Positions 1 to 64,000 of a stretch of 64,000 bases of DNA are shown piece after piece. Numbering within the stretch: position 1 is the stretch's first letter; every line of letters begins with the position of its first letter. The translations under genes and the position numbers were made by a program. The notes beneath the pieces were generated by a model. The model was not told where the DNA came from, searched no databases, and was given only the letters and a program-made list of their open reading frames with translations. Source of the stretch: Escherichia coli (GTDB taxonomy: Bacteria; Pseudomonadota; Gammaproteobacteria; Enterobacterales; Enterobacteriaceae); assembly GCF_048403405.1 (NCBI RefSeq), contig NZ_CP183129.1; one strand, given 5' to 3'.

Positions 1-468
1 ATCTGCTCGGTGTACCGCGAAAGCGACATCGTACCGGGAGAGCAGACCGCCACCAGCATATTGAAACAACGCACAAAAAATCTTGCACCGTTGCCTTACG
101 CCCACCAGCAACAAAAACCACCACAGGAAAAGACGGTGGTAAGCATCAACGTTGATCCAGAGTCTCCGGAATCTTTCATGAAGCTGCCTAAACGTCGCCG
201 CTGGGTTAAGGAGAAATACACTCGTTGGGTTAAGACACAGCCGTGTGCTTGCTGCGGTATGCCAGCCGACGATCCGCATCATCTGATTGGTCACGGGCAG
301 GGCGGAATGGGAACAAAAGCACATGATCTCTTTGTGTTGCCTTTGTGCAGAAAGCATCACAACGAGCTGCATACGGATACAGTGGCATTTGAAGAGAAGT
401 ATGGCTCCCAACTGGAGCTGATATTTCGTTTTATCGATCGCGCGCTGGCAACTGGCGTACTGGCGTAA
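1..468 (+). CDS. ydfU: DUF968-family prophage protein (YdfU-like), C-terminal part; 5-prime end outside window
   Basis: Frame open from position 1; HNH-like Cys/His motifs (CACCGMPADDPHHLIGHGQGG, CRKHHNELH); sits directly upstream of Q as in K-12 Qin. Confidence 0.7.
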   Translation: MCSVYRESDIVPGEQTATSILKQRTKNLAPLPYAHQQQKPPQEKTVVSINVDPESPESFMKLPKRRRWVKEKYTRWVKTQPCACCGMPADDPHHLIGHGQGGMGTKAHDLFVLPLCRKHHNELHTDTVAFEEKYGSQLELIFRFIDRALATGVLA

Positions 469-481
469 GTGGAGAACGAGC

Positions 482-1234
482 ATGAACCTTGAAGCCTTAC
501 CAAAATATTACTCCCCAAAATCTCTAAAATTGAGCGATGACGCTCCAGCGACAGGCACCGGTTGTTTAACAATTACGGATGTAATGGCAGCGCAGGGGAT
601 GGTGCAGTCGAAAGCACCACTTGGGTTGGCCTTATTTCTGGCAAAAGTTGGTGTTCAGGACCCTCAGTTTGCGATTGAAGGCCTGCTAAATTACGCGATG
701 GCACTGGATAACCCGACATTGAACAAATTGAGTGAAGAAAGCCGGTTACAGATTATTCCTTACCTCGTGAATTTTGCCTTTGCTGATTACTCCAGGTCTG
801 CGGCAAGTAAGGCTCGCTGTGAGCATTGTTCAGGTACGGGATTTTATAATGTATTGCGCGAAGTGGTGAAACACTACAGACGCGGGGAATCTGTAATCAA
901 GGAAGAATGGGTAAAGGAACTATGTCAGCATTGCCATGGTAAGGGCGAAGTCAGCACAGCGTGCAGAGGGTGTAAGGGTAAAGGGATTGTTCTGGATGAA
1001 AAAAGAACCCGGTTTCATGGCGTACCGGTATATAAGATTTGTGGGCGTTGTAATGGAAACCGGTTTAGTCGTTTACCGACCACGCTGGCACGACGTCATG
1101 TCCAGAAGCTGGTACCAGACCTGACCGATTATCAGTGGTATAAGGGGTATGCGGACGTCATTGATAAACTGGTAACAAAGTGCTGGCAGGAAGAAGCATA
1201 CGCGGAAGCGCAATTGAGGAAGGTGACGAGATAA
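482..1234 (+). CDS. quuQ: late-gene antiterminator Q
   Basis: 250 aa, near-identical to recalled K-12 QuuQ ([14 protein letters not shown]...), with Cys-rich zinc-binding motifs. Confidence 0.85.
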
Positions 1235-1337
1235 ATGATTTTTGCTGAAGATGGCGACATGATGTTTGCATTTTTCAAAAAACATGGATAAGATTTTCTC
1301 AACGATGGGCTTTGTGTATCCGACGTTTAGAAAAAAG

Positions 1338-1367
1338 TAGAAAACCCGCTTATAAGCGGGTTTTTGT
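1338..1367. terminator. hairpin plus T-run between quuQ and the csp remnant
   Basis: aaaacccgcttataagcgggttttt: GC stem, loop, U-tract; readable on both strands. Confidence 0.5.
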
Positions 1368-1399
1368 GCTTTAAATGGGGCAATAGAGATATTGAATCT

Positions 1400-1611
1400 C
1401 ATCCCGGGATAAACATTGGCAGTTGAAGGTCCACGCGAACCATTTATCCGGCAAAATTCCACGCGTAATCCTGTGGTAATTTCTTCTGCATCTCGAAGAT
1501 TGAGAGCTGAAACGTGAAGCTGGGCATCGATACGCCATCGGATGGGAATATAAGACCTTTGCTGCTTTTGTAGTCAAAGTTTTTGACAATTCCTGTCATT
1601 TTAGGGGACAG
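1400..1611 (-). pseudogene. cspF/cspH-family cold-shock gene remnant (start codon lost, 1-bp deletion, stop lost)
   Basis: Minus-strand frame gives [22 protein letters not shown], then the next frame gives [42 protein letters not shown]; ancestral ATG position reads CTG; no stop after ANVY. Confidence 0.6.
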
Positions 1612-1909
1612 AAAAACTCCTTAATACTGATAACCTGGTGCACCATACACACGTTCCTGGAGAAAACTACTTTTTTGATAGGGTTGAAGGTGGCTGGATG
1701 TCTAAAATAAACATTGCTTCATATGTTCAACTATGAGTTAATGACTGCGTCGGTTTGAAGAACAGACGATATACGAAGTAGTTTACTAAAGCAGTTCTCA
1801 TTTCAGGTGTTATTCACTTATTCCTTCTTTGAGTCTCTCCAATTAAGTACGAAGTCGTTTCTGTTATGCAAACCATTTATGCCGAAAGGCTCAAGTTAAG
1901 GAATGTAGA

Positions 1910-2125
1910 ATGTCAAATAAAATGACTGGTTTAGTAAAATGGTTTAACGCTGATAAAGGTTTCGGCTTTATTTCTCCTGTTGATGGTAGTAAAGATGTGT
2001 TTGTGCATTTTTCTGCGATTCAGAATGATAATTATCGAACCTTATTTGAAGGTCAAAAGGTTACCTTCTCTATAGAGAGTGGTGCTAAAGGTCCTGCAGC
2101 AGCAAATGTCATCATTACTGATTAA
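1910..2125 (+). CDS. cspB: cold-shock protein, CspB-like
   Basis: 71 aa, [38 protein letters not shown]... with RNP motifs; long AT-rich 5-prime UTR; terminator downstream. Confidence 0.85.
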
Positions 2126-2405
2126 AATTCATCGCTCGTCTGTATACGATAACGAAGAAGGCTGATGCCTGAGTAGAGATACGGACAGAGTAGTGAATAT
2201 TGGATCTCTTTAATAAAAAGTAAGGAGGTCCAATACATGAAACAATGGCCAGCATATTTGGCAAAATCTTAATCAGGAAAAGTATGCTAACCATTGTGGT
2301 GAAGTGCAGGTTTGCTGCATGAATAGTTTCACAGCAGAAGCTAACTGCTGGCATCGCAAAACAAAGTGCGTAAGTGGATGACTCCCACAAAAAGCACCAC
2401 AATCT

Positions 2406-2429
2406 CAAACCCGCTCAGGCGGGTTTTTT
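2406..2429 (+). terminator. rho-independent terminator after cspB
   Basis: aaacccgctcaggcgggtttttt. Confidence 0.6.
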
Positions 2430-2488
2430 ATTATCTGCTTTAAATATATTATTAAAATATAAAAAATACTTGTTACTAATAAAATCAA

Positions 2489-2660
2489 TCAGGCTACAGC
2501 TTTAAGATTTGTCTGGAATACTTTGTTGCAATGAGGGCAGATCAAAAGGGCACCTTTTTGTACTCTTGAAAAACTGTGTTCTGACTCTTGGGTGCAGTTT
2601 GGGCAGGAACATTTAACGAGATAATTACGGCGTGATTTTGAGTCTTTACGTTCTGACATA
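2489..2660 (-). CDS. small zinc-ribbon protein (56 aa), probably the YnfU equivalent
   Basis: MSERKDSKSRRNYLVKCSCPNCTQESEHSFSRVQKGALLICPHCNKVF...; two CxxC pairs; AGGA about 8 nt upstream of the ATG. Confidence 0.5.
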
Positions 2661-2878
2661 GGCTTTTCCTGTATAAATGGCCGTATACAGTACACTAAAT
2701 ATGAAAACATTTCTCGTATTATTATTTTATATGTGACTTTCTTTCAAAATAATTACCCACATTTTTAATGTGTATGTTTTTTTAGCGCCGTTGAGAACAA
2801 CGTGTGCTGTCAAAACTACCCCGTAGACTCCGATCTTTTCAAACATATTGCACCATCCGTGTACATCGGGGTGAGGAT

Positions 2879-3094
2879 ATGAAATCAATGGATAAGTTAA
2901 CAACAGGTGTTGCCTATGGCACATCGGCGGGTAATGCTGGTTTCTGGGCATTGCAGTTACTCGATAAAGTAACTCCGTCACAGTGGGCTGCAATCGGTGT
3001 GCTGGGTAGCCTGGTTTTTGGCCTGCTGACGTATCTGACAAATCTTTATTTCAAGATTAAAGAAGACAGGCGTAAGGCTGCGAGAGGAGAGTAA
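2879..3094 (+). CDS. essQ: phage 21 S-type holin (pinholin) with dual-start motif
   Basis: 71 aa, [26 protein letters not shown]...[15 protein letters not shown], matches recalled S21; Met1 and Met4 give the holin/antiholin start pair. Confidence 0.85.
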
Positions 3095-3098
3095 TCCA

Positions 3099-3650
3099 AT
3101 GACTCAAGACTATGAACTGGTTGTGAAAGGAGTCCGTAATTTTGAGAATAAAGTTACGGTAACTGTAGCCTTACGGGACAAAAAACACTTTGACGGTGAA
3201 ATTTTTGACCTGGACATCTCGCTGGACCGTGTTGAAGGTGCCGCGCTGGAGTTTTATGAGGCAGCAGCCAGAAGGAGCATCAGACAGGTCTTCCTGGATG
3301 TTGCTGCCGGGTTATGTGAAGGGGATGAGCAGTCGCCGGAAAAGCGCCCCATAATTTTAGAGGCGCAGAATGTGTGGATAACCTACAAAGGAAAGCTACC
3401 GGGAAGAATTACTGGTTCTCTGAAGACGCCACCGACGGCATTGCGGTCAGAAAAAGATGATATTGAATCGCCCATTGAAAAACTGGAGGGCAGCGTCGCT
3501 GATCTGAATAAAAAATTGTCGGTGCTGATTCCTTCTGAAGATGAAAAAAAACGCCGCGATGAGCAGTTTGCGGCGTTTTACGATTATTGCATTGAAGTTA
3601 CTCGCAGGAATTTTGTGAAGATTTTTGAGGAGGGTAAATCTCTTCAGTAA
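3099..3650 (+). CDS. YdfR-like protein with divergent, extended C-terminus (183 aa)
   Basis: N-terminal ~75 aa match recalled K-12 YdfR (MTQDYELVVKGVRNFENKVTVTVAL...); remainder differs and is longer than the 103-aa K-12 protein; lies between holin and endolysin. Confidence 0.55.
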   Translation: MTQDYELVVKGVRNFENKVTVTVALRDKKHFDGEIFDLDISLDRVEGAALEFYEAAARRSIRQVFLDVAAGLCEGDEQSPEKRPIILEAQNVWITYKGKLPGRITGSLKTPPTALRSEKDDIESPIEKLEGSVADLNKKLSVLIPSEDEKKRRDEQFAAFYDYCIEVTRRNFVKIFEEGKSLQ

Positions 3651-3858
3651 GCTTATTGGCGGACGCTGCAATTAATTCAGGAAGGTCCGCAAGGTCATCT
3701 GTCAGTGGATATGATGAAAAATCGGCGGCAGTTCTGTTAAGAAGCGCTTTAACTAATTCCTTTTCCTTCTCCGGCAACAAGTTGATTAGAGCTACGACTG
3801 CTTGCCTGAGTGCGATTAAATCAGCAAAAGTTTGTTTAGGTAGATTTGTGTAATCCAT
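3598..3858 (-). CDS. hypothetical acidic 86-aa protein, convergent with and overlapping the 3-prime end of the YdfR-like ORF
   Basis: ATG with AGAGG about 7 nt upstream; predicted helical, acidic; no recognised family. Confidence 0.35.
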   Translation of the reverse strand: MDYTNLPKQTFADLIALRQAVVALINLLPEKEKELVKALLNRTAADFSSYPLTDDLADLPELIAASANKLTEEIYPPQKSSQNSCE

Positions 3859-3971
3859 AGTCGCCTCTGTGTTTATCAGATTGACATCCTCCTCCCGCCA
3901 GTGCCCATCACTGGTGAGGTAAGATTTAACATATCCGGGGATTTGAAGCCGATAAATCCTGATAAATATCC

Positions 3972-4999
<1,028 letters not shown>

Positions 5000-5362
5000 A
5001 TTAATATTAAATCGGATTATTTTTAGCGCTGAATGTGAAATTTAAATAAAAAGGACTCTTCCATGAGTCAAAATCCTTGAAATCTTAAGGGTAAGATAAA
5101 AGGTCATTAGACAGAATGACACGTTTTATTAATAAATAAAGCTATTGTTTCATTCGTGTGTTTTTCTTTACAAAAGTAATCCTTGCTATGGTTGGTTAAT
5201 CATGCGTTAATGGTGTTCTGGTTTGTTACAAAATTATCTGAAGCAGTCATTGTTATAATTTTATTATTTGTACCTCTTGAGATTTCCTTGTTGGTTTTTC
5301 TCTCTGATATTTTTTTTCGGACCATTCTGCCCAAGGGCTAACTTCTTCAAAAGGTAATAATG

Positions 5363-5575
5363 ATGTCTAACAAAATGACTGGTTTAGTGAAATGGTTTAA
5401 CCCTGAAAAAGGTTTTGGTTTCATCACGCCGAAAGATGGTAGCAAAGATGTGTTTGTCCATTTCTCAGCTATTCAGAGCAACGATTTCAAAACGTTAACT
5501 GAGAATCAGGAAGTCGAATTTGGTATTGAGAACGGACCTAAAGGCCCCGCGGCTGTTCATGTTGTGGCACTTTGA
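5363..5575 (+). CDS. cspI: cold-shock protein, CspI-like
   Basis: 70 aa, [43 protein letters not shown]...; long AT-rich leader. Confidence 0.85.
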
Positions 5576-5775
5576 GGTAGATAATATTACAAACCATATT
5601 CACTTTAGATGCCCGTGTTGCCATGGTTCTCAGTATAGAACATCATCTTTTGATGTTTCTGACAGGAATCCTTTCGGGGCAAAATGTATCTTTTGTAAAT
5701 CAATGATGATTACATTTGATAATATTTCACAATACTTAAATGTTAGCCGTCTATCGTTAGATTTAAGAAAGTGAA

Positions 5776-5801
5776 AATGAAGGCTCCTTCGGGAGCTTTT
5801 T
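5776..5801 (+). terminator. rho-independent terminator downstream of cspI
   Basis: gaaggctccttcgggagcttttttt. Confidence 0.55.
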
Positions 5802-5846
5802 TTCTTAGTGTCTAGTCGATGGATACTCACATAATACGGTAACATT

Positions 5847-6077
5847 ATGAAAAAAATAATAGTTTTTTTTAACTCTGAACCAGCAATGGTAGTGCCAGTG
5901 ATGACCGGAGTTAACACCATCATGCGTGAATATCCAAATGGCGAAACAACACACCTCACTGTAATGGCTGCAGGGTTTCCATCTCTGACCGGAGATCATA
6001 AAATCATTTATGTAGCAGCGGATCGACATGTAACTTCAGAAGAAATTCTGGAAGCAGCAATGAGACTCTTGAATTGA
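5847..6077 (+). CDS. hypothetical small protein (76 aa) between cspI and gnsB
   Basis: ORF with upstream purine-rich stretch; occupies the ynfN position of K-12 Qin; identity not confirmed. Confidence 0.45.
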   Translation: MKKIIVFFNSEPAMVVPVMTGVNTIMREYPNGETTHLTVMAAGFPSLTGDHKIIYVAADRHVTSEEILEAAMRLLN

Positions 6078-6249
6078 TTTGATTCTAATGCATTGATAAT
6101 AAATGATAATCATCTTTATCTGTTTGTGTGAAATTTAGACCGTCGTATGTTGATTATTGCGATGTTTCATCTTATCTTTTATACGTTTGCTCCATATAAT
6201 TGACACTACTGTGTACCAGGAAAGTCATAACAGACTAAAAGAGGAAATG

Positions 6250-6423
6250 ATGAACATTGAAGAGTTAAAAACAAAAACAGAAGCAGATATTTCTGAATAT
6301 ATAACAAAAAAAATCATTGAGCTTAAGAAAAAGACCGGGAAAGAAGTTACCAGTATCCAGTTTACTGCACGGGAAAAAATGACTGGTCTTGAAAGCTATG
6401 ATATCAAGATTGATTTAATCTAG
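6250..6423 (+). CDS. gnsB: GnsA/GnsB-family small protein
   Basis: 57 aa, MNIEELKTKTEADISEYITKKIIELKKKTGKEVTSIQFTAREKMTGLESYDIKIDLI; close to recalled GnsB. Confidence 0.8.
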   Translation: MNIEELKTKTEADISEYITKKIIELKKKTGKEVTSIQFTAREKMTGLESYDIKIDLI

Positions 6424-6716
6424 TCTGTTTAGTATTAGCATCAATTTCTCATCAGATGCTATTCAACAATACAAATTACCCATAAACCTCGTTTTTACGG
6501 GGTTTTGTTATATTTAAACATTACCGAATAGGTATAAATCTCGATTGTCGATGGTATTGGTTGTGTGACAATACCTAGTCTTTCCGGTATGCCTGATGAG
6601 AATACAAACGACAGATTATGTAAGGGAAACGCGCTGAATCTTTAACTCTTTCATGCTGAGTGATTTGACGTTATATTTTTAGCCGTAAGTGAAGAGCAAA
6701 CGCATGGAGCGACAAA

Positions 6717-6923
6717 ATGCATAAAGATCAATACACTGATGCCCCCTCCCAGGAGCAGGTTCGTGTAAAAACTATGCTTAATAGCACCATTTCGATGGGT
6801 TACCCGGATGTTGTAATTGCATGTATAGAACATCAAGTGTCTCTGGAAGCATTCAGGGCAATTGAGGCCGCGTTAGTAAAGCACGATAAGAATACGAAGG
6901 ATTATTCCCTGGTGGTTGACTGA
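6717..6923 (+). CDS. hypothetical protein (68 aa)
   Basis: ATG preceded by GGAG; no family recognised. Confidence 0.35.
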
Positions 6924-7286
6924 TCACCATAACTGCTAACCATTCTGACCATTTCACAAGTGACAGAGTCAATATCGTATTCTGTCACTGTCAGGCTAAT
7001 ACAGCAATGCAATTCAACTACAGCAATGCCTCGTATTTAGGTGAATTTACAATATCGTCCAGTTCGGATGCCGGCTGCATTTCTGAAGATAAGGCATTTC
7101 GGTTCTCGTATTTTCCCCTCATGCTCGTCAGTCCTGCGCGTAGTAAGAAACAGGACACTCACACTAATTTGTGTGGGCATGCTGTGATGTCCTTCTGAAT
7201 TATCCCCATGCCATTATGTAAAGCTCTGTTAAAGATGCTCGTCACGGTTGTCAGGCTGTCGGGTCCTCCCAGTGGGGGGCCCTGCC

Positions 7287-7306
7287 ACGGGGCGGGAGCG
7301 TCGCGG
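7287..7306. promoter_or_regulatory. cohesive-end site (cosN-like) for terminase
   Basis: ACGGGGCGGGAGCGTCGCGG closely parallels lambda cosN context ACGGGGCGGCGACCTCGCGG; lies ~185 bp upstream of the terminase small subunit start, as in lambda. Confidence 0.65.
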
Positions 7307-7473
7307 AAAAAGGCTAGTTTTTGCATTTCCATGGCGGCGGCAGCATGTTTGGTAATTTATTGATAATTAAAAGTTATTTCCCTTTTCACCTGTACAATAT
7401 TTTTTTCTTCCTGTCATTAGACCAGTTTGCAATTAATTGAAATATATAAATAAACCTGATTTTCACCTGCCAG

Positions 7474-8013
7474 ATGGAGTTGCTTATGTCAAATGTGAGC
7501 GGGATCGGTGATGCTTATTACTGGAGTGTTTTTAAAATCGCCGAGGCCTTTGGGCTTCACCGGGACACAGTAAAAAAACGGCTCCTCGCGGCCAACACTC
7601 CTGTGGCTGCGACTGTCAGGGGGAACCCCGTTTACGCCCTGCAGCATGTCGGGCCCGCCCTGTTTAGTGTGAAGCATGAGGCAGCAGACTCTGTTCATGA
7701 TCCATCCCGTATGGAGCCGAAAGAGAGAAAGGACTGGTACCAGTCTGAAAATGAAAGGATCAAGCTGGAAAAGGAGCAGCGAAAACTCATCCCAGTTGAT
7801 GAAGTAGTCATCGTCTATTCGTCCATGAGAAAGGCTGTCGTCCAGGTTCTGGAGACAATTCCGGATGTTCTTGAACGCGATTGCGCTCTGACTCCTCAGG
7901 CCGTCGGCGTTGTACAGCAGGCCATTGATGACCTGCGATACACTCTTCAGGAAAAATCCTACGAGGCTTGTGCTGCTGAATTAATTCCTGATGAGGAAGG
8001 AGAGAGTCTCTAG
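7474..8013 (+). CDS. terminase small subunit
   Basis: 179 aa; N-terminal helix-turn-helix (SVFKIAEAFGLHRDTVKKRL); immediately upstream of the large subunit and downstream of cos. Confidence 0.7.
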   Translation: MELLMSNVSGIGDAYYWSVFKIAEAFGLHRDTVKKRLLAANTPVAATVRGNPVYALQHVGPALFSVKHEAADSVHDPSRMEPKERKDWYQSENERIKLEKEQRKLIPVDEVVIVYSSMRKAVVQVLETIPDVLERDCALTPQAVGVVQQAIDDLRYTLQEKSYEACAAELIPDEEGESL

Positions 8014-8021
8014 GAGGAATA

Positions 8022-10121
8022 ATGGGTTTTTCATCAGCCCGAAATTTGGGAAGGGACATATCGGCAGGATTTTCCCCACCACGTCGCATGCCGATTTCGG
8101 AGGCTGTTAAAAAATTCATGCGTGTTCCCAAGGGGGCTGGTAACTCGGTGCCATGGGATCCTGAACTGACACCCTACATCATTGAGCCCATGAACTGCCT
8201 GGCATCGCGTGAATACGATGCGGTGATTTTTGTTGGTCCTGCGCGAACAGGGAAGACCATTGGTCTGATCGATGGATGGATTGTCTATACCATCGTTTGC
8301 GATCCTTCGGACATGCTCGTTGTGCAGATGACCGAAGATAAGGCCCGCGAGCATTCTAAAAAGCGCCTCGACAGAACGTTCAGAAGCAGTGCGGCGGTAA
8401 AGAAAAGAATGAGTCCACGTCGTAACGACAATAATGTCCATGATAAGACGTTCAGGGATGGCTCGTTCCTTAAAATTGGTTGGCCCTCGGTCAACATTAT
8501 GTCGTCGTCGGATTACCGGTTTGTCGCCTTAACCGATTACGACCGTTTTCCGGAGAATATCGACAGCGAGGGTGATGGTTTCTCCCTGGCCTCAAAACGT
8601 ACCACCACATTTATGTCCGCCGGGATGACTCTGGTGGAGAGCTCGCCGGGACGTGACATCTGCGACAGCAAATGGCGACGTAAGTCGCCTCATGAAGCGC
8701 CACCGACGACTGGTATTCTTTCCCTTTACAATCGTGGTGACCGCCGCCGCTGGTACTGGCCATGTCCGCACTGCGGTGAATATTTTCAGCCAGCTATGGA
8801 TGCCATGACCGGCTACCGTAATGAACCGGATCCCTTTAAAGCCAGTGAGGCGGCGTATCTACTTTGCCCGCACTGCAGCGGCATTATCACTGCGGAGAAA
8901 AAGCGTGAGCTCAATAGTGCAGGAGTCTGGTTGCGTGAAGGTCAGGTCATTGATCGTAACGGCAACGTTTCCGGTGAACCGCGCCGCTCCCGTATCGCCA
9001 GTTTCTGGATGGAAGGGCCAGCTGCTGCGTATCAGACCTGGGCGCAACTGGTTTACAAATTACTGACTGCAGAACAGGAGTATGAAGCGACAGGAAGCGA
9101 AGAAACACTCAGGGCGGTTATCAACACCGACTGGGGATTGCCTTATCTTCCTCGTGCCAGCATGGAGCAACGAAAAAGTGAACTGCTTGAGCAGCGGGCA
9201 GAGCCAGTTCCTTCCTGCAGTGTGCCGGATGGCGTTAATTTCCTTGTGGCGACAGTGGATGTGCAGGCGGGACGTCATCGCCGTTTTGTGGTTCAGGTAA
9301 CTGGCTATGGCAGTCGTGGCGAACGCTGGATTATTGATCGTTACAATATCACGCAGTCATTGCGCAGTGACTGCGACGGGGAGAGCCAGCGAATTGATCC
9401 GGCCAGCTATCCGGAAGACTGGGATGTCCTGCTGACGGATGTTTTTCATAAAAGCTGGCCGCTGGCCTCCGATCCTTCTCAACAAATGCGACTGATGGCA
9501 ATGGCGGTGGACTCCGGCGGTGAAGACGGGGTCACTGATAATGCCTATAAATTCTGGCGTCGTTGCCGTCGTGATGGCCTTGGTAAACGTATTTACCTGT
9601 TTAAGGGCGACAGCATCCGGCGCGCAAAACTGATCACCCGTACATTCCCTGATAACACCGGACGAACGGGCCGACGGGCGCAGGCCGCAGGTGATGTGCC
9701 GCTCTGGCTTCTTCAGACGGATGCACTGAAAGACCGGGTGAATAACGCGTTATGGCGTGACTCGCCAGGTCCCGGCTATGTGCATTTCCCTGACTGGCTG
9801 GGGAGCTGGTTTTACGACGAACTGACGTATGAAGAGCGGAGCAGTGACGGGAAATGGAGTAAGCCGGGTCGCGGTGCCAACGAAGCTTTTGACCTGATGG
9901 TGTATGCCGAGGCTCTGGTCATTCTGCATGGATACGAAAAGATCCGCTGGCCGGATGCACCGGAGTGGGCGAGCCGGGAAACCTGGCTGGAGTGTGTCCC
10001 GGACAGTACCGAACCGTCACCCTCACCGGAACCGGTATCCACGCCTGTTAAAAAACAAAAACGGAAGAAAACAGTAACTGACGATGTTAACCCCTGGCTG
10101 ACTTCCGGAGGATGGTTATGA
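8022..10121 (+). CDS. terminase large subunit (lambda GpA family)
   Basis: 699 aa; Walker A motif GPARTGKT; C-terminal nuclease-like region; gene order. Confidence 0.9.
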   Translation: MGFSSARNLGRDISAGFSPPRRMPISEAVKKFMRVPKGAGNSVPWDPELTPYIIEPMNCLASREYDAVIFVGPARTGKTIGLIDGWIVYTIVCDPSDMLVVQMTEDKAREHSKKRLDRTFRSSAAVKKRMSPRRNDNNVHDKTFRDGSFLKIGWPSVNIMSSSDYRFVALTDYDRFPENIDSEGDGFSLASKRTTTFMSAGMTLVESSPGRDICDSKWRRKSPHEAPPTTGILSLYNRGDRRRWYWPCPHCGEYFQPAMDAMTGYRNEPDPFKASEAAYLLCPHCSGIITAEKKRELNSAGVWLREGQVIDRNGNVSGEPRRSRIASFWMEGPAAAYQTWAQLVYKLLTAEQEYEATGSEETLRAVINTDWGLPYLPRASMEQRKSELLEQRAEPVPSCSVPDGVNFLVATVDVQAGRHRRFVVQVTGYGSRGERWIIDRYNITQSLRSDCDGESQRIDPASYPEDWDVLLTDVFHKSWPLASDPSQQMRLMAMAVDSGGEDGVTDNAYKFWRRCRRDGLGKRIYLFKGDSIRRAKLITRTFPDNTGRTGRRAQAAGDVPLWLLQTDALKDRVNNALWRDSPGPGYVHFPDWLGSWFYDELTYEERSSDGKWSKPGRGANEAFDLMVYAEALVILHGYEKIRWPDAPEWASRETWLECVPDSTEPSPSPEPVSTPVKKQKRKKTVTDDVNPWLTSGGWL

Positions 10122-10330
10122 ACCAGAATGATATCGAAGCCATGATTCAGCGTTATACGGAAGCTGAAATGGCGGTGCTGGACGGAAAATCCGTCACCTT
10201 TAATGGTCAGCAGATGACCATGGAAAACTTATCTGAGATCCGGCAGGGACGGCAGGAGTGGGAGCGCCGCCTTGCGGCTCTGATTACACGACGACGGGGG
10301 CATCCCGGGTACCGGCTGGCGAGGTTCTGA
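10112..10330 (+). CDS. head-tail joining protein (gpW-like)
   Basis: 72 aa; C-terminal RRRGHPGYRL resembles lambda gpW tail; position between terminase and portal. Confidence 0.7.
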   Translation: MVMNQNDIEAMIQRYTEAEMAVLDGKSVTFNGQQMTMENLSEIRQGRQEWERRLAALITRRRGHPGYRLARF

Positions 10331-11838
10331 TGGCAATTCTTGATGATGTGATTGGCGTTTTTTCACCAGGATGGAAAGCGGCAAGGCTGCGTTCCCGGGC
10401 GGTGATCCAGGCTTATGAGGCCGTAAAAACGACGCGGACACACAAAGCCCGGCGGGAAAACCGAACTGCCGACCAGTTAAGCCTCTACGGGGCCGTGTCG
10501 TTACGTGAGCAGGCCCGTTACCTTGATAACAACCACGATCTGGTCATTGGTGTATTTGACAAGCTGGAAGAACGGGTGGTGGGGAAAAACGGGATTATTG
10601 TCGAGCCACATCCGGTATTACGCAATGGGGCCATTGCCCGTGATCTGGCAGCGGAGATACGCACCCGATGGAGTGAATGGTCTGTCAGTCCGGAAGTTAC
10701 CGGGCAGTTTACCCGTCCGATGCTGGAACGTCTGATGCTGCGTACCTGGCTGCGCGATGGTGAGGTGTTTGCCCAGATGGTTTCCGGGCGCATAAACAGC
10801 CTGACGCCTTCTGCCGGTGTTCATTTCTGGCTGGAGGCACTCGAGCCAGACTTTATTCCCATGACCAGTGATGAGAGCAACAGGCTGAATCAGGGCGTGT
10901 TTGTTGATGACTGGGGGCGTCCCGAAAAATATCTGGTGTATAAAAGTCGTCCTGTATCCGGACGGCAGATGGAAACCAAAGAAGTGGATGCAGAGCGAAT
11001 GCTGCATCTTAAATTTGTTCGCCGTCTGCACCAGATGCGCGGGACGTCTTTATTGTCCGGTGTGCTGATCCGCCTCAGTGCCCTGAAAGAATATGAAGAT
11101 TCTGAGCTGACTGCAGCAAGGATCGCTGCTGCTCTGGGGATGTACATCCGCAAAGGCGACGGACAGAGCTATGAAACGGATGGTAATGACAGCAAGGAGA
11201 ATGAACGCGAGCTTACCATTCAGCCAGGCATTATTTACGACGATCTGAAACCCGGCGAAGAAATCGGAATGGTGAAGTCGGATCGCCCCAATCCTAACCT
11301 TGAAACTTTTCGTAATGGTCAGTTGCGTGCCGTGGCGGCGGGCAGTCGTCTGAGTTTTTCCAGTACAGCGCGCAACTATAACGGCACTTACAGCGCCCAG
11401 CGTCAGGAGCTGGTTGAATCCACTGATGGCTACCTGATCCTGCAGGACTGGTTTATTGGTGCCGTCACCCGCCCGATGTATCGTGCCTGGCTGAAACAGG
11501 CTGTGGCATCCGGTGTTATCAGGCTACCCCGCGATCTTGACCGTTCTTCACTGTATACCGCGGTGTATTCCGGACCGGTGATGCCGTGGATTGACCCTGT
11601 TAAGGAGGCTGAGGCCTGGAAAATTCAGATTCGTGGTGGAGCGGCGACAGAATCAGACTGGGTACGTGCAGGTGGTCGTAATCCGGATGATGTCAAACGT
11701 CGGCGCAAGGCAGAAATTGATGAAAACCGCAAGCTGGATCTGGTATTTGATACCGATCCGGCCAGTGATAAAGGAGGCAGCAGTGCCGCAACGAAACGAC
11801 AGGAGCCGCAGCACACCGACGACCAGTCCGAAGAATAA
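10330..11838 (+). CDS. portal protein (lambda gpB-like)
   Basis: 502 aa from MAILDD...; size and position; start chosen at first Met after the gpW-like stop. Confidence 0.85.
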   Translation: MAILDDVIGVFSPGWKAARLRSRAVIQAYEAVKTTRTHKARRENRTADQLSLYGAVSLREQARYLDNNHDLVIGVFDKLEERVVGKNGIIVEPHPVLRNGAIARDLAAEIRTRWSEWSVSPEVTGQFTRPMLERLMLRTWLRDGEVFAQMVSGRINSLTPSAGVHFWLEALEPDFIPMTSDESNRLNQGVFVDDWGRPEKYLVYKSRPVSGRQMETKEVDAERMLHLKFVRRLHQMRGTSLLSGVLIRLSALKEYEDSELTAARIAAALGMYIRKGDGQSYETDGNDSKENERELTIQPGIIYDDLKPGEEIGMVKSDRPNPNLETFRNGQLRAVAAGSRLSFSSTARNYNGTYSAQRQELVESTDGYLILQDWFIGAVTRPMYRAWLKQAVASGVIRLPRDLDRSSLYTAVYSGPVMPWIDPVKEAEAWKIQIRGGAATESDWVRAGGRNPDDVKRRRKAEIDENRKLDLVFDTDPASDKGGSSAATKRQEPQHTDDQSEE

Positions 11839-13810
11839 TTCCTGGTTCAGGATGCAGGCTGGTCACCAGAGTGACGCGGATATTTATATTTATGACGAGA
11901 TTGGTTTCTGGGGTGTTACAGCGAAGCAGTTTATCAGTGATCTGAATGCACTGGGCGATATCACCCACATTAATCTCCATATCAATTCACCGGGTGGCGA
12001 TGTCTTTGAAGGCATCGCCATTTTTAATGCGCTGAAAACACATGGTGCGTCCATTACCGTTTATGTCGACGGTGTGGCGGCGTCAATGGCGTCGGTCATT
12101 GCGATGGTGGGAAACCCGGTCATTATGCCGGAAAACACCTTCATGATGATTCATAAACCATTTGGCTTTACGGGCGGTGATGCGGAGGACATGCGCACCT
12201 ATGCCGACCTGCTCGATAAGGTTGAGGCGGTTCTGTTACCCGCTTATGCACAGAAAACCGGGAAAACCACCGATGAAATTGCTGCCATGCTGGCGGATGA
12301 GACCTGGATGTCCGGTGCCGAATGTCTGGCACATGGATTTGCTGATCAGGTGACGCCAGCCGTTAAGGCAATGGCATGTATTCAGTCAAAACGTACAGAG
12401 GAATTTAAAAAGATGCCGGAATCCATTCGAAACATGATTACTCCGCCACGCAACAGTGCTCCACGCGTACAGGATGATGAACCTGCAGCCTCCCGGACGC
12501 CAGTGCAGGCAGCAGCACCCGTGGTGGATGAAAACAGTATCCGTGCGCAGGTACTGGCAGAGCAAAAAGCGCGTGTAAACGGTATTAATGATCTGTTTGC
12601 CATGTTTGGCGGGCGTTATCAGACGCTGCAGGCTCAGTGTCTTGCCGATCCTGAGTGTTCGCTGGAGCAGGCCCGCGAAAAGCTGTTGAACGAGATGGGG
12701 CGCGAGTCCACGCCATCCAATAAAAATACACCGGCTCATATTTATGCTGGTAACGGTAATTTTGTGGGGGACGGGATCCGCCAGGCGCTGATGGCGCGTG
12801 CCGGATTTGAAAAAACCGAACGTGATAATGTCTACAACGGGATGACCCTGCGTGAATATGCCCGTATGTCACTGACTGAACGGGGTATTGGGGTTTCCGG
12901 TTATAACCCGATGCAGATGGTCGGTGCGGCGTTCACCCACAGTACGTCTGACTTCGGTAATATTCTGCTGGATGTTGCGAACAAAGCCATTCTGCAGGGC
13001 TGGGAAGATGCTCCTGAAACCTATGAACAATGGACGCGGAAAGGTCAGTTGTCTGATTTTAAAATTGCCCATCGTGTGGGTATGGGGGGCTTCAGTGCTC
13101 TGCGTCAGGTGCGTGAAGGGGCGGAATATAAATACGTCACCACCGGAGATAAACAGGCCACTATTGCACTGGCGACCTATGGCGAGCTGTTCAGTATCAC
13201 CCGTCAGGCCATTATCAATGATGATCTGAATATGCTGACCGATGTCCCGATGAAACTGGGCCGTGCGGCGAAATCCACTATTGCCGATCTGGTTTATGCC
13301 ATTCTGACGTCTAACCCGAAAATCTCCACAGATAATGTAAGTCTGTTCGATAAAGCGAAACATGCAAACGTACTGGAGAGCGCTGCAATGGACGTGGCAT
13401 CGCTGGATAAAGCCCGCCAGTTGATGCGCGTTCAGAAAGAGGGGGAGCGTCATCTGAATATTCGTCCTGCGTTCGTACTGGTACCGACGGCGATGGAGTC
13501 TGTTGCTAACCAGGTCATTCGCTCCTCAAGTGTCAAGGGGGCTGACATTAACGCCGGTATTATTAACCCGGTGAAAGATTTTGCGACCGTTATTGCAGAG
13601 CCTCGTCTTGATGATAACAGCCAGACCACCTTCTACCTGGCTGCGTCAAAAGGCTCCGATACGATTGAAGTGGCTTATCTCAACGGTGTGGATACGCCAT
13701 ATATTGATCAGATGGAGGGCTTCAGTGTGGATGGCGTGACAACGAAAGTGCGTATTGACGCCGGTGTCGCGCCAGTTGATCACCGCGGTCTGGTGAAATG
13801 TACGGCGTAA
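11783..13810 (+). CDS. prohead protease (ClpP/S49-like) fused in one frame to the major capsid protein
   Basis: GTG start after AAGGAGG; N-terminal ClpP-like region (IYIYDEIGFWG...HINSPGGDVFEG...); C-terminal ~330 aa capsid-like; no separate capsid gene downstream. Confidence 0.8.
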   Translation: MPQRNDRSRSTPTTSPKNNSWFRMQAGHQSDADIYIYDEIGFWGVTAKQFISDLNALGDITHINLHINSPGGDVFEGIAIFNALKTHGASITVYVDGVAASMASVIAMVGNPVIMPENTFMMIHKPFGFTGGDAEDMRTYADLLDKVEAVLLPAYAQKTGKTTDEIAAMLADETWMSGAECLAHGFADQVTPAVKAMACIQSKRTEEFKKMPESIRNMITPPRNSAPRVQDDEPAASRTPVQAAAPVVDENSIRAQVLAEQKARVNGINDLFAMFGGRYQTLQAQCLADPECSLEQAREKLLNEMGRESTPSNKNTPAHIYAGNGNFVGDGIRQALMARAGFEKTERDNVYNGMTLREYARMSLTERGIGVSGYNPMQMVGAAFTHSTSDFGNILLDVANKAILQGWEDAPETYEQWTRKGQLSDFKIAHRVGMGGFSALRQVREGAEYKYVTTGDKQATIALATYGELFSITRQAIINDDLNMLTDVPMKLGRAAKSTIADLVYAILTSNPKISTDNVSLFDKAKHANVLESAAMDVASLDKARQLMRVQKEGERHLNIRPAFVLVPTAMESVANQVIRSSSVKGADINAGIINPVKDFATVIAEPRLDDNSQTTFYLAASKGSDTIEVAYLNGVDTPYIDQMEGFSVDGVTTKVRIDAGVAPVDHRGLVKCTA

Positions 13811-13896
13811 ACGTCGCAGACAACAACTCTGATGGCCCGTAAGGGCTTTTTTTGTACCTGAAATCAGCCCCTGAACGGGGCTGTGCGGAGACAGTT

Positions 13897-14220
13897 ATGG
13901 CAAAGAATTTTGTAGAAGAAGGAAAAACGGTGGCGATTGTTGCCAGTGCAGCCATCAGCAGCGGAGAGCTGGTGCAGGTGGGTGATGTTTTTGCGGTGGC
14001 GCTGACCGATATTCCACAGGGTGAAACAGGCGACGGCATGACCGAAGGTGTGTTTATGCTGCCTAAGCTGAAAACGGATGACATGAAAACGGGTAAGAAG
14101 GTTTATCTGAAGTCCGGAAAAGTTCAGCTGACTAACAGCGGCTCTGATCCGCTGGTCGGGGTTGTCTGGGCAGATGCCGGAACCAGTGCAGAAGAAGTGC
14201 CGGTAAAACTCAATGTCTGA
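13897..14220 (+). CDS. small head-associated protein (possible decoration/completion protein)
   Basis: 107 aa from MAKNFVEEGK...; position right after the capsid gene. Confidence 0.5.
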   Translation: MAKNFVEEGKTVAIVASAAISSGELVQVGDVFAVALTDIPQGETGDGMTEGVFMLPKLKTDDMKTGKKVYLKSGKVQLTNSGSDPLVGVVWADAGTSAEEVPVKLNV

Positions 14221-14488
14221 TCCCTTTTCCCGGCTGGCAGCGCGTATGGATGCGATCACGGTCAGAAAGATGGGAAAGACAGCCTCGATTAATGATGTCG
14301 ATATGACTGTGATCCCGGGAGAAACACTGGCAGAGCTGAATGCTCTGTCCGGACCTGCGGTCTCTCTGGTGGTGTTTTCTTCGGGATACCGCCCACGGCG
14401 CGGGGATCGCGTTGTTTATGACGGACAACAATGGACGGTCACACGGCATGAACGCTTTAACGGTAAGCCAATGATCTTTATTGAGTAA
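14213..14488 (+). CDS. head-tail connector/head completion protein
   Basis: 91 aa; position between head and tail modules. Confidence 0.5.
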   Translation: MSDPFSRLAARMDAITVRKMGKTASINDVDMTVIPGETLAELNALSGPAVSLVVFSSGYRPRRGDRVVYDGQQWTVTRHERFNGKPMIFIE

Positions 14489-14499
14489 AGAGGTGTGGG

Positions 14500-15090
14500 A
14501 TGAAGGGGCTTGAGAATGCCATCCGCAATCTGAACAGCCTTGATACCCGTATGGTGCCACAGGCCAGCGCATGGGCGATAAACCGTGTGGCACAGAAAGC
14601 GGTCTCGGTTGCCACCCGGCAGGTTGCCGGGAATATCGTTGCGGGAGATAACCAGGTGAAAGGGATCCCCCTGAAACTGGTACGTCAGCGTGTCCGGGTG
14701 TTTAAAGCCAGTCCGTCAGGAAAAATGACGGCCAGGATCCGCGTTAACCGGGGCAATCTGCCCGCCATCAAACTGAACACAACACGGCGGCGTGCTGGTG
14801 AAGGACTGAGAGTGGGAAAATACTTTTTCCGGGGGGCATTTGTTCAGCAACTGGCGAATGGCCGCTGGCATGTTCTGAGGCGTCTTCCTGAAGCGCGTTT
14901 TGCAACAGGGCATGACCATCAGGGCAGGCCAAGAAAAAATCGTCTTCCTGTGGAGGTAGTGAAAATCCCGCTGTCCGGACCGCTGACACAGGCATTTGAA
15001 GATGCCCGCGACCACATCATTGCTGCGGAAATGCCGAAACAGCTGGGGTATGCACTGAAACAACAACTGAGGTTATGGCTGACCCGATGA
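14500..15090 (+). CDS. minor tail protein, gpZ-like
   Basis: 196 aa, basic; position corresponds to lambda Z. Confidence 0.55.
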   Translation: MKGLENAIRNLNSLDTRMVPQASAWAINRVAQKAVSVATRQVAGNIVAGDNQVKGIPLKLVRQRVRVFKASPSGKMTARIRVNRGNLPAIKLNTTRRRAGEGLRVGKYFFRGAFVQQLANGRWHVLRRLPEARFATGHDHQGRPRKNRLPVEVVKIPLSGPLTQAFEDARDHIIAAEMPKQLGYALKQQLRLWLTR

Positions 15091-15488
15091 ACCGACATAC
15101 ACAAATCCGCCAGGTCGTACTGGCACGCCTTCGGGAACAGTGTGGAGACAGCGCCACGTTTTTTGACGGGCTTCCGGCATTTATTGATGCGCAGGAACTG
15201 CCTGCCGTGGCGGTGTGGCTGAGTGATGCTCAGTACACCGGAAAAATGACGGATGAAGATGACTGGCAGGCTGTTCTGCATATTGCCGTCTTCATCCGGG
15301 CACAGGCACCGGATTCAGAGCTGGATATGTGGATGGAGAGCACCATTTTTCCGGCCCTGAATGATGTACCGGCACTTTCCGGACTCATCGACACCCTGAA
15401 CCCACTCGGTTTTAACTATCAACGTGATAATGAGATGGCCACCTGGGCGATGGCGGAAATCACGTACCAGATCACGTACACGAATTAA
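15075..15488 (+). CDS. tail terminator, gpU-like
   Basis: 137 aa; position immediately before the major tail gene. Confidence 0.55.
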   Translation: MADPMNRHTQIRQVVLARLREQCGDSATFFDGLPAFIDAQELPAVAVWLSDAQYTGKMTDEDDWQAVLHIAVFIRAQAPDSELDMWMESTIFPALNDVPALSGLIDTLNPLGFNYQRDNEMATWAMAEITYQITYTN

Positions 15489-15498
15489 GGAGGTGGTA

Positions 15499-16242
15499 AT
15501 GACCACACCAAATCCACTGGCAAAGACGAAAGGTGCGGGGACGACGTTCTGGATGTATACCGGCAACGGCGATGCGTTTGCGAACCCTTTGTCGGACACT
15601 GACTGGCTGCGTCTTGCGATGGTGAAGGATCTGCAACCTGGCGAAATGACCGCTGATGCAGAAGATGACACTTATCTCGATGATGAAGATGCAGACTGGA
15701 AAACGACAACCCAGGGGCAGAAATCCGTTGGTGATACTTCGGCGACGCTGGCCTGGCGTCCGGGTGACAGCGGGCAGAAAAAACTGGTTCAGTTGTTCGA
15801 CTCCGGTGAAGTCTGCGCGTTTCGTATCAAATATCCCAACGGCACTGTTGATGTTTTCCGTGGCTGGCTGAGCTCACTGGGTAAAACCATTGCCTCAAAA
15901 GACGTGATGACCCGCACTGTGAAAATCAGCGGTGTGGGGCGTCCGTATCTGGCAGAGGAAGGCACTGAAACCGTGAGCGTTACCGGGCTGACAGTATCAC
16001 CGGCGTCTGCCAGTGTAAAAGTGGGAGCAACCACCACGCTGACCTTTACAGTAAAACCTGACGGAGCCAGTGACAAAGCGATCAGTGTGCATTCGTCAGA
16101 TCCACAGACTGCCACGGTTACCCTGAACGGACTTGTGGCCACGGTAAAAGGCGTGAAGCAGGGCAGTGTCAGCATTGTGGGCATGACCGCTGACGGGAAT
16201 TTTGTGGCTGTGACTGCGGTGACTGTCAGCGCAGCAGGTTAA
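15499..16242 (+). CDS. major tail protein (gpV-like) with C-terminal Ig-like domain
   Basis: 247 aa after AAGGAGG; C-terminal Big_2-like repeat (VTGLTVSPASASVKVGATTTLTFTVKP...). Confidence 0.8.
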   Translation: MTTPNPLAKTKGAGTTFWMYTGNGDAFANPLSDTDWLRLAMVKDLQPGEMTADAEDDTYLDDEDADWKTTTQGQKSVGDTSATLAWRPGDSGQKKLVQLFDSGEVCAFRIKYPNGTVDVFRGWLSSLGKTIASKDVMTRTVKISGVGRPYLAEEGTETVSVTGLTVSPASASVKVGATTTLTFTVKPDGASDKAISVHSSDPQTATVTLNGLVATVKGVKQGSVSIVGMTADGNFVAVTAVTVSAAG

Positions 16243-16299
16243 CAGGACGATACTCATCATTTGCCCCGGTTATGCGGGGCTTTTTTGCAGGTGGAGAAC

Positions 16300-16689
16300 A
16301 TGATGTTTCTGAAACAGGACACGTTTAATTATGAAAAACAGTCCGTGGTGCTCAGTGAGCTGTCCGGGCTGCAGAGAATTGAATATCTGACGTTTGTTCA
16401 GCAGCGAACGGCAAAGTTTGATGCCGTGGAGGGAGAACTGCCGGAGGCTGAACGACAGATTGCTTTTCTGCGGATGGGGATGGATATCAATGCCTGGCTG
16501 GTTTCCCGCTCACTGTGGAATGCGGATCAGTCTAAGGATGTAGAGACGCTTTGCGCATCCGTTATTACAACATGGTCGTATGATGCCCTGGGTGCGGGGG
16601 CGGAGATGGTTCTGTCGCTGAGCGGTATGGGGGCCATTGATAATGCCGTGGATGATGAGCATGAGGCGCTGACGCCGGAAAAGTCCTGA
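16300..16689 (+). CDS. tail assembly chaperone gpG
   Basis: MFLKQDTF...SELSGLQRIEYL... parallels lambda gpG (MFLKTESF...SELSALQRIEHL). Confidence 0.75.
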   Translation: MMFLKQDTFNYEKQSVVLSELSGLQRIEYLTFVQQRTAKFDAVEGELPEAERQIAFLRMGMDINAWLVSRSLWNADQSKDVETLCASVITTWSYDALGAGAEMVLSLSGMGAIDNAVDDEHEALTPEKS

Positions 16690-17027
16690 CGCGGGAAATG
16701 CAGTTTGTCATGCGGCTTGCCCGGGAGTTCCGGCGGGCAGACTGGCGGCGGATGCTGTCGGAAATGTCGGCCACTGAGCTTGGTGAGTGGGGCGATTATT
16801 TCCGGATGCAGAGCTTCAGTGATGTGTGGATGGATGCGCAGTTTGCCTCGCTGAAGGCATTGATCGTGAGAATGGTGTCCGGCAGCAGTGATGCTGCGGT
16901 GGCTGATTTCAGCCTTTTACCGGAAGAGAACGGGATACCGGAGCGAACGGACGAAGAACTGATGCATCTTGGGGAAGGTATTTCCGGAGGTGTGCGTTAT
17001 GGACCAGATAGCCAACCTGGTCATTGA
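16665..17027 (+). CDS. gpT reading frame, expected to be expressed as a G-T fusion by -1 programmed frameshift
   Basis: Frame -1 relative to G is open from 16665 and overlaps the G 3-prime end; conserved lambdoid G/T arrangement. Confidence 0.6.
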   Translation, partial: GADAGKVLTREMQFVMRLAREFRRADWRRMLSEMSATELGEWGDYFRMQSFSDVWMDAQFASLKALIVRMVSGSSDAAVADFSLLPEENGIPERTDEELMHLGEGISGGVRYGPDSQPGH

Positions 17028-20000
17028 TTTGGGGATTGATGCGGCAGAGTTTAAAAATGAAATTCCCCGTATCAAAAACCTTCTGAATGGTGCAGCCAGC
17101 GATGCAGAACGGTCTTCTGCCCGTATGCAGCGTTTTATGGAGCGTCAGACTCAGGCCGCCCGGCAGACAACGCAGGCAGCTTCTTCGGCTGCAACAGCCG
17201 CATCCGTCCATGCGCAGACGGTGGAGAAGAACGCACAGGCTCATGAACGCATGGCCCGCGAGGTGGAGAAAACCCGCCAGCGCATGGAGGCACTGAGCCA
17301 GAAAATGCGCGAGGAACAGGCGCAGGCCATCGCTCTGGCGGAGGCTCAGGATAAAGCGGCTGCTGCGTTTTATCGTCAGATTGACAGTGTGAAACAGGCC
17401 AGTGCGGGGCTGCAGGAATTACAGCGTATTCAGCAGCAGATCCGACAGGCCAGAAACAGTGGCGGGATTGGTCAGCAGGATTATCTGGCGCTGATTTCTG
17501 AGGTTACGGCGAAAACCCGTGTTCTTACGCAGGCTGAGGCAGAGGCTACCCGACAGAAAGTGGCGTTTATCCGTCAGCTTAAAGAGCAGGCAACCCGCCA
17601 GAATCTTTCTTCTTCTGAGTTGCTTCGTGCCAGGGCTGCCCAGCTGGGGGTAAGCAGTGCTGCAGAAGTGTATATCCGCAAAATGGAGCGGGCAGGAAAA
17701 GCCACGCATTCGCTGGGTCTGAAAAGTGCAGCGGCCCGCCAGGAGATAGGCGTTCTGATAGGTGAACTGGCCCGCGGCAATTTAGGGGCGCTGAGGGGAT
17801 CCGGGATAACGCTGGCTAACCGTGCCGGATGGATAGACACACTGATGTCACCGAAAGGCATGATGCTGGGCGGGGTTATTGGCGGTATTACCGCGGCCGT
17901 CTATGGTCTGGGTAAAGCCTGGTATGACGGTCAGAAGGAGGGGGAAGAATTTAACCGCCAGCTGTCGCTGACGGGGCATTATGCCGGAGTCACTGCCGGG
18001 CAACTGTGGACGCTCAGTCGTGCTATTTCCGGGAATGGTATCACGCAACATGCTGCAGCCGGTGCGCTGGCTCAGGTGGTGGGGAGTGGTGCATTTCGTG
18101 GAAACGATATCGGTATGGTGGCGAGAGCTGCCGCACAGATGGAGCGATCGGTTGGCCAGTCGGTCAGCGATACCATAAATCAGTTTAAGCGGCTGAAGGA
18201 TGATCCTGTAAATGCCGCGAAGTCTCTGGACAATGAGCTGCATTTTCTTACTGCCACTCAGCTTGAGCAGATACGCGTCCTTGGAGAGCAGGGGCGGTCC
18301 AGTGATGCGGCACGGATAGCCATGTCTGCACTGGCAGAGGAAACCGGTCGGCGTACTGCGGATATTGATAATAACCTCAATGCGCTGGGCAGTACGCTGC
18401 AAACTTTGTCTGACTGGTGGAAGCAGTTCTGGGATGCGGCCATGAATATTGGTCGTGAAGATTCGCTGGATGCGCAGATTGCCACTTTGCAGGAGAAAGT
18501 GTCGCGGGCGAAAAGACTCCCCTGGACGGCATCATCTTCTCAGGTTGAATACGATCAGCAGCGTCTTAACGATCTTCAGGAGAAAAAACGCCAGAAGGAT
18601 TTGCAGGATGCAAAAGAGCAGGCAGAGCGGAATTATCAGGAGCAACAGAAACGCCGTAATGCTGAAAATGCTGCACTGAACCGGATGAATGAAACGGAAG
18701 CTGCACGACATCAGCGTGAAATTGCGCGTATTAATGCCATGCAGTACGCCGATCAGGCTGTCAGGGATGCGGCGATACAACGTGAAAATGAACGTTACGA
18801 GAAAGCCCTGGCATCCGGTAAGAAAAAAACACGCGAAACCCGTAATGATGAGGCCACCCGGTTATTGCTGCAGTACAGTCAGCAACAGGCACAGGTGGAA
18901 GGACAGATTGCTGCTGCCAGACAGTCAGCAGGCATTGCCACGGAAAGGATGACAGAAGCGCATAAACAGCTCCTGGCTCTGCAGCAGCGCATCAGCGACC
19001 TGGACGGGAAAAAACTGACGGCAGATGAAAAGAGTGTGCTGGCCCGTAAAGATGAACTGATTCAGGCACTGACGCTGCTGGATGTAAAACAGCAGGAGCT
19101 TCAGAAACAGACGGCACTCAACGAGCTGAAGAAAAAAACAATTCAGCTGACCAGTCAACTGGCTGAAGAAGAGCGCGCTCAGCGTCAGCAACATGACCTG
19201 GATATCGCCACGGTGGGTATGGGTGATCAGCAGCGACAGCGATATCAGGTACAACTGAGTCTTCGCCAGAAATACCAGCAACAGCTGGAGCAGTTGAGGC
19301 GGGATAGTGAGCAGAAAGGGACATATAACACGGATGACTACAGAAAGGCCGAGCAGGCGCTGACGGAGAGCCTGAACCGACAACTGAATGAGAATCGCCG
19401 TTACTGGCAACAGCTTGAAGTTGTGCAGGGTAACTGGAAAAACGGAGTCCTGCGTGCATTTCAGGATTTTACCGTGGATGCAGATAATACGGCAGAAACA
19501 GCAGAACAGGTGTTCTCGTCAGCCTTCAGCAACATGGGAAATGGCCTGGCAACTTTTGTCACTACCGGCAAACTCAATTTCAAATCCTTCACCTCTTCTG
19601 TGCTGTCAGATATGGCGAAAATCCTGGCGCAGGCAACCATGATGAAATCGATAAAAGGGATTGGCAGTGTACTGGGATTTGATCTCAGCAGCCTTTCCCT
19701 GAATGCCAATGGGGGGATTTATCAGTCTGCTGATTTGAGTCGTTACAGTGGCACGGTGGTTAACCGTCCGACGTTTTTTGCTTTTGCAAAAGGCGCGGGT
19801 GTGATGGGGGAAGCGGGACCTGAAGCCATTCTGCCATTGCGTCGTGGTGCTGACGGTAAGCTGGGGGTTGTGGCGGATATTGGGGGTTCAGGTATGGCGA
19901 TGTTTTCCCCGCAGTACAACATCGAGATCAATAACGATGGCACGAACGGGCAGATAGGTCCGGCTGCCCTGAAGGCGGTTTATGACCTCGGGAAAAAAGC

Positions 20001-20064
20001 GGCAGCGGACTTTATGCAACAGCAGGCCCGTGATGGTGGTCGGTTAAGTGGAGCATATCGGTAA
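16999..20064 (+). CDS. tail tape-measure protein (gpH-like)
   Basis: about 1020 aa, long coiled-coil Ala/Gln/Arg-rich middle; position. Confidence 0.9.
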   Translation: MDQIANLVIDLGIDAAEFKNEIPRIKNLLNGAASDAERSSARMQRFMERQTQAARQTTQAASSAATAASVHAQTVEKNAQAHERMAREVEKTRQRMEALSQKMREEQAQAIALAEAQDKAAAAFYRQIDSVKQASAGLQELQRIQQQIRQARNSGGIGQQDYLALISEVTAKTRVLTQAEAEATRQKVAFIRQLKEQATRQNLSSSELLRARAAQLGVSSAAEVYIRKMERAGKATHSLGLKSAAARQEIGVLIGELARGNLGALRGSGITLANRAGWIDTLMSPKGMMLGGVIGGITAAVYGLGKAWYDGQKEGEEFNRQLSLTGHYAGVTAGQLWTLSRAISGNGITQHAAAGALAQVVGSGAFRGNDIGMVARAAAQMERSVGQSVSDTINQFKRLKDDPVNAAKSLDNELHFLTATQLEQIRVLGEQGRSSDAARIAMSALAEETGRRTADIDNNLNALGSTLQTLSDWWKQFWDAAMNIGREDSLDAQIATLQEKVSRAKRLPWTASSSQVEYDQQRLNDLQEKKRQKDLQDAKEQAERNYQEQQKRRNAENAALNRMNETEAARHQREIARINAMQYADQAVRDAAIQRENERYEKALASGKKKTRETRNDEATRLLLQYSQQQAQVEGQIAAARQSAGIATERMTEAHKQLLALQQRISDLDGKKLTADEKSVLARKDELIQALTLLDVKQQELQKQTALNELKKKTIQLTSQLAEEERAQRQQHDLDIATVGMGDQQRQRYQVQLSLRQKYQQQLEQLRRDSEQKGTYNTDDYRKAEQALTESLNRQLNENRRYWQQLEVVQGNWKNGVLRAFQDFTVDADNTAETAEQVFSSAFSNMGNGLATFVTTGKLNFKSFTSSVLSDMAKILAQATMMKSIKGIGSVLGFDLSSLSLNANGGIYQSADLSRYSGTVVNRPTFFAFAKGAGVMGEAGPEAILPLRRGADGKLGVVADIGGSGMAMFSPQYNIEINNDGTNGQIGPAALKAVYDLGKKAAADFMQQQARDGGRLSGAYR

Positions 20065-20393
20065 TGGAGACGTTTCACTGGAAAGTGCGCCCGGATATGA
20101 ATGTGGTATCAGAGCCGAAAGTGGTGACAGTGAAGCTGGGCGATGGTTATGAACAGCGTCGTGCGGCGGGACTGAATAACCAGTTGTCGACTTACAGCGT
20201 GACGATACGTGTTCGTAAATGTGAACACCCATCTTTAAAAGCCTTTCTGGAACGGCACGGTGGCGTCCGTGCATTTCAGTGGACGCCACCTTATGACTGG
20301 AAACCGATCAGGGTGGTTTGTCGTAAATGGTCGGCAAGCGTGGGGGCGCTGTGGGTAACCATAACGGCAGATTTTGAACAGGTCGTGGCATAG
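20064..20393 (+). CDS. minor tail protein M
   Basis: 109 aa; size and position as lambda M. Confidence 0.85.
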   Translation: METFHWKVRPDMNVVSEPKVVTVKLGDGYEQRRAAGLNNQLSTYSVTIRVRKCEHPSLKAFLERHGGVRAFQWTPPYDWKPIRVVCRKWSASVGALWVTITADFEQVVA

Positions 20394-20402
20394 GAGGCTC
20401 TG

Positions 20403-21101
20403 ATGCAGGATATTCCACAGGAAACACATCATGAGACGACACGCCTCACTCAGTCAGCCCAGGTGGTGCTCTGGGAAATCGATCTGACAGAGGTCGGTGG
20501 TGAACGTTATTTTTTCTGTAATGAGCAGAACGAAAAAGGTGAGCCGGTTACCTGGCAGGGGCGGCAGTATCAGGCATACCCCATTCAGGGGACGGGATTT
20601 GAACTGAACGGCAAGGGCAGTGCTGCCCGTCCGACACTGACGGTTTCTAACCTGCACGGAATGGTCACCGGGATGGCGGAAGACCTGCAGAGTCTGGTCG
20701 GCGGAACGGTGGTCAGGCGTAAGGTTTACGCCCGTTTTCTGGATGCGGTGAACTTCGTCAACGGAAACAGTGACGCCGATCCGGAGCAGGAGGTGATCAG
20801 CCGCTGGCGCATCGAGCAGTGCAGCGAACTGAGCGCGGTCAGTGCCTCTTTTGTACTGTCCACGCCGACGGAAACGGACGGTGCTGTTTTTCCGGGGCGC
20901 ATCATGCTGGCTAATACCTGCACCTGGACCTATCGCGGTGATGAGTGCGGTTATCACGGTCCGGCGGTCGCGGATGAATATGACCAGCCGACGTCCGATA
21001 TCACGAAGGATAAATGCAGCAAATGCCTGAGTGGTTGTAAGTTTCGCAATAACGTCGGCAACTTTGGCGGCTTCCTTTCCATTAACAAACTTTCGCAGTG
21101 A
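20403..21101 (+). CDS. minor tail protein L
   Basis: 232 aa; C-terminal Cys cluster (CSKCLSGCKFRNN) as in lambda L. Confidence 0.85.
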   Translation: MQDIPQETHHETTRLTQSAQVVLWEIDLTEVGGERYFFCNEQNEKGEPVTWQGRQYQAYPIQGTGFELNGKGSAARPTLTVSNLHGMVTGMAEDLQSLVGGTVVRRKVYARFLDAVNFVNGNSDADPEQEVISRWRIEQCSELSAVSASFVLSTPTETDGAVFPGRIMLANTCTWTYRGDECGYHGPAVADEYDQPTSDITKDKCSKCLSGCKFRNNVGNFGGFLSINKLSQ

Positions 21102-21850
21102 ATCCCATGACAGAGACAGAATCAGCGATTCTGGCGCACGCCCGGCGATGTGCGCCAGCGGAGTCGTGCGGCTTCGTGGTGAGAACACCGGAGGGGGAAA
21201 GATATTTTCCCTGCGTGAATATCTCCGGTGAGCCGGAGGAGTATTTCCGGATGTCGCCGGAGGACTGGCTGCGGGCAGAGATGCAGGGTGAGATTGTGGC
21301 GCTGGTCCACAGCCACCCCGGTGGTATGCCCTGGCTGAGTGAGACCGACCGGCGGCTGCAGGTGCAGAGTGATTTGCCGTGGTGGCTGGTTTGCCGGGGA
21401 GCGATTCACAAGTTCCGCTGTGTGCCACATCTTTCCGGGCGGCGCTTTGAGCACGGGGTGACGGACTGTTACACGCTGTTCCGGGATGCTTACCATCTGG
21501 CGGGGATTGAGATGCCGGATTTTCATCGCGAGGATGACTGGTGGCGTAACGGTCAGAATCTCTATCTGGATAATCTGGAGGCCACAGGGCTGTATCAGGT
21601 GCCGTTGTCAGCGGCGCAGCCGGGCGATGTGCTGCTGTGCTGTTTTGGTTCATCGGTGCCGAATCATGCCGCCATTTACTGTGGTGACAGCGAGCTGCTG
21701 CACCATATTCCTGAACAACTGAGCAAACGAGAGAGGTACACCGACAAATGGCAGCGACGCACACACTCCCTCTGGCGTCACCGGGCATGGCACGCATCTG
21801 CCTTTACGGGGATTTACAACGATTTGGCCGTCGCATCGACCTTCGAGTGA
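21098..21850 (+). CDS. tail assembly protein K (JAB/MPN plus NlpC/P60-like)
   Basis: HSHPGG metal-binding motif; C-terminal Cys/His peptidase-like region; position. Confidence 0.85.
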   Translation: MNPMTETESAILAHARRCAPAESCGFVVRTPEGERYFPCVNISGEPEEYFRMSPEDWLRAEMQGEIVALVHSHPGGMPWLSETDRRLQVQSDLPWWLVCRGAIHKFRCVPHLSGRRFEHGVTDCYTLFRDAYHLAGIEMPDFHREDDWWRNGQNLYLDNLEATGLYQVPLSAAQPGDVLLCCFGSSVPNHAAIYCGDSELLHHIPEQLSKRERYTDKWQRRTHSLWRHRAWHASAFTGIYNDLAVASTFE

Positions 21851-22395
21851 AAACGGGGTCCGAAGCCATCCGGGCGCTGGCCATGCAGATCCCGGCGTTT
21901 CGTCAGAAACTGAGCGACGGCTGGTACCAGGTACGCATTGCCGGGCGTGATGCCGGTGAAACCGAATTGTCTGCCCGTCTTAATGAGCCGCTGGCAAATG
22001 GTGCCGTGATCCACATCGTGCCGCGTCTGGCGGGAGCTAAAAGTGGCGGTGTGTTTCAGGTGGTGCTGGGGGCGGCGCTGATTGCGGTGGCATGGTGGAA
22101 CCCTGTGGGCTGGCTGGGAGCCGCGGCTGTATCGGGTATGTATGCGGCAGGGGCCAGTATGATCCTGGGCGGAGTGGCGCAGATGCTGGCACCGAAAGCC
22201 AGGACGCCCACGGCAGCAAGTACAGATAACGGCAAACAGAACACCTATTTCTCCTCACTGGATAACATGGTTGCCCAGGGCAATGTTCTGCCCGTTCTGT
22301 ACGGTGAAATGCGCGTGGGGTCGCGGGTGGTCTCTCAGGAGATCAGCACGGCAGACGAAGGGGATGGTGGTCAGGTTGTGGTGATTGGTCGCTGA
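21748..22395 (+). CDS. tail assembly protein I
   Basis: MAATHTLPLASPGMARICLYGDLQRFGRRIDLRVKTG... matches recalled lambda gpI; start overlaps K in another frame. Confidence 0.8.
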   Translation: MAATHTLPLASPGMARICLYGDLQRFGRRIDLRVKTGSEAIRALAMQIPAFRQKLSDGWYQVRIAGRDAGETELSARLNEPLANGAVIHIVPRLAGAKSGGVFQVVLGAALIAVAWWNPVGWLGAAAVSGMYAAGASMILGGVAQMLAPKARTPTAASTDNGKQNTYFSSLDNMVAQGNVLPVLYGEMRVGSRVVSQEISTADEGDGGQVVVIGR

Positions 22396-22398
22396 TGA

Positions 22399-25850
<3,452 letters not shown>

Positions 25851-25917
25851 ATTTTATAACCCATATACGGGCGCCAGAAATGGCGCCTTTTTTATTGCAG
25901 AAAAGCGAGAGGTAATT

Positions 25918-26517
25918 ATGCGTAAAGTTTGTGCAGCCATTTTGTCCGCAGCCATCTGTCTGTCCGTATCCGGTGCGCCTGCATGGGCATCTGAACATCA
26001 GTCCACGCTGAGCGCGGGGTATCTTCATGCCTCGACGAACGTTCCCGGCAGCGATGATCTTAACGGGATTAACGTGAAATACCGTTATGAGTTTACGGAC
26101 ACACTGGGGCTGGTGACGTCATTCAGCTATGCAGGAGACAAGAATCGCCAGCTTACCCGTTACAGCAATACCCGCTGGCATGAAGATTCCGTGCGTAACC
26201 GCTGGTTCAGCGTGATGGTGGGGCCGTCTGTGCGCGTGAATGAATGGTTCAGCGCGTATGCGATGGCGGGTATGGCTTACAGCCGTGTGTCGACCTTCTC
26301 CGGGGATTATCTCCGCGTAACTGACAACAAGGGGAAAACGCACGATGTGCTGACCGGAAGTGATGACGGTCGCCACAGCAACACGTCTCTGGCGTGGGGG
26401 GCTGGCGTGCAGTTTAACCCGACCGAATCCGTGGCCATTGACCTTGCTTATGAAGGTTCCGGCAGTGGTGACTGGCGCACTGACGGTTTCATCGTGGGTG
26501 TCGGTTATAAATTCTGA
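25918..26517 (+). CDS. lom: Lom/Ail-family outer membrane protein
   Basis: 199 aa; signal peptide; beta-barrel C-terminal ...GVGYKF; own terminator; classic position after J. Confidence 0.85.
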
Positions 26518-26542
26518 TTAGCCAGGTAACACAGTGTTATGA

Positions 26543-26572
26543 CAGCCCGCCGGTTCAGGCGGGCTTTTTTGT
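26543..26572 (+). terminator. rho-independent terminator after lom
   Basis: cagcccgccggttcaggcgggctttttt. Confidence 0.6.
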
Positions 26573-26581
26573 GGAGTGGAT

Positions 26582-28987
26582 ATGGCAGCAGTAAAAATCT
26601 CAGGTGTGCTGAAAGATGGTGCGGGAAAACCAATACAGAACTGCACTATTCAACTGAAGGCAAAGCGTAACAGCACCACGGTACTGGTGAACACGGTGGC
26701 CTCTGAAAATCCGGATGAAGCCGGGCGTTACAGCATGGATGTTGAGTATGGCCAGTACAGCGTTATCCTGCTTGTTGAAGGTTTTCCGCCTTCACATGCC
26801 GGAACCATTACCGTCTATGAAGGTTCCAGACCAGGTACGCTGAATGATTTTCTCGGTGCCATGACGGAAGATGATGTCATGCCGGAGGCATTGCGTCGTT
26901 TTGAGGAAATGGTGGAAGAAGCGGCACGCAACGCCGAAGCCGCCTCTCAGAGCGCAGCGGCGGCAAAGAAATCCGAAACTGCAGCGGCATCATCAAAGAA
27001 CGCGGCGAAAACCTCAGAAACGAATGCAGCTAATAGTGCACAGGCGGCAGCGACCTCAAAGACTGCATCGGCAAACTCCGCGACAGCAGCCAAAAAATCA
27101 GAAACCAACGCGAAAAATAGCGAGACAGCCGCAAAGACGAGCGAAACCAACGCAAAGTCCAGCCAGACGGCAGCGAAAACCAGCGAAACGAATGCCAAAG
27201 CCAGTGAAACTGCGGCAAAAAACAGCCAGGTTGCAGCAGCCCAAAGCGAGAGCGCGGCAGCCGGTTCTGCGACTTCAGCAGCTGGATCAGCAACTGCTGC
27301 GGCTAACAGCCAGAAAGCTGCGAAGACGAGTGAAACTAACGCAAAGTCCAGCCAGACGGCAGCGAAGACCAGCGAAACGAATGCCAAAGCCAGTGAAACT
27401 GCGGCGAAAAGCAGTCAGGATGCAGCGGCCCAAAGCGAGAGTGCCGCAGCCAGTTCTGCAAGCGCGGCGGCTGCTTCTGCCACTGCATCAGCTAACAGTC
27501 AAAAAGCAGCAAAAACCAGTGAAACCAACGCAAAGGCGAGCGAGACTGCGGCGGCGAACTCGGCGCAAGCATCGGCAGCAAGCCAGACAGCAGCTAAAGC
27601 AAGTGAAGACGCAGCCAGAGAGTATGCAAGCCAGGCAGCGGAGCCGTATAAACAAGTTTTGCAGCCGTTGCCCGATGTGTGGATACCGTTTAATGATTCA
27701 CTGGATATGATTACGGGCTTTTCGCCATCATATAAAAAAATTGTTATTGGCGACGATGAAATAACAATGCCTGGCGACAAGATTGTAAAGTTTAAACGCG
27801 CATCGAAAGCAACTTACATTAATAAATCTGGTGTGCTGACAGAGGCTGCCATTGACGAGCCACGATTTGAACGTGATGGCCTGCTTATTGAGGGGCAAAG
27901 AACTAACCTGCTAATCAATTCAACAAATCCGACTAAATGGAACAAGTCGTCAAATATGATCTTAAGTGCATCAGGTGTAGATGATTTCGGATTCCAGTAC
28001 GCAAAATTTACATTAAAACCAGAAATGGTAGGGCAAATTTCAGCGATTAACATAGTAACCGTTTCCGGCAGTAAAGGTTTTGATGTAACAGGCGGAGAAA
28101 AGTATGTAACCATATCATGCAGGGTGCAAAGTGGCACTCCAAATTTAAGATGCCGATTACGATTTGAAAACTATGATGGTTCTACCTACACATTCTTAGG
28201 TGACGCTTACTTAAATACGACAGATTTATCTATTGATAAGACGGGTGGTGCCGCTAATCGCATTACTGCAAGGGCTGTTAAAGATGAAGCAAGCAAATGG
28301 ATCTTTTTTGAGGCGACAATTAAGGCACTTGATACAGAAAATATGATAGGTGGAATGGTTCAGTATGCCCCGGCAAAAGGAGTGGGCACTGGCGCGGATG
28401 ATTATATTTATATTGCGACCCCTCAAGTTGAAGGTGGGGCGTGCGCTTCATCGTTTATTATAACAGGCGCATCCCCTGTAACACGCGCCAGCGATATTGT
28501 AACGGTCCCCATTTCTCTAAATTGGTGCAATCCCGCTATTAGTTCATTAGCAGAAGTTAATACCAATTGGGATGAATCGCCAAACAAAGAAGGTAGCGCA
28601 CGTATTCTTAATATTTCCACTACGGGAGATACAACTGAAATTGCAGATGAAAGTTATATGTATTTGGGGTATACATCTTTGGGAGCACGCGCAATCATTA
28701 CAAATGGTAAAGGCACTAAAATAGAATATAAAAGCGTTATAGAACGACCAGAGAGAAAAAGCATTATCGGCTTTAGATTCACAGAAAGTCGAGAATTGTG
28801 TGTTGTGGTTAACGGTAATATTGGTGCTAAGGTAGTTTCTCCTTATAAAAAACACAAATATACAGGAGGCTTCATTAATATTGGTGGTCAATCATCATCC
28901 GGCAACCGTCACCTATTTGGACACGTTCGAAATCTGCGTATTTGGCACAAGGCATTGACTGATGCTCAGATGGGGGAGTCAATCTAA
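26582..28987 (+). CDS. stf: side tail fibre protein Stf with a replaced, low-GC C-terminal receptor-binding module
   Basis: N-terminus MAAVKISGVLKDGAGKPIQNCTIQLKAKRNSTT... matches recalled lambda Stf; Ala/Ser/Thr-rich repeats; C-terminal ~440 aa of lower GC with a possible lectin-like motif. Confidence 0.85.
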   Translation: MAAVKISGVLKDGAGKPIQNCTIQLKAKRNSTTVLVNTVASENPDEAGRYSMDVEYGQYSVILLVEGFPPSHAGTITVYEGSRPGTLNDFLGAMTEDDVMPEALRRFEEMVEEAARNAEAASQSAAAAKKSETAAASSKNAAKTSETNAANSAQAAATSKTASANSATAAKKSETNAKNSETAAKTSETNAKSSQTAAKTSETNAKASETAAKNSQVAAAQSESAAAGSATSAAGSATAAANSQKAAKTSETNAKSSQTAAKTSETNAKASETAAKSSQDAAAQSESAAASSASAAAASATASANSQKAAKTSETNAKASETAAANSAQASAASQTAAKASEDAAREYASQAAEPYKQVLQPLPDVWIPFNDSLDMITGFSPSYKKIVIGDDEITMPGDKIVKFKRASKATYINKSGVLTEAAIDEPRFERDGLLIEGQRTNLLINSTNPTKWNKSSNMILSASGVDDFGFQYAKFTLKPEMVGQISAINIVTVSGSKGFDVTGGEKYVTISCRVQSGTPNLRCRLRFENYDGSTYTFLGDAYLNTTDLSIDKTGGAANRITARAVKDEASKWIFFEATIKALDTENMIGGMVQYAPAKGVGTGADDYIYIATPQVEGGACASSFIITGASPVTRASDIVTVPISLNWCNPAISSLAEVNTNWDESPNKEGSARILNISTTGDTTEIADESYMYLGYTSLGARAIITNGKGTKIEYKSVIERPERKSIIGFRFTESRELCVVVNGNIGAKVVSPYKKHKYTGGFINIGGQSSSGNRHLFGHVRNLRIWHKALTDAQMGESI
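27100..27560. repeat. about 2.4 tandem copies of a 189-bp (63-codon) in-frame repeat inside stf
   Basis: cgcaaagtccagccagacggcagcgaa(a/g)accagcgaaacgaatgccaaagccagtgaaactgcggc recurs at 27151 and 27340. Confidence 0.7.
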
Positions 28988-29268
28988 TGAAAGATTTAAC
29001 ACTCAAATTTGCCGACAGGGCCGACTTTTCGGCCTTTATGGGAAGTATTGGCTATTATAATGACGAGTCGATGCAGGATGATATTCTGATTGATGTGATA
29101 GGTAACGTGTACAAAGAAACCGGAGAGCTGACTGAAGATGGCGAACCGGTATGTGTTAAGGAAGATGGATATTTTGTAAACGTGCGCATCATTAAGGATA
29201 CGCAAATATCGTCATTATTCGATGAATACGTGGTTGCTGTTGAGCATCAACTTCGTGGCTGGATGTGA
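28987..29268 (+). CDS. ORF-A: small acidic protein (93 aa), function unknown
   Basis: ATG overlaps the stf stop (TAATG); about 19 Asp/Glu versus 8 Lys/Arg; no family recognised. Confidence 0.5.
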   Translation: MKDLTLKFADRADFSAFMGSIGYYNDESMQDDILIDVIGNVYKETGELTEDGEPVCVKEDGYFVNVRIIKDTQISSLFDEYVVAVEHQLRGWM

Positions 29269-29277
29269 GGAAGAAAA

Positions 29278-30318
29278 ATGGCTACATCGACAGTAATTCC
29301 TGATGACATCAAAACGCTAAAATCCGACGTTAGCAAATTAAAAAACGATCAAGGAAGCTACGCAACAAAATTATATGTAGACAGCAAAGATGAAATCGTT
29401 GGTGACTGGTCTGCTTCATGGTATCAGCAGGTATTGCCAACTAGCGGAGCTATATTTGGGAGAAAACTCCGCTCAACTCACAGGACGGCAGGTGTTGAGG
29501 ATGCGTATTGCGAACTATACCTCAAAAAATGGATAGACAGTCCAGGTAACGCAATGGCGCGCCTTAACCTGAACGATAACGGGACAAACATTTGCTGGGA
29601 CTTTACCAACCTTTATGGCGGTACGATGATTTTTCCCGGTGACAGCGGATACCTCAAAATGGGTAACTGCCTTATGTCATACAGCAAGCGTGGAAGTAAC
29701 GCGCTTATTAAATTTGATTACACCGACACATTACAGATCAAATATGCCAATCATGGGTCAACCATGACATTAAACACACAGGGAACCGCTTATGCTGGTG
29801 TTACTGCTCAATTGTGGGGCAACTCCAGCCGTCCTGTTGTTTATGAAGTCGGTGTTGATGGTGGCGCTTATATGTTCTATGCGCAAAAAAATACCGATAA
29901 CACCTATATGTTAAGCGTTAATGGTGCATGTCATGCCACCGCATTTAACCAGCATTCCGACCGGGATCTGAAAGACAACATTCAGGTGATCGATAATGCA
30001 ACCGACCGCATCCGTAAAATGAACGGCTATACATACACGCTTAAAGAAAACGGTATGCCCTATGCTGGTGTCATTGCACAGGAAGCTCTGGAAGCAATCC
30101 CAGAAGTTGTAGGTTCCGCAATGAAATATCAGGACGGCGCAAGCGGATCGGAAGGTGAAGAAGGTGAACGTTATTACACAGTAGATTATTCTGGTGTTAC
30201 TGGCTTGCTTGTTCAGGTAGCCAGAGAGTCAGACGACAGAATAACAGCACTGGAAGAAGAAAACGCAGAATTAAGACAAAGATTATCTGCAATTGAGGCG
30301 GCGCTTGCGTCTAAATAA
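29278..30318 (+). CDS. ORF-B: fibre/tailspike-like protein (346 aa) with C-terminal intramolecular-chaperone (peptidase S74-like) domain
   Basis: RBS GGAAG; C-terminal SDRDLKDNIQ...YTYTLKENGMPYAGVIAQEALEAIPEVV...coiled-coil ITALEEENAELRQRLSAIEAAL, the pattern of autoproteolytic fibre chaperone domains; hairpin aggggccgagcgcccc after the stop. Confidence 0.6.
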   Translation: MATSTVIPDDIKTLKSDVSKLKNDQGSYATKLYVDSKDEIVGDWSASWYQQVLPTSGAIFGRKLRSTHRTAGVEDAYCELYLKKWIDSPGNAMARLNLNDNGTNICWDFTNLYGGTMIFPGDSGYLKMGNCLMSYSKRGSNALIKFDYTDTLQIKYANHGSTMTLNTQGTAYAGVTAQLWGNSSRPVVYEVGVDGGAYMFYAQKNTDNTYMLSVNGACHATAFNQHSDRDLKDNIQVIDNATDRIRKMNGYTYTLKENGMPYAGVIAQEALEAIPEVVGSAMKYQDGASGSEGEEGERYYTVDYSGVTGLLVQVARESDDRITALEEENAELRQRLSAIEAALASK

Positions 30319-30360
30319 TATCAAGGGGCCGAGCGCCCCGTTTTATTGGGTAGGATGAAA

Positions 30361-30654
30361 ATGGATATAACACCTTTCCTTCATGCGCTTTGTGCTGTGG
30401 CTGCGCAGCTACTGGTTGGTCTTTTTACCGGGAACTGGGCTTACGGGGCGATAGCCGGTTGTACGTTCTTCATTGCGCGTGAACACACCCAGGCGGAATA
30501 TCGCTGGATTGAAATGTTTGGGCATGGCAAGAGGATTAACATGCCGTGGTGGGGCGGTTTTGATCCGCGCGTGTGGGATGTGGCAAGCCTGATGGATTTT
30601 GCTGTGCCGGTGGTGGCGTGTCTGCTGGTCTGGCTGTTGGTTAATCGTGGGTGA
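30361..30654 (+). CDS. ORF-C: small membrane protein (97 aa; 2-3 predicted transmembrane segments)
   Basis: Hydrophobic stretches ALCAVAAQLLVGLF, GAIAGCTFFIA, VPVVACLLVWLLV; AGGA 5 nt upstream of ATG; start could also be 30346 or 30355. Confidence 0.5.
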   Translation: MDITPFLHALCAVAAQLLVGLFTGNWAYGAIAGCTFFIAREHTQAEYRWIEMFGHGKRINMPWWGGFDPRVWDVASLMDFAVPVVACLLVWLLVNRG

Positions 30655-30664
30655 AAAAAGGTGA

Positions 30665-30784
30665 GCTGTATATGCAACGGAGGAAGAAACCCCGTTGCTG
30701 GAAGCCTGGAAAAAGTATCGGGTGTTGCTGAACCGTGTTGATACGTCAACTGCACAGGATATTGAATGGCCAGCACTGCCGTAG
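30665..30784 (+). pseudogene. tfa: 3-prime remnant of tail-fibre assembly gene tfa (last ~36 codons only)
   Basis: Frame opening right after the ORF-C stop reads [39 protein letters not shown], matching the recalled lambda Tfa C-terminus; no start codon or N-terminal domain. Confidence 0.7.
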
Positions 30785-30881
30785 GGTAAAACATATAAAT
30801 TCTATAATTAGATGTATCTTTCCATTTACGGCAAGGAAGGGGGCTTGGAAGACGTAAAGCATCTCACACCGAGATTATTTT

Positions 30882-31472
30882 TTATATGTCAGGTGTCTGA
30901 AGTTTTGCTTTGGCTCTTAAAATGGTTTGCCGCGAGGTTTTGAATTCCCGGGCAATGGCACTTATACTTACACCTGACTTAATTCGTTCGAATACCACCT
31001 GTTTCTGTTCTTCATTTAACACAGGTGGTCGACCAAAACGTTTCCCTGCGCCCCGGGCTCTTACTATCCCGGAATGAGTGCGTTCAAGTAAAAGGTCTCG
31101 TTCAAATTCAGCGACTGCTGAAATTACTTGCATCATCATTTTTCCTGTTGGACTGGTCAGGTCAATGCCCCCCAATGCTAAGCAATGCACTCTGATACCT
31201 GTTTCGGTCAGTTGTTCCACTGTTTTCCTGATATCCATTGCATTACAACCAAGGCGATCCAGTTTTGTCACAATCAATTGATCACCACATTTCAGGCGAG
31301 CAAGCAACCGGTTAAAACCAGGACGCTCACTGGTTGCTGCTGAGCCGCTAATGTGTTCTTCGATTATTTGCTGAGGTTTGATTTTAAAACCTGCACTTTC
31401 GATTTCCCGGCGTTGATTTTCGGTGGTCTGATCCAGCGTTGATATCCGACAGTAAGCAAAAATTCGAGACAT
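30882..31472 (-). CDS. pinQ: serine recombinase (invertase/resolvase family), PinQ/PinR-like
   Basis: 196 aa; catalytic-region motif YCRISTLDQ; C-terminal helix-turn-helix; same position as pinQ next to tfa and ydfK in K-12 Qin. Confidence 0.75.
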
Positions 31473-31788
31473 AGTGAGACTCTATACGAAATTGGTGTTC
31501 ATATCATAATGCATCTCAGAAAATAATTTTGATTATTTTTGTGCATGTTTGTATGTACACGTTCGAAAATAAACGAATGCGTATGCAACCCCGTAATTTT
31601 GGTGAGACCCAAAATCGATTTTGTGAAAAATGGCTTTAACTCGGTTTGTTTTTCGAGTTCCGGGCGGACTCAAGGAAGAAGAATAGTGTTGCGTGTTATT
31701 TTAACCAGATTTCAAGTTGTTTGGTCGTGGAAAAGTGGAGCAAAATGTTGTTAAAGTGGAAAAATGATAAAAAAGTAAGTTTATTATA

Positions 31789-32022
31789 TTACATTTTACC
31801 ATTTAAATTTTGGTTGTCTTTAAGAACTGATATCGCTGTTTGTAATAATTCTTTGTTATCCAGCCATGACTTTTTCTTTATGTTTCCTTCAATGTAATCA
31901 AGCAATGTTCTGGTATTGATAGGTCTTCCCTGTTTTGCCACTTCCACGACAGCATCTCCCAGGATAATTCTGACTTCAGGAAGCTGCGCAGGGAACCACT
32001 TTAGGGTGTCTTTTGATTTCAT
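31789..32022 (-). CDS. ydfK: YdfK/YnaE-family cold-shock-inducible prophage protein
   Basis: 77 aa from MKSKDTLKWFPAQLPEVRIILGDAVVEVAKQGRP...; AT-rich leader upstream (higher coordinates). Confidence 0.75.
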   Translation of the reverse strand: MKSKDTLKWFPAQLPEVRIILGDAVVEVAKQGRPINTRTLLDYIEGNIKKKSWLDNKELLQTAISVLKDNQNLNGKM

Positions 32023-32807
32023 GAATATATTCCTTAAAATATTATTGATTTTCATTGCGATATTGTATGTCTGATTCAGGATATGTTGACTTATACATCG
32101 GTTTTGTCTGGGTTATTGGATATGCCAATCCCTAATTTTATTAGAGCATGACTAAAAATGCTGAATATGATAAGGAGCGAAGTGATTATCAGTATGCTGT
32201 TCATATAGCCTCGAATTAGTAATGTGTTATATATGATATAGTTGACAATTTTTATCCTGGGTGTTCTTAAAGTTCGTAGATAAACATTGTCGTTTCAGGT
32301 ATACAGGAATGCTAACAGATGGCGGCAAAAATCAGGCGGTTTATGGCGCAAGCTGAAGTGGCAACTGCAAACTATCTTATGCAGAGACTCTACACGGATT
32401 GGGTTTAAAAGTATACATAGATAACAGTTTTTATCTGAAGAAGAAAAATATCAAGGTGATATAGCCTATATGCCTTTGATGCGGAGGAATGAATGTGATG
32501 GGAGTGATGTATCTGAATAGTTGAAAAACCGCAGACACGCCTTATGCAAGAACGTGCTGCGGTTGGCTGGTAAATTTTTCGATAGTGCGAGTATTGAATG
32601 ATTTCCAGCCGTTATTGATTTTACGCGTAACTCCATGAAAAAACTACTTATCTGTTGAGGAGTTTTTTTGGGGCATATATGGGACAGAAATAGGCCCCAG
32701 ATAGACACTGAGATCGAACTTAGGATGCTTTTTAAAAAATGCAACTATCTGAAAAAACCTAGAAAACGCCAAGGAAACCACAGGATGGGAAAAAACACCT
32801 GTGAATT

Positions 32808-34091
32808 ATGGATTTCCAGTTATATTCGCTCGGCGCAGCGTTAGTGTTTCATGAAATATTTTTTCCTGAATCATCAACGGCAATGGCGTTAATTCTGGCA
32901 ATGGGAACCTACGGTGCAGGTTATGTGGCGCGTATTGTCGGAGCATTTATTTTCGGCAAAATGGGCGACAGAATCGGGCGTAAAAAAGTACTCTTTATTA
33001 CCATCACCATGATGGGGATCTGTACCACCTTAATTGGTGTGTTACCGACCTATGCACAGATTGGTGTTTTTGCACCCATCTTGCTGGTGACGCTGCGTAT
33101 TATTCAGGGATTGGGTGCAGGTGCGGAAATTTCCGGTGCCGGTACGATGCTGGCGGAATATGCGCCAAAAGGTAAGCGCGGAATTATCTCCTCATTTGTG
33201 GCTATGGGGACTAACTGCGGAACCTTGAGCGCAACGGCAATCTGGGCCTTTATGTTCTTCATTCTCAGTAAAGAGGAACTGCTTGCGTGGGGATGGCGTA
33301 TACCGTTCCTGGCGAGCGTTGTCGTGATGGTCTTTGCTATCTGGTTGCGTATGAATCTGAAAGAAAGCCCGGTCTTTGAGAAGGTTAACGACAGCAACCA
33401 ACCGACAGCAAAACCTGCACCTGCTGGTAGCATGTTCCAGAGCAAATCCTTCTGGCTGGCAACAGGGCTGCGTTTTGGTCAGGCTGGTAACTCCGGTTTA
33501 ATTCAGACTTTCCTTGCAGGCTATTTAGTGCAGACGTTATTGTTTAACAAAGCAATTCCAACAGATGCATTGATGATCAGTTCGATTCTCGGCTTTATGA
33601 CCATTCCGTTCCTTGGTTGGTTATCCGATAAAATTGGTCGCCGGATCCCGTATATTATTATGAATACCTCTGCGATTGTGCTGGCGTGGCCAATGCTTTC
33701 TATCATCGTAGATAAAAGCTATGCCCCGAGCACCATTATGGTTGCACTGATTGTGATTCATAACTGTGCGGTGCTGGGATTATTTGCTCTGGAAAACATT
33801 ACCATGGCAGAAATGTTCGGCTGTAAAAACCGCTTTACCCGGATGGCTATTTCTAAAGAAATTGGTGGTCTTATCGCTTCCGGTTTTGGTCCTATCCTGG
33901 CGGGTATTTTCTGCACCATGACGGAATCCTGGTATCCGATCGCCATTATGATCATGGCATATTCAGTGATTGGTTTAATCTCTGCGCTGAAAATGCCAGA
34001 AGTGAAAGACCGTGATTTAAGTGCACTGGAAGATGCCGCGGAAGATCAACCGCGTGTTGTAACAGCTGCGCAACCTTCAAGAAGTCTGTAA
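32808..34091 (+). CDS. ydfJ: MFS metabolite transporter YdfJ, N-terminally truncated at the prophage junction
   Basis: 427-aa ORF; MFS motif GKMGDRIGRKK at residue ~50 means the first transmembrane helix is largely missing; AT-rich prophage DNA directly upstream. Confidence 0.8.
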   Translation: MDFQLYSLGAALVFHEIFFPESSTAMALILAMGTYGAGYVARIVGAFIFGKMGDRIGRKKVLFITITMMGICTTLIGVLPTYAQIGVFAPILLVTLRIIQGLGAGAEISGAGTMLAEYAPKGKRGIISSFVAMGTNCGTLSATAIWAFMFFILSKEELLAWGWRIPFLASVVVMVFAIWLRMNLKESPVFEKVNDSNQPTAKPAPAGSMFQSKSFWLATGLRFGQAGNSGLIQTFLAGYLVQTLLFNKAIPTDALMISSILGFMTIPFLGWLSDKIGRRIPYIIMNTSAIVLAWPMLSIIVDKSYAPSTIMVALIVIHNCAVLGLFALENITMAEMFGCKNRFTRMAISKEIGGLIASGFGPILAGIFCTMTESWYPIAIMIMAYSVIGLISALKMPEVKDRDLSALEDAAEDQPRVVTAAQPSRSL

Positions 34092-34097
34092 ATCCTC

Positions 34098-34130
34098 CAT
34101 CCCTTCTCTTACCGGAGAGGGGATTTTTTA
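34098..34130 (+). terminator. terminator after ydfJ
   Basis: cccttctcttaccggagaggggattttttatt: imperfect stem plus T-run. Confidence 0.5.
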
Positions 34131-34180
34131 TTCATATAACAAAACATGCAGCTTGCCATATTTAAATTTAAGGAATTGTT

Positions 34181-35641
34181 ATGGGAAATAATTTGTTATC
34201 AGCAAAAGCGACACTCCCTGTTTATGATCGTAATAACCTGGCCCCAAGAATTGTTCATTTAGGCTTTGGTGCATTTCACCGTGCGCATCAGGGCGTGTAT
34301 GCCGATATTCTTGCTACAAAACATTTCAGTGATTGGGGATATTATGAGGTCAATTTAATCGGCGGCGAACAGCAAATTGCCGATTTACAACAGCAAGATA
34401 ATCTTTATACCGTTGCGGAAATGTCGGCCGATGCGTGGACGGCTCGCGTCGTTGGCGTCGTTAAAAAAGCCTTGCACGTACAGATTGATGGCTTAGAAAC
34501 CGTGTTGGCTGCGATGTGTGAACCGCAAATCGCGATTGTCTCTCTGACAATCACCGAAAAAGGGTATTTCCACTCTCCGGCGACCGGACAGTTAATGCTC
34601 GATCACCCGATGGTCGTTGCCGACGTACAAAATCCCCACCAGCCGAAAACTGCAACAGGGGTGATTGTCGAGGCGCTGGCTCGCCGTAAAGCGGCAGGAC
34701 TTCCCGCATTTACCGTCATGTCATGTGACAACATGCCAGAAAACGGTCATGTTATGCGTGACGTTGTCACTTCCTACGCGCAAGCTGTTGATGTAAAACT
34801 GGCACAATGGATCGAAGAAAACGTGACTTTCCCATCAACAATGGTGGACCGTATTGTGCCCGCAGTGACGGAGGATACGCTGGCGAAAATCGAACAACTT
34901 ACCGGTGTGCGCGATCCTGCTGGCGTTGCCTGTGAACCTTTCCGCCAGTGGGTAATAGAAGATAACTTTGTTGCCGGACGTCCGGAATGGGAAAAAGCGG
35001 GAGCCGAACTGGTTAGTGATGTGCTGCCTTATGAAGAGATGAAGTTGCGCATGCTCAACGGCAGTCATTCATTCCTGGCGTATCTGGGGTATCTTGCCGG
35101 ATATCAGCACATTAATGACTGCATGGAAGATGAACATTATCATCATGCAGCGTATGCCTTGATGTTGCAGGAACAAGCGCCGACGTTGAAAGTGCAGGGC
35201 GTTGATTTGCAAGATTACGCTAACCGATTGATTGAACGCTATAGCAACCCGGCGCTACGTCATCGAACCTGGCAGATTGCGATGGATGGCAGCCAGAAAT
35301 TGCCACAGCGGATGTTAGATTCTGTTCGCTGGCATCTGGCGCATGACAGCAAGTTCGATCTGCTGGCGCTGGGCGTCGCAGGTTGGATGCGTTATGTGGG
35401 TGGTGTTGATGAACAGGGAAATCCGATAGAAATCAGTGACCCACTGTTACCTGTTATTCAGAAGGCTGTACAAAGTAGTGCCGAAGGGAAAGCGCGCGTC
35501 CAGTCATTGCTGGCGATTAAGGCGATCTTTGGTGATGATTTGCCAGACAATAGCTTGTTTACTGCAAAAGTGACGGAAGCGTACTTGTCTTTATTAGCGC
35601 ATGGTGCAAAAGCGACCGTGGCGAAATATTCCGTGAAGTAA
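34181..35641 (+). CDS. ydfI: mannitol-dehydrogenase-family oxidoreductase YdfI
   Basis: 486 aa; N-terminal Rossmann motif [10 protein letters not shown]. Confidence 0.85.
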
Positions 35642-35644
35642 AAA

Positions 35645-35672
35645 AAGCAATGCCGCCATCGGCGGCATTCAC
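35645..35672. terminator. bidirectional hairpin between ydfI and ydfZ
   Basis: gcaatgccgccatcggcggcattc. Confidence 0.6.
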
Positions 35673-35676
35673 ACGC

Positions 35677-35880
35677 TTAGTTCATGCCGAGACGAATCAG
35701 GTCCAGAGGTGCCAGTTTCTCTTCACAACCTTCAACAACTACGGTTTTTCCGCGGCGGATTTGCTCAGCGGTCAGACCTTCAGTATCAATCGACAGGATC
35801 TTGCCAGTGTGACCGGTGCCGCTAACCATAACACGGCTGCCAGTGGTGATTGCGTTACGGTTACGATCGTAGGTCGTCAT
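35677..35880 (-). CDS. ydfZ: small protein YdfZ (67 aa)
   Basis: [31 protein letters not shown]...; matches recalled K-12 YdfZ and its position. Confidence 0.8.
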
Positions 35881-36056
35881 AGGTGTTTTCTCCTTTCTGA
35901 TTTACAGTCGAAGCCCACGTAACGGGCGCAATATAAATACTCCTGTCGAGTGAAATATTTTTTGTTTTTGATCAAGCTCACATCTTTTTTGATGCATGCA
36001 TGAGCCATATGACGGAGGGAAAAACTCTCATCCCGGATGGGATGAGAGGAAATGAA

Positions 36057-36743
36057 TTACTCTTCGCTAAACCAGTCGCTGTTTTCCTGACGGATCTGGC
36101 GCACGGATTCGCTGATTTCCTGCAAATGTTGCGTCATTGCACGTTCTACCGCATCGCCATCACGTTTTTGCAGGGCAGAGAAAATCTCAAGATGCTGGCG
36201 TAACAGCATTTCTGGTGGAGAAACGTGGTCGAAACTCATATAGCGCACGCGATCAACGGTCGCTTTCAGGTTCTCAATGGTATCCCACGCCAGTTGACAG
36301 TCGGCAATCTGGGTCAGGAGTTGATGGAAGTTGTCATCAAGTTCAAAAAAATCATCCAGTTGCTTGCGCTCAATGGCAATGCGTTGCTGGTGAAGATTTT
36401 GTTCCAGTTGGTAGCACTGGCTTTCGGTAATCATGCTCGCCGCCCGACGCGCCACCGCGCACTCAATGGCCTGACGGATAAAACTGCCGTTGCGCACCTG
36501 GGCCATGGAAATTTTGTTGACGTAGCTGCCACGCTGCGGACGAATTTGGATCAGGCCGTTTTCCGCCAGTTTAATAAAGGCTTCACGAACCGGCTGGCGT
36601 GACACATTGAAACGAACAGAAACTTCTTTTTCCGACAACGGTGTGCCTGGTGCAATCAGGCAATGGACAATGTCGCGACGAAGGATACGATAAATTTGCT
36701 GATTGACAGGCTGTGTGGGATTAAGTTGCGTTTCGACGGTCAT
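36057..36743 (-). CDS. ydfH: GntR/FadR-family transcriptional regulator YdfH (RspR)
   Basis: 228 aa; N-terminal winged helix-turn-helix, FCD-type C-terminal domain. Confidence 0.85.
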
Positions 36744-36831
36744 TCGTTCTTGCTTGTGAGTGAGTTAACTGCATGAGTCTACCACTTTTTTGTGACAAGC
36801 AATAACCCGGCAGTTACGCCGGGTATAAAAA

Positions 36832-37578
36832 TTACTGACGGTGGACATTCAGTCCGGCATAGCTTTGGGTAACCGGCATCATTTCCAGGGTATTGATATT
36901 AACGTGAGCAGGCAGCGTTGACACCCACCAGACGGCTTCGCTGACATCTTCTGGCGTCAATGCAACGGTATTTTGATAGGTTTTTTCCGCTTTACCGTCA
37001 TCGCCTTTAAAGCGGACATTGGAAAACTCGGTGCCACCCACCAGACCCGGTTCGATGTCGGTGACGCGCACCGCCGTACCATGCAGGTCCGTACGCAGAT
37101 TCAGGCTAAACTGACGAACAAACGCTTTCGTCGCACCGTAAACGTTACCACCGGCATACGGCCAGCTGCCTGCCGTTGAGCCAATGTTAATAATATGACC
37201 ATGATTACGTTCAACCATACCCGGTAAGACGGCGCGCGTCATATATACCAGGCCTTTGTTGTTGGTATCAATCATCGTTTCCCAGTCTTCAACGCTGGCT
37301 TTATGCGCAGGCTCCATGCCCAACGCCAGACCGGCATTATTTACCAGGATATCAATATTGCACCACTCGGCAGGAAGCGATGCCAGCATCTCTTCAATAG
37401 CGGCGCGGTTGCGAACGTCCAGTTGGGCGATATAAAGATTATCTCCCAGTTCGTCTTTTAACTCCTGCAACCGCTCCTGGCGACGGCCAGTGGCGATAAC
37501 TTTATGCCCTTGTTGAATAAAACGACGAGTAATGCATTCACCAAAACCTGCCGTTGCTCCAGTTACTAAAACGATCAT
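36832..37578 (-). CDS. ydfG: NADP-dependent 3-hydroxy acid dehydrogenase (short-chain dehydrogenase family)
   Basis: 248 aa from MIVLVTGATAGFG (GxxxGxG); catalytic YxxxK. Confidence 0.85.
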   Translation of the reverse strand: MIVLVTGATAGFGECITRRFIQQGHKVIATGRRQERLQELKDELGDNLYIAQLDVRNRAAIEEMLASLPAEWCNIDILVNNAGLALGMEPAHKASVEDWETMIDTNNKGLVYMTRAVLPGMVERNHGHIINIGSTAGSWPYAGGNVYGATKAFVRQFSLNLRTDLHGTAVRVTDIEPGLVGGTEFSNVRFKGDDGKAEKTYQNTVALTPEDVSEAVWWVSTLPAHVNINTLEMMPVTQSYAGLNVHRQ

Positions 37579-37714
37579 CTCACTGTTCCTCAACGCTTTT
37601 GTGTGTCAATAACATAGCACGGGATGCTTAAGAGCGGGTAATACTGGTTTGCAAGATTGCACTCCGTTATCAGTAAGCCTACGCTATGGAACACCTCGCG
37701 TTCAGGAGAAGAAA

Positions 37715-39760
37715 ATGACAACAATGAATCCTTTCCTTGTGCAAAGCACACTGCCGTATCTGGCTCCCCATTTTGATCAAATTGCCAATCATCACTATCG
37801 CCCGGCATTCGATGAGGGAATGCTGCAAAAGCGGGCAGAAATTGCTGCCATCGCGCTTAACCCGCAAACGCCTGATTTCAACAATACTATTCTGGCACTG
37901 GAACAAAGCGGAGAATTACTTACCCGCGTTACCAGCGTCTTTTTTGCGATGACTGCGGCGCATACCAATGATGAATTACAGCGTCTTGATGAACAGTTTT
38001 CCGCTGAACTGGCGGAACTGGCTAATGATATCTATCTGAACGGTGAATTATTCGCGCGGGTAGATGCTGTCTGGCAGCGCCGAGAATCCCTGGGGCTTGA
38101 TAGTGAATCCATCCGCCTGGTGGAGGTGATTCATCAACGTTTTGTCCTTGCCGGAGCCAAACTTGCGCAAGCTGATAAAGCAAAATTAAAAGTACTGAAT
38201 ACAGAAGCTGCGACCCTGACCAGCCAGTATAACCAGCGGTTACTGGCAGCAAATAAATCCGGCGGTCTGGTTGTGAACGATTTCGCGCAGCTGGCAGGAA
38301 TGAGTGAGCAAGAGATTGCTCTGGCGGCAGAGGCGGCTCGCGAGAAAGGTCTGGATAACAAATGGCTGATTCCGTTGCTGAATACCACCCAACAACCGGC
38401 GCTTGCCGAAATGCGCGATCGTGCGACGCGTGAAAAACTGTTTATTGCGGGCTGGACGCGAGCGGAAAAAAATGATGCCAATGATACCCGCGCTATCATT
38501 CAACGTCTGGTGGAGATCCGTGCGCAGCAGGCGAAACTGCTTGGTTTCCCTCATTATGCCGCATGGAAAATCGCCGATCAGATGGCAAAAACGCCAGAAG
38601 CAGCACTCAACTTTATGCGGGAAATTGTTCCAGCGGCGCGTCAACGTGCGAGCGATGAATTAGCCTCCATACAGGCGGTTATTGATAAGCAGCAGGGCGG
38701 GTTTAGCGCGCAGCCGTGGGACTGGGCATTTTATGCCGAACAGGTACGGCGGGAGAAATTTGATCTTGATGAGGCGCAGCTCAAGCCATATTTTGAATTA
38801 AACACGGTGTTGAATGAAGGTGTATTCTGGACCGCGAATCAGCTCTTCGGTATTAAGTTTGTCGAACGTTTTGATATTCCTGTCTACCATCCTGACGTTC
38901 GGGTGTGGGAAATTTTTGATCATAATGGCGTGGGGCTGGCGTTATTTTACGGTGATTTCTTCGCCCGTGATTCAAAAAGCGGCGGTGCATGGATGGGCAA
39001 TTTTGTTGAGCAATCAACGCTTAATGAAACGCACCCGGTAATTTATAACGTTTGCAATTATCAGAAACCCGCTGCCGGTGAGCCTGCGTTGTTACTCTGG
39101 GATGATGTAATAACCTTATTCCATGAATTTGGTCATACGCTGCACGGCCTTTTTGCCCGCCAGCGTTATGCCACGCTTTCCGGCACCAACACGCCGCGTG
39201 ATTTTGTCGAATTTCCGTCGCAAATCAATGAACACTGGGCAACGCATCCGCAGGTATTCGCTCGCTACGCCCGGCATTATCAGAGCGGGGCAGCAATGCC
39301 TGACGAACTGCAACAGAAAATGCGTAATGCCAGCCTGTTCAACAAAGGGTATGAGATGAGCGAACTGCTTAGCGCCGCACTTCTCGATATGCGCTGGCAT
39401 TGCCTGGAAGAAAACGAAGCAATGCAGGATGTCGATGATTTTGAATTGCGGGCGCTGGTGGCGGAAAATATGGATCTTCCTGCTATACCGCCACGCTATC
39501 GCAGCAGTTATTTCGCCCATATTTTTGGTGGCGGATATGCCGCGGGTTATTACGCTTATCTGTGGACGCAAATGTTGGCCGATGATGGTTATCAGTGGTT
39601 TGTTGAGCAGGGCGGATTAACGCGTGAAAATGGGCTGCGTTTTCGCGAGGCGATCCTTTCCAGAGGTAACAGCGAAGATCTGGAACGCCTTTATCGACAA
39701 TGGCGCGGTAAGGCACCTCAGATTATGCCAATGCTGCAACATCGTGGCTTGAACGTATAA
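37715..39760 (+). CDS. dcp: dipeptidyl carboxypeptidase II (M3 metallopeptidase)
   Basis: 681 aa from MTTMNPFLVQSTLPYL; HEFGH zinc motif. Confidence 0.9.
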   Translation: MTTMNPFLVQSTLPYLAPHFDQIANHHYRPAFDEGMLQKRAEIAAIALNPQTPDFNNTILALEQSGELLTRVTSVFFAMTAAHTNDELQRLDEQFSAELAELANDIYLNGELFARVDAVWQRRESLGLDSESIRLVEVIHQRFVLAGAKLAQADKAKLKVLNTEAATLTSQYNQRLLAANKSGGLVVNDFAQLAGMSEQEIALAAEAAREKGLDNKWLIPLLNTTQQPALAEMRDRATREKLFIAGWTRAEKNDANDTRAIIQRLVEIRAQQAKLLGFPHYAAWKIADQMAKTPEAALNFMREIVPAARQRASDELASIQAVIDKQQGGFSAQPWDWAFYAEQVRREKFDLDEAQLKPYFELNTVLNEGVFWTANQLFGIKFVERFDIPVYHPDVRVWEIFDHNGVGLALFYGDFFARDSKSGGAWMGNFVEQSTLNETHPVIYNVCNYQKPAAGEPALLLWDDVITLFHEFGHTLHGLFARQRYATLSGTNTPRDFVEFPSQINEHWATHPQVFARYARHYQSGAAMPDELQQKMRNASLFNKGYEMSELLSAALLDMRWHCLEENEAMQDVDDFELRALVAENMDLPAIPPRYRSSYFAHIFGGGYAAGYYAYLWTQMLADDGYQWFVEQGGLTRENGLRFREAILSRGNSEDLERLYRQWRGKAPQIMPMLQHRGLNV

Positions 39761-40124
39761 ACACCACCAGTGGCTGGCCTGGAGAAATCGCCAGGCCAGC
39801 CTGGTTAGAGTAGTAATTGCAGCAGCTGGGCGAGGGCAAACCTCACCGCTAATGCTAATACCGTTTCGCAGTCGCCAGCAAAATTACTTTTTTTGTATAC
39901 CCTTCCGTTATAATAATTTTCAAATTTATAAATCTGATTGTTCTGAAATATGTTTAAGACTCTTTAATCTTCTTCTTACTTTAGTGAGTAAAACTCTCTG
40001 AATATTTGACAGCTAGTTGCCTGATTTTAAATGCCTTATAACAATTGGCAGTATTCTTATTTGTCAATTATAAAAATAGCAACCAGACTTAATAAGTCAA
40101 ACCAAACGCAATTAAGGAGTCAGT

Positions 40125-40517
40125 ATGAAATTTCAGGCCATTGTATTAGCAAGTTTTCTTGTCATGCCTTATGCGTTGGCAGATGACCAGGGCGGATTAA
40201 AACAGGATGCAGCGCCACCGCCGCCTCATGCAATAGAAGATGGCTATCGCGGAACCGATGATGCAAAAAAAATGACCGTTGATTTCGCAAAAACCATGCA
40301 TGATGGCGCTTCGGTTTCACTACGCGGTAATTTGATTTCTCACAAAGGAGAGGACCGTTACGTTTTTCGCGATAAGAGCGGTGAAATTAATGTTGTTATT
40401 CCTGCGGCAGTCTTTGATGGACGAGAAGTTCAGCCGGACCAGATGATCAACATTAGCGGCAGTCTGGATAAGAAAAGCGCGCCGGCCGTCGTTCGGGTCA
40501 CTCATTTGCAGAAATAA
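40125..40517 (+). CDS. ydeI: periplasmic YgiW/BOF-family stress protein
   Basis: 130 aa; signal peptide; matches K-12 order. Confidence 0.8.
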
Positions 40518-40771
40518 AAATAAATTAGCCTGATGGCCTGAACTACTGGGCCATTAGGGTATTGGGTTATGCTATTTGTCATCCTTTTAATTGCGATAAT
40601 GCAGGCTTAATTTACAGAATTAAACACTTTTTTATCTGCTGATTTTGTTTCAAATCACAATGTTATCTCAGAGATGACTCATAACTTCGGATTTCTATGA
40701 AAATATTGACGTAATTTTGCTTTTCTCCCGTTAGAATAGCGCGCACAAGGAACTGTGAAAAAGGAGTGGCA

Positions 40772-41683
40772 ATGATCAAGAAGACAACGGAAATTGATGC
40801 CATCTTGTTAAATCTCAATAAGGCTATCGATGCCCACTACCAGTGGCTGGTAAGTATGTTTCACAGCGTGGTCGCGAGAGATGCCAGTAAGCCAGAAATA
40901 ACGGATAACCATTCTTATGGACTGTGCCAGTTTGGTCGGTGGATTGATCATCTGGGGCCACTCGATAACGATGAATTACCTTATGTTCGGCTAATGGATT
41001 CTGCCCATCAACATATGCATAACTGTGGTCGGGAATTAATGTTGGCTATTGTTGAAAATCACTGGCAGGACGCGCATTTCGACGCCTTTCAGGAAGGGTT
41101 GCTTTCTTTTACTGCGGCATTAACCGATTACAAAATTTATTTGCTGACGATCCGTAGCAATATGGATGTTTTGACGGGATTGCCGGGTCGTCGGGTTCTT
41201 GATGAATCCTTTGATCATCAGTTACGCAACGCTGAGCCTCTGAATCTTTATTTAATGTTGTTGGATATTGACCGATTTAAATTGGTTAATGATACCTACG
41301 GGCATTTAATCGGCGATGTAGTATTACGCACCCTGGCAACTTACTTAGCCAGTTGGACGCGCGATTACGAAACGGTTTATCGCTACGGTGGCGAAGAATT
41401 TATCATTATTGTCAAAGCGGCTAATGATGAAGAAGCATGTCGTGCAGGTATCAGAATTTGCCAGTTAGTCGATAACCATGCCATCACACATTCTGAAGGG
41501 CATATCAACATTACCGTGACAGCAGGTGTCAGTCGCGCATTTCCTGAAGAGCCTCTGGATGTGGTCATTGGAAGAGCAGACCGGGCAATGTATGAGGGTA
41601 AGCAAACCGGAAGAAATCGCTGCATGTTTATTGACGAACAAAATGTGATTAACCGAGTTTCAGCTCCGTTTAACATTCATTGA
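40772..41683 (+). CDS. dgcZ: zinc-sensing diguanylate cyclase
   Basis: MIKKTTEIDAILLNLNKA...; GGEEF motif (RYGGEEF); start codon choice uncertain by a few codons. Confidence 0.85.
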   Translation: MIKKTTEIDAILLNLNKAIDAHYQWLVSMFHSVVARDASKPEITDNHSYGLCQFGRWIDHLGPLDNDELPYVRLMDSAHQHMHNCGRELMLAIVENHWQDAHFDAFQEGLLSFTAALTDYKIYLLTIRSNMDVLTGLPGRRVLDESFDHQLRNAEPLNLYLMLLDIDRFKLVNDTYGHLIGDVVLRTLATYLASWTRDYETVYRYGGEEFIIIVKAANDEEACRAGIRICQLVDNHAITHSEGHINITVTAGVSRAFPEEPLDVVIGRADRAMYEGKQTGRNRCMFIDEQNVINRVSAPFNIH

Positions 41684-41777
41684 GAAAACTGATGCTACTG
41701 TGTCAACGATCCGTTATCAGTGCAGGAAAATGCCTGTTAGCGTAAAAGCAAAACACAAATCTATCCATGCAAGCATT

Positions 41778-41806
41778 CACCGCCGGTTTACTGGCGGTTT
41801 TTTTTC
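41778..41806 (+). terminator. strong rho-independent terminator about 95 nt downstream of dgcZ
   Basis: ccgccggtttactggcgg followed by eight T. Confidence 0.55.
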
Positions 41807-41880
41807 GCCGTCATAAAAATCAGGCCCCTTGTACACAACTGTAACAAGGGGCCGGTTAGGTGAGGGATTATCTCCGTTCA

Positions 41881-41976
41881 TTAGTCATCCCATTTGTGGC
41901 TGAAATACGCGGCCAGAAAACCAGAAAATAAAATTATTCCCAGTACGGCCATAAAAACATTCATATTACCCAGCAT
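41881..41976 (-). CDS. mgtS: 31-aa membrane protein MgtS (YneM)
   Basis: Minus-strand translation MLGNMNVFMAVLGIILFSGFLAAYFSHKWDD; minus-strand hairpin plus U-tract just downstream. Confidence 0.8.
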   Translation of the reverse strand: MLGNMNVFMAVLGIILFSGFLAAYFSHKWDD

Positions 41977-42102
41977 TATTTCCCTCCGTTTATGGTGTGG
42001 TGTGTTTCCTCGCTTACCTTAATTTTCATCTCAATGAGAAAGATATTAGCAGAGGTAACCTAAACGAAGGATGAATTAAATCTTTATTGTGTTCGACTTA
42101 AA

Positions 42103-43290
42103 TCAACAAAGCGCGGGCTGCCCCCACGGTCTTGCACGAATTCCTTTTAACATCAGCACCCACGCAGCAATGATCACCAACGCTAAGATGATAAACAGCG
42201 AGAAAGGCGGCAGACTGGTAAGCACTATGCCACTCACTAATGGGTTAATCGCCGCACCAAGCCAGCCTAAAGACTGAGCGGAAAAATAGCTGGCTTTCAT
42301 TCCTGGCGGCGCAATATGGTCAATCAACATATACTCGCCCGGCGCATAAATGATTTCTCCGACAGTAAATACCGCAGCTGACATACCCCACAATAGCAGG
42401 CTGTTGCCGGAAAAAATAAAACCAACCAGACCGATGACGAAACAGAGGGTGCCTGCTGTCATCAGCGCGCGGATGTTAGCCGGGTTAAGTCGGCGTCCCA
42501 CGGAATATTGCAACGTAACTACCATGGCAGCATTAACCGGAAGAACAACCGCAACCACCTTTTCGGCAAAATCACCATCAGCAATCACCATCACATATTG
42601 TGAAATGCATGAAGCAAATGCGCCGCTAACAAAGGAAGCCAGAAAACCAGAGCAGGTAAACCACAACAGTGCTTTATCTTGTAATAAAACTTTCGGCGAC
42701 CAGACACTGCCTGTTTCCGTGGCGATGATTTTCTCGCTGCGCTTTACCCAAATTTGAATGAAAAGCATGGGAAACGCGGAACAGATAGCTGCCAGCCAGA
42801 AGGGCAGATTGATGCTCTGCATCACCAACAGCGTGCCGAGCGGCGGACCGATGGTCCAGCCAATGTTTAGCATGGTGTAGTTGATTGAGAAGATTTTCGT
42901 TTTGCTGGTGGACGAAAGATTGTCGGCAAACCAGGCTTTCAACACGGTAGCAAAAACGGAATAGGCGCAGTTAATAAGGGCAAAAAAGAGCACCACCAGC
43001 GTCACGTTATTCACTAAAGGAATGGCAATAAAACCACTGGCGAAGGCGGTAATTGCCAGTAACATATAGCGTTTCTTGTCGAACTTATCCGCCAGGATAC
43101 CAAAACCGAGGCTAAAAACGACGCCAATAGTGAGCGCAATTGTCATCGCATAACCGATTAGATCGACACTCAGGTTGTACTGGCGACTCAAGTAAATGGT
43201 CATAAACGGCAGCGTAGCGCCGCGTCCGATGGTTAATAACAACGACGAGGTAAGAAGGGCGCTGGTAGAGCGTCGTAGGGATAAGTTCAT
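42103..43290 (-). CDS. ydeE: MFS efflux transporter YdeE
   Basis: 395 aa, 12 predicted transmembrane segments; K-12 order. Confidence 0.85.
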   Translation of the reverse strand: MNLSLRRSTSALLTSSLLLTIGRGATLPFMTIYLSRQYNLSVDLIGYAMTIALTIGVVFSLGFGILADKFDKKRYMLLAITAFASGFIAIPLVNNVTLVVLFFALINCAYSVFATVLKAWFADNLSSTSKTKIFSINYTMLNIGWTIGPPLGTLLVMQSINLPFWLAAICSAFPMLFIQIWVKRSEKIIATETGSVWSPKVLLQDKALLWFTCSGFLASFVSGAFASCISQYVMVIADGDFAEKVVAVVLPVNAAMVVTLQYSVGRRLNPANIRALMTAGTLCFVIGLVGFIFSGNSLLLWGMSAAVFTVGEIIYAPGEYMLIDHIAPPGMKASYFSAQSLGWLGAAINPLVSGIVLTSLPPFSLFIILALVIIAAWVLMLKGIRARPWGQPALC

Positions 43291-43484
43291 TTGTCTGTCC
43301 GGCAGTGCGTTTCGTTATGTTTTGTTTTAGAGATGTAAAGAAATAGCATGGCAAAAATCCGAAGTATAGCGACTTATTTGCGCATTAATGCCGTCGTAAT
43401 CGGCGACTAACGAATCAACTGTTAAAGAAAAGTAAATTCAGCTAAGTTGATTGCTTACAAAAGATGAAATTCAGAGGCGGTAGA

Positions 43485-44384
43485 ATGTCGCGAAAAGATG
43501 GGGTGTTGGCGCTACTGGTAGTGGTCGTATGGGGGCTAAATTTTGTGGTCATCAAAGTGGGGCTTCATAACATGCCACCGCTGATGTTGGCCGGTTTGCG
43601 CTTTATGCTGGTTGCTTTTCCGGCTATCTTTTTTGTCGCACGACCGAAAGTACCACTGAATTTGCTGCTGGGGTATGGATTAACCATCAGTTTTGCGCAG
43701 TTTGCTTTTCTTTTTTGTGCCATTAACTTCGGTATGCCTGCTGGACTGGCTTCGCTGGTGTTACAGGCACAGGCGTTTTTTACTATCGTGCTTGGCGCGT
43801 TTACTTTCGGTGAGCGACTGCATGGCAAACAATTGGCGGGGATCGCCTTAGCGATTTTTGGCGTACTGGTGTTAATCGAAGATAGTCTGAACGGTCAGCA
43901 TGTGGCGATGCTCGGCTTTATGTTGACCCTGGCGGCAGCATTTAGTTGGGCGTGTGGCAACATCTTCAATAAAAAGATCATGTCGCACTCAACGCGTCCG
44001 GCGGTGATGTCGCTGGTAATCTGGAGCGCTTTAATCCCAATCATTCCCTTCTTTGTTGCCTCGCTGATTCTCGATGGTTCCGCAACCATGATTCACAGTC
44101 TGGTTACTATCGATATGACCACCATCTTGTCTCTGATGTATCTGGCGTTTGTGGCGACAATTGTTGGTTATGGGATCTGGGGGACGTTACTGGGACGCTA
44201 TGAAACCTGGCGGGTTGCACCGTTATCGTTACTGGTGCCCGTAGTAGGACTGGCAAGTGCGGCACTATTGTTGGATGAACGCTTAACGGGTCTACAATTT
44301 TTCGGGGCGGTGCTCATTATGACCGGGCTGTATATCAATGTATTTGGCTTGCGGTGGCGTAAAGCGGTAAAGGTTAGAGGCTAA
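43485..44384 (+). CDS. eamA: cysteine/O-acetylserine exporter (DMT family)
   Basis: 299 aa from MSRKDGVLALLVVVVWGLNFVVIK. Confidence 0.85.
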   Translation: MSRKDGVLALLVVVVWGLNFVVIKVGLHNMPPLMLAGLRFMLVAFPAIFFVARPKVPLNLLLGYGLTISFAQFAFLFCAINFGMPAGLASLVLQAQAFFTIVLGAFTFGERLHGKQLAGIALAIFGVLVLIEDSLNGQHVAMLGFMLTLAAAFSWACGNIFNKKIMSHSTRPAVMSLVIWSALIPIIPFFVASLILDGSATMIHSLVTIDMTTILSLMYLAFVATIVGYGIWGTLLGRYETWRVAPLSLLVPVVGLASAALLLDERLTGLQFFGAVLIMTGLYINVFGLRWRKAVKVRG

Positions 44385-44428
44385 ACCATACGCACAGAAT
44401 GTGATGTCAGCACTCTGTGCGTCTGCTT

Positions 44429-45127
44429 TTATCGCGGGAAAAAGTACTTTACCTGGAACTCGAAAATATTGCTGTAAAGTAACGAATAATCCAGCGGAAT
44501 AGAGTTACTGTCCACAGCCTGGGTCTGAATTTTAAGTATGGGATCCCGTGGGCTGATCCGTAAAATACTGGCGATTTCTGGGGTAGGAAAAGTAGGGGAG
44601 AAAGTTTCAAAGGTGCCAATGATTTTGATCCCGCATTCGTTCTCAATATACGAAAATTTGGATTTTTGCATATGTGCTACGGTTAAATCAGGAAAACGTG
44701 CCACTGACATCCACGTTTCTTCTAATTGTGCTGCATTATCCTCAATGAATCGCAGTCTCTTTATGTAATAAACCTGCTCACCAGTCACTAAATTCAGCTC
44801 AGTCGCAATAGGGGGAGAAGCATCCTGCACTTCAAATTTCATAATCTGACTTCCTGCCTCCTTGCCGCTTTTATGCGCAATTTCACTGAAGCTGTTCATG
44901 TGATCAATGTGTGCAACAAAATTCTTTTTTTGAATATATGTTCCTGAACCATGCTTTCTATGAATAATTCCTTCGCCTTCCAGCAAGGATAATGCCTTAC
45001 GCAGGGTATTACGCGAAACATTATAACGAACAGCGAGTTCAGCTTCTGACGGCAACAAATCACCAACATGCCATGAATAGCCATTGATCTCGGATTTAAG
45101 TAAGCGGGCAATCTTTTGAAAAATCAC
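44429..45127 (-). CDS. GntR/HutC-family transcriptional regulator of the adjacent PTS operon
   Basis: 232 aa; N-terminal helix-turn-helix (ELAVRYNVSRNTLRKAL); UTRA-like C-terminus; divergent from the PTS genes. Confidence 0.75.
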   Translation of the reverse strand: MIFQKIARLLKSEINGYSWHVGDLLPSEAELAVRYNVSRNTLRKALSLLEGEGIIHRKHGSGTYIQKKNFVAHIDHMNSFSEIAHKSGKEAGSQIMKFEVQDASPPIATELNLVTGEQVYYIKRLRFIEDNAAQLEETWMSVARFPDLTVAHMQKSKFSYIENECGIKIIGTFETFSPTFPTPEIASILRISPRDPILKIQTQAVDSNSIPLDYSLLYSNIFEFQVKYFFPR

Positions 45128-45325
45128 TTTTGCACCTTTTAAGAGCCATTGAAAACAAGGAGTTGAGTCCTGATTGGTTTATCGTATGGTCGAGTCGTTT
45201 AATTATCACCCTGATGTTGAACAACTTTAGTGCTGTATTACTGTGATCAATGTACCAGGACGTATAGCTACTGCGGGATATGATATTTACACAATGTAAT
45301 CTGTTATATACCAGTAAGGAAAAAT

Positions 45326-45637
45326 ATGAAAAAGATATTGTTAGTTTGCGCTGCGGGCATGTCAACCAGTATGCTGGTTAAACGTATGATTGATCATGCT
45401 AACGCTATTTCACTTGAAGTTAATATTTCCGCATTGGCGATTGCAGAGGCTAAAGGGAAAATTAAAAATAACGAAGTTGACGTTGTTTTACTTGGCCCGC
45501 AAGTTCGCTTTCAGAAACCAGAGATTGAAGCTGTTGCACAGGGGAAAATGCCTGTAGCTGTTATCGAGATGAAAGACTATGGCACCATGAACGGACAGGC
45601 AGTTCTTGAATTTGCGATGAAACTACTGCAAGAGTAA
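45326..45637 (+). CDS. PTS lactose/cellobiose-family EIIB
   Basis: 103 aa; phospho-Cys motif LLVCAAGMSTS. Confidence 0.8.
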   Translation: MKKILLVCAAGMSTSMLVKRMIDHANAISLEVNISALAIAEAKGKIKNNEVDVVLLGPQVRFQKPEIEAVAQGKMPVAVIEMKDYGTMNGQAVLEFAMKLLQE

Positions 45638-45750
45638 GAATCTAATATTATTAAACTATTACCTGAACTAACTTTTCACACATCATAAAATGGATATGGC
45701 ATACATGCTTTATTGGGATGTATAAATATCCAGAACAACAGGTATAAAAA

Positions 45751-47073
45751 ATGGGATTAATGACCTCATTCGAACGTGGAATTGAACGTTTTCTTGTTCC
45801 AGTTGCTATCAAGTTAAACTCACAAAAACATGTTGCAGCGGTGAGAGATGGATTCGTTTTTACGTTTCCAATTATCATGGCAAGCTCATTAATTATATTA
45901 ATTAACTTTGCCATATTATCGCCCGACGGCTTTATTGCCGGGCTGCTGCATCTGAACCGCGTTTTCCCCAACCTTGAAAAAGCACAAGCTATTTTTACTC
46001 CGGTAATGAATGGCTCTGTAAATATCATGTCAATTATGATTGCTTTCCTGGTCGCCAGAAATATGGCGATTAGCTATGAGCAAGATGATCTTTTATGCGG
46101 ATTAACGGCAATAGGAGCATTTTTTATTGTTTATACGCCATATCAGATGATAGATGGGCAAGCATTCCTGACGACCAAATATCTCGGCGCACAGGGGTTG
46201 TTTGTTGCTGTTATCGTTGCATTAATCACCAGTGAAATATTTTGTCGCTTAGCTCGAAACCCAAAAATCACCATAACGATGCCGGCAGCTGTACCTCCTG
46301 CGGTATCGCGTTCATTTAAAGTTTTATTGCCAATATTTTTTGTCATGGTGTTCTTTTCCGCACTTAATTATTGCCTGACACTGATATCCCCGGCAGGATT
46401 AAACGATCTCATTTACACATTAATCCAGACGCCGCTCAAACACATGGGAACGAATATCTTTGCGGTAATTATCCTGGGGGCTGTGGGTAATTTCCTGTGG
46501 GTGCTGGGGATCCACGGACCTAATACCACCTCGGCAATTCGAGAAACTGTTTTTTCTGAGGCTAATCTGGAGAATCTCTCCTGGGCCGCTCAACACGGCA
46601 CTACCTGGGGCGCGCCATATCCGATTACCTGGACTTCTATTAATGATGCATTCGCCAACTGCGGCGGTTCAGGTATGACGTTGGGGTTATTGTTGGCTAT
46701 TTTTATCGCGTCTAAGCGTGCGGAATACCGTGATCTGGCAAAAATGTCGTTTATCCCCGGTATTTTCAATATCAATGAACCGATAATGTTCGGCCTTCCT
46801 ATTGTACTTAACCCCATCATGATGGTGCCGTTTATTCTGGTTCCCATTGTTAACTGTGCCATTGGTTACTTCTTTGTTTCGATGGAAATTATTCCACCGG
46901 TTGCTTATGCCGTGCCCTGGACTACGCCCGGACCTTTAATTGCTTTCCTCGGAACCGGGGGAAACTGGTTGGCGTTACTGGTGGGTTTTTTATGTTTAGG
47001 TGTGGCGACAATGATCTATTTACCTTTTGTTATTGCCGCCAACAAGGTCAATAACATGACAACTAACGGATAA
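45751..47073 (+). CDS. PTS lactose/cellobiose-family EIIC permease
   Basis: 440 aa polytopic membrane protein between EIIB and EIIA. Confidence 0.8.
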   Translation: MGLMTSFERGIERFLVPVAIKLNSQKHVAAVRDGFVFTFPIIMASSLIILINFAILSPDGFIAGLLHLNRVFPNLEKAQAIFTPVMNGSVNIMSIMIAFLVARNMAISYEQDDLLCGLTAIGAFFIVYTPYQMIDGQAFLTTKYLGAQGLFVAVIVALITSEIFCRLARNPKITITMPAAVPPAVSRSFKVLLPIFFVMVFFSALNYCLTLISPAGLNDLIYTLIQTPLKHMGTNIFAVIILGAVGNFLWVLGIHGPNTTSAIRETVFSEANLENLSWAAQHGTTWGAPYPITWTSINDAFANCGGSGMTLGLLLAIFIASKRAEYRDLAKMSFIPGIFNINEPIMFGLPIVLNPIMMVPFILVPIVNCAIGYFFVSMEIIPPVAYAVPWTTPGPLIAFLGTGGNWLALLVGFLCLGVATMIYLPFVIAANKVNNMTTNG

Positions 47074-47094
47074 TCCCATTTACACAGGAAGGAG

Positions 47095-47412
47095 ATGTTG
47101 ATGTTTGCAGATGAAGAACTTGTTATGGAGTTACTGATCAACGCGGGACAGGCACGTTCTGATGCGATGGAAGCCATACGTTGTGCCGGGCAAAAAGACT
47201 GGCAGGGCGCAACTCAGCTAATGGCCAGTTCGGAATTAGCCTGTCTTCAGGCACATAAGATTCAGACCGCGTTAATTAGTCAGGATGAAGGTTGTGGCAA
47301 AATAGAAGTTAATTTAATTCTGGTTCATGCACAGGATCATTTGATGAATGCAATATTATGCCAGGATTTAGCCAGGGAAATTATTTCATTAAGAAAAGAG
47401 CTCCATGCCTGA
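47095..47412 (+). CDS. PTS lactose/cellobiose-family EIIA
   Basis: 105 aa helical protein in the operon; conserved His in HAQDHLM. Confidence 0.75.
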   Translation: MLMFADEELVMELLINAGQARSDAMEAIRCAGQKDWQGATQLMASSELACLQAHKIQTALISQDEGCGKIEVNLILVHAQDHLMNAILCQDLAREIISLRKELHA

Positions 47413-47464
47413 TTTTTTCCTCCAGTGCGATAGCTGGAGGAAATTATTACACTCTTAAGGATAA

Positions 47465-50605
<3,141 letters not shown>

Positions 50606-50661
50606 GACTTCAGGAAGATATTACGGAGATATCAGGCTCTGTGATCAGAGCCTGACAATAA

Positions 50662-50880
50662 CTACATAGCGTGTTGATTATAATAGGGCACGCCGAGCGC
50701 ATCCGACTTATCACTGCCAGTACCCATGTGATTTAAATCAAACGGTGGTTGTTCCTGCGATGGGGGAACAACCACGACATTGGCACAGGAAGTAACAACC
50801 GGCTGCGTGGTTTGTTCCGCAATGCCCTGCGTGGAAAAGAGAATAAACGCAGCTGCTATTGCGGATAAAAGTGGTTTCAT
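50662..50880 (-). CDS. marB: periplasmic protein MarB
   Basis: 72 aa, MKPLLSAIAAAFILFSTQGIAEQTTQPVVTSCANVVVVPPSQE... Confidence 0.85.
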   Translation of the reverse strand: MKPLLSAIAAAFILFSTQGIAEQTTQPVVTSCANVVVVPPSQEQPPFDLNHMGTGSDKSDALGVPYYNQHAM

Positions 50881-50911
50881 GATTGCCTCAGTGACGTTGT
50901 CACGTTATCAA

Positions 50912-51295
50912 CTAGCTGTTGTAATGATTTAATGGATGTAAAAAGCGCGATTCGCCCTGCATATTGGTCATCCGGTATTTATGTGGCGGAACATCAAAGT
51001 AATTTTTGAAGGTTCGGGTCAGAGTTTGTTGCGACTCGAAGCCATATCGTTCTGCCAGATAGAGTATCGGCTCGTTACTTTCCTTCAGCTTTTGCGCGAT
51101 TTCCGTCATCTTACGGCTGCGGATGTATTGGCCTAATGAATGACCGGTTTCTTTTTTAAACATCCGTTGCAGGTGCCATTTAGAGTAACCCGAACGCTCT
51201 GACACTTTCTCCAGTGACAGTGGCGATTCCAGGTTGTCCTCGATCCAGTCCAAAATGCTATGAATGGTAATAGCGTCAGTATTGCGTCTGGACAT
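50912..51295 (-). CDS. marA: AraC-family multiple-antibiotic-resistance activator MarA
   Basis: 127 aa from [48 protein letters not shown]. Confidence 0.9.
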
Positions 51296-51315
51296 CGTCA
51301 TACCTCTTTTTTTGT

Positions 51316-51750
51316 TTACGGCAGGACTTTCTTAAGCAAATGCTCAAGTGTTGCCACTTCGTCCGCCGTCAGGTTTTTTGTTAATTCTTGATGCAGGTCC
51401 TGGCCAACTAATTGATGGCATTGTTCACATATTGCCGCGCCGCTGGTGGTAAGTTTTACCAGTACGCCGCGCTTGTCATTCGGGTTCGGCAACCTTTCCA
51501 CCCAGCCTTTACAGACCAGGCGATCCAGCATACGGGTCAGCGCCCCCAGGTCGACCGATAACACTCTTTTCAGTTCAACCGGAGTAATACACGCCGCGCA
51601 GCGGATAGAGCAGAGCACCTTAAACTGTGCCGCGGTAATATCCAGCGGAGACAGATACTCGTTAAGCAGGCGATCTTTCTTCTGATTAACCATATGGATT
51701 AAGCGACCCAATGGAATAATTTCATTGAACAGATCGCTGGTACTTTTCAC
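51316..51750 (-). CDS. marR: repressor MarR
   Basis: 144 aa, [46 protein letters not shown]... Confidence 0.9.
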
Positions 51751-51961
51751 ATTAGTTGCCCTGGCAAGTAATTAGTTGCAGGGGATAATATTGCCCAGGC
51801 AAGTATAAGTCAAATGAATGAATTGACCGATGCCACGTTTTGCTAAATCGGTTCAAGTTTTGGTCAGTGCGATGCAAGGCTAGCTAAAGAGTGACACTTT
51901 ATCGTTGTTTACCCCTTATACTTTTCGCTGATAACCCAGATACACAGGATAACAACCACCA
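51751..51961. promoter_or_regulatory. marO operator/promoter region between divergent marRAB and marC
   Basis: Intergenic position between the divergent operons; individual MarR sites and marbox not mapped here. Confidence 0.6.
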
Positions 51962-52627
51962 ATGTTAGATTTATTTAAAGCAATTGGCCTGGGGCTGGTG
52001 GTGTTACTACCGTTAGCTAACCCATTAACAACTGTCGCGTTATTTCTTGGCCTGGCAGGCAACATGAACAGTGCCGAACGTAATCGTCAGTCGTTGATGG
52101 CCTCGGTGTACGTCTTTGCCATCATGATGGTGGCGTATTACGCCGGGCAACTGGTGATGGATACATTTGGCATTTCGATTCCCGGTCTGCGAATTGCAGG
52201 CGGCTTAATCGTCGCGTTTATCGGTTTTCGGATGCTCTTTCCGCAACAGAAAGCAATTGATTCACCGGAAGCGAAAAGCAAGTCGGAAGAGCTGGAAGAT
52301 GAACCCAGCGCCAATATTGCTTTTGTACCACTGGCAATGCCAAGTACCGCCGGTCCGGGAACCATAGCGATGATTATTAGCTCGGCGTCCACAGTGCGTC
52401 AGAGTTCAACCTTTGCTGATTGGGTACTGATGGTTGCGCCGCCGCTGATCTTTTTCCTGGTGGCGGTTATTTTGTGGGGAAGTCTACGCAGCTCTGGCGC
52501 AATTATGCGGCTGGTGGGTAAGGGGGGCATTGAAGCGATCTCCCGTCTGATGGGATTCCTGCTGGTATGTATGGGGGTGCAGTTTATTATTAACGGCATC
52601 CTGGAAATCATTAAAACGTACCACTAA
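51962..52627 (+). CDS. marC: inner membrane protein MarC
   Basis: 221 aa polytopic membrane protein; K-12 order. Confidence 0.9.
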
Positions 52628-52650
52628 AAAAGGCCCGAATGGGCCTTTCA
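52626..52650. terminator. bidirectional hairpin between marC and sotB
   Basis: aaaaaaggcccgaatgggccttt. Confidence 0.55.
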
Positions 52651-52651
52651 A

Positions 52652-53842
52652 CTATTGCGTCTGTTCTTCGAGTGTCACTGGCCAGCGGCGGAAAATGATG
52701 ATTGACCATATTAACGCGGCAAAAGCAGGCACCGCGCCCACATAACCAATCATCGACATTGACCAGTGCAGACTGACCTGATTACCTACCAACGCACCCG
52801 CGCCGATTCCAATATTAAATATCCCGGAGAATAGCGCCATCGCGACGTCGGTAGCATCTGGTGCCAGCGCCAGCACTTTAACCTGCATACCAAGCCCGAT
52901 GATCATCATCGCTATCCCCCAGAAAATACTCAGCACCCCGAGGTGTATTTCACTGTTCGCCGCAGGTAGCAGCAGTGCCAGGCACACCAGCAACAGCGCA
53001 ATCGCCGTACTTACCAACGCAGACGCATACTGATTACCCAGTTTACCGAAAATCACGCTGCCAATAATGCCCGCACCACCGAGTAATAACAGTAATGCCG
53101 TGGCAAAGTTGGCGCTGAATCCCGCAATGTTTTGCACAAAAGGCTCGATATAGCTGTATGCCGTGTAATGGGCGGTGACAACCACCACAGTTAACAAATA
53201 AATGCTCATCAATGCCGGGCGGCGGAATAATAGCGGGAGGCTTTTCAGCGAACCGGAATGCTCACTGGGCAGTAAGGGAAGTAACTTAATCAGGCACAAA
53301 AGGGTGATAAGCGCCCCGATACCAATCGCGAAGAAGGTCATTCGCCAACCGAAATACTGCCCCACAATGCGCCCGAGAGGTAAACCTAAGACCATCGCCA
53401 GTGCAGTACCGGTGGCAATTAAACTCAATGCCTGTGCTCGCTTCCCGGCCGGAGCCATACGGATCGCCAAAGACGCCGTAATCGACCAGAAAATCGCATG
53501 TGCAAAAGCCACACCAATGCGACTGATCACCAGAACGGTAAAACTCCACGATAAAAACGACAGTACGTGGCTGGCAATAAACACCACAAACAGGCAGATC
53601 AGTAATTTGCGCCGTTCAACCTGGCTGGTCATTAACATAAAAGGCAATGACATTAGCGCTACTACCCATGCGTAAATGGTCAACATAATGCCGACCTGAG
53701 CGGTTTGCATGTGAAAACTTTGCGCAATGTCAGAGAGCAGGCCAACTGGGACAAATTCGGTGGTGTTGAAGATGAAGGCGGCGACTGCCAGCGTAACGAC
53801 CCGTAGCCACGCCACTTTGCGGGAAACAGTGTTTGTTGTCAT
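52652..53842 (-). CDS. sotB: MFS sugar efflux transporter SotB (YdeA)
   Basis: 396 aa, 12 predicted transmembrane segments. Confidence 0.85.
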
Positions 53843-53991
53843 AACAGATTATCGGGTGAGTTGCGAAAAAGTGATGAAATGATCTTAAAACGGTTAATGA
53901 TGTGAATACAATGCATTTGTGATCTGGATCGCGTTTTCCGTTTCTCTGACGCTGATTCTTTCACGCGTCAGAGAGTCGGTCACATCACGGT

Positions 53992-55107
53992 TTAATAACG
54001 TTCAGGGAGGTCTGGCGTTTTGGAGGTTGCGGGTATAGGTGGTCTGACAGGGGAGCGAGGCCTGTTTTTCACCAGGTCTTCATGAGTAACTTTTGGCGGC
54101 GTTTCATTTTTTACAAAAAGTTTGAGGGTCTTGCACGCCATATGTTTGATAATTTTATCATCACTTAATGATGCTGGCATCAACACGTCAATCAAATCAC
54201 TTTCATTGGGATTCATAAATTGGTGATAGTGCAATAACATATTGGCGAAAAATAAAAATAAGTCCTGAAAATGTGGAAAATCTTGTTCTGCTAAAATGGA
54301 TAAAAAGCAGATGCAGACTTCGGGTAGTACATGTTTGTTAGAACCTAGTGAATCCATCAGGCTTTGCAATAAATCCTCTTTTAATTCGCTGTCCGTTATG
54401 TCGAGAATAGCGGTGAGCAAGTTAGGTTCTTTATTCCCGAACCATCTGTGAACCTCAGAGTTATTCCATAATCGGGGGAGTATGACAAAATTACCGCGAG
54501 AGATAAAATTCAGGACAAGCAAATCAAACTGGCGTAAGTAATCTGCAGCGGTATGGTGATCCGGATGCAGGGGTTCAATATGTGGCGTATGCGCTCTTTT
54601 GATAGGAACGCCAGGGTTGATCATTGGAAATTGTTCAATAAAATCATTCAGAAACAGAAAGAGTACACGCTCGACGCCGGTCTGAAATACGCGCCCCATA
54701 GTGACAGGCTTTGGGTTGGGAGCGCAAAAAATATTAATTTCCCCATCATGGCGGAAATTATCTAAATAAATAGGGCTTAAATTTATTACTACCTGAAATT
54801 CAATATTTTCTTTGTGTCTTCCATTCCTGGCAGGATAAGTGAGTTTAAATTGAACTTTTTCATTGTATAGCGTGTCGTTACCCCGGAAAGAGGTTCTCTG
54901 AATATATGATAAGTTATCAAGGTTATTAAATATCTTTTTTGTGGCTGAGCTGATGTTTAAAGACGTACGCCACTCTTCATCACATATTATTGTACTTAGC
55001 GCATCAATAAAATCCTTTAAAACTTCTTTTACCTGAGGTGCAATATTACGAACGGGAAAATCATCAGGAAGAGATATGTAATTGCTGATGCTTACTGGCG
55101 TAACCAT
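53992..55107 (-). CDS. yneK: uncharacterised protein YneK
   Basis: 371 aa; position between sotB and yneJ. Confidence 0.75.
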   Translation of the reverse strand: MVTPVSISNYISLPDDFPVRNIAPQVKEVLKDFIDALSTIICDEEWRTSLNISSATKKIFNNLDNLSYIQRTSFRGNDTLYNEKVQFKLTYPARNGRHKENIEFQVVINLSPIYLDNFRHDGEINIFCAPNPKPVTMGRVFQTGVERVLFLFLNDFIEQFPMINPGVPIKRAHTPHIEPLHPDHHTAADYLRQFDLLVLNFISRGNFVILPRLWNNSEVHRWFGNKEPNLLTAILDITDSELKEDLLQSLMDSLGSNKHVLPEVCICFLSILAEQDFPHFQDLFLFFANMLLHYHQFMNPNESDLIDVLMPASLSDDKIIKHMACKTLKLFVKNETPPKVTHEDLVKNRPRSPVRPPIPATSKTPDLPERY

Positions 55108-55190
55108 ATTTGCCCCATATAGTCATAAGTCATCGGAGCATCACTATATAGAGCATATTAGCCGCAAGAACTATCAAAAATAGCTCATTG

Positions 55191-56066
55191 CTAACTCTGT
55201 TTTGCCGAGTCAGACACATCCAGTAGTTGAATAAATGCCTCAAGCGGACGCGTTTTTGCACCGCGACGCCAGACCAGCCATGTTGTTAACCAACGCCATT
55301 GCTCAGCTAACGGCCACGCCTCAACCTGGTGATGCCCCGGCATACTTTCCAGCATAGAGCGCGGAATAAGCGCAATACCTGCTCCTGCGACCACACAGGC
55401 CAACATTCCGTGATAAGACTCCATCTCATGGATAGTTCCCGGAGCGGCACCGTCAGCATGAAACCAGCTCTCGAAGTGGCGACGATACGAACAATTGGCG
55501 CGGAAGGCATAAATGTTACTGCCATTAACCTGACTGGCGCGGGTTACTGGCGCATGTCCTTGTGGCGTGACGATCATCAGCTCCTCGCGGTACACCGGTA
55601 TCCCGTCAATGGCAGTATGGTTAATGGGCCCATCAATAAACGCTGCATTCAGTTTTCCCTCCAGCACACCTTCCAGCATAGTGCCGGAAGGGCCGGTGGA
55701 AAGTGAAAACTGAATTTTGGGATAACGACGGTTAAATTCCGCCAGCGTGGCCGGAATGCGCACTGCAGCGGTGCTTTCCAGCGAACCAAGAGAAAATAAA
55801 CCTTGCGGCTCATCGCCAGCGACAACGCTCCGCGCTTCATCCACTAACGCGAGAATTTGTTGGCTATAGCGTAAAAAGTTATGCCCGGCAGGCGAGAGAC
55901 GTAAACGCTGATTCTCGCGAATAAACAGATCAACCCCCAGTTCTGTTTCCAGCTGGCGTAGACGGGTAGTGAGATTCGACGGCACGCGATGCACTTTTGC
56001 TGCAGCCTGGGTAATGCTGCCAGCTTCGGCAACCGCGTTGAACATCTCCAGTTGGGTCAGATCCAT
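55191..56066 (-). CDS. yneJ: LysR-family transcriptional regulator YneJ
   Basis: N-terminal helix-turn-helix ([32 protein letters not shown]); divergent from sad. Confidence 0.8.
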
Positions 56067-56166
56067 GGCATTCTCAATTCGTGAATAAGTGGCTTAATAT
56101 TATTCATTTTCAAGCAAGAGTAAATCTGCGTATCTTTTTACCATAACCCATAAAGGAGATACCCCG

Positions 56167-57555
56167 ATGACCATTACTCCGGCAACCCATGCAATTTCGA
56201 TAAATCCTGCCACTGGTGAACAACTTTCTGTGCTGCCGTGGGCTGGCGCTGACGATATAGAAAACGCACTTCAACTGGCGGCAGCAGGCTTTCGCGACTG
56301 GCGCGAGACAAATATAGATTATCGTGCTGAAAAACTGCGTGATATCGGTAAGGCTCTGCGTGTCCGTAGCGAAGAAATGGCGCAAATGATCACCCGTGAA
56401 ATGGGCAAACCAATCAACCAGGCGCGCGCTGAAGTGGCGAAATCGGCGAATTTGTGTGACTGGTATGCAGAACATGGTCCGGCAATGCTGAAGGCGGAAC
56501 CTACGCTGGTGGAAAATCAGCAGGCAGTTATTGAGTATCGACCGTTGGGGACAATTCTGGCGATTATGCCGTGGAATTTTCCGTTATGGCAGGTGATGCG
56601 TGGCGCGGTTCCCATCATTCTTGCAGGTAACGGCTACTTACTTAAACATGCGCCGAATGTGATGGGCTGTGCACAGCTCATTGCCCAGGTGTTTAAAGAT
56701 GCGGGTATCCCACAAGGCGTATATGGCTGGCTGAATGCCGACAACGACGGCGTCAGTCAGATGATTAAAGACTCGCGCATTGCTGCTGTCACGGTGACCG
56801 GAAGTGTTCGTGCGGGAGCGGCTATTGGCGCACAGGCTGGAGCGGCACTGAAAAAATGCGTACTGGAACTGGGCGGTTCGGATCCATTTATTGTGCTTAA
56901 CGATGCCGATCTGGAACTGGCGGTTAAAGCGGCGGTAGCCGGACGTTATCAGAATACCGGACAGGTTTGTGCAGCGGCAAAACGCTTTATCATCGAAGAG
57001 GGAATTGCTTCGGCATTTACCGAACGTTTTGTGGCAGCTGCGGCAGCCTTGAAAATGGGCGATCCCCGTGACGAAGAGAACACTCTCGGACCAATGGCTC
57101 GTTTTGATTTACGTGATGAGCTGCATCATCAGGTGGAGAAAACCCTGGCGCAGGGTGCGCGTTTGTTACTGGGCGGGGAAAAGATGGCTGGGGCAGGTAA
57201 CTACTATCCGCCAACGGTTCTGGCGAATGTTACCCCAGAAATGACCGCGTTTCGGGAAGAAATGTTTGGCCCCGTTGCGGCAATCACCATTGCGAAAGAT
57301 CCAGAACATGCACTGGAACTGGCTAATGATAGCGAGTTCGGCCTTTCAGCGACCATTTTTACCACTGACGAAACACAGGCCGGACAGATGGCGGCACGTC
57401 TGGAATGCGGTGGGGTGTTTATCAATGGTTATTGTGCCAGCGACGCGCGAGTGGCCTTTGGTGGCGTGAAAAAGAGTGGCTTTGGTCGTGAGCTTTCCCA
57501 TTTCGGCTTACACGAATTCTGTAATATCCAGACGGTGTGGAAAGACCGGATCTGA
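56167..57555 (+). CDS. sad: NAD(P)-dependent succinate-semialdehyde dehydrogenase
   Basis: 462 aa aldehyde dehydrogenase; motifs VLELGGSDP and catalytic Cys (QVCAAAKRF). Confidence 0.9.
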
Positions 57556-57618
57556 CGCTACATATTCAGCTCTGATATACTCGCAGGTCTTTTCAGACCT
57601 GCGGTCCAGGAGTAGAAA

Positions 57619-58545
57619 GTGGCAGTCGCCATGGATAATGCAATTTTAGAAAACATCTTGCGGCAAGTGCGGCCGCTCATTGGTCAGGGTAAAGTCGCGG
57701 ATTATATTCCGGCGCTGGCTACGGTAGACGGTTCCCGATTGGGCATTGCTATCTGTACCGTTGACGGACAGCTTTTTCAGGCCGGAGACGCGCAAGAACG
57801 TTTTTCCATTCAGTCTATTTCCAAAGTGCTGAGTCTCGTTGTCGCCATGCGTCATTACTCCGAAGAGGAAATCTGGCAACGCGTCGGCAAAGATCCGTCT
57901 GGATCACCGTTCAATTCTTTAGTGCAACTGGAAATGGAGCAGGGTATTCCGCGTAATCCGTTTATTAATGCCGGTGCGCTGGTGGTCTGCGATATGTTGC
58001 AAGGGCGATTAAGCGCTCCTCGGCAACGTATGCTGGAAGTCGTGCGCGGCTTAAGCGGTGTGTCTGATATTTCCTACGATACAGTGGTAGCGCGTTCCGA
58101 ATTTGAACACTCCGCGCGAAATGCGGCTATCGCCTGGCTGATGAAGTCGTTTGGCAATTTCCATCATGACGTGACAACCGTTCTGCAAAACTACTTTCAT
58201 TACTGCGCTCTGAAAATGAGCTGTGTAGAGCTGGCCCGGACGTTTGTCTTTCTGGCTAATCAGGGGAAAGCTATTCATATTGATGAACCTGTGGTGACGC
58301 CAATGCAGGCGCGGCAAATTAACGCACTGATGGCGACCAGTGGTATGTACCAGAACGCGGGGGAGTTTGCCTGGCGGGTGGGACTACCGGCGAAATCTGG
58401 CGTTGGTGGCGGTATTGTGGCGATTGTTCCGCATGAAATGGCCATCGCAGTCTGGAGCCCGGAACTGGATGATGCCGGTAACTCGCTTGCGGGCATTGCT
58501 GTCCTTGAACAATTGACGAAACAATTAGGGCGTTCGGTTTATTAA
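57619..58545 (+). CDS. glsB: glutaminase 2
   Basis: 308 aa serine-dependent glutaminase; catalytic SxxK (SISKVLS). Confidence 0.9.
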
Positions 58546-58904
58546 TGCAGTCTCTCGATCCACTCTTCGCGCGTTTATCCCGTTCAAAATTTCGCTCTCG
58601 CTTTCGTTTGGGGGTGAAAGAGCGTCAGTATTGTCTGGAGAAAGGCGCGCCAGTCATCGAACAACATGCGGCGGATTTTGTCGCTAAACGTCTTGCTCCG
58701 GCATTACCGGCTAACGACGGTAAGCAAACCCCCATGCGCGGGCATCCGGTGTTTATCGCTCAGCACGCCACTGCAACCTGTTGTCGCGGTTGTCTGGCTA
58801 AGTGGCATAACATTCCGCAGGGTGTTTCGTTAAGCGAGGAACAACAACGTTATATCGTGGCGGTAATCTATCACTGGTTGGTTATACAGATGAATCAGCC
58901 ATGA
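58545..58904 (+). CDS. yneG: uncharacterised protein YneG
   Basis: 119 aa; start overlaps glsB stop; four Cys (CCRGC). Confidence 0.75.
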   Translation: MQSLDPLFARLSRSKFRSRFRLGVKERQYCLEKGAPVIEQHAADFVAKRLAPALPANDGKQTPMRGHPVFIAQHATATCCRGCLAKWHNIPQGVSLSEEQQRYIVAVIYHWLVIQMNQP

Positions 58905-59042
58905 TAATCGCGGAAAACGATAAAATAGCATTCCCAGGATATCTTTATTTGCCGCCGCTGTCAGCGAACATGCTATCCTTTATAAGAATTTACTTATTAC
59001 GTTGAGATAATTGCCACCCGCAATTGTATGGACAGATAATTA

Positions 59043-60461
59043 ATGCATGTACAGCCCATTTCAACTTTCCGTTTGTTCCAGGAAGGTCATCTGCTACGTA
59101 ATAGCATCGCTATTTTTGCGCTAACCACGCTGTTCTATTTTATTGGTGCAGAGTTACGGCTGGTTCACGAACTTTCTCTTTTCTGGCCGCTGAATGGCGT
59201 AATGGCGGGGGTGTTTGCCCGCTATGTCTGGCTTAATCGACTGCATTACTATGCGATCAGTTATGTGGCAATGCTGGTTTATGATGCCATAACCACCGAA
59301 TGGGGGCTGGTTTCACTGGCTATCAATTTCTCCAATATGATGTTTATTGTTACCGTCGCCTTACTGGTCGCGCGGGATAAGCGTCTGGGGAAAAATAAGT
59401 ATGAGCCAGTAAGTGCCTTACGGCTATTTAATTACTGTCTGATTGCCGCATTATTATGCGCTATTGTCGGGGCGATTGGTTCGGTCAGTATTGATAGTCT
59501 GGATTTCTGGCCTTTGCTTGCCGACTGGTTCAGTGAGCAATTCTCAACGGGCGTGTTGATCGTGCCTTGTATGCTGACGTTGGCAATTCCTGGAGTGCTG
59601 CCGCGCTTTAAAGCAGAACAGATGATGCCCGCTATCGCGCTTATTGTGTCGGTTATTGCCTCGGTAGTCATTGGCGGAGCGGGGAGTCTGGCGTTCCCAC
59701 TGCCTGCATTAATCTGGTGTGCAGTGCGCTATACGCCGCAGGTAACATGTCTGTTGACCTTTGTCACCGGTGCGGTGGAAATCGTACTGGTGGCAAATTC
59801 GGTGATTGATATCTCGGTCGGTTCGCCATTCTCCATTCCGGAAATGTTCTCCGCACGTCTCGGTATTGCCACGATGGCGATATGCCCAATTATGGTTTCT
59901 TTTAGCGTGGCAGCGATCAATTCGCTAATGAAGCAAGTTGCGCTGCGAGCCGACTTTGATTTTCTGACTCAGGTTTACTCACGGTCCGGTCTTTATGAGG
60001 CGCTGAAAAGTCCATCGCTGAAACAGACACAACATCTGACTGTCATGCTGCTTGATATCGACTATTTCAAAAGTATTAACGATAACTATGGACATGAATG
60101 TGGCGATAAAGTGTTAAGCGTGTTTGCAAGGCATATTCAGAAGATTGTCGGTGATAAGGGGCTGGTGGCACGAATGGGCGGCGAAGAATTTGCTGTTGCA
60201 GTGCCGTCGGTGAATCCTGTCGATGGTCTGCTAATGGCGGAAAAAATCCGTAAAGGCGTTGAACTGCAACCATTCACCTGGCAACAAAAAACGCTTTATC
60301 TCACGGTAAGTATTGGCGTCGGTAGTGGTCGCGCATCGTACCGAACGCTGACCGATGACTTTAATAAATTGATGGTCGAAGCCGATACGTGTCTGTATCG
60401 CTCGAAGAAAGATGGGCGCAACCGTACCAGCACTATGCGTTACGGTGAGGAAGTTGTCTGA
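59043..60461 (+). CDS. dgcF: membrane-anchored diguanylate cyclase DgcF (YneF)
   Basis: N-terminal polytopic membrane domain plus GGDEF domain (ARMGGEEF); true start may be downstream of 59043. Confidence 0.8.
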   Translation: MHVQPISTFRLFQEGHLLRNSIAIFALTTLFYFIGAELRLVHELSLFWPLNGVMAGVFARYVWLNRLHYYAISYVAMLVYDAITTEWGLVSLAINFSNMMFIVTVALLVARDKRLGKNKYEPVSALRLFNYCLIAALLCAIVGAIGSVSIDSLDFWPLLADWFSEQFSTGVLIVPCMLTLAIPGVLPRFKAEQMMPAIALIVSVIASVVIGGAGSLAFPLPALIWCAVRYTPQVTCLLTFVTGAVEIVLVANSVIDISVGSPFSIPEMFSARLGIATMAICPIMVSFSVAAINSLMKQVALRADFDFLTQVYSRSGLYEALKSPSLKQTQHLTVMLLDIDYFKSINDNYGHECGDKVLSVFARHIQKIVGDKGLVARMGGEEFAVAVPSVNPVDGLLMAEKIRKGVELQPFTWQQKTLYLTVSIGVGSGRASYRTLTDDFNKLMVEADTCLYRSKKDGRNRTSTMRYGEEVV

Positions 60462-60688
60462 CATCTTTATTCATTCACAGCGATTTTAACGGAATGTGTT
60501 CTACCACTTTATTGAGCGAATAAAAGGCGTAGTTCCTCGATTAAACCATGATCCGCGCCACACTTTTCTCATAAAACTGCTCATTAATCATCAGGAGTTG
60601 ATCAAAACAGGGGTTCGGTGTATTAAAGTTTGCTAACCTGTCGTACCAATTCAAACAGGTTGTATGACTAATCAGAAGGGAACCCATT

Positions 60689-62140
60689 GTGAAAACACTA
60701 AATCGTCGCGATTTTCCCGGTGCACAGTATCCAGAACGTATCATTCAGTTTGGTGAAGGTAACTTCCTGCGCGCCTTTGTTGACTGGCAAATCGATCTCC
60801 TGAATGAGCACACCGATCTGAATTCTGGCGTGGTCGTTGTTCGTCCGATTGAAACTTCATTCCCACCGTCACTGAGCACACAGGATGGTCTGTACACCAC
60901 CATTATCCGTGGCCTGAATGAGAAGGGTGAAGCGGTCAGCGACGCGCGTCTGATTCGCTCGGTTAATCGTGAAATCAGCGTCTACAGTGAATTCGATGAA
61001 TTCCTGAAACTGGCGCACAATCCGGAAATGCGCTTTGTTTTCTCTAACACCACCGAAGCGGGTATCAGCTACCATGCGGGCGATAAATTCGATGACGCGC
61101 CGGCTGTAAGTTATCCGGCAAAACTGACCCGTCTGCTGTTCGAACGTTTTAGCCATTTCAACGGTGCGCTGGATAAAGGTTGGATCATCATCCCGTGTGA
61201 GTTGATCGACTACAATGGCGACGCGTTGCGTGAACTTGTGCTGCGCTATGCGCAAGAGTGGGCACTACCAGAAGCATTTATTCAATGGCTGGATCAGGCT
61301 AACAGCTTCTGTTCTACGCTGGTGGACCGTATCGTTACCGGCTATCCGCGTGATGAAGTGGCTAAACTGGAAGAAGAACTGGGTTATCACGATGGTTTCC
61401 TCGACACCGCTGAACACTTTTACCTGTTTGTGATTCAGGGGCCGAAATCCTTAGCGACTGAACTGCGTCTGGACAAATATCCGCTCAACGTGCTGATTGT
61501 TGACGATATTAAACCGTATAAAGAACGCAAAGTGGCAATACTCAACGGTGCGCACACCGCGCTGGTGCCGGTGGCGTTCCAGGCAGGGCTGGATACCGTA
61601 GGTGAAGCGATGAACGATGCTGAAATTTGCGCATTCGTTGAAAAAGCCATCTACGAAGAGATTATTCCGGTACTGGATTTGCCTCGTGATGAACTGGAAT
61701 CTTTCGCCAGTGCAGTCACCGGACGTTTCCGTAATCCGTACATCAAGCATCAGCTGCTGTCTATCGCGCTTAACGGTATGACCAAGTTCCGCACCCGTAT
61801 CCTGCCGCAGCTGCTGGCAGGGCAGAAGGCAAACGGCACACTTCCGGCGCGCCTTACTTTCGCATTAGCGGCATTGATTGCGTTTTATCGCGGTGAGCGT
61901 AATGGAGAAACATATCCGGTACAGGACGATGCCCACTGGCTGGAACGTTATCAGCAACTCTGGAGCCAGCATCGTGACCGTGTTATCGGCACCCAGGAGT
62001 TGGTAGCGATTGTGTTGGCAGAAAAAGACCACTGGGAGCAGGACCTGACGCAAGTGCCTGGTCTGGTCGAGCAGGTGGCTAATGACCTGGATGTGATTCT
62101 CGAAAAAGGAATGCGCGAAGCTGTACGTCCGTTGTGCTAA
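60689..62140 (+). CDS. uxaB: altronate oxidoreductase (tagaturonate reductase)
   Basis: 483 aa; N-terminal Rossmann fold ([13 protein letters not shown]). Confidence 0.9.
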
Positions 62141-62145
62141 TACTC

Positions 62146-62176
62146 TGAACCCGGTTTCGACCGGGTTTCTTATTTC
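62146..62176 (+). terminator. rho-independent terminator after uxaB
   Basis: aacccggtttcgaccgggtt followed by a T-rich run. Confidence 0.6.
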
Positions 62177-62336
62177 ACTATATTAGTTACAACATTCTAT
62201 GTACCTTTATCATTAACGGGTGCCATATGCCACACCTGTAAATGTTGTAAGCTTGTAGGTAATTTGTACGTAGCGTCTTGAGAATGTGATCGTAATCACG
62301 TTTAATAGGGCGACTTTTCCACGCCTGAAGATAACC

Positions 62337-63251
62337 ATGATTGTTCGTCCACAACAACACTGGCTGCGCCGTATTTTTGTCTGGCATGGCTCAGTATTAT
62401 CCAAGATGTCCTCGCGCTTACTACTCAATTTTCTCTTTTCTATCGCTGTTATTTTCATGCTGCCCTGGTACACGCATCTGGGCATCAAATTCACCCTCGC
62501 ACCGTTCAGCATTCTCGGTGTCGCCATCGCCATTTTTCTTGGTTTTCGTAATAATGCCGGGTACGCCCGTTACGTTGAAGCGCGAAAACTTTGGGGGCAG
62601 TTGATGATTGCCTCACGGTCGTTACTGCGGGAGGTAAAAACGACATTGCCGGATTCGGCAAGTGTAAGGGAGTTTGCCCGGCTGCAAATTGCCTTCGCCC
62701 ATTGTTTACGCATGACATTACGCAAACAACCACAGGCGGAAGTACTGGCTCAATATCTCAAGACGGAAGATCTTCAGCGAGTACTGGCTTCGAACTCTCC
62801 AGCTAACCGTATCTTGTTAATAATGGGGGAGTGGTTGGCGGTTCAGCGCCGCAATGGACAGCTTTCAGATATCCTGTTTATTAGCCTCAACGATCGGCTT
62901 AACGATATTTCAGCGGTTCTGGCAGGCTGCGAGCGCATTGCCTATACGCCAATTCCCTTTGCCTACACCCTGATTTTGCATCGTACCGTTTATCTGTTTT
63001 GTATCATGCTGCCGTTCGCGCTGGTCGTGGACCTGCATTACATGACGCCTTTTATCTCTGTGCTGATTTCCTACACTTTTATTTCGCTGGATTGTCTGGC
63101 GGAAGAACTGGAAGATCCCTTCGGTACTGAAAACAATGATTTACCGCTGGATGCCATCTGCAACGCTATTGAAATTGACCTGTTACAGATGAACGATGAA
63201 GCAGAAATTCCAGCAAAAATTCTTCCCGATCGTCATTACCAGCTGACGTAA
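62337..63251 (+). CDS. yneE: bestrophin-family membrane protein YneE
   Basis: 304 aa from MIVRPQQHWLRRIFVW; hydrophobic segments. Confidence 0.8.
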   Translation: MIVRPQQHWLRRIFVWHGSVLSKMSSRLLLNFLFSIAVIFMLPWYTHLGIKFTLAPFSILGVAIAIFLGFRNNAGYARYVEARKLWGQLMIASRSLLREVKTTLPDSASVREFARLQIAFAHCLRMTLRKQPQAEVLAQYLKTEDLQRVLASNSPANRILLIMGEWLAVQRRNGQLSDILFISLNDRLNDISAVLAGCERIAYTPIPFAYTLILHRTVYLFCIMLPFALVVDLHYMTPFISVLISYTFISLDCLAEELEDPFGTENNDLPLDAICNAIEIDLLQMNDEAEIPAKILPDRHYQLT

Positions 63252-63254
63252 GAT

Positions 63255-64000
63255 TTACTCCGTACGCCGGGCAACAATAAACAGACGCGGAAATGCCAGC
63301 AGTATCTCTCCGTTCTCTTGCAGTGGATACTGCTCTTCCAGCATCTGATGGTAGCGCGTAAGAAAATGCTGCTGTTCGCTCTCGGTCAGATCCTGTAACC
63401 ACGGACGTAATCCAGTGGCGGTCACCCAATCGATAATCGCCTGGTGCGACGGCATCTGGTGATAGTAGGTGGTTCGCCAGATATCGACCTCACATCCGGC
63501 TTCGCTCAAAATATCGTAGTAAGCATGAACGCCAGCCAGCGGCTCACGCCCGCGATCCGGGTAGTTTTGTTCCCAGGCAACTTCGCGCATGAGCACATGG
63601 GTCGGCTCCAGCCAGTTATCTGGCATCTGTACTGCCAGCACGCCCTGCGGATTAAGTAAAGAAACCAGATGAGGGAACAATTCGTAGTGGTCGGGCAGCC
63701 ATTGCAGTGAGGCATTAGCAAAAATCAGATCGAGTGCCTGTTCCGGTTGCCAGTTGCGGATGTCTGCTTCCACGAACTGGCAGTCTGGCAAAGCACTGCG
63801 CGCTTCAGCAATCATCGCCGGAGACGAGTCGATGCCTGTTATCCTGGCCGCAGGCCAACGTTGATGCAGCAGGGCGGTGCTGTTACCTGGGCCACAGCCA
63901 AGATCGGCAACGTATTCGATATTCTCCAGCGGCACTCTGGCAAGTAGCTCCACCGCCGGACGCGATCGTTCAGCGGCAAAGTGCAGATATAAAGAGGGGT
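63255..64000 (-). CDS. tam: trans-aconitate 2-methyltransferase, 3-prime part; start lies beyond the window end
   Basis: SAM-binding motif [10 protein letters not shown]; minus-strand frame still open at position 64000. Confidence 0.85.

What the first reader, a model, noticed from the sequence alone, without database searches (positions are those of the whole stretch)
16660..16700. Probable G-T programmed -1 frameshift with a non-canonical slip site
The gpT frame overlaps the gpG 3-prime end in the -1 frame, as expected, but the overlap (gccggaaaagtcctga) lacks the canonical GGGAAAG heptamer of lambda.
Basis: partly seen in the sequence, partly recalled or inferred. Interest (0 to 1): 0.25.

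Follow-up and report, generated by a model that had tools for sequence, protein, structure and literature searches.

The report
Known N15-type G-T frameshift site
This is the ordinary tail-chaperone G-T ribosomal frameshift of a lambda-like E. coli prophage; it uses the heptamer GGAAAAG instead of lambda's GGGAAAG, a variant already annotated in phages N15 and LLS and common among relatives.

Summary
The T reading frame is -1 relative to G. The two frames can only be joined inside a 25-nt overlap (16665-16689), and that overlap has no GGGAAAG.

The only slip-prone sequence in the overlap is G_GAA_AAG (16677-16683). It sits at exactly the position of lambda's G_GGA_AAG, one G-to-A change away.

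- GGAAAAG is already annotated as the -1 frameshift slippery sequence in phage N15 (NC_001901) and phage LLS (PQ299149).
- It is the site in 13 of 16 diverged G-family clusters I sampled.
- Across those clusters the Lys codon is always AAG, the Glu codon always GAA and the preceding base always G. Codon usage gives chance values of 2e-8, 1e-4 and 7e-5.
- The T-frame protein is conserved from the slip-site Lys onward.
- The ATG at 16698 that PGAP and several phage records use as a T start has no Shine-Dalgarno sequence and is not conserved.
- I found no downstream RNA structure and no selected upstream Shine-Dalgarno-like stimulator.

This G-T segment is present in 1845 of 5426 complete E. coli genomes.

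Verdict: a real, functional, already known kind of site, of low interest. Frameshift efficiency at this weaker heptamer is still unmeasured here.

The parts
15499..16242 (+). Major tail protein gene (lambda V homologue), directly upstream of G; context for the G-T-H module
   Evidence: Pfam PF16461 Phage_TTP_12 (5e-67) plus PF02368 Big_2; annotated as major tail protein in mEp460
16263..16290 (+). Terminator-like GC hairpin plus T-run between V and G
   Evidence: Terminator scan hit GCCCCGGTTATGCGGGGC TTTTTTGCAG; annotated as a rho-independent terminator at the same place in mEp460, Ayreon and N15
16300..16689 (+). Gene G, tail assembly chaperone (129 aa; PGAP starts it at the second ATG, 16303); the product of standard decoding
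   Evidence: Pfam PF06894 Phage_TAC_2, 5.9e-40; SD AGGUGG 5-8 nt before the ATGs, dG -6.5; annotations
16665..16689 (+). G/T overlap: the only stretch where a -1 shift can join the two frames. It is bounded by TGA at 16662-64 in the -1 frame and by the G stop TGA at 16687-89
   Evidence: Frame translation
16677..16683 (+). Slip heptamer G_GAA_AAG. tRNA-Lys re-pairs from AAG (16681-83) to AAA (16680-82). tRNA-Glu re-pairs from GAA (16678-80) to GGA (16677-79) with a G.U at the middle position
   Evidence: Homologous to lambda G_GGA_AAG; invariant in 13 clusters with codon-usage nulls of 2e-8, 1e-4 and 7e-5; the same heptamer is annotated as the slippery sequence in N15 and LLS
16683..17027 (+). 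T-specific part of the fusion (-1 frame, first new codon GTC at 16683-85, stop TGA at 17025-27). The predicted GT product is join(16300..16683,16683..17027), 242 aa
   Evidence: Pfam PF06223 Phage_tail_T, 5e-15; fusion translation; conservation from the slip Lys onward
16698..16700 (+). ATG that PGAP and several phage records use as a stand-alone T start; probably not a real start codon
   Evidence: Best SD pairing -1.1 kcal/mol, against -6.5 to -10.2 for the G, H and V starts; the position is Leu, Ile or His in other clusters; annotations
16999..20064 (+). Tape measure protein gene (lambda H homologue); overlaps the end of T by 29 nt
   Evidence: Pfam PF06791 TMP_2, PF09718 Tape_meas_lam_C, PF24622

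Best explanation
The window carries the tail module of a lambda-like E. coli prophage of the mEp460/cdtI type.

Most ribosomes translating gene G terminate at TGA 16687-89 and make the 129-aa chaperone G.

A minority slip back one nucleotide on G_GAA_AAG (16677-16683). tRNA-Lys moves from AAG to the fully cognate AAA. The P-site tRNA-Glu moves from GAA to GGA, keeping two Watson-Crick pairs and a G.U at the middle position. Decoding then continues with GTC at 16683 in the -1 frame and gives a 242-aa G-T fusion.

By homology with lambda, the G part should bind the tape measure protein H and the T part should recruit the tail tube protein V. The low slip frequency would set the G:GT ratio.

Shown here:
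- the frames;
- the protein families;
- the homology of the site to lambda's;
- nucleotide-level conservation of the heptamer;
- the absence of an independent T start.

Inferred:
- that slippage actually occurs, and how often;
- that both tRNAs slip together;
- the functions of G and GT.
For: - **Families and order.** G is PF06894 and the T frame is PF06223, in the order V-G-T-H.
- **Frame geometry.** T is -1 relative to G, with only a 25-nt joinable overlap and a single A_AAG in it.
- **Homologous position.** At the same position lambda has GCG GGA AAG and Stx2_95 has TCA AAA AAG. phi80, LLS, mEp237, mEp043, N15, Gifsy-2 and the window have NNG GAA AAG.
- **Census.** In 134 loci forming 16 clusters at 80% aa identity, 13 clusters use G_GAA_AAG, 2 use G_GGA_AAG and 1 uses A_AAA_AAG.
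- **Synonymous sites.** Codon-usage nulls: all 13 Lys = AAG, 2e-8; all 13 Glu = GAA, 1e-4; all 13 preceding codons ending in G, 7e-5.
- **T-frame conservation.** The T-frame protein follows K-[VA]-[LVF]-x-x-E-x-x-F-...-L-[AS]-[RH]-E-[FM]-x-R-x-DWR from the slip Lys onward in all clusters.
- **No own start.** ATG 16698 has no SD and is L, I or H elsewhere.
- **Existing annotation.** GGAAAAG is annotated as the -1 slippery sequence in N15 and LLS. Gifsy-2 T is annotated as part of a frameshift hybrid.
- **Literature.** A_AAG is the most shift-prone tetramer in E. coli (PMC4066793). NNA_AAG and G_GA-type sites are recognised intermediates between tetramer and heptamer sites (PMC5009743). GAA-to-GGA re-pairing via G.U is discussed for phage chaperone sites (PMC10885494).
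Against: - No product was observed; everything here is comparative.
- In a reconstituted E. coli system G GAA AAG gave mainly 0-frame product. The authors call it unfavourable because tRNA-Glu would have a second-position mismatch on GGA (PMC6924986).
- A_AAG alone is barely above background without a stimulator (PMC4066793).
- I found no stimulator. Downstream folding z-scores are -0.15 and -0.35. No compensatory pairs appear in the alignment fold. The upstream GAGG is no more SD-like than synonymous resamples.
- Efficiency may therefore be lower than lambda's, or may depend on a feature I did not detect.
- The conservation statistics treat clusters as independent, which overstates significance.
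Confidence: 0.9

Rival explanations
1. T is a separate gene translated from ATG 16698 (possibly by termination-reinitiation after the G stop 8 nt upstream), as annotated by PGAP and several phage records. No frameshift is needed.
For: An in-frame ATG lies 8 nt after the G stop and is kept in the closest clusters (window, L032, L036, L049). PGAP and the mEp460 and cdtI records annotate T this way.
Against: Best SD pairing before the ATG is -1.1 kcal/mol, against -6.5 to -10.2 for real starts. The residue is Leu, Ile or His in Gifsy-2, phi80, lambda and the distant clusters, while the preceding residues K-[VA]-[LVF]-x-x-E are conserved back to the slip site. The slip heptamer is under synonymous-site constraint, which a separate T gene would not need. 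In lambda the T domain acts as part of the GT fusion (PMC5009743).
Confidence: 0.05
2. The frameshift occurs, but as a single-tRNA slip of tRNA-Lys on A_AAG only. The P-site tRNA-Glu does not re-pair, and the 'heptamer' is really a tetramer or hexamer (NNA_AAG) site like IS1222 or B. subtilis cdd.
For: [quoted passage not shown] NNA_AAG sites with no P-site re-pairing (G_CGA_AAG, A_CGA_AAG) are used naturally (PMC5009743).
Against: Heptamer position 1 lies at a four-fold degenerate third base of the Pro, Ala, Leu or Val codons. It is G in all 13 clusters (null 7e-5), and Glu is always GAA rather than GAG (null 1e-4). GAA is needed in any case to supply the A of A_AAG. The invariant G at position 1 is only explained if the -1 codon GGA matters for the P-site tRNA.
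Confidence: 0.25
3. The T frame is reached by transcriptional slippage (loss of one A in the A4 run), or the locus is a decaying prophage whose T frame is not expressed at all.
For: The window is a prophage. A few related loci have truncated T frames (L019, L026, L028, L029).
Against: A run of four A is well below the run lengths I recall being associated with polymerase slippage (my own knowledge, not checked here). The T frame is intact, matches Pfam Phage_tail_T, and is conserved in plaque-forming phages with near-identical sequence, such as mEp460, Ayreon and PhiR55_1.
Confidence: 0.02

Closest known systems
Bacteriophage lambda G / G-T programmed -1 frameshift (Levin, Hendrix and Casjens 1993; Xu, Hendrix and Duda 2004, 2013, 2014, as cited in PMC5009743)
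   Same: Same gene families (PF06894, PF06223) and the same V-G-T-H order. Same -1 direction. The slip site is at the homologous codon, and the same tRNA-Lys AAG-to-AAA re-pairing applies. T-frame residues after the site are conserved.
   Different: The heptamer is G_GAA_AAG instead of G_GGA_AAG, so the P-site tRNA is tRNA-Glu re-pairing with a middle G.U rather than tRNA-Gly re-pairing cognately. The G stop lies 1 codon after the site instead of 5. G is only about 30% identical to lambda G.
Phage N15 genes 14/15 and phage LLS genes 11/12 (also phi80, mEp237, mEp043, Gifsy-2)
   Same: Identical heptamer GGAAAAG at the homologous position. It is explicitly annotated as the -1 frameshift slippery sequence in N15 (NC_001901.1, 10027-10033) and LLS (PQ299149.1, 9222-9228). 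Gifsy-2 shares the whole CCGGAAAAGTCCTGA block.
   Different: N15, phi80 and LLS have GCG or GTG before the site and the stop 5 codons after it. The window's subfamily (mEp460, cdtI, Gifsy-2 and IMG/VR relatives) has CCG before it and the stop 0-1 codons after it.
NNA_AAG / A_AAG -1 frameshift sites of E. coli and IS elements (IS3, IS1222, B. subtilis cdd)
   Same: They depend on tRNA-Lys slipping from AAG to AAA, with an imperfect or absent P-site re-pairing (PMC5009743; PMC4066793).
   Different: Those sites need strong stimulators (a pseudoknot) for appreciable rates. None was detected here. Here the P-site codon can still re-pair with one G.U.
Pea enation mosaic virus G_GAU_UUU_UGG_UAG shift site
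   Same: A G_GA-type heptamer followed by one codon and then a stop, the same layout as G_GAA_AAG_UCC_UGA. In PEMV, changing the stop to a sense codon drastically reduces frameshifting (PMC5009743).
   Different: A eukaryotic plant virus with different ribosomes. Any role of the nearby stop in this phage is untested, and the phi80/N15 group uses the same heptamer with the stop 5 codons away.

Membership tests
Lambda-type G/GT tail assembly chaperone pair | Two overlapping reading frames located between the major tail (tube) gene and the tape measure gene | tested here: met
   V 15499-16242, G 16300-16689, T frame 16665-17027, H 16999-20064
Lambda-type G/GT tail assembly chaperone pair | The upstream ORF belongs to the lambda G family | tested here: met
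   PF06894 Phage_TAC_2, E=5.9e-40, covering residues 2-122 of 129
Lambda-type G/GT tail assembly chaperone pair | The downstream frame encodes a T domain, is -1 relative to G, and has no translation start of its own | tested here: met
   PF06223, E=5e-15. The -1 relation is shown. ATG 16698 has no SD (dG -1.1) and is not conserved.
Lambda-type G/GT tail assembly chaperone pair | A slippery sequence inside the overlap, conserved at the nucleotide level | tested here: met
   G_GAA_AAG at 16677-16683. It is invariant in 13 clusters, with synonymous-site nulls of 2e-8, 1e-4 and 7e-5.
Lambda-type G/GT tail assembly chaperone pair | A G-T fusion protein is made at a low percentage of G and is required for tail assembly | not testable with these tools
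   Needs western blot, mass spectrometry or genetics; no experimental report for this subfamily was found in four literature searches aimed at this site
Canonical X_XXY_YYZ tandem-slippage heptamer | Positions 1-3 are identical, so the P-site tRNA re-pairs with at most a wobble-position change | tested here: not met
   Positions 1-3 are G, G, A. After a -1 slip the P-site tRNA-Glu faces GGA, a middle-position G.U (sequence; discussed in PMC6924986).
Canonical X_XXY_YYZ tandem-slippage heptamer | Positions 4-6 are identical, so the A-site tRNA re-pairs cognately | tested here: met
   A_AAG: AAG to AAA, both read by the single E. coli tRNA-Lys (PMC5009743)
Stimulated bacterial -1 PRF signal (dnaX / IS911 / IS3 type) | A downstream stem-loop or pseudoknot 5-9 nt after the heptamer | tested here: not met
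   MFE z-scores of -0.15 (77 nt) and -0.35 (147 nt). RNAalifold on 6 homologues found 0 compensatory pairs and a covariation term of +2.03. No Rfam match.
Stimulated bacterial -1 PRF signal (dnaX / IS911 / IS3 type) | An upstream Shine-Dalgarno-like element about 10 nt 5' of the heptamer, selected at the nucleotide level | tested here: not met
   GAGG is present 8-10 nt upstream (dG -5.6). It is no stronger than synonymous resamples of the same peptide (P=0.51 for the window; combined P=0.90 for the nine short-tail cluster representatives the script could score). It is absent in the phi80 and lambda groups.

The most novel reading that the evidence does not exclude
[quoted passage not shown] Yet it is the preferred, strongly conserved slip site of a large branch of the lambda G family.

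The invariant G at heptamer position 1 suggests that tandem slippage with a middle-position G.U on tRNA-Glu is functional in vivo.

The conserved stop 0-1 codons downstream (TGA or TAG, 11 clusters) could act as the missing stimulator, as in the PEMV G_GAU_UUU_UGG_UAG site. If so, this would be a distinct, stop-assisted class of phage G-T signal, possibly giving a different G:GT ratio from lambda.
Probability: 0.15. Interest if true: 0.35.

Novelty: already known. Interest (0 to 1): 0.1.

Why it matters
The practical value is mainly for annotation. This G-T segment occurs in 1845 of 5426 complete E. coli genomes. The PGAP-annotated genome inspected and several phage records list T as a free-standing CDS starting at a non-conserved ATG, instead of as a joined G-T product with ribosomal slippage at GGAAAAG.

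There is also a small mechanistic point. The heptamer that biochemists use as a weakly slippery control is the naturally selected site in most sampled members of this chaperone family. Measuring its in vivo efficiency, and the role of position 1 and of the nearby stop codon, would be a cheap and informative experiment.

Tried and rejected
- **Downstream stimulatory RNA structure.** I folded 77 and 147 nt after the heptamer. Stability was no better than shuffles (z -0.15 and -0.35). An alignment fold of six diverged homologues gave no compensatory pairs. Rejected.
- **Upstream SD-like stimulator.** A GAGG 8-10 nt upstream looked promising because it recurs in Gifsy-2 and L032. Synonymous resampling of the acidic C-terminal peptide gives equally good anti-SD pairing (P 0.27-0.93, combined 0.90), and the phi80 and lambda groups lack it. 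Rejected as unsupported.
- **Rfam families in 16200-17100.** Only two chance-level hits, with E about 0.5.
- **Other slip sites in the overlap.** GCG CTG ACG CCG GAA AAG TCC offers no other codon whose tRNA can re-pair at -1.
- **Independent T initiation at ATG 16698 or 16710.** No usable SD and the position is not conserved.
- **Transcriptional slippage.** The A-run is only four bases.
- **Literature.** I looked for an explicit published statement on GGAAAAG in G-T genes and found none in the held library. Xu et al. 2004 is not held. The evidence that the site is known therefore rests on the N15 and LLS GenBank annotations.
- **Stop-codon position.** Whether it is selected for frameshifting could not be separated from selection simply to end G, nor from T-frame coding (V/A-Leu, CTG-A or CTA-G).

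Full report
**What is in the sequence**

The region 15499-22395 of the window is a lambda-like tail module. The ORF list and Pfam scan give these genes:
- a tail tube protein with an Ig-like domain (15499-16242; PF16461 plus PF02368);
- a lambda-G-family tail assembly chaperone (16300-16689; PF06894, E=5.9e-40);
- a frame encoding a Phage_tail_T domain (open 16665-17027; PF06223, E=5e-15);
- a lambda-type tape measure protein (16999-20064).

G ends ... ACG CCG GAA AAG TCC TGA. The T frame is the -1 frame of G. It carries a TGA at 16662-64, so the two frames can only be joined inside 16665-16689.

That stretch has no GGGAAAG. Its only slip-prone element is an in-frame A_AAG within the heptamer G_GAA_AAG (16677-16683).

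In-frame A_AAG is rare in the window's structural genes: 11 in 3476 codons, or 0.025 expected in an 8-codon overlap. This is the only in-frame G_GAA_AAG among them.

**Where the window comes from**

The 800-bp G-T segment is 97.5-99.9% identical to E. coli phages PhiR55_1, mEp460, cdtI, Tritos and Ayreon. It is present at 95% identity or more in nearly all of the 1845 (of 5426) complete E. coli genomes that hold it, almost always on the chromosome.

None of the near-identical phage records inspected (mEp460, Ayreon) annotates a slippage. They list T as a separate CDS: mEp460 starts it at the ATG that corresponds to window 16698, and Ayreon starts it further downstream. The one PGAP-annotated genome inspected also starts T at the ATG-16698 equivalent.

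**Homology of the site**

I collected G-T loci from annotated phages and from IMG/VR and located the end of G and the -1 frame in each.

At the position that aligns with lambda's established slip site GCG GGA AAG:
- Stx2_95 has TCA AAA AAG;
- phi80, LLS, Eeyore, mEp237, mEp043 and N15 have GCG or GTG GAA AAG;
- the window, mEp460, Ayreon, Gifsy-2 and all IMG/VR relatives down to 38% G identity have CCG or CTG GAA AAG.

The window's site is therefore lambda's site with one G-to-A difference.

In 134 loci forming 16 clusters at 80% amino-acid identity, 13 clusters use G_GAA_AAG, 2 use G_GGA_AAG and 1 uses A_AAA_AAG. The sample was chosen by similarity to the window, so these proportions are biased. 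They still show that the heptamer is common.

**Evidence that the heptamer is functional**

Upstream of the shift only the G frame is decoded. GAA/GAG, AAG/AAA and the third base of the preceding Pro, Ala, Leu or Val codon are therefore free synonymous sites.

Neighbouring codons vary between clusters, but these three sites never do. Using the window's own codon usage (GAA 0.49 of Glu, AAG 0.26 of Lys, CCG 0.50 of Pro) gives these chance values:

| Invariant feature across 13 clusters | Chance |
|---|---|
| All Lys codons are AAG | 2e-8 |
| All Glu codons are GAA | 1e-4 |
| All preceding codons end in G | 7e-5 |

The clusters are not fully independent, so these values are optimistic. The direction is clear all the same.

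The T-frame protein is conserved from the slip-site Lys onward in every cluster (K-[VA]-[LVF]-x-x-E-x-x-F-...-LAREF-x-R-x-DWR-x-ML).

The ATG at 16698 aligns with Leu, Ile or His elsewhere. It has essentially no Shine-Dalgarno pairing: -1.1 kcal/mol, against -6.5 for G and -10.2 for H and V. T therefore has no conserved way to be made except as a G-T fusion, join(16300..16683,16683..17027), 242 aa.

**Mechanism**

The A-site tRNA-Lys re-pairs from AAG to cognate AAA. This is the property that makes A_AAG the most shift-prone tetramer in E. coli (PMC4066793; PMC5009743).

The P-site tRNA-Glu (anticodon UUC) would move from GAA to GGA. It would keep positions 1 and 3 and form a G.U at position 2. 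The PRFect authors invoke the same GAA-to-GGA re-pairing for phage chaperone sites and list an XXYYYY ('twofour') motif (PMC10885494). The Atkins review describes G_GA-type and NNA_AAG sites as intermediates between tetramer and heptamer sites (PMC5009743).

The invariant G at heptamer position 1 argues that P-site re-pairing matters. I therefore favour tandem slippage over a pure single-tRNA slip, with moderate confidence.

Against high efficiency:
- Peng et al. used G GAA AAG as their 'less slippery' sequence and saw mainly 0-frame product (PMC6924986).
- A_AAG alone is near background without a stimulator.

**Search for stimulators**

I looked for stimulators and found none.
- Downstream folding is no better than shuffles (z -0.15 and -0.35).
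- The alignment fold has no compensatory pairs.
- Rfam gives nothing.
- An upstream GAGG at 8-10 nt is fully explained by the acidic peptide it encodes (synonymous resampling P=0.51 for the window, combined 0.90 over the nine short-tail cluster representatives the script scored).

One feature remains unexplained. In the 11 'short-tail' clusters the G stop lies 0-1 codons after the heptamer, as TGA or TAG. This layout matches the PEMV site G_GAU_UUU_UGG_UAG, where the stop matters (PMC5009743). I could not separate a role in frameshifting from simple selection to terminate G, and the phi80/N15 group manages with the stop 5 codons away.

**Comparison with what is known, and novelty**

The N15 RefSeq record annotates 10027-10033 as 'slippery sequence for -1 translational frameshift', and the bases there are GGAAAAG. 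The LLS record annotates a joined chaperone CDS and a 'minus-one programmed translational frameshift site GGAAAAG'. Gifsy-2 T, which shares the entire CCGGAAAAGTCCTGA block, is annotated as part of a frameshift hybrid.

The finding is therefore a correct recognition of an already known variant of the conserved G-T frameshift. It meets every testable membership criterion of the lambda G/GT system. It fails only the strict X_XXY_YYZ definition at positions 1-3.

**Verdict**

The site is real and almost certainly functional, and it is already known. Interest is low (0.1).

The remaining value is in annotation, since T is mis-called as a separate gene in the records inspected. There is also a small open mechanistic question about how a nominally weak heptamer delivers the required G:GT ratio.

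Noticed in passing
window 14272-14278 (ORF 14213-14488): A canonical lambda-type heptamer G_GGA_AAG lies in frame in the 91-aa head-tail gene (ATG GGA AAG ACA). A -1 slip there would hit a stop after 5 codons. It is probably an incidental site giving a truncated product, not a programmed one.
   Followed up: partly
window 16263-16290: A strong terminator-like hairpin (GCCCCGGTTATGCGGGGC plus a T-run) lies between the tail tube gene V and G. It is annotated as a rho-independent terminator at the same place in mEp460, Ayreon and N15. It may lower G/T/H transcription relative to V.
   Followed up: partly
window 16698-17027; NZ_CP018957.1 (L062), NC_019716.1 (L001), MF807953.1 (L002): The PGAP-annotated genome inspected and the mEp460 record annotate T as a free-standing CDS starting at the non-conserved, SD-less ATG 16698. 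Ayreon starts it even later. This is probably a systematic mis-annotation affecting many of the 1845 E. coli genomes that carry the segment.
   Followed up: partly
loci L099-L142 (IMG/VR), compared with window 16677-16689: In G homologues down to 38% identity the stop follows the heptamer by 0 or 1 codon (GGAAAAG CCC TAG; GGAAAAG TAG). The stop switches between TGA and TAG but keeps its position.
   Followed up: partly
L019, L026, L028, L029, L051/L098 (IMG/VR): Some related loci have T frames cut to 37 or 62 codons, or a G gene that ends early with a long -1 extension (204-230 aa). These are probably degraded prophages or rearrangements.
   Followed up: no
window 11591-13810: The long ORF upstream combines a ClpP-like prohead protease region with a capsid-like C-terminal part (739 aa as listed). 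The corresponding mEp460 gene is annotated as a head maturation protease / scaffold with a CLP_protease domain. I did not examine it.
   Followed up: no

Follow-up and report, generated by a model that had tools for sequence, protein, structure and literature searches.

Lateral tail fibres of phages are built from one polypeptide or from two or more (Maffei et al., 2021, PMC8594841). In the T5-like phage IrisVonRoten (Bas32), the proximal fibre Gp22 carries a galectin-like extra receptor-binding domain at its C-terminus, and the distal fibre Gp24, which contains an intramolecular chaperone, is attached to Gp22 in an AlphaFold-Multimer model (Humolli et al., 2025, PMC11990801). LtfA and LtfB of the T5-like phage DT57C are the precedent for a branched lateral tail fibre (Golomidova et al., 2016, PMC4728585; Ayala et al., 2023, PMC10713586). 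In DT57C the proximal fibre bears a second one, each has its own receptor-binding regions, and both end in autocleavable S74 chaperones. Lambda and the Qin element of K-12 have a Stf-Tfa pair at the side-tail-fibre locus, with pin downstream. Small membrane or envelope proteins that exclude superinfecting phages are encoded beside receptor-binding genes in several phages, among them Llp of T5, Cor of phi80 and N15, and gp15 of HK97.

The window, which is the whole 64,000-nucleotide stretch of Escherichia coli DNA analysed here, contains a prophage at the site of the cryptic Qin element. In this prophage, stf (26576-28987, plus strand, 803 aa) is followed on the same strand by ORF-A (28987..29268, 93 aa), ORF-B (29278..30318, 346 aa), ORF-C (30361..30654, 97 aa) and the remnant of a tfa gene (30665..30784). 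Outside this group, a pinQ-type serine DNA invertase lies on the minus strand (30882..31472) and is 99% identical to K-12 PinQ and 100% to PinR of phage Tritos. The first-pass annotation had described an acidic ORF-A, an ORF-B with a C-terminal chaperone and ORF-C as a membrane protein, and the coordinates, the pI, the S74 domain and the helices all agree with that description. All three are genuine genes, since each matches a PHROG family from end to end. We consider it probable that the stretch 28987-30784 makes up the right-hand two thirds of an alternative module for the side tail fibre, common among lambda-like phages, with ORF-A, ORF-B and ORF-C at its far end as accessory protein, short second fibre and small membrane protein, respectively.

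IrisVonRoten is the closest described case, as its Gp22, Gp23 and Gp24 genes share the three-gene order, the spacing and the overlap seen here. Gp22 is 44.6% identical to residues 133-803 of Stf through the shaft, the head and the lectin-like end (E 1e-179), and Gp23 (92 aa) is 38% identical to ORF-A (E 6e-24). Gp24 and ORF-B have the N-terminal motif M-x-T-x-TVIP-x-DI-x-x-LK in common, and both carry an S74 chaperone at the C-terminus. Unlike in IrisVonRoten, however, the Stf anchor in the window is lambdoid (PF08400) rather than T5-type, ORF-B has 346 residues and a body unrelated by sequence to the T-shaped, dual receptor-binding body of Gp24 (574 aa), and an ORF-C is present which IrisVonRoten lacks. 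The resemblance to DT57C lies in the proximal fibre bearing a second one; no ORF-A-type gene is described between ltfA and ltfB in the available parts of the reports, and the N-terminus of ORF-B gave no sequence match to DT57C at E <= 0.05. The classical lambdoid phage 21 (CPT_21_22, CPT_21_23 and CPT_21_24) and a prophage of Nissle 1917 have a lectin-ended Stf followed, in the order seen here, by homologues of ORF-A (about 54% identical) and ORF-C (95%). In the phage 21 region a second fibre is missing, ORF-C begins 12 nt after ORF-A, and sitABCD is found downstream in place of pin.

Lambda and K-12 Qin share with the window the locus, the N-terminal domain of Stf, the 3' end of tfa and the downstream pin, whereas the distal part of Stf and 81% of tfa are replaced in the window. 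Relative to this lambda/Qin type, the exchanged unit as defined by alignment spans approximately 27,630-30,672 and comprises the distal half of Stf together with ORF-A, ORF-B and ORF-C. On the left, homology to fibre genes of Drexlerviridae, the Nonagvirus ESCO3 and T1-like phages starts between 27,628 and 27,662. The right border was set by alignment to K-12 Qin, as the first-pass annotation had proposed, and lies at 30,672, with 98.5% identity returning at 30,673. Recombination within the stf shaft and at the 3' end of tfa probably brought the module in. Rather than marking an event in this prophage alone, the junction is an old one that many phages have in common; the boundary between ORF-C and the remnant recurs in Tritos, 2G7b and strain TUM1226, and in shortened form in Nissle 1917.

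Base composition follows the same division in part. GC content is 0.571 in J, 0.555 in lom and 0.546 in the proximal part of stf, and it falls to 0.415 in the distal part of stf, 0.418 in ORF-A and 0.445 in ORF-B, while ORF-C (0.539) and the tfa remnant (0.508) lie higher. Thus the low-GC cassette of three genes reported earlier holds for ORF-A and ORF-B, but the drop begins inside stf at about 27,600, not at its stop codon, and ORF-C is outside it.

The remnant is an uninterrupted reading frame of 39 residues, and over the last 36 of them the identity to the C-terminal end of TfaQ from K-12 is 94%. TfaQ has 191 aa according to its annotated coordinates, which leaves about 19% of Tfa in place and about 81% missing; the earlier estimate that some 80 percent of tfa had been overwritten was accurate, with foreign DNA in its place and pin adjoining as in Qin. 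The same annotation was right about the roughly 36 Tfa residues, but they do not follow the ORF-C stop directly, as the frame begins 11 nt past it and differs from that of ORF-C. The RefSeq annotation of TUM1226 labels the equivalent stretch a tail fiber assembly protein without an N-terminus (pseudogene). No intact separate gene for a Tfa chaperone was found downstream of stf, where only the 36-39 terminal codons are present. In place of Tfa, ORF-A and the intramolecular chaperone within ORF-B presumably serve the assembly of the module.

The proximal part of stf (26576..27630) lies outside the swap and is conserved among lambdoid phages, with DNA 95-96% identical to Tritos, 2G7b and IdasGreatGrand. 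It encodes the N-terminal tail-attachment domain (Pfam phage_tail_N, PF08400, residues 5-134, E 6e-67) and a shaft of Ala/Ser/Thr-rich repeats. The distal part (27631..28987) encodes an RcGTA head-spike-like domain and a C-terminal lectin-type (LamG/galectin-like) end with the sequence ...RHLFGHVRNLRIWHKALTDAQ. Residues 437-638 match the NCBIfam model GTA_spike_fiber (NF048003, E 1.8e-16), and the distal part also matches the head spike fibre of PDB entry 6tb9 (E 5.7e-5). Within it, the receptor head (27907-28879) is hypervariable: it is unrelated to the Stf head of Tritos, even though the sequence on either side is 96-98% identical. At the C-terminus a motif, ...GH[IV][RK][ND].R[IV]W..., is conserved and was read directly in 11 of the fibres from the 17 ORF-A loci described below. 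By homology, Stf retains a lambdoid anchor and shaft, and it would bind through a distal head of the polysaccharide-binding type and a lectin-like C-terminal domain.

ORF-A is an acidic alpha/beta protein (pI 4.19; 19 D+E against 8 K+R) whose start overlaps the stf stop codon (TAATG). It belongs to phrog_1361 (PHROG search, E 1e-44), is found in 181 phage records, and lies directly 3' of a lectin-type fibre gene in 17 of 17 loci read. Identity between the window and Tritos returns 108 nt upstream of the stf stop, so the last 36 codons of Stf and ORF-A were co-inherited. These features suggest that ORF-A is probably a dedicated assembly partner of the lectin-type fibre end, either a chaperone or a cap, with an adaptor role less likely. 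Being translationally coupled to stf, it may be the functional stand-in for the lost Tfa.

It is possible, though we think it doubtful, that ORF-A is instead a permanent structural adaptor which links the tip of Stf to the N-terminus of the second fibre. In every locus with a second fibre ORF-A stands between the two fibre genes with short, conserved spacing, the conserved N-terminal motif of the second fibres must dock on something conserved, and the GenBank label of IrisVonRoten gp23 is 'tail fiber protein'. However, ORF-A is also kept where a second fibre is absent (phage 21, Nissle, PhiR41_1). A P1-like element of Leclercia has two pairs of fibre gene and ORF-A, duplicated one-to-one with the lectin-type ends, and the gene that follows is without the docking motif. 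Moreover, the published IrisVonRoten model places Gp24 on Gp22 with no mention of Gp23. An assembly partner of the lectin-type end remains the better account of ORF-A.

ORF-B is a member of phrog_4563 'tail fiber protein' over its full length (1-346/346, E 1e-220). Its C-terminal part contains a Peptidase_S74 domain (PF13884, residues 227-278, E 1.5e-13), and it matches the distal subunit of a long tail fibre (PDB 6f45, E 1.3e-3). Residues 227-232 read SDRDLK, with an intact pair of Ser227 (codon 29956-29958) and Lys232. S74 cleavage sites presumably have a Ser...Lys pair five residues apart, as in endosialidase (S911/K916), which the pair S227/K232 of ORF-B fits; Ser227 is the predicted autocleavage serine. 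The putative N-terminal docking motif (29278-29322) reads MATSTVIPDDIKTLK in ORF-B against MVTKTVIPTDITKLK in IrisVonRoten Gp24, and is also present in six further phages, among them phA11, tuinn, KarlBarth, VogelGryff and IdasGreatGrand. ORF-B is 99.7% identical to TRITO_21 of Tritos and 92% to ESCO3_80 of a virulent phage.

Relatives in IMG/VR with at least 2 kb of sequence past ORF-A numbered 36. ORF-B follows ORF-A in 22 of them (20 with ORF-C next, two without it), and a shorter fibre with the same N-terminus stands between ORF-A and ORF-C in 14; the Stf heads in this set are 29-100% identical. From these comparisons ORF-B is predicted to be an exchangeable second fibre, whose body would bind a receptor. 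It may form a short trimer that docks through its N-terminal motif on Stf or on a complex of Stf and ORF-A. The S74 chaperone would fold the trimer and then cut itself off at Ser227. This would yield a branched fibre that has two sites for receptor binding, similar to those proposed for Gp22/Gp24 of IrisVonRoten and LtfA/LtfB of DT57C.

Between ORF-B and ORF-C, a GC-rich hairpin GGGGCCGAGCGCCCC followed by GTTTTATT (30325..30347, plus strand) appears as a weak terminator-like site in a consensus scan. Because the six such sites found in the region do not exceed the number expected from shuffles (5.3), it is regarded only as a possible terminator. The same kind of scan detected no promoter-like site directly upstream of ORF-C, which gives no indication that the gene is expressed in the lysogen.

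ORF-C is the sole non-fibre gene of the module and its only candidate for a non-structural role. It belongs to the Ybl63 / phrog_1443 family of small, highly conserved membrane proteins (phrog_1443 positions 6-101 against residues 1-96 of 97, E 1e-58). Its AF2 model has a pLDDT of 94.7 and three hydrophobic helices (5-24, 27-54 and 75-97), and the family alignment contains an invariant loop, REHTQAEYRWI..FG.GKR.NMPWWGGFD. In AFDB it matched only proteins named 'Ybl63' (TM 0.91) or uncharacterized. The family has 661 protein clusters, with 58-62% identity in Comamonas, Aeromonas and Leclercia, and 1867 of 5426 E. coli genomes (34%) carry ORF-C, often in several copies. Its members immediately follow receptor-binding genes in prophages of the lambdoid, P22-like, P1-like, SSU5-like and P2/HP1-like types, as well as in phiHAP-1. 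ORF-C was absent from the virulent coliphages examined that have the same fibre module. The family is not strictly confined to temperate phages, as a full-length homologue is found between tailspike genes on an Ackermannviridae-like contig, and one Aeromonas copy sits outside any prophage.

Tentatively, ORF-C could act on the cell envelope during infection or lysogeny, whatever the receptor type, with entry, exclusion or surface-glycan display as possible targets. A more specific proposal, which we regard as possible but rather unlikely, is that temperate phages use ORF-C for lysogenic conversion or superinfection exclusion, and that from the inner membrane it blocks either a step which many incoming phages share or a serotype-independent step in the display of O-antigen or capsule. 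The end of a receptor-binding module, where ORF-C is found, is a classical place for such genes; the family also lies between the tailspike gene and int in the P22-like phage JEP4 and after the fibre genes of P2/HP1-like prophages. The absence of ORF-C from the virulent coliphages favours the same proposal, as do its near constancy beside receptor-binding domains that range from 29 to 100% identity, its confident membrane-protein model with the invariant loop, and its frequency among E. coli prophages. In size, membrane location and position, ORF-C recalls Llp, Cor and gp15, although a relationship in sequence or fold was not found and ORF-C shows no co-variation with the receptor-binding domain beside it. 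Against the proposal, no phenotype is known and a literature search on ORF-C gave no paper; its own promoter was not detected and in many cases it is coupled through ATGA to a late gene for a fibre or spike; and homologues occur in the Ackermannviridae-like virulent genome and at the Aeromonas locus.

The module is widespread. The order stf, ORF-A, ORF-B, ORF-C also occurs in the isolated lambdoid phages Tritos, HannyBb, PhiR63_1 and 2G7b, with pin next in some of them. In Tritos, where the remnant and pinR follow, ORF-A is 95%, ORF-B 99.7% and ORF-C 97% identical. Among 5426 complete E. coli genomes, 481 (about 9%) contain 80% or more of 28987-30784. The distal part of Stf, ORF-A and ORF-B are gene-for-gene homologues of the lateral tail fibre locus of virulent coliphages. 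Strictly virulent carriers of the fibre module include the Nonagvirus ESCO3 and the T5-like phages IrisVonRoten and phA11; ESCO3 has stf, ORF-A (89%) and ORF-B (92%) without ORF-C, and Drexlerviridae, Dhillonvirus and Seuratvirus have the same module with another second-fibre body. Many lambdoid phages thus bear this module in place of the lambda-type Stf tip and the Tfa chaperone. A structural role for the module proteins is suggested by homology, synteny and the published prediction for a relative that is 38-45% identical; virion proteomics or genetics of these proteins were not found in the literature.

Whether the module is still in use in this strain is a separate matter. The gpJ gene of the prophage is frameshifted near 25,470, so the module may be out of use here. 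Together with the position at the cryptic Qin site, this would fit an inert remnant, in which a defective prophage keeps its ORFs by recent descent and not by function, a reading that we judge improbable. None of the three ORFs is interrupted, and their identity to the counterparts in plaque-forming phages is 95-100%; the frameshift lies in a C-run and could reflect a sequencing error. Defective prophages are also reported to be able to donate fibre modules by recombination.

The first-pass annotation had also suggested that the slot might carry host-range determinants, which it does in the form of the fibre genes, or a separate system of anti-phage or exclusion cargo, which found no support. 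It had named against such cargo the finding that all three proteins are virion components of functional phages with the same gene order and no exclusion phenotype, and the gene order in Tritos, HannyBb, PhiR63_1 and 2G7b agrees with this in part only. A defence or superinfection-exclusion function of the three genes together has in its favour the recombination-prone slot beside receptor-binding genes and the lack of an annotated function for two of the three ORFs, but it is largely refuted and most improbable, since PADLOC-DB 2.0 returned no family for any of them at E <= 0.1, NCBIfam and Pfam gave no match for ORF-A or ORF-C and no defence signal, strictly virulent phages have ORF-A and ORF-B in their lateral-fibre locus, ORF-B is a full-length tail-fibre family member with an S74 domain, and the genes are not always together (phage 21 and Nissle have stf-A-C but lack ORF-B, and ESCO3 has stf-A-B but lacks ORF-C). 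The earlier remark that a purely structural role was equally possible was right for ORF-A and ORF-B, leaving ORF-C aside.

As the far end of a tail-fibre module, the three genes represent host-recognition hardware and not a new defence system, and for annotation stf-A-B-C is best read as a single host-range module rather than as cargo. Its borders, in the stf shaft on one side and at the 3' end of tfa on the other, mark where lambdoid phages exchange receptor specificity, and they are useful for engineering lambda-based particles against E. coli that bear O-antigen or capsule. ORF-A, with its 181 phage records, and ORF-C, in a third of complete E. coli genomes, are two very common families. 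It is a speculative suggestion, and one we hold to be unlikely, that ORF-C is a new envelope-acting class of phage accessory protein, a tiny and extremely conserved inner-membrane protein passed on with receptor-binding genes across every tail type, and, separately, that ORF-A represents a widespread but so far unrecognised family of proteins for tail-fibre assembly with no relation to Tfa, gp38 or gp57A. If this were true, ORF-C would act on an envelope step of the host that is independent of receptor specificity, for example by blocking genome entry or some common step in the export or display of surface glycans, and so protect lysogens or progeny. ORF-C could show how phages manage the envelope around their own receptor-binding proteins.

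The window contains the tail region of a lambdoid prophage. A frameshift-split gpJ (22411-25850) is followed by lom (25918-26517), stf (26576-28987, 803 aa), ORF-A (28987-29268, 93 aa), ORF-B (29278-30318, 346 aa), ORF-C (30361-30654, 97 aa), a short open frame (30665-30784) and, on the minus strand, a pin-type invertase gene (30882-31472). Next come ydfK, a stretch matching ynfT that was not called as an ORF and a truncated ydfJ, with 98.5% DNA identity to K-12. Since the whole interval 30673-33000 (tfaQ 3' end, pinQ, ydfK, ynfT and ydfJ) shares 98.5% identity with E. coli K-12 MG1655, the prophage was recognized as related to the cryptic prophage Qin, but much more complete, and as occupying the same chromosomal site. 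ORF-A, ORF-B and ORF-C matched phage protein families over their full length (E 1e-44, 1e-220 and 1e-58, respectively), and the last 36 residues of the open frame 30665-30784 share 94% identity with the C-terminal end of TfaQ, for which the annotated coordinates give 191 aa. The three ORFs and the Tfa remnant of the first-pass annotation are therefore real. Moreover, in strain TUM1226, which is nearly identical, RefSeq lists this stretch as a pseudogene for tail fibre assembly with the N-terminal part missing. The two parts of gpJ are read in different frames, 22456-25536 encoding residues 1-1050 and 25458-25835 encoding residues 1030-1155. The shift falls near 25470-25475, inside 25458-25536, where the window reads KAFP/GTPV, unlike its relatives. 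The split looks as if 1 nt of a C-run had been lost, which would be either a genuine defect or an artefact of sequencing; as gpJ is frameshifted near 25,470, the fibre module may be idle in this prophage.

The GC content is 0.571 in J, 0.555 in lom and 0.546 in the proximal part of stf, then 0.415 in the distal part of stf, 0.418 in ORF-A and 0.445 in ORF-B, with 0.539 in ORF-C and 0.508 in the tfa remnant. The drop had been placed at the end of stf but starts within the gene, near 27,600. DNA similarity to the lateral-fibre genes of unrelated virulent phages also begins within stf: T1-like phages match from 27,628 and Nonagvirus ESCO3 from 27,662. On this basis a foreign block of ~27,630-30,672 was delimited, composed of the distal 55% of stf, ORF-A, ORF-B and ORF-C. 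The idea of a three-gene low-GC cassette as the unit of replacement was consequently given up, both because of this extent and because of the GC content of ORF-C. A stand-alone fibre gene in a P1-like element of Leclercia aligns to Stf from aa 364 on. What the block displaced is the lambda-type Stf tip and 81% of tfa, in agreement with the earlier estimate that most of tfa had been overwritten. The remnant, previously described as an in-frame stretch, begins 11 nt past the ORF-C stop and is read in a different frame. Phages Tritos and 2G7b as well as strain TUM1226 have this junction with equal spacing, and Nissle 1917 has it in truncated form; it is therefore old and shared, not the product of a recent event in this prophage. 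Repeats rich in Ala, Ser and Thr (AAKTSETNAKSSQT...) make up the Stf shaft (26900-27600), where the AT skew is 0.5-0.6; they align across phages with their registers shifted and probably serve as substrates for recombination.

The module is widespread. In the isolated lambdoid phage Tritos, the gene order matches that of the window: stf, ORF-A (95%), ORF-B (99.7%), ORF-C (97%), the remnant and PinR (100%). This order also occurs in phages 2G7b, HannyBb and PhiR63_1. At least 80% of 28987-30784 is present in 481 of 5426 complete E. coli genomes and ORF-B alone in 511, and the ORF-C gene was found in 1867 of them, with a median of 2 and a maximum of 7 copies per genome; 57 ORF-C copies in the E. 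coli collection are plasmid-borne. Comparison of the window with Tritos showed flanks that are 96-98% identical around a segment (27907-28879) that is unrelated at the DNA level, and the corresponding segment of 2G7b is likewise unrelated, between flanks of the same similarity. This segment encodes the head of Stf. The head has a match to the head-spike fibre domain of RcGTA and 29-100% protein identity among IMG/VR relatives. By its sequence pattern, the head behaves as an exchangeable, putatively receptor-binding domain whose swap is nested within the module. Identity between the window and Tritos picks up again 108 nt ahead of the stf stop, so that the last 36 stf codons and ORF-A travel together.

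ORF-A homologues were found in 181 phage records. They include virulent phages from the Drexlerviridae (tuinn, tunus, swan01), Dhillonvirus (KarlBarth), Queuovirinae (KurtStettler, VogelGryff, ESCO3), T5-like Demerecviridae (IrisVonRoten, phA11) and Vequintavirinae (JeffSchatz), in each of which the homologue lies just 3' of a lateral or side tail fibre gene. The locus of IrisVonRoten consists of bas32_0022 (796 aa fibre), 0023 (92 aa) and 0024 (574 aa fibre). Its gp22 is 44.6% identical to Stf aa 133-803 (E 1e-179), its gp23 is 38% identical to ORF-A (E 6e-24), and the N-terminus of gp24 (MVTKTVIPTDITKLK) resembles that of ORF-B (MATSTVIPDDIKTLK). In phA11, tuinn, KarlBarth, VogelGryff, ESCO3, JenP1 and IdasGreatGrand, the gene behind ORF-A begins with this N-terminal motif too, and the proteins that share it differ over their remaining length. 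The distal fibre Gp24, with its C-terminal intramolecular chaperone, is predicted to be attached to the proximal fibre Gp22, in which a C-terminal galectin-like domain is predicted to serve as an additional receptor-binding domain (Humolli et al., 2025; PMC11990801). The lateral fibres of these siphoviruses are formed by one polypeptide or by two or more (Maffei et al., 2021; PMC8594841), and the first branched fibres to be deduced, from genetics, were those of DT57C (PMC4728585, PMC10713586). As judged by these alignments, the Stf-distal/ORF-A/ORF-B set is a lambdoid member of the IrisVonRoten-type fibre arrangement, and the locus is of an already known kind, a putative branched lateral or side tail fibre whose proximal fibre is of the lectin type.

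In ORF-B, aa 227-278 form a Peptidase_S74 intramolecular chaperone domain in which the Ser227/Lys232 pair (SDRDLK) is intact; the mature fibre is predicted to comprise ~226 residues after S74 cleavage. Among the 36 IMG/VR relatives with at least 2 kb beyond ORF-A, ORF-A is followed by ORF-B in 22 and by a gene for a shorter protein with the same N-terminus in 14. Phage 21 and similar loci have nothing between ORF-A and ORF-C. Gene names at such loci can mislead. In VogelGryff, 'putative lateral tail fiber chaperone' (BASEL annotation) was considered as the label of the ORF-A homologue but belongs to the next gene (3767-4933 within the compared locus), which encodes a 388-aa second fibre with the N-terminal motif TNIPKDITNLK; the probable source of this name is Pfam's 'Chaperone of endosialidase'. 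ESCO3_80 ('endosialidase chaperone') and a gene of JK16 carry names that are misleading in a like manner.

ORF-A is acidic (pI 4.19). In every locus read, the fibre upstream of an ORF-A homologue ends in ...GGQ..TG.RHLFGH[IV]RN.RIWHK.L.D.Q..., a motif read directly in 11 fibres, and the ORF-A start falls at or over the stop of that fibre gene. ORF-A is retained without a second fibre in phage 21, Nissle 1917 and PhiR41_1, and the Leclercia P1-like element has two lectin-type fibres, each with its own ORF-A homologue behind it. Taken together, these three observations tie ORF-A to the lectin-type end and not to the second fibre. We infer, from synteny only, that ORF-A is an assembly partner of the lectin-type fibre end and a functional substitute for Tfa; an adaptor role is a less likely but serious alternative. 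The predicted fold is a small alpha/beta domain (pLDDT 86.5) for which no informative structural neighbours were found, and a PDB sequence search with ORF-A returned chance-level matches only. Its apparent absence from some IMG/VR loci was a threshold artefact: locus L110, the sole such locus inspected for it, has a divergent ORF-A in a 285-nt gap, and the others containing stf show a similar gap size. rV5 has the S74-ended gp41 and no ORF-A gene at the corresponding place, so its virion proteome is uninformative on an ORF-A homologue. In Leclercia adecarboxylata (L009/L010, 1892-6288 within the locus), gene R is followed by the two tandem fibre and ORF-A pairs and then by an ORF-C homologue; Gp16, R, LydB and DarA nearby mark the element as P1-like. 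In P1, the corresponding place is taken by the invertible S/U tail-fibre segment.

ORF-C is hydrophobic, and its AlphaFold model consists of three helices (5-24, 27-54 and 75-97; pLDDT 94.7). The family comprises 661 clusters with variable transmembrane parts and an invariant loop, REHTQAEYRWI..FG.GKR.NMPWWGGFD, and identity to Comamonas and Aeromonas proteins is still 58-62%. Foldseek of the model against AFDB50 recovered family members ('Ybl63' or uncharacterized) and weak matches to unrelated small-membrane DUFs; a PDB sequence search gave chance-level matches only. Literature searches found no paper on the name Ybl63, nor any under the phage names that discusses these genes. The module ends in ORF-C in 34 of 36 E. 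coli prophage relatives with enough downstream sequence, and among 72 ORF-C-centred IMG/VR loci nearly all of those with enough upstream sequence read stf-A-(second fibre)-C or stf-A-C. ORF-C is missing from the virulent coliphages having the fibre module. In several genera, and in siphovirus, myovirus and podovirus genomes alike, ORF-C family genes lie directly 3' of genes for tailspikes, fibres or fibre chaperones. They are found between the tailspike gene and int in the P22-like phage JEP4 (L173, 3992-4291), behind a Tfa-type chaperone gene in Halomonas phiHAP-1 (L175, 4001-4306) and behind P2/HP1-like fibres in Aeromonas prophages (L178/L179, 6001-6309); in a Comamonas prophage the preceding receptor-binding gene is gpJ. 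A full-length homologue lies between tailspike genes on an Ackermannviridae-like, hence virulent-type, Salmonella contig (L180, 6001-6297), which weakens the idea that ORF-C is confined to temperate phages. A further homologue, 58% identical, lies outside any prophage on the Aeromonas rivipollensis chromosome (L008, 6001-6309), where the genes for pirin and a RIO1 kinase flank it; lipid A acyltransferases are encoded in its vicinity, and the 12-kb locus is free of phage genes. In phage 21 (L093, 4177-7273) and the Nissle 1917 prophage (L006, 5397-8846), the sitABCD iron/manganese transporter operon directly follows ORF-C, preceded in Nissle 1917 by a 23-codon tfa remnant.

Receptor-specific exclusion by ORF-C was considered and dismissed as unlikely, since ORF-C stays 93-98% constant beside receptor-binding domains of 29-100% identity and does not co-vary with them. 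Our best guess, held with low confidence, is that ORF-C acts in the host envelope whatever the receptor type, in exclusion or entry or in surface-glycan display. Family starts often overlap the upstream stop, with frequent ATGA coupling to the upstream late gene, and scanning for promoters detected none immediately 5' of ORF-C in the window; expression in the lysogen is therefore not indicated. The hairpin 3' of ORF-B is only a weak terminator candidate.

PADLOC gave no match for ORF-A, ORF-B or ORF-C, and NCBIfam and Pfam gave none for ORF-A or ORF-C. The combinations A-C, A-B and A-B-C all occur across loci, so the genes are not a co-inherited three-gene system. With ORF-A and ORF-B being fibre-locus genes of virulent phages too, the anti-phage cargo considered in the first-pass annotation finds no support, and there is no evidence for a defence system at the locus. 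Its proposal of a tfa-site replacement carrying host-range genes was correct, and the structural role it offered as an alternative suits ORF-A and ORF-B, leaving ORF-C as the odd one out. The interest of the locus lies mainly in two very common small proteins, ORF-A and above all ORF-C.

Follow-up and report, generated by a model that had tools for sequence, protein, structure and literature searches.

The 64,000-nucleotide stretch of Escherichia coli contig NZ_CP183129.1 (assembly GCF_048403405.1) that we analysed, here called the window, carries a prophage in which a short reading frame, ORF-A, begins on the stop codon of the side tail fibre gene stf. This raises the question of whether the ORF-A product serves the fibre, and in what capacity, or merely travels behind it. 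A preliminary description of the sequence had offered two answers, an alternative fibre chaperone in place of Tfa or an unrelated cargo gene. It did not mention a second fibre gene immediately downstream or the conserved anchor of that fibre, which raise a third possibility, a joint between the two fibres. The elements of the cassette are as follows.

26576-28987, plus strand: stf, proximal side tail fibre, 803 aa (PF08400, PHROG 1419)
27683-28984, plus strand: C-terminal module of Stf, about 430 aa, with a domain like the GTA head spike fibre, a galectin/LamG-like domain and ~30 conserved final residues
28975-28978, plus strand: GGAG Shine-Dalgarno sequence of ORF-A, within the 3' end of stf and 8 nt 5' of the ATG
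28987-29268, plus strand: ORF-A, 93 aa with a TGA stop, an acidic alpha/beta protein (PHROG 1361)
29278-30318, plus strand: distal tail fibre of 346 aa that has an intramolecular chaperone domain at its C-terminus (PHROG 4563, PF13884)
29278-29325, plus strand: N-terminal anchor of the distal fibre, 16 aa, MATSTVIPDDIKTLKS, family motif M-x-T-x-T-x-I-P-x-D-I-x-x-L-K

ORF-A is a real, conserved and constrained gene, whose link with the fibre module recurs in six or more phage groups. Its ATG (28987-28989) shares one base with the stf TAA (28985-28987), forming the TAATG of the preliminary description within the sequence ...GGGGAGTCAATCTAATGAAAGAT..., and the product is strongly acidic, as had been stated (pI 4.19, with 19 D+E against 8 K+R). 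Residues 1-93 match profile positions 1-92 of 92 of PHROG 1361, a family of unknown function, with an E value of 1.2e-44, and close copies are present in 987 of 5426 complete E. coli genomes (18%). A stop/start overlap (ATGA, GTGA or TAATG) is found in 26 of the 27 loci listed, including all those with an intact upstream fibre gene; the exception is phage 4A7, where an IS has broken that gene. In phage AKFV33 the small-gene start directly abuts the fibre stop without overlap. Most other loci have a purine-rich equivalent of the ORF-A GGAG, and no terminator was detected between stf, ORF-A and the distal fibre gene. The overlap, the Shine-Dalgarno sequence inside stf and the lack of a terminator, features conserved at all intact loci, support the earlier suggestion that ORF-A expression is coupled to stf. 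Pairwise dN/dS values for the small gene lie between 0.1 and 0.5, or 0.09-0.54 among lambdoid loci lacking a second fibre and 0.10-0.35 among loci having one, in a comparison that left out the rV5-like genes.

The identification of the upstream gene as a stf fibre gene was correct: residues 5-134 match Pfam PF08400 (phage_tail_N, E 6e-67), and the full length matches PHROG 1419, 'tail protein'. Stf consists of a lambda-Stf-like N-terminus, a repeat-rich shaft and the lectin-like C-terminal module, within which NF048003 (GTA_spike_fiber) was matched at residues 437-638 with E 1.8e-16. The sole PDB relative of the module is the RcGTA head spike fibre Rcc01080 (E 4.9e-5). BLASTP aligns Stf over ~430-670 aa, at 35-47% identity, with the ends of the phage 21, IrisVonRoten, KarlBarth and naswa fibres, and the module has hypervariable sub-regions and a conserved end. 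It occurs in 209 records of the phage collection and the small protein in a similar number, 179, to which divergent members can be added. At the intact loci retrieved the small gene always lies behind a fibre with homologous last ~430 aa, while the fibre N-termini are lineage-specific.

Loci with the fibre and the small protein are found in lambdoid, Dhillonvirus, Seuratvirus, Warwickvirus, T5-like and rV5-like phages, that is, in at least six enterobacterial phage groups. The virulent carriers (T5-like, Drexlerviridae, Queuovirinae, Dhillonvirus and rV5-like) have the small gene at the same position behind the same module. Scans with the single ORF-A protein returned relatives on 16 viral contigs only. 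The gp41 of phage rV5 represents another fibre allele, with an S74 domain at its end, so that rV5 appears to be without the module; Dhillonvirus EE09, which lacks it too, has one fibre and no small gene. Two giant proteins from the exhaustive search, P0158 and P0161, were rejected as fusions, their scores being sums of weak matches to repeated Ig-like units.

The second fibre matches PHROG 4563, 'tail fiber protein', with E 1e-220, and has a Peptidase_S74 domain (PF13884) at residues 227-278 (E 1.5e-13). Since it has this intramolecular chaperone of its own, it should not need ORF-A as a chaperone. Its gene starts 9 nt 3' of ORF-A in the window and its N-terminus reads MATSTVIPDDIKTLK; wherever a distal fibre is present, its gene invariably lies 9-12 nt 3' of the small gene. 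The first 16 residues are 56-100% identical across the distal fibres of lambdoid, T5-like, Dhillonvirus, Seuratvirus and Warwickvirus phages, and over residues 17-60 identity in the same five groups drops to background. Stop-codon read-through, fusing ORF-A to the distal fibre that follows in the same frame 9 nt away, was considered and rejected: the T5-like and Warwickvirus genes use TAA, the gap in KarlBarth is 11 nt, and the same in-frame spacing occurs before an unrelated membrane-protein gene.

Some loci have the small gene and no second fibre. In lambdoid phages of the phage 21 and ev243 types the small gene is followed by a membrane-protein gene, and in the rV5-like phage naswa by a terminator; the anchor motif is absent from the whole phage 21 genome and from positions 1-75 kb of naswa. 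Because the small gene is kept without a second fibre, and under purifying selection in two lambdoid lineages, it tracks the upstream fibre.

Comparisons of close relatives show exchange on both sides of the small gene. Between the window and EcPNK004 the fibre and small gene are retained and the distal fibre is exchanged; between the window and 2G7b the small gene and distal fibre are retained and the fibre end is exchanged, with 13-40% identity in the variable fibre region against 95% in the small protein. In the latter comparison ORF-A does not change along with the hypervariable parts of the module. The small gene itself is split in two of three close pairs, its 5' half having diverged together with the fibre end and its 3' half remaining with the distal fibre.

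The AlphaFold model of ORF-A (pLDDT 90.5, pTM 0.77) predicts a small two-layer alpha/beta fold with an open, conserved beta-sheet face (the GYFVNVR strand) and a conserved C-terminal tail, P-x-R-x-W. The tail has the lowest confidence, as is expected for a segment that becomes ordered only on a partner. A PDB fold search returned generic alpha/beta sandwiches only and no known fibre chaperone or adaptor. In BFVD and AFDB50 the only significant fold matches (E < ~1e-3) were uncharacterised phage or prophage proteins of ~90 aa, followed by weak matches to NusG (E>=0.01). Alphaproteobacterial look-alikes exist as well, for example A0A4U1JKW7 of R. capsulatus.

A close described counterpart is found in the T5-like phage IrisVonRoten (Bas32), whose gp22-gp23-gp24 have the gene order of the window. 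Its proximal fibre ends in a module homologous to that of Stf (44% identity over 675 aa by BLASTP), its small ORF overlaps the fibre gene and encodes 92 aa that are 38% identical to ORF-A, and its distal fibre gene begins after a gap of 9 nt, the product starting with the anchor found in the window and ending in an intramolecular chaperone. It differs in that the proximal N-terminus attaches to a T5-type tail via LtfC rather than to a lambda-type tail, and in that its distal fibre, a 'T-shaped' dual-RBD protein of 574 aa, has no relationship to the 346-aa fibre of the window past residue 16. This lateral fibre locus is described in the BASEL papers (PMC8594841, PMC11990801), where gp22 and gp24 are modelled and gp24 is stated to be attached to gp22; gp23 is neither modelled nor discussed. 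A more divergent version of the trio is ltpA (orf137), orf136 and ltpB (orf135) of the T5-like O157 phage AKFV33. Here the module is 35% identical, orf136, the small protein, was found by profile only (hhalign 98.7%, E 3e-16; 24% identity), and orf135 also bears the anchor motif (N-terminus MTTYTNIPQDITKLK). With its module, overlap and anchor, the window carries the same three-gene cassette. Orf137 was identified as a virion protein by mass spectrometry (PMC3326045), in a study that analysed only four large bands of a 10% gel and so did not reach the 10-kDa protein. We found no virion proteomics for members of the small-protein family in the literature, and nothing concerning this fibre type in the Eligo preprint on lambda Stf engineering.

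The branched lateral fibres LtfA and LtfB of phage DT57C, with their LtfC collar (PMC4728585, PMC10713586), are like the cassette of the window in that a second fibre is attached to the first, again in a T5-like phage, but ltfA and ltfB have no small gene separating them, and each of the two fibres has an S74 domain. LtfC is unrelated to ORF-A; an alignment of the ORF-A family with the LtfC of IrisVonRoten gave an hhalign probability of 0.2%. By analogy, the attachment of LtfA to LtfC, in which short beta-strands are donated to a small beta-rich protein, is a possible model for the distal anchor.

We lean, with modest confidence, towards ORF-A being a dedicated accessory protein, either an assembly factor or a cap, of the lectin-like C-terminal module of Stf. 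Being coupled to the stf stop, ORF-A would be made beside the emerging fibre C-terminus, probably in roughly matching amounts. It would bind the conserved scaffold of the module and not its hypervariable receptor-binding parts; once bound, it would help the fibre end to assemble, or would cap and stabilise it. In the three-gene versions the second, self-chaperoning fibre would dock at the same end through its 16-aa N-terminal anchor. That the protein binds the module and acts in assembly or as a cap is what we infer from a set of supporting observations, namely the linkage to the module, the persistence of the gene where there is no second fibre, the S74 self-chaperone of the distal fibre, the replacement of tfa, the low model confidence of the tail and the lack of co-variation with hypervariable parts. 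It may or may not stay in the virion. Several observations point the other way. The RcGTA head spike fibre, which is homologous to the module, lacks a neighbour of this kind, rcc01081-86 being capsule genes, and is functional when made recombinantly in E. coli with no helper (PMC10218006). A confident homotrimer model of the IrisVonRoten Gp22 fibre end was obtained without Gp23 (PMC11990801, S7 Table). The strongly conserved anchor, and the invariable placement of the small gene between two fibre genes, would suit a joint protein equally.

That the cassette has taken the former place of the stf end and tfa in this prophage is read from the sequence downstream, where the following elements lie.

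30325-30339, plus strand: weak terminator-like hairpin after the distal fibre gene
30346-30654, plus strand: small membrane protein with two TM segments (PHROG 1443)
30674-30781, plus strand: C-terminal remnant of Tfa, 36 residues, recognised in translation
30882-31472, minus strand: Pin-type serine invertase, pinQ-like, with no inverted repeats around the fibre genes

The equivalent of the Tfa remnant in EcPNK004 is annotated 'tail fiber assembly protein, missing N-terminus'. The proposal of a helper replacing Tfa stands in part: such a function is plausible, the cassette having taken the place of tfa and ORF-A tracking the module even where there is no second fibre, but ORF-A is unrelated to Tfa in sequence or fold. 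[quoted passage not shown] Descent of ORF-A, with much divergence, from a known family of fibre chaperones (Tfa/Caudo_TAP, T4 gp38 or gp57A) would fit the gene order, with a helper gene directly after a fibre gene. T4 gp57A is a small acidic fibre chaperone, and ORF-A is likewise small and acidic. ORF-A matched no Pfam family at E<=10, and thus not Tfa/Caudo_TAP, and no NCBIfam model at E<=0.1; together with the fold search this bears out the remark that it is not Tfa-like, and we give membership of a known family next to no credence. The cargo proposal, that ORF-A is a moron (a lysogenic-conversion, defence or anti-defence gene riding behind stf), draws on its location in the variable stretch that separates the tail genes from the end of the prophage, beside a membrane protein and an invertase, and on its lack of known domains. 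It fares badly, and we consider it very improbable, given that the gene is placed alike in lambdoid phages and in five groups of strictly virulent ones, coupled in every case to this fibre module, that it belongs to a late fibre operon without interruption and that it gave no match in PADLOC.

The rival that deserves more weight, although we think it rather unlikely, is a joint or adaptor ('knee-cap') at the proximal fibre end, which would receive the distal anchor so that interchangeable distal fibres plug on; where a phage has no distal fibre, its copy would then be a leftover or a minimal cap. The fixed spacing of the distal fibre gene agrees with this, as does the anchor shared by otherwise unrelated distal fibres, even in AKFV33 with its diverged small protein. 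So do the recombination boundaries on both sides of the small gene, its split behaviour in two of the three close pairs, and the GenBank annotation of bas32_0023 as 'tail fiber protein'. Small hinge proteins have a precedent in T4, where gp35 and gp36 are separate small proteins that join the proximal and distal half-fibres of the long tail fibre; they are much larger than ORF-A, and Pfam and PDB searches detected no similarity. Against a joint, three kinds of phage keep the gene although the sequence checked contains no fibre with the anchor, purifying selection having been measured in the two lambdoid kinds, and the family bears no resemblance to the T5 LtfC collar. An AlphaFold2 fusion of distal-fibre residues 1-50, a 30-residue linker and ORF-A, run with a paired alignment, showed no docking (pTM 0.47), with the anchor at pLDDT ~50 and lacking a beta-strand; the negative is weak, since the alignment was shallow, the stoichiometry 1:1 and the proximal fibre absent from the model. 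Still more tentatively, the small protein might be a structurally unprecedented type of fibre joint that caps the lectin-bearing end and provides a socket for a universal 16-residue anchor, in which case unrelated distal receptor-binding fibres would be exchangeable among lambdoid, T1-like, T5-like, Dhillonvirus and Seuratvirus phages.

The cassette is common, and it occurs in model and candidate therapeutic phages, among them BASEL Bas05, Bas22 and Bas32 and the O157 phages AKFV33, FFH1 and SP15, and its middle gene is labelled 'hypothetical' nearly everywhere. If ORF-A is an accessory protein of the module, it would be one unrelated in sequence or fold to Tfa, gp38 and gp57A. If the small protein is required, host-range engineering that swaps fibre ends or distal fibres would have to bring it along, and the 16-aa anchor, if it acts as proposed, would be a natural plug-in interface.

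An invertible fibre segment was considered in view of the adjacent pin gene and rejected, there being no inverted repeats of >=14 nt around the fibre genes. The PHROG 1443 membrane protein follows the cassette in lambdoid loci only and is probably not part of the fibre.

ORF-A, the small open reading frame directly 3' of stf, is a real gene. It belongs to a lambdoid prophage of E. coli that occupies the Qin-type site; ydfK, ynfT and ydfJ follow downstream, and the tail-end genes of the prophage are listed below.

Tail-end genes of the prophage
22411-25850, J
25918-26517, lom
26576-28987, stf
28987-29268, plus strand, ORF-A
29278-30318, distal fibre, 346-aa ORF
30346-30654, membrane protein, 102 aa
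30674-30781, Tfa C-terminal remnant
30882-31472, minus strand, pin-type invertase

As the preliminary description had it, ORF-A overlaps stf and is acidic: the last base of the stf stop TAA (28985-28987) is also the first of the ORF-A ATG (28987-28989), and the 93-aa product (19 acidic and 8 basic residues) has a pI of 4.19. Within stf, 8 nt 5' of the ATG, there is a GGAG, and no terminator-like site was found between stf, ORF-A and the distal fibre gene. Of 5426 complete E. coli genomes, 987 carry a close copy (at least 80% nucleotide identity), which each record listed calls a "hypothetical protein", and pairwise dN/dS in the family is about 0.1-0.5 for pairs without dS saturation. PHROG 1361 ("unknown function") matches over the full length (E 1.2e-44). 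The family is a narrow one: only 48 relatives came out of an exhaustive HMMER search through 1.84 billion cluster representatives. Searches of NCBIfam, PADLOC and PDB sequences, including one with an 18-sequence profile, gave no match, and no relative of known function was found by sequence or structure. The claim that ORF-A is not Tfa-like also held, since direct tests for the family were negative and Pfam returned nothing even at E<=10; Tfa membership is thereby ruled out, and the true Tfa remnant lies elsewhere, downstream.

Homologues were found by tblastn in 179 phage records. We fetched loci from lambdoid phages (21, 2G7b, ev243, 4A7 and many prophage contigs), Dhillonvirus KarlBarth, Seuratvirus KurtStettler, Warwickvirus BEBK14 and PeterMerian, the T5-like IrisVonRoten, AKFV33 and three UViGs, and the rV5-like naswa. 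Wherever the upstream fibre gene is intact in these loci, its stop and the start of the small ORF overlap (ATGA, GTGA or TAATG) or, in AKFV33, abut. The N-termini of these proximal fibres are lineage-specific and attach to different tails, and their last ~430 aa are homologous (35-47% identity, BLASTP). One domain of this C-terminal module is a relative of the RcGTA head-spike fibre (NF048003, E 1.8e-16; PDB 6tb9, E 4.9e-5), and the IrisVonRoten homologue ends in a galectin-like domain according to the BASEL authors (PMC11990801). With 209 phage records, the module is about as frequent as the small protein once divergent members of the latter are added; one such protein, AKFV33 orf136, is only 24% identical yet matches the family profile (hhalign 98.7%). 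In phage 4A7 (L024 1417-3833) stf is destroyed by an IS with three transposase ORFs, and the small gene and membrane-protein gene 3' of it are intact.

The second fibre gene, 9-12 nt 3' of the small ORF in most loci, encodes in the window a tail fibre (PHROG 4563, E 1e-220) with a Peptidase_S74 intramolecular chaperone domain at residues 227-278. Distal fibres share only their first ~16 residues, M-[AV]-T-x-T-x-I-P-x-D-I-x-x-L-K, and are otherwise unrelated; this stretch, a putative attachment-anchor signature, is 56-100% identical over five phage groups, and residues 17-60 are at background level. The gene family and the cassette (fibre, small gene, second fibre) are already in databases, and both fibres have been described; the small protein carries no functional assignment. 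According to BASEL II, Gp24 of IrisVonRoten is attached to Gp22, the proximal fibre; these two were modelled there, and Gp23, the ORF-A homologue, was neither modelled nor discussed (PMC11990801). The text there once calls the proximal fibre 'Gp23', whereas the legend and S7 Table give Gp22 and GenBank bas32_0023 is the 92-aa homologue; this is probably a slip, and indicates that the small gene was not considered. The AKFV33 paper likewise named ltpA and ltpB and ignored orf136 (PMC3326045).

Phages of three kinds have the small gene but no distal fibre: its next neighbour is the membrane-protein gene in phage 21-type and ev243-type loci and a terminator in naswa. The anchor motif was not found in the complete phage 21 genome or in naswa 1-75 kb, which holds its whole fibre cluster. 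The small gene is equally constrained with and without a distal fibre, dN/dS being 0.10-0.35 with one and 0.09-0.54 in the lambdoid loci without. Because the gene is kept and constrained without the distal fibre, and that fibre is self-chaperoned, the predicted obligatory partner of ORF-A is the upstream fibre module. Recombination boundaries fall on either side of the small gene and at times inside it. A comparison of the window with 2G7b gives 13-40% identity in the variable fibre region and 95% in the small protein; as ORF-A does not co-vary with the hypervariable sub-regions, its binding site, if any, would lie in the conserved scaffold and the similarly conserved final ~30 residues.

The best-supported reading, which we hold somewhat more probable than all others combined, is that ORF-A is a fibre accessory protein specific to this module. 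Through translational coupling it would be made beside the emerging fibre C-terminus, whose conserved scaffold it would bind, assisting assembly or capping the end. A strict chaperone requirement fits poorly, as the RcGTA homologue has no such neighbour and is functional as a recombinant protein from E. coli without a helper (PMC10218006), and the IrisVonRoten module was confidently modelled as a homotrimer without Gp23 (PMC11990801). The main rival, that ORF-A is a structural joint receiving the anchor of the distal fibre, would explain why otherwise unrelated distal fibres in five phage groups have that anchor in common; the phages that keep the small gene without a distal fibre count against it, and we hold it about half as probable as the accessory reading. 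We also modelled distal residues 1-50 fused through a 30-residue Gly-Ser linker to ORF-A (AlphaFold2, paired alignment of 15 loci). The anchor formed no strand and did not dock (anchor pLDDT ~50, pTM 0.47), a weak negative for the joint, given a shallow alignment, 1:1 stoichiometry and a model that lacked the proximal fibre. Both readings could be true if the cap also serves as a socket. Unrelated cargo, suggested earlier, is effectively excluded by the conserved position of the gene in virulent phages.

An AlphaFold2 model of ORF-A built from the 18-sequence alignment is confident (pLDDT 90.5, pTM 0.77), with a predicted topology of strand, two helices, four strands and a helix, then a C-terminal tail of lower confidence. 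The tail carries a conserved P-x-R-x-W motif in which R90 is invariant in that alignment; strong conservation is otherwise seen in the GYFVNVR strand. Structural look-alikes in AFDB50 include uncharacterised alphaproteobacterial proteins of ~90-110 aa (Rhizorhabdus, Ancylobacter, and Rhodobacter capsulatus A0A4U1JKW7), intriguing because the only solved relative of the module is the R. capsulatus GTA head-spike fibre.

Within the module, Stf residues ~440-530 and ~650-770 (window ~27900-28170 and ~28530-28890) form two hypervariable sub-regions, 13-50% identical between phages whose flanking parts match at 95-100%, which is consistent with two exchangeable sugar-binding domains. In J, a C-run at 25469-25472 is one base shorter than in E. 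coli EcPNK004 (CCCC vs CCCCC); this frameshift gives the ORF from 22411 a garbled end with a stop at 25632, and the true C-terminus lies in another ORF, 25569-25850. The missing base is either a sequencing error in the homopolymer or a real mutation that makes J a pseudogene and leaves the prophage unable to build a functional tail tip. The Tfa remnant adjoins the pin-type invertase and indicates that the former end of stf, together with tfa, gave way to the cassette. With no inverted repeats of at least 14 nt found on either side of the fibre genes, it appears that the new cassette took the place of the ancestral invertible stf/tfa segment. The 30346-30654 product belongs to PHROG 1443, without a significant Pfam match or a PADLOC match; every lambdoid locus has it behind the cassette (phage 21 CPT_21_24, ev243 gp25; ~95% identical), and it is not in the virulent phages. 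The phage 21 record gives its homologue two TM domains, and the gene may serve in lysogenic conversion or exclusion.

Follow-up and report, generated by a model that had tools for sequence, protein, structure and literature searches.

The gene at positions 29,278 to 30,318 of the window (the whole stretch of 64,000 nucleotides of Escherichia coli DNA analysed here, from contig NZ_CP183129.1) probably encodes an optional second side-fibre subunit, which would dock non-covalently on the cassette formed by the head of the side tail fibre Stf and by the small protein p93, in a branched fibre. We give this reading a probability of about 0.6. The docking itself, for which a short N-terminal tag is the proposed element, is something that we infer from comparative genomics only. 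The features on which the argument is built are collected in Table 1.

Table 1. Coordinates of the fibre genes and of their parts in the window
Feature	Position	Strand	Size or residues	Basis and remarks
Primary side tail fibre Stf	26576..28987	+	803 aa	Pfam, NCBIfam, Foldseek, alignment with five other phage fibres
p93, acidic protein	28987..29268	+	93 aa, 10.6 kDa, pI 4.2	PHROG 1361
Shine-Dalgarno sequence GAGGAAG of the 346-aa gene	29267..29273	+		Raw sequence; overlaps the p93 stop codon
Add-on (branch) tail fibre precursor, proposed	29278..30318	+	346 aa, 38.1 kDa	ATG start
N-terminal tag, proposed docking element	29278..29322	+	Residues 1-15	MATSTVIPDDIKTLK; consensus M-x-T-x-T-x-I-P-x-D-I-x-x-L-K
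Short heptad/coiled-coil stalk	29308..29382	+	Residues ~11-35	Alignment; predicted helix 11-24
Hypervariable cassette, candidate receptor-contact region	29383..29652	+	Residues 36-125	Allele comparison, model
Conserved beta-rich distal body	29653..29955	+	Residues 126-226	Predicted cleavage at its end, H226|S227
Intramolecular chaperone / Peptidase_S74 domain	29956..30315	+	Residues 227-346, 13.2 kDa	Pfam, 6f45 alignment, conservation
GC-rich hairpin followed by a T-run, terminator-like	30325..30347	+		GGGGCCGAGCGCCCC; consensus scan only; directly 3' of the 346-aa gene
Membrane protein, last gene of the cassette	30361..30654	+	97 aa	95% identical to phage 21 gp24; PHROG 1443

Both the listing of open reading frames and the raw sequence indicated that the 346-codon frame is genuine and intact. 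It follows J, lom, stf and p93 in a run of tail genes on the same strand, its ATG being separated by 9 nt from the TGA stop of p93 (29266-29268). As the initial annotation had proposed, it is a separate gene with a ribosome-binding site of its own, and SD-like spacers of 9-12 nt were observed at the junction of p93 and tagged gene in all related loci. In the window the two frames are in phase across the TGA, and a p93-fibre fusion produced by read-through was considered; it was rejected because TAA stops and spacers of 10 or 12 nt are found in other loci. An origin as the out-of-frame continuation of another gene is contradicted by the finding of the gene, full-length and intact, in roughly one in ten complete E. 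coli genomes (about 511 of 5,426), by the match of the protein to PHROG 4563, 'tail fiber protein', from end to end (residues 1-346 of 346), and by the first 15 residues, which are kept in relatives whose identity is as low as 40%. In 421 records the frame was intact and at least 99% identical, and TRITO_21 of the isolated phage Tritos is 99.7% identical, with the same gene order. Since its family is large and already carries the annotation tail fibre, the protein is far less unusual than had been implied. The 346-aa protein has no signal peptide and no membrane segment.

The only Pfam match of this protein is Peptidase_S74 (PF13884), which covers residues 227-278 (model positions 1-57 of 58, E 1.5e-13). 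The intramolecular chaperone of gp37 from Salmonella phage S16 (PDB 6f45) aligns with the same stretch (E 1.3e-3). At the start of the domain, a serine and a lysine are placed five residues apart, S227-D-R-D-L-K232, with codons at 29956-29958 and 29971-29973, and S227, D228, R229, D230, L231 and K232 are each conserved at 90% or more in an alignment of 54 sequences. With the Pfam score, the 6f45 alignment and the conserved dyad, the assignment of the C-terminal 120 residues to an S74-type intramolecular chaperone, made at the outset from a few motifs, is well founded. All of these motifs were found (SDRDLKDNI at 227-235, YTYTLKENG at 251-259 and GVIAQEALEAIPEVV at 264-278), and the terminal coiled coil appears as a long helix at 304-344 in the AlphaFold2 model. 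Over residues 221-310, the pLDDT of the AlphaFold2 monomer was 38-59 and Foldseek returned no significant match; as this domain is an intertwined trimer, a monomer model is not suited to judging the S74 fold.

In K1F endosialidase, T5 pb1 and S16 gp37, the S74 chaperone nucleates the trimer and then releases itself, acting in cis on its own polypeptide. To our knowledge, the domain occurs solely in trimeric fibres and spikes. By analogy with these three proteins, the chaperone would nucleate the trimer of the 346-aa protein and, once trimerisation is completed, would cut itself at the predicted site H226|S227. The 38.1-kDa chain would then be converted into a mature chain of 24.9 kDa and a released chaperone of 13.2 kDa.

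Along the mature part, conservation is very uneven. In the stalk, the alignment showed that relatives insert from none to five additional heptads of the TLKSDVS type. Residues 36-125 share only 31-49% identity between alleles that are otherwise 80-100% identical; this segment is beta-rich in the AlphaFold2 monomer (pLDDT 71-85) and probably contacts a surface glycan or another receptor. W180, G181 and R185 are invariant in the distal body, where a fibre repeat resembling that of T4 gp34 is suggested at about 157-219 by weak matches to 4uxe and 5nxf, obtained both with the sequence and with Foldseek. A homologue of the body plus chaperone is found fused at the C-terminal end of Stf proteins of about 1,250 aa in other prophages. 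For the whole 346-aa monomer the mean pLDDT was 65 and, besides the weak T4 gp34 matches, no Foldseek hit against the PDB had an E value below 0.09. The protein being an intertwined trimer, this attempt at fold assignment was considered uninformative.

Receptor-binding tips usually stand directly before the chaperone domain. In the 346-aa protein, the hypervariable part is located near the N-terminus, unlike this usual position, and this counts against the reading as a branch fibre.

The N-terminus, in which no obvious virion-attachment domain had been recognised by the initial annotation, indeed has no Pfam domain, yet it carries a sharply conserved tag that is found on unrelated fibres in a constant gene context. 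M1, T5, I7, D10, I11 and L14 are invariant among relatives of 40-99% identity, and residues 1-15 as a whole stay near-invariant while the remaining sequence falls to 11-40% identity. When IMG/VR was scanned with back-translated DNA, at least 143 instances of the tag, coding for at least 88 unique proteins, were detected in lambda-like, T1-like, 9g-like and T5-like phages. The tag heads at least four unrelated families of distal proteins, namely those of 346 aa, of 221-234 aa, of 330-340 aa without S74 and, in T5-like phages, of 557-583 aa. The tagged gene was located 9-12 nt after a p93 homologue, itself preceded by a fibre with a LamG head, in about 135 of 135 informative loci, these being the loci with enough upstream DNA among the IMG/VR matches listed, among which E. 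coli prophages dominate. Because residues 1-15 are shared by unrelated distal fibres and always stand in the same context, they look like an attachment element. The class that we define here as the tagged distal fibre of the LamG-head/p93 cassette (AKFV33 ORF135 type) includes the window, in which the tag MATSTVIPDDIKTLK, the 9-nt spacer, p93 and a fibre with a PLPDVWIPF neck and a LamG head are all present.

Two further observations concern the tag. In T5-like phages, residues 16-172 of the tagged protein correspond to residues 528-684 of the single-chain fibre LtfA of DT57C (PDB 8hqz, E 1.5e-94); split and fused forms thus both exist, and the tag is exactly the piece that is gained when the module becomes a separate chain. 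In addition, residues 2-4 (ATS versus VTK) co-vary between tag and p93, a co-variation that is inseparable from linkage because the two are neighbours on the DNA. PHROG 3299 had given a hint that the 234-aa family might also exist in a long fused form; a search of isolated phages yielded stand-alone genes only.

The Stf protein upstream is organised as a tail-attachment domain (PF08400, phage_tail_N, residues 5-134, E 6e-67), a shaft of Ala/Ser/Thr-rich repeats, a near-invariant neck (364-430) and two lectin-like head domains (about 437-803). PF08400 is present in Stf only and is absent from the 346-aa protein. The NCBIfam model GTA_spike_fiber matches residues 437-638 (E 1.8e-16) and the RcGTA head spike fibre 6tb9 also matches the head (E 5e-5). 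With Foldseek, laminin-G, neurexin LNS, galectin and CBM40 structures of the LamG/ConA type were retrieved for the head at a probability of 1.0. In agreement with what had been stated initially, the C-terminus of Stf is complete, since its alignment with the phage 21, Lambda_2E9, JenP2 and KarlJaspers fibres extends to the final residue of Stf. The neck was examined as a socket specific for the tag and discarded: it is not diagnostic because it is equally conserved in the phage 21-type fibres that lack a tagged gene.

The p93 protein is called 'hypothetical protein' in every annotation source. It matches PHROG 1361, a family of unknown function (E 1.2e-44), homologues were found in 181 phage records, and it always follows a LamG-headed fibre. 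No match was found in Pfam, in NCBIfam or, with the single sequence as well as with a profile, in the PDB. In the model of a fused construct described below, p93 folds with confidence into an alpha/beta domain (pLDDT 72-88). It may serve the fibre cassette as a chaperone or adaptor; as it also occurs without any tagged gene, its function would not be solely that of an adaptor.

The comparison of loci indicated that the tagged gene is exchangeable. Phages 21, Lambda_2E9, Perceval and 4A7 contain stf, p93 and the membrane protein in succession, without the tagged gene, which is therefore an optional add-on; the 97-aa membrane protein, which directly follows p93 in these phages, delimits the inserted fibre gene on its far side. 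Another locus (L168) has a Stf head of the window type and a 234-aa tagged gene instead, its concatenated Stf head, p93 and tag being 96% identical to those of the window. Homologues also occur in the fibre loci of the strictly virulent phages JenP2, AKFV33 and KarlJaspers. The attachment of the primary fibre differs from lineage to lineage: lambdoid phages use PF08400, KarlJaspers has another N-terminus, and that of AKFV33 ORF137 is common to the DT57C/T5 fibre, which binds the tail collar. Within the fibre loci, the parts common to the four lineages are the LamG head with its neck and p93.

As for the state of the prophage, the J gene of the window contains an apparent 1-nt frameshift (25472-25475), and this prophage may therefore make no working tails. 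Sites similar to the hairpin downstream of the 346-aa gene are no commoner in the region than in shuffled sequence, and a promoter scan likewise gave no more sites than shuffled sequence. All the fibre genes lie on one strand. The idea that the neighbouring pin gene drives the inversion of a segment was dismissed, no credible pair of inverted repeats being found between 26000 and 32500; the pin gene and the tfa remnant of the related EcPNK004 locus look like leftovers of Qin.

Taken together, these data suggest the following scheme. The mature chain would consist of the 15-residue tag, the short coiled-coil stalk, the hypervariable beta-rich segment 36-125 and the conserved fibre body. The tag would anchor the trimer non-covalently to the cassette of lectin-headed Stf and p93, the candidate sockets being p93, the head and neck of Stf, or both. 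The branched side fibre formed in this way would provide the phage with two binding specificities. The scheme was examined by modelling, with AlphaFold2, a single chain in which Stf 364-803, p93 and fibre residues 1-50 were joined by linkers (21 paired sequences). The two LamG-like domains of Stf and a folded p93 were confirmed, and the tag stayed disordered (pLDDT 31-50) with no sign of docking. The construct being monomeric and the alignment shallow, this negative result is weak.

The lack of docking in this model favours a fibre attached independently on the tail tip or tube, by J, a collar protein or a similar structure, and not through Stf/p93, the position next to p93 being then a convenient site of insertion. 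Phage 21-type phages speak in the same sense, for they keep Stf and p93 without the tagged gene and the cassette is thus independent of it. However, independent attachment appears unlikely to us when the near-invariance of the tag is considered across lambda-like, T1-like, 9g-like and T5-like phages with different primary-fibre N-termini: as the primary fibres attach by these different N-termini, a common socket outside the shared cassette is hard to see. The constant association of the tag with p93 and the LamG head, in all of the roughly 135 loci among the matches listed, also argues against it. In line with the names given to KarlJaspers bas06_0035 and to several homologues from Drexlerviridae ('putative lateral tail fiber chaperone', 'chaperone of endosialidase'), the protein might instead be a chaperone that folds Stf in trans and not a receptor-binding fibre; the 221-234-aa family, with S74 at residues 116-172, would indeed keep only about 115 mature residues. 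We hold such a role to be quite improbable, since S74 domains work in cis and, in phage 21-type phages, Stf does without the gene. Furthermore, the 226 residues of the body are beta-rich and include a swapped hypervariable cassette, the signature of a surface that interacts with the host, and long fibres have homologous bodies at their distal ends.

The initial annotation had hesitated between a second receptor-binding tip docking onto Stf and a decoy or exclusion factor. A non-structural product of the lysogen, acting as decoy, receptor blocker or superinfection-exclusion factor, would be in keeping with a short separate gene near the end of the prophage, next to which a small membrane protein of unknown function is encoded. 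It has very little probability left when it is considered that the gene stands directly behind tail genes of the same strand, with a promoter scan no better than for shuffled sequence, that homologues belong to the fibre loci of virulent phages, and that PADLOC matched no defence family (0 for the 346-aa fibre, p93 and the membrane protein). The absence of signal peptide and membrane segment, and an S74 domain known from trimeric fibres and spikes only, point the same way. The last possibility, that of a dead C-terminal piece of a longer fibre gene left after recombination, would account for the homology of body and chaperone to the ends of the long Stf proteins and would agree with the decay of the prophage elsewhere (J frameshift), the orphan pin gene nearby and the tfa remnant of EcPNK004. 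It is close to refuted by the large number of records with an intact frame and by the presence of the gene in isolated phages, as well as by its own SD and a conserved N-terminus common to unrelated proteins. As judged from the sequences compared, a second receptor-binding fibre docking onto Stf thus appears to be the reading that best fits the comparative data.

Side and lateral fibres decide which O-antigen or capsule types a phage penetrates. A gene present in about one tenth of complete E. coli genomes and adding a second, swappable specificity would bear on the prediction of prophage host range. More tentatively, and with the odds somewhat against it, the tag, p93 and the lectin-headed fibre may constitute a universal plug-and-socket for interchangeable second fibres in lambda-like, T1-like, 9g-like and T5-like siphophages of E. 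coli. The tag would in that case serve as a portable handle: its fusion to any trimeric binding module should load this module onto a socket-bearing phage, and phage engineers could add binding modules without rebuilding the main fibre. The annotations 'chaperone of endosialidase' and 'LTF chaperone' for short tagged fibres, and 'hypothetical' for p93, would also be corrected. A description of the cassette was not found in the literature on phage Tritos, the side fibres of ECOR13, JenP2 or S74 in prophages, nor was one found of the tag and the plug-and-socket system. The novelty is modest: the 346-aa family is common and already labelled tail fibre, and the new part is a docking variant of the known multi-protein lateral fibre. 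As multi-protein and branched lateral fibres are already established, the advance is incremental.

Among the known systems, lambda Stf/Tfa and the invertible segments (G of Mu, P of e14, Qin with Pin/Gin) occupy the same genomic place, after J and lom and next to pinQ, and serve the same purpose as the cassette of the window, namely host-range variation. Unlike the invertible segments, the cassette has no flanking inverted repeats, and its diversity arises by cassette exchange and not by inversion. No Tfa homologue follows Stf, since p93 has no Pfam match; in Pfam and NCBIfam, the search for a protein of the Tfa, gpU or gp38 families after the fibre gave S74 only for the 346-aa protein and nothing for p93. 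The long tail fibre of T4 (gp34-gp37) is also made of several proteins, with the small gp35 at the joint of its proximal and distal parts. Neither p93 nor the tag is homologous to gp35 or gp36 and, unlike in the T4 fibre, the proximal Stf has a lectin-like head of its own and, in some phages, functions with no distal part. With K1F endosialidase, T5 pb1 and S16 gp37, the 346-aa protein shares the C-terminal S74 domain, its Ser-x4-Lys dyad and the helical region that follows. These proteins are long and use their N-termini to bind either the virion or the following segment of the fibre, whereas the 346-aa protein would retain 226 residues after the predicted processing, beginning with the tag.

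The 'putative lateral tail fiber chaperone' of Drexlerviridae (KarlJaspers bas06_0035 and its relatives) has in common with the window the tag, in the form MATVTNIPADITALK, the position after p93 and the S74 domain. Its mature part of about 115 residues consists of a coiled coil and a small tip, and this body has no relationship to residues 36-226 of the 346-aa protein. In the T5-like phages DT57C and DT571/2, a branched L-shaped fibre is formed by LtfA and LtfB (Golomidova et al. 2016, PMC4728585; Ayala et al. 2023, PMC10713586), LtfB having been inferred to hang on the first fibre and to add a second O-antigen specificity (PMC4728585; PMC10713586). As in the case of LtfB, the gene of the window is an S74 fibre gene downstream of the primary fibre and lacks a tail-binding domain. 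A homology of the tag to the N-terminal part of LtfB (about 45 residues) was looked for and discarded on direct reading of the N-terminus of DT57C LtfB (MSRPLMPKSGAMAPYVVV...), which is unrelated to MATSTVIPDDIKTLK and resembles phiEco32 gp15. Moreover, ltfA and ltfB are not separated by a p93 gene, and a LamG head is missing from LtfA; for these reasons, DT57C represents a different docking system.

The same cassette as in the window is encountered in the T5-like phage AKFV33 (ORF137 'ltpA', ORF136 and ORF135 'ltpB'; PMC3326045), FFH_1 and phiAPCEc03. In AKFV33, ORF135 was not among the four proteins identified from gel bands, and the tag and ORF136 were not mentioned (Niu et al. 2012, PMC3326045); mass spectrometry detected ORF137 in the virions (Niu et al. 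2012, PMC3326045). This type comprises a LamG-headed primary fibre, an 88-aa homologue of p93 and a distal protein that starts with MTTYTNIPQDITKLK and carries a C-terminal S74 domain. The body of this distal protein is unrelated to that of the 346-aa protein; its homologues are the O157-binding fibre of EP335 and residues 528-684 of DT57C LtfA.

An ORF of 346 codons with its own Shine-Dalgarno sequence GAGGAAG was found where the initial annotation had placed a short standalone fibre, and the raw sequence showed a 9-nt spacer between its ATG and the stop codon of the preceding gene, which encodes a 93-aa protein (p93). All four motifs quoted in that annotation were present (4/4). The S74-type chaperone pattern that it had recognised at the C-terminus was borne out by Pfam, as Peptidase_S74 was matched on residues 227-278 (E 1.5e-13). 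The same residues aligned to the chaperone domain of Salmonella phage S16 gp37 (PDB 6f45), and S227 and K232 were each at least 90% conserved in an alignment of 54 homologues. Self-cleavage is predicted between H226 and S227; it would split the 38.1-kDa precursor into a mature chain of 24.9 kDa and a released domain of 13.2 kDa. The protein is very probably a virion fibre with a self-cleaving chaperone.

Features of the prophage tail region around the 346-aa fibre gene
Feature	Position	Strand	Remarks
J	22411-25632		followed by a frame-shifted C-terminal piece (whole span 22411-25850)
lom	25918-26517
stf	26576-28987		primary side tail fibre
p93	28987-29268	+
Shine-Dalgarno GAGGAAG of the 346-aa gene	29267-29273	+	shares bases with the TGA stop of the 93-codon ORF before it
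346-aa fibre gene	29278-30318	+	346 codons, ATG start (ORF listing)
97-aa membrane protein gene	30361-30654	+	PHROG 1443, function unknown; hydrophobic segments
pin	30882-31472	-	Pin-type serine invertase

PHROG 4563, "tail fiber protein", was matched across all 346 positions (E about 1e-220), and TRITO_21 of the isolated phage Tritos was about 99.7-100% identical to the protein, within the same gene order as in the window (J, stf, 93-aa ORF, 346-aa gene, small membrane protein, pin). The identical sequence occurs on at least 1,000 contigs under the NCBI name "tail fiber domain-containing protein", and DNA spanning at least 80% of the gene was found in 511 of 5,426 complete E. coli genomes. 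The family is therefore common and already labelled; experimentally, it is uncharacterised. The AlphaFold2 monomer was mediocre (mean pLDDT 65; 38-59 in the chaperone region), and with this low-confidence model Foldseek returned weak T4 gp34 matches and otherwise no structural neighbour of significance.

The initial annotation saw no obvious attachment domain; instead, the alignment revealed a conserved 15-residue N-terminal tag (M-x-T-x-T-x-I-P-x-D-I-x-x-L-K), near-fixed in relatives of 99% down to 40% identity and invariant at M1, T5, I7, D10, I11 and L14. Behind it follow a variable number of TLKSDVS-type heptads, a body whose identity drops to 11-35% among relatives, and the conserved chaperone domain. 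When the tag was back-translated to a DNA pattern and scanned against IMG/VR, at least 143 instances were recovered; they code for at least 88 different proteins, which belong to at least four unrelated families: the 346-aa one; proteins of 221-234 aa in which the tag is joined to a coiled coil, a small tip and, at residues 116-172, a divergent S74 domain; proteins of 330-340 aa with a T4 gp37/Stf-like tip and without S74 domain; and proteins of 557-583 aa from the T5-like phages FFH_1, phiAPCEc03 and AKFV33.

Among the matches listed, the tagged gene begins 9-12 nt behind a p93 homologue in about 135 of 135 instances with sufficient upstream DNA, and those homologues come after a fibre with a PLPDVWIPF neck and a LamG-type head. 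This context was shared by lambda-like prophages, the virulent 9g-like JenP2, the T1-like KarlJaspers and the T5-like AKFV33. The primary-fibre N-termini differ by lineage: PF08400 occurs in lambdoid phages and JenP2, the first 60-70 residues of AKFV33 ORF137 are close to the T5-type collar-binding end of DT57C LtfA (53% identity between the two proteins in a 213-residue aligned stretch), and KarlJaspers has another type again. In this comparison, confined to the fibre loci, the parts in common were the LamG head/neck and p93. Since the N-termini differ while these parts are common, the simplest reading is that the partner of the tag would lie inside this cassette.

In DT57C LtfA, which is a single chain (PDB 8hqz chain d), residues 528-684 have the same sequence as residues 16-172 of the T5-like tagged protein (E 1.5e-94). 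From about residue 84 on, the 346-aa family's body and chaperone also form the C-terminal end of a ~1,250-aa Stf in other E. coli prophages. The distal modules thus exist either continuous with the shaft or as separate chains; the separate chains have the tag added in front, as expected for a docking element.

In Stf, a lambdoid tail-binding domain (PF08400) is followed by a shaft of Ala/Ser/Thr repeats and by a C-terminal head, which was matched to the RcGTA head-spike fibre domain and whose predicted structure contains two laminin-G/neurexin-LNS/galectin-like jelly rolls. Fibres of phages with nothing further downstream align with Stf up to its last residue, so that Stf is complete, as the initial annotation had held. 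The shaft (residues ~110-360, 26900-27660) is made of KTSETNAK-type Ala/Ser/Thr-rich repeats, varies by more than 100 residues among phages and, when read in other frames or on the opposite strand, gives long spurious ORFs. The neck (residues 364-430, 27665-27865, segment PLPDVWIPFNDSLDMITGFSPSYKKIVIGDD...) is flanked by variable sequence on both sides; conservation is 93-100% when many lambdoid prophages are compared with JenP2, it is still good in KarlJaspers, and some lambdoid alleles are just 60-75% identical. The segment could serve as a trimeric neck, as a recombination joint or as part of a socket.

The p93 protein is acidic (10.6 kDa, pI 4.2), is termed "hypothetical" in all sources checked and belongs to PHROG 1361, of unknown function; no relatives were found in Pfam, NCBIfam or PDB. 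Homologues of about 90 aa were present in 181 phage records from several phage families, always behind LamG-headed lateral fibres. As p93 occurs with or without a tagged gene, it probably serves the LamG head in the first place, as a chaperone or bound accessory; it may additionally be part of a socket for the tag. The small T4 protein gp35, which sits where the parts of the long tail fibre join, is comparable to p93 by functional analogy only.

The best supported reading is that the 346-aa protein is a second fibre which would dock on Stf (probability about 0.6), as had been proposed initially. Modelling showed no docking: when Stf 364-803, p93 and residues 1-50 of the fibre were fused by linkers into one chain and computed by AlphaFold2 with 21 naturally paired sequences, p93 folded confidently as a small alpha/beta domain, and disorder was seen in this monomeric construct both for the tag (pLDDT 31-50) and for the neck of Stf (25-30). 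Speculatively, two highly conserved segments that are unfoldable as monomers would be compatible with a trimeric structure, possibly formed together. Direct attachment elsewhere on the tail fits poorly with the conservation of the tag across lineages. S74 domains are known to act in cis, which, together with the hypervariable body, contradicts a role as a trans-chaperone. A decoy or exclusion factor, also put forward in the initial annotation and here taken to be expressed in the lysogen, is contradicted as well: virulent phages carry homologues, no defence family was matched, and the gene lies directly behind the tail genes. A dead fragment is at odds with a gene intact in hundreds of genomes.

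The fibre gene is optional and exchangeable. In phage 21, Lambda_2E9, Perceval and 4A7, stf, p93 and the membrane-protein gene follow each other with just a 12-nt spacer replacing it, and the membrane protein of phage 21 (gp24) is 95% identical to that of the window. The Stf head, in turn, varies independently of the fibre: that of Tritos is only 47% identical to the window's despite the near-identical fibre, and the related prophage locus L168 carries the window's head (Stf-head/p93/tag concatenate 96% identical) but a 234-aa tagged gene. L168 and a locus of E. coli EcPNK004 (7779-8483) have nearly the same flanks, the 234-aa gene replacing the 346-aa one; in EcPNK004, the annotation gives the stf upstream of it as a truncated pseudogene. 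Alleles of the 346-aa family that are 80-100% identical elsewhere share only 31-49% identity in residues 36-125. These residues behave as a swapped cassette, and this divergence points to them as the surface under host-driven selection.

The window carries the tail region of a lambdoid prophage. Past pin lie ydfK/ynfT-type genes and the truncated MFS transporter gene ydfJ (32808-34091, +), whose N-terminus was apparently cut off by the prophage; this truncation assigns the element to the Qin integration site. In J, CCCC at 25472-25475 stands against CCCCC in EcPNK004, and the resulting frameshift separates residues 1-1006 from the receptor-binding part (the C-terminal ~125 aa). Either J is a true pseudogene, in which case the prophage could not build a normal tail tip, or the difference is a sequencing error in a homopolymer. 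Around pin and the fibre genes of the window, neither inverted repeats nor fibre ends in opposite orientation were detected. At the place of 30655-30880, a related genome has a tfa remnant between the membrane-protein gene and pinQ, and pin and this remnant look like leftovers of the Qin invertible/tfa region. The p93 TGA and the fibre ATG are in frame (29266-29280), so that read-through would join both proteins; this is probably incidental, because related loci have TAA stops and 10- or 12-nt spacers. The 97-aa membrane protein gene ends the fibre cassette with or without the add-on fibre, and its product had no defence-family match.

In the literature searched, no description of the tag or of p93 was found. 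Lateral fibres comprising one, two or more proteins were considered in the BASEL study (PMC8594841), and AKFV33 has a two-gene fibre of which only ORF137 was seen by mass spectrometry (PMC3326045). The branched LtfA/LtfB fibre of DT57C is genetically supported (PMC4728585, PMC10713586). However, LtfB begins with a sequence unrelated to the tag, and ltfA and ltfB have no p93 gene between them, so that this published fibre uses a different joint. The multi-protein lateral fibre is therefore already known, and what is new here is the proposed docking variant.

Follow-up and report, generated by a model that had tools for sequence, protein, structure and literature searches.

The described systems that a small membrane-protein gene beside receptor-binding genes first calls to mind are Llp of phage T5, an outer-membrane lipoprotein, and Cor of phages phi80, N15 and T1, which acts at the outer membrane on FhuA. 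At the inner membrane, the exclusion proteins T4 Imm, P22 SieA and HK97 gp15, which block genome entry, are produced either early or in the lysogen, and each of them is confined to one phage group; known exclusion proteins have a narrow distribution and evolve fast. Genes for O-antigen conversion of the GtrA or Oac type are found in P22-like phages between the tailspike gene and int. DgkA, an enzyme, and MerT, a transporter, are minimal three-helix membrane proteins of about 100–120 residues; in their common layout a short outer turn joins helices 1 and 2, and a cytoplasmic loop of about 30 residues, which bears the functional residues, joins helices 2 and 3.

We analyzed a 64,000-nucleotide stretch of an Escherichia coli chromosome (contig NZ_CP183129.1 of assembly GCF_048403405.1; this whole stretch is referred to as the window), in which a gene for a 97-aa protein of the family named Ybl63 in UniProt follows the tail fiber genes of a prophage. 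The protein shares with Llp and Cor that it is small, non-structural, encoded beside receptor-binding genes and able to travel with them; it differs from them in having no lipobox or signal peptide, predicted inner-membrane helices, conservation that is independent of the receptor, and silence in a lysogen, and we found no sequence relationship between it and Llp or Cor. Like Imm, SieA and gp15, it is a small phage protein of the (predicted) inner membrane, and virion structure does not depend on it. In contrast to these, Ybl63 is found in phages whose hosts are alpha-, beta-, gamma- and delta-proteobacteria as well as at chromosomal loci, carries a conserved motif predicted to be cytoplasmic, and is silent in the lysogen in the arrangement seen in the window; PHROG and PADLOC annotations do not link Ybl63 to Imm, SieA or gp15. 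In the P22-like Gally and vB_EcoP-611R6 the Ybl63 gene occupies the GtrA/Oac slot (in vB_EcoP-611R6 it adjoins an OafA-type O-acetylase gene), and both kinds of genes encode small polytopic inner-membrane proteins. Compared to GtrA, however, Ybl63 has three helices instead of four and no GtrB/GtrC partners, and unlike GtrA/Oac genes the Ybl63 copies in E. coli LF82 are not expressed in the lysogen in LB. A GtrA-like flippase was considered and rejected, given the helix count and the lack of a Pfam GtrA or acyltransferase match for the protein and 46 family members. The likeness to DgkA and MerT is one of architecture only: hhalign detected no relationship to DgkA, and a DgkA-like enzyme was rejected on this result.

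According to its ORFs and to near-identical genomes, the window contains a complete lambdoid prophage at the Qin site, with ydfJ (truncated), ydfK, pinQ and ydfI flanking its right end. The near-identical prophage of TUM1226 has the order int, Q-like antiterminator, essD-lysozyme-Rz, head and tail genes, J, and side-fiber genes, from which we infer that the window prophage is complete too and has both a Q-like antiterminator and a lysis cassette farther upstream. On the plus strand, the gene of the side tail fiber Stf (26576–28987; phrog_1419, E-value 0; named 'prophage tail fiber N-terminal domain-containing protein' in RefSeq) is followed by a 93-aa ORF (28987–29268, plus strand; phrog_1361, E-value 1e-44), the constant partner of this Stf type, whose position is kept in phage 21, Perceval and ev087. 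Next comes the gene of a 346-aa short tail fiber (29278–30318, plus strand; phrog_4563 'tail fiber protein', E-value 1e-220; 'tail fiber domain-containing protein' in RefSeq), the C-terminus of which resembles, as judged by eye, an intramolecular-chaperone (peptidase S74-type) domain. Between this fiber gene and the 97-aa gene (30361–30654, plus strand) stands a GC-rich hairpin (GGGGC-CGAGC-GCCCC) with a T-tract, which a terminator scan reports as a candidate intrinsic terminator (30325–30347, plus strand). A Shine-Dalgarno-like AGGA (30352–30355, plus strand; found by reading the sequence) lies 5 nt 5' of the ATG at 30361 and is kept in the other gene copies that have the hairpin. The stop codon of the 97-aa gene is separated by 19 nt from a 3' remnant of tfa (tail-fiber assembly; 30674–30784, plus strand; a RefSeq pseudogene in a 99.9% identical genome), and then comes the gene of the DNA invertase PinQ (30882–31472, minus strand; identified by its ORF and as pinQ in RefSeq), which is a relic of an invertible fiber switch. 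ORFs, RefSeq annotation and the 19-nt gap thus bear out the initial annotation of this DNA, which had described a 97-aa ORF following the fiber genes and adjoining a tfa remnant.

An ORF runs here from a TTG at 30346 to the stop at 30654 (102 codons), and the start is likely the ATG at 30361, giving 97 aa; the same 97-aa CDS is annotated by RefSeq in near-identical genomes (WP_001306187.1). Of 5426 complete E. coli genomes, 1906 (35%) carry the 294-nt gene, in a median of two and up to seven copies, and it is always annotated there as 'hypothetical protein'. Pairwise dN/dS among 46 distinct alleles from E. coli has a median of about 0.13, and such purifying selection together with the prevalence means that the ORF is more than a product of chance. 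The 97-aa ORF is a real, functional gene.

The protein matches the profile phrog_1443 with an E-value of 9.3e-59 over residues 1–96 of its 97. Using Foldseek against AFDB50, we obtained best matches named Ybl63 (TM-score 0.92); the search returned family members only, plus a few proteins with doubtful DUF labels, and no relative of known function. A sequence search gave 585 clusters at 90% identity (genera include Escherichia, Salmonella, Citrobacter, Enterobacter, Leclercia, Aeromonas and Comamonas) and a profile search gave 426 clusters at 50% identity, with lengths of 58–146 residues in all 150 matches listed, of the 426 clusters. In hosts belonging to the alpha-, beta-, gamma- and delta-proteobacteria, Ybl63 proteins keep 40–60% identity regardless of the fiber or spike type, although distant members diverge too far for an alignment of them to be scanned for patterns; matches in a scan of IMG/VR were near-identical E. 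coli prophages only. The 97-aa protein has no match in Pfam, NCBIfam or PADLOC and no relative among PDB sequences, and none of the 46 family members has a significant Pfam match (the single weak one is to Phage_holin_8, E-value 3.6e-3). The literature that we searched has no mention of Ybl63 or phrog_1443. Ybl63 is a catalogued, wholly uncharacterised family, and the 97-aa protein is an ordinary member of it.

The hydropathy profile shows hydrophobic blocks at residues 3–39 and 74–96 with a polar stretch (40–73) between them, and AlphaFold2 predicts three helices (4–23, 26–53 and 74–96; mean pLDDT 92), in agreement with the two to three transmembrane segments initially proposed; the protein is predicted to sit in the cytoplasmic (inner) membrane. 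It has no signal peptide (its N-terminus, M-D-I-T, carries no positive charge) and, as had also been noticed, no classical lipobox: H-A-L precedes Cys11, a residue that other family members do not keep. The C-terminal tail of the protein is N-R-G, and a charged C-terminal tail is absent in the phage copies of the family. Near-invariant positions, scored over 145 Ybl63 members sharing less than 70% identity with one another, are H8, Q16, G29, R40, E41, Q44, A45, E46, Y47, R48, I50, R58, W72, D79 and P83, and the motif made of H8, R40-E41-x-x-Q-A-E-Y-R, R58, W72, D79 and P83 is complete in the window protein. The core motif R-E-x-x-Q-A-E-Y-R-x-I extends helix 2, and a Trp-rich turn (consensus N-M-P-W-W-G-G-F-D-P-R-x-W) leads into helix 3. 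Polar residues are conserved within the helices (H8, Q16, E41 and D79), and the conserved His of helix 1 and Asp of helix 3 lie at matching depth.

Over 137 members, the mean number of K+R is 5.4 in the loop (40–73), 0.1 in the turn between helices 1 and 2, 0.6 in the C-tail and 0.5 in the N-tail. Applied to these counts, the positive-inside rule places the N-terminus and the conserved loop in the cytoplasm, so that by this statistical rule the conserved basic loop is predicted to face the cytoplasm, and the predicted periplasmic exposure comes down to a turn of 2–4 residues and a 3-residue tail. Arg-rich C-tails in some chromosomal members argue for the opposite orientation; a periplasmic placement of the loop, drawn from such tails in a few chromosomal homologs, was reversed by the family-wide counts. 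Topology prediction, which the initial annotation had proposed as a check, gives three inner-membrane helices and a conserved loop on the cytoplasmic side, so that next to nothing would extend into the periplasm. A tandem-dimer AlphaFold2 model with a Gly/Ser linker (pTM 0.67, domain pLDDT about 84) suggests, not decisively, that the protein may self-associate.

With the family members located in their genomes, we observed at least four phage architectures, unrelated to each other, in which a Ybl63 gene lies directly 3' of receptor-binding genes. Lambdoid phages and prophages of E. coli (e.g. phage 21, Perceval and ev087) have the order J, (lom), Stf, the 93-aa ORF, either nothing or a 234-aa or 346-aa S74-type short fiber, and then the Ybl63 gene as the last late-strand gene; in phage 21 the gap between the upstream gene and the Ybl63 gene is 12 nt. 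The P22-like Gally and vB_EcoP-611R6 have tailspike, (O-acetylase), Ybl63 gene and int. In the P2-like Halomonas phage phiHAP-1, the fiber-assembly gene gp18 overlaps gp19 (Ybl63), which lies just 5' of the sheath gene in the slot that corresponds to Z/fun of P2; the Z/fun slot of P2-like phages has been described as a hot spot in which receptor-binding genes are mixed with other cargo (bioRxiv 10.1101/2024.10.15.618418). The gene is found between two tailspike genes in Cobetia phage Carin-5, 3' of a 935-aa S74-type fiber in a Desulfovibrio prophage, 3' of a 492-aa fiber that clusters with E. coli Stf in a Chelativorans prophage, and 3' of J, fiber and accessory genes in Comamonas and Acidovorax prophages. 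Start/stop overlaps with the upstream gene are seen in Comamonas L100, Acidovorax L115 and L135, as in phiHAP-1. The T1-like HC6 has an incomplete Ybl63 remnant 3' of an S74-type fiber, and in Aeromonas phage 62AhydR11PP a convergent tailspike gene is one gene away from the Ybl63 gene.

The upstream proteins (phrog_1419 Stf, S74-type fibers, P22-type tailspikes and P2-type fibers) are mutually unrelated, and no constant partner gene of Ybl63 was found outside E. coli. A 190-nt block containing the last fiber codons, the hairpin and the gene is identical in the lambdoid window prophage and the P22-like vB_EcoP-611R6, which shows that exchange of the gene takes the 3' flank of fiber genes along with it. 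The Ybl63 gene is thus a terminal 'cargo' gene of receptor-binding (side-tail-fiber) modules, and the positional analogy to other phages drawn in the initial annotation has become stronger, since the family follows receptor-binding genes in all of these architectures.

Stand-alone chromosomal copies, at loci free of phage genes, were also found. Five Aeromonas genomes of four species carry the gene at a fixed locus between the pirin and RIO1-kinase genes, with no phage genes nearby, and no recognisable regulatory box was found upstream of these copies. In a Sphingomonas genome the gene comes after ligA, as it does in an unclassified Pseudomonadota MAG whose LigA is near-identical; in Leclercia the gene lies 3' of a GNAT gene, again with no phage genes nearby. 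The Silvania copy adjoins Septu PtuA/PtuB and the Halomonas copy adjoins an HNH nuclease. We note that a 1174-aa neighbor of the Silvania copy, beside a porin gene, is a YdbK-like oxidoreductase; an earlier reading of it as a J protein was dropped. Other alphaproteobacterial copies adjoin capsule (kps-like), CFA-synthase and PBP1A-like genes. The chromosomal neighbors include envelope genes (kps, CFA synthase, PBP1A, a GtrA-like protein and lipid A acyltransferases), an envelope flavor that was, apart from some Pfam matches, judged by eye from translations. Neither fiber genes nor lysis genes are found near the chromosomal copies. Homology to a known housekeeping membrane protein had been named as a result that would speak against a phage-exclusion role, and the outcome is divided: fixed chromosomal orthologs do exist in Aeromonas and sphingomonads, and their function is equally uncharacterised.

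Published RNA-seq data of E. coli LF82 bear on the expression of the gene. LF82 has three Ybl63 copies, in the prophages Gally, Perceval and Tritos, and over 2.4 kb its Tritos region matches the window at 99.3% identity, with the same gene order and the same hairpin. In this one strain, the window ortholog TRITO_22 has 10.4 normalised reads against a background of 10.3 (Misson et al., PMC9928086, tables S1/S4), a count from which some reads may have been discarded as ambiguous because the Tritos and Perceval copies are 95.9% identical and share an 83-nt identical run. In none of the five RNA-seq conditions does TRITO_22 rise above background in the LF82 lysogen, and it is unchanged in macrophages (log2FC 0.2), where TRITO_20 (the 93-aa ORF) and TRITO_21 (the 346-aa fiber) rise with log2FC of 7.9 and 6.2, i.e., about 70- to 230-fold (PMC9928086); the neighboring TRITO_19 also rises there, by about 2.5 log2 units (PMC9928086). 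In Perceval the Ybl63 gene lies 12 nt 3' of the 93-aa ORF with no hairpin between them, and PERCE_24 goes up with its stf (log2FC 3.0 vs 4.85; PMC9928086). None of the three LF82 copies passes the 5-fold moron criterion of that study (PERCE_24 and GALLYPH_17 are below this threshold in LB), and Gally is reported as having no morons at all (PMC9928086).

The hairpin has a fold energy of -11.7 kcal/mol, which is not better than that of shuffled sequences (z -1.1), and of 80 E. coli viral loci 27 have it, in each case together with the S74-type fiber. The simplest reading is that the hairpin at 30325–30347 is a working terminator, which fits both the silence of TRITO_22 below strongly induced fiber genes and the co-rise of PERCE_24 where the hairpin is missing. 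If the hairpin terminates, only an antiterminated late transcript would get through to the 97-aa gene. The gap between the terminator stem and the Shine-Dalgarno site is as short as 15 nt, and the nearest plus-strand promoter-like site (29968–29997) lies inside the fiber gene. The 97-aa gene is not a classical moron, since the promoter-like site nearest to it lies within the fiber gene and its ortholog is at background in the LF82 lysogen.

These observations bear unequally on what the protein may do. The initial annotation had suggested a block of the phage receptor like that by T5 Llp or phi80/N15 Cor, as a new, non-lipoprotein kind of outer-membrane blocker. We find this highly improbable: the position 3' of receptor-binding genes speaks for it and nothing else does, and an Llp/Cor-type plug is physically implausible because so few residues would face the periplasm. 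The protein has neither a signal peptide and lipobox nor another route to the outer membrane, three hydrophobic helices would anchor it in the inner membrane, the LF82 ortholog is silent in the lysogen, some copies are fixed in chromosomes, and the sequence is conserved whatever the fiber or spike type or host class; one kind of protein follows four receptor-binding types, so there is no receptor specificity. Superinfection exclusion at the inner membrane, by which the protein would stop later phage genomes from crossing as T4 Imm, P22 SieA and HK97 gp15 do, deserves more weight, though we still consider it unlikely, as we do its corollary that the infected cell, or cells with a domesticated copy, would be protected. 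It is consistent with a small predicted inner-membrane protein encoded in a hot spot beside receptor-binding genes that is known to gather accessory and defence cargo, with members in large, seemingly virulent phages of Aeromonas and Cobetia, and with the two chromosomal copies next to defence genes (Septu in Silvania and the HNH nuclease in Halomonas). Imm, SieA and gp15 are expressed in the lysogen or early in infection, however, whereas in the Tritos arrangement TRITO_22 does not exceed background in the lysogen and PERCE_24 and GALLYPH_17 stay below the 5-fold threshold in LB, so that no LF82 prophage copy behaves as a moron. Nor do a conserved part predicted to point toward the cytoplasm, away from the incoming phage, the lack of a PADLOC match, up to seven near-identical copies in one genome, and invariant residues kept across bacterial classes in any type of phage fit exclusion well. 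With invariant residues at one membrane face and conserved polar residues inside the helices, the protein does not look like a fast-evolving blocker of one receptor or injection machinery.

Lysis cassettes directly 3' of the gene in beta-proteobacterial prophages (holin, endolysin and Rz/Rz1) raised the reading of Ybl63 as a holin, which was rejected: separate holins lie beside the gene in Comamonas and Acidovorax, holin profiles have no match, and the hhalign comparison to lambda S is negative (probability 0.8%). A lysis-timing accessory, i.e., a late inner-membrane protein that tunes holin firing as an antiholin-like partner or as a small ion or proton leak, would agree with these neighbors, with 4-nt overlaps in two Comamonas prophages, with the place of the gene at the end of the late operon in the window prophage, with the conserved polar residues within the helices (H8, Q16, E41, D79), and with the tandem-dimer model. 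We nevertheless think this quite improbable, as every such prophage has a full lysis cassette (e.g. a 67-aa holin and a SAR endolysin in Acidovorax L115), the E. coli lysis genes (essD, lysozyme, Rz) are about 20 kb upstream in the TUM1226 prophage and presumably in the window prophage, the phage copies have no charged C-terminal tail, Pfam gives no significant holin match, and the chromosomal orthologs have no lysis genes nearby. Tight coupling to the upstream fiber or chaperone gene (the 12-nt gap in phage 21 and the overlaps elsewhere), a loop predicted to be in the cytoplasm, where fibers fold, and co-induction with stf in Perceval could instead point to a helper of receptor-binding proteins, which as a membrane anchor would bind new fibers, spikes or chaperones through its cytoplasmic loop. 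Against such a helper, for which the chances appear slimmer still, are the conservation of Ybl63 next to upstream proteins that are unrelated to each other, the chromosomal copies without fiber genes nearby, and the terminator that parts the gene from the fiber genes in the window arrangement.

The reading that we tentatively prefer, and which we hold to be possible rather than probable, is that Ybl63 would be a small membrane protein with a ligand-binding, catalytic or transport function, whose target in lytic growth would be some conserved part of the envelope. Charged, His and Trp residues that stay invariant from one bacterial class to another, and the stand-alone chromosomal orthologs, point to a site of this kind; it is the conservation pattern alone that suggests a biochemical class, since there is no relative of known function in sequence or fold. 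In this mechanism, antiterminated late transcription alone would reach the gene, so that the protein would be made during lytic growth. The near-invariant residues at the cytoplasmic helix ends, together with the basic Trp-rich loop, would form the ligand-binding, catalytic or transport site, which may act on a universally conserved component of the membrane or an envelope precursor. The benefit for the phage would be an altered envelope or membrane state of the infected cell, and the linkage to receptor-binding modules may reflect either a ride in a recombination hot spot or an effect on the envelope that those fibers bind. Several points run against this mechanism: 97 residues are very few for an enzyme, Ybl63 lacks a constant partner gene outside E. 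coli, the Arg-rich C-tails of some chromosomal members argue for the other orientation, and late expression leaves little time for envelope remodelling. A more specific version, in which Ybl63 is a new class of minimal membrane enzyme or translocator (about 95 aa and probably oligomeric) that acts at the cytoplasmic membrane face on a universal lipid-linked envelope precursor or an ion, strikes us as rather doubtful.

As far as we have searched the literature, the conserved association with receptor-binding genes in phages of different morphotypes, the probable placement of the conserved loop in the cytoplasm, and the terminator-gated expression are undescribed. We regard this as a widespread gene of moderate interest, with no sign yet of a new mechanism. 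One in three complete genomes of E. coli has it, many of them more than once, and its relatives follow receptor-binding genes across Proteobacteria; such a conserved passenger deserves to be understood because phage engineers swap receptor-binding modules to change host range. A lysis or assembly helper, if this is what Ybl63 is, would fill a gap in lambdoid phage biology, and a receptor-independent exclusion or envelope-remodelling factor would be a new kind of phage-host interface. Should the minimal enzyme or translocator reading be true, receptor-binding modules would carry cargo that switches off receptor display or shuts the membrane to further genomes, a receptor-independent, portable device for exclusion or remodelling that was later domesticated by Aeromonas and sphingomonads.

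The tfa 3' remnant and the intact pinQ invertase gene (window 30674-31472) are the leftover of an invertible stf/tfa switch, whose fibre genes have been swapped for a module made of Stf, a 93-aa ORF, an S74-type fibre and Ybl63, the three-helix membrane protein. The genes for Stf, the 93-aa ORF and the 346-aa fibre span 26576-30318 of the window; their equivalents in two lambdoid prophages of E. coli LF82 are TRITO_20-21 (prophage Tritos) and PERCE_22-24 (prophage Perceval). According to published LF82 RNA-seq results (PMC9928086, tables S1/S4), these equivalents are up inside macrophages with log2FC of 3.0 to 7.9, and TRITO_19 (Stf) is up by about 2.5 log2 units (PMC9928086). Perceval tail genes outside PERCE_22-24 are near background in macrophages (PMC9928086), with J reaching a log2FC of 2.05 only and lom going down (PMC9928086). 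Because the fibre genes rise while the remaining tail genes of Perceval stay near background, the data suggest a promoter directly 5' of stf, separate from the late operon.

The 93-aa ORF (28987-29268; phrog_1361) is, in E. coli phages, always positioned between a Stf of the window type and the next genes, and a distant equivalent (phrog_18574) is found at the matching position in a Comamonas prophage. It may be a chaperone for the window-type Stf fibre. The N-terminal half of Stf contains an Ala/Ser/Thr/Lys-rich repeat region (AAKTSETNAK...; 26900-27650), and this long region gives rise to many spurious antisense and out-of-frame ORFs. Between J and stf lies a gene for a Lom-like outer-membrane protein (25918-26517), which is missing from the otherwise near-identical prophage of TUM1226.

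Members of the Ybl63 family are also found in other settings. In the Silvania confinis chromosome, one family member and the genes of a Septu defence system stand back to back (approximately 4900-7300 of the locus; PtuA, E-value 2e-142; PtuB, 6e-93), and a Halomonas member is flanked by genes for an HNH nuclease and a cold-shock-domain membrane protein. Upstream of the member in Aeromonas phage AVP1 is a 1122-aa 'helicase/terminase' gene (539-3907 of the locus), which looks like a large terminase split by an intein, since its translation holds a homing-endonuclease-like insert.

In T1-like phages (HC6, 6947, ST1UNAM, HC8A and PBM-2/3), all that is left of the family gene is a truncated remnant that carries no annotation (3965-4120 of the locus in Escherichia phage HC6) and lies 3' of an S74-type tail fibre gene. 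The P22-like prophage vB_EcoP-611R6 carries the S74-type fibre 3' codons, the hairpin (a predicted terminator) and the membrane-protein gene as in the lambdoid prophage (4830-5288 of its locus versus window 30165-30654), and here the block sits 3' of the phage's own tailspike gene and an O-acetylase gene. That P22-like and lambdoid prophages carry the same block shows that this fibre-end/hairpin/membrane-gene unit has been swapped across phage types.
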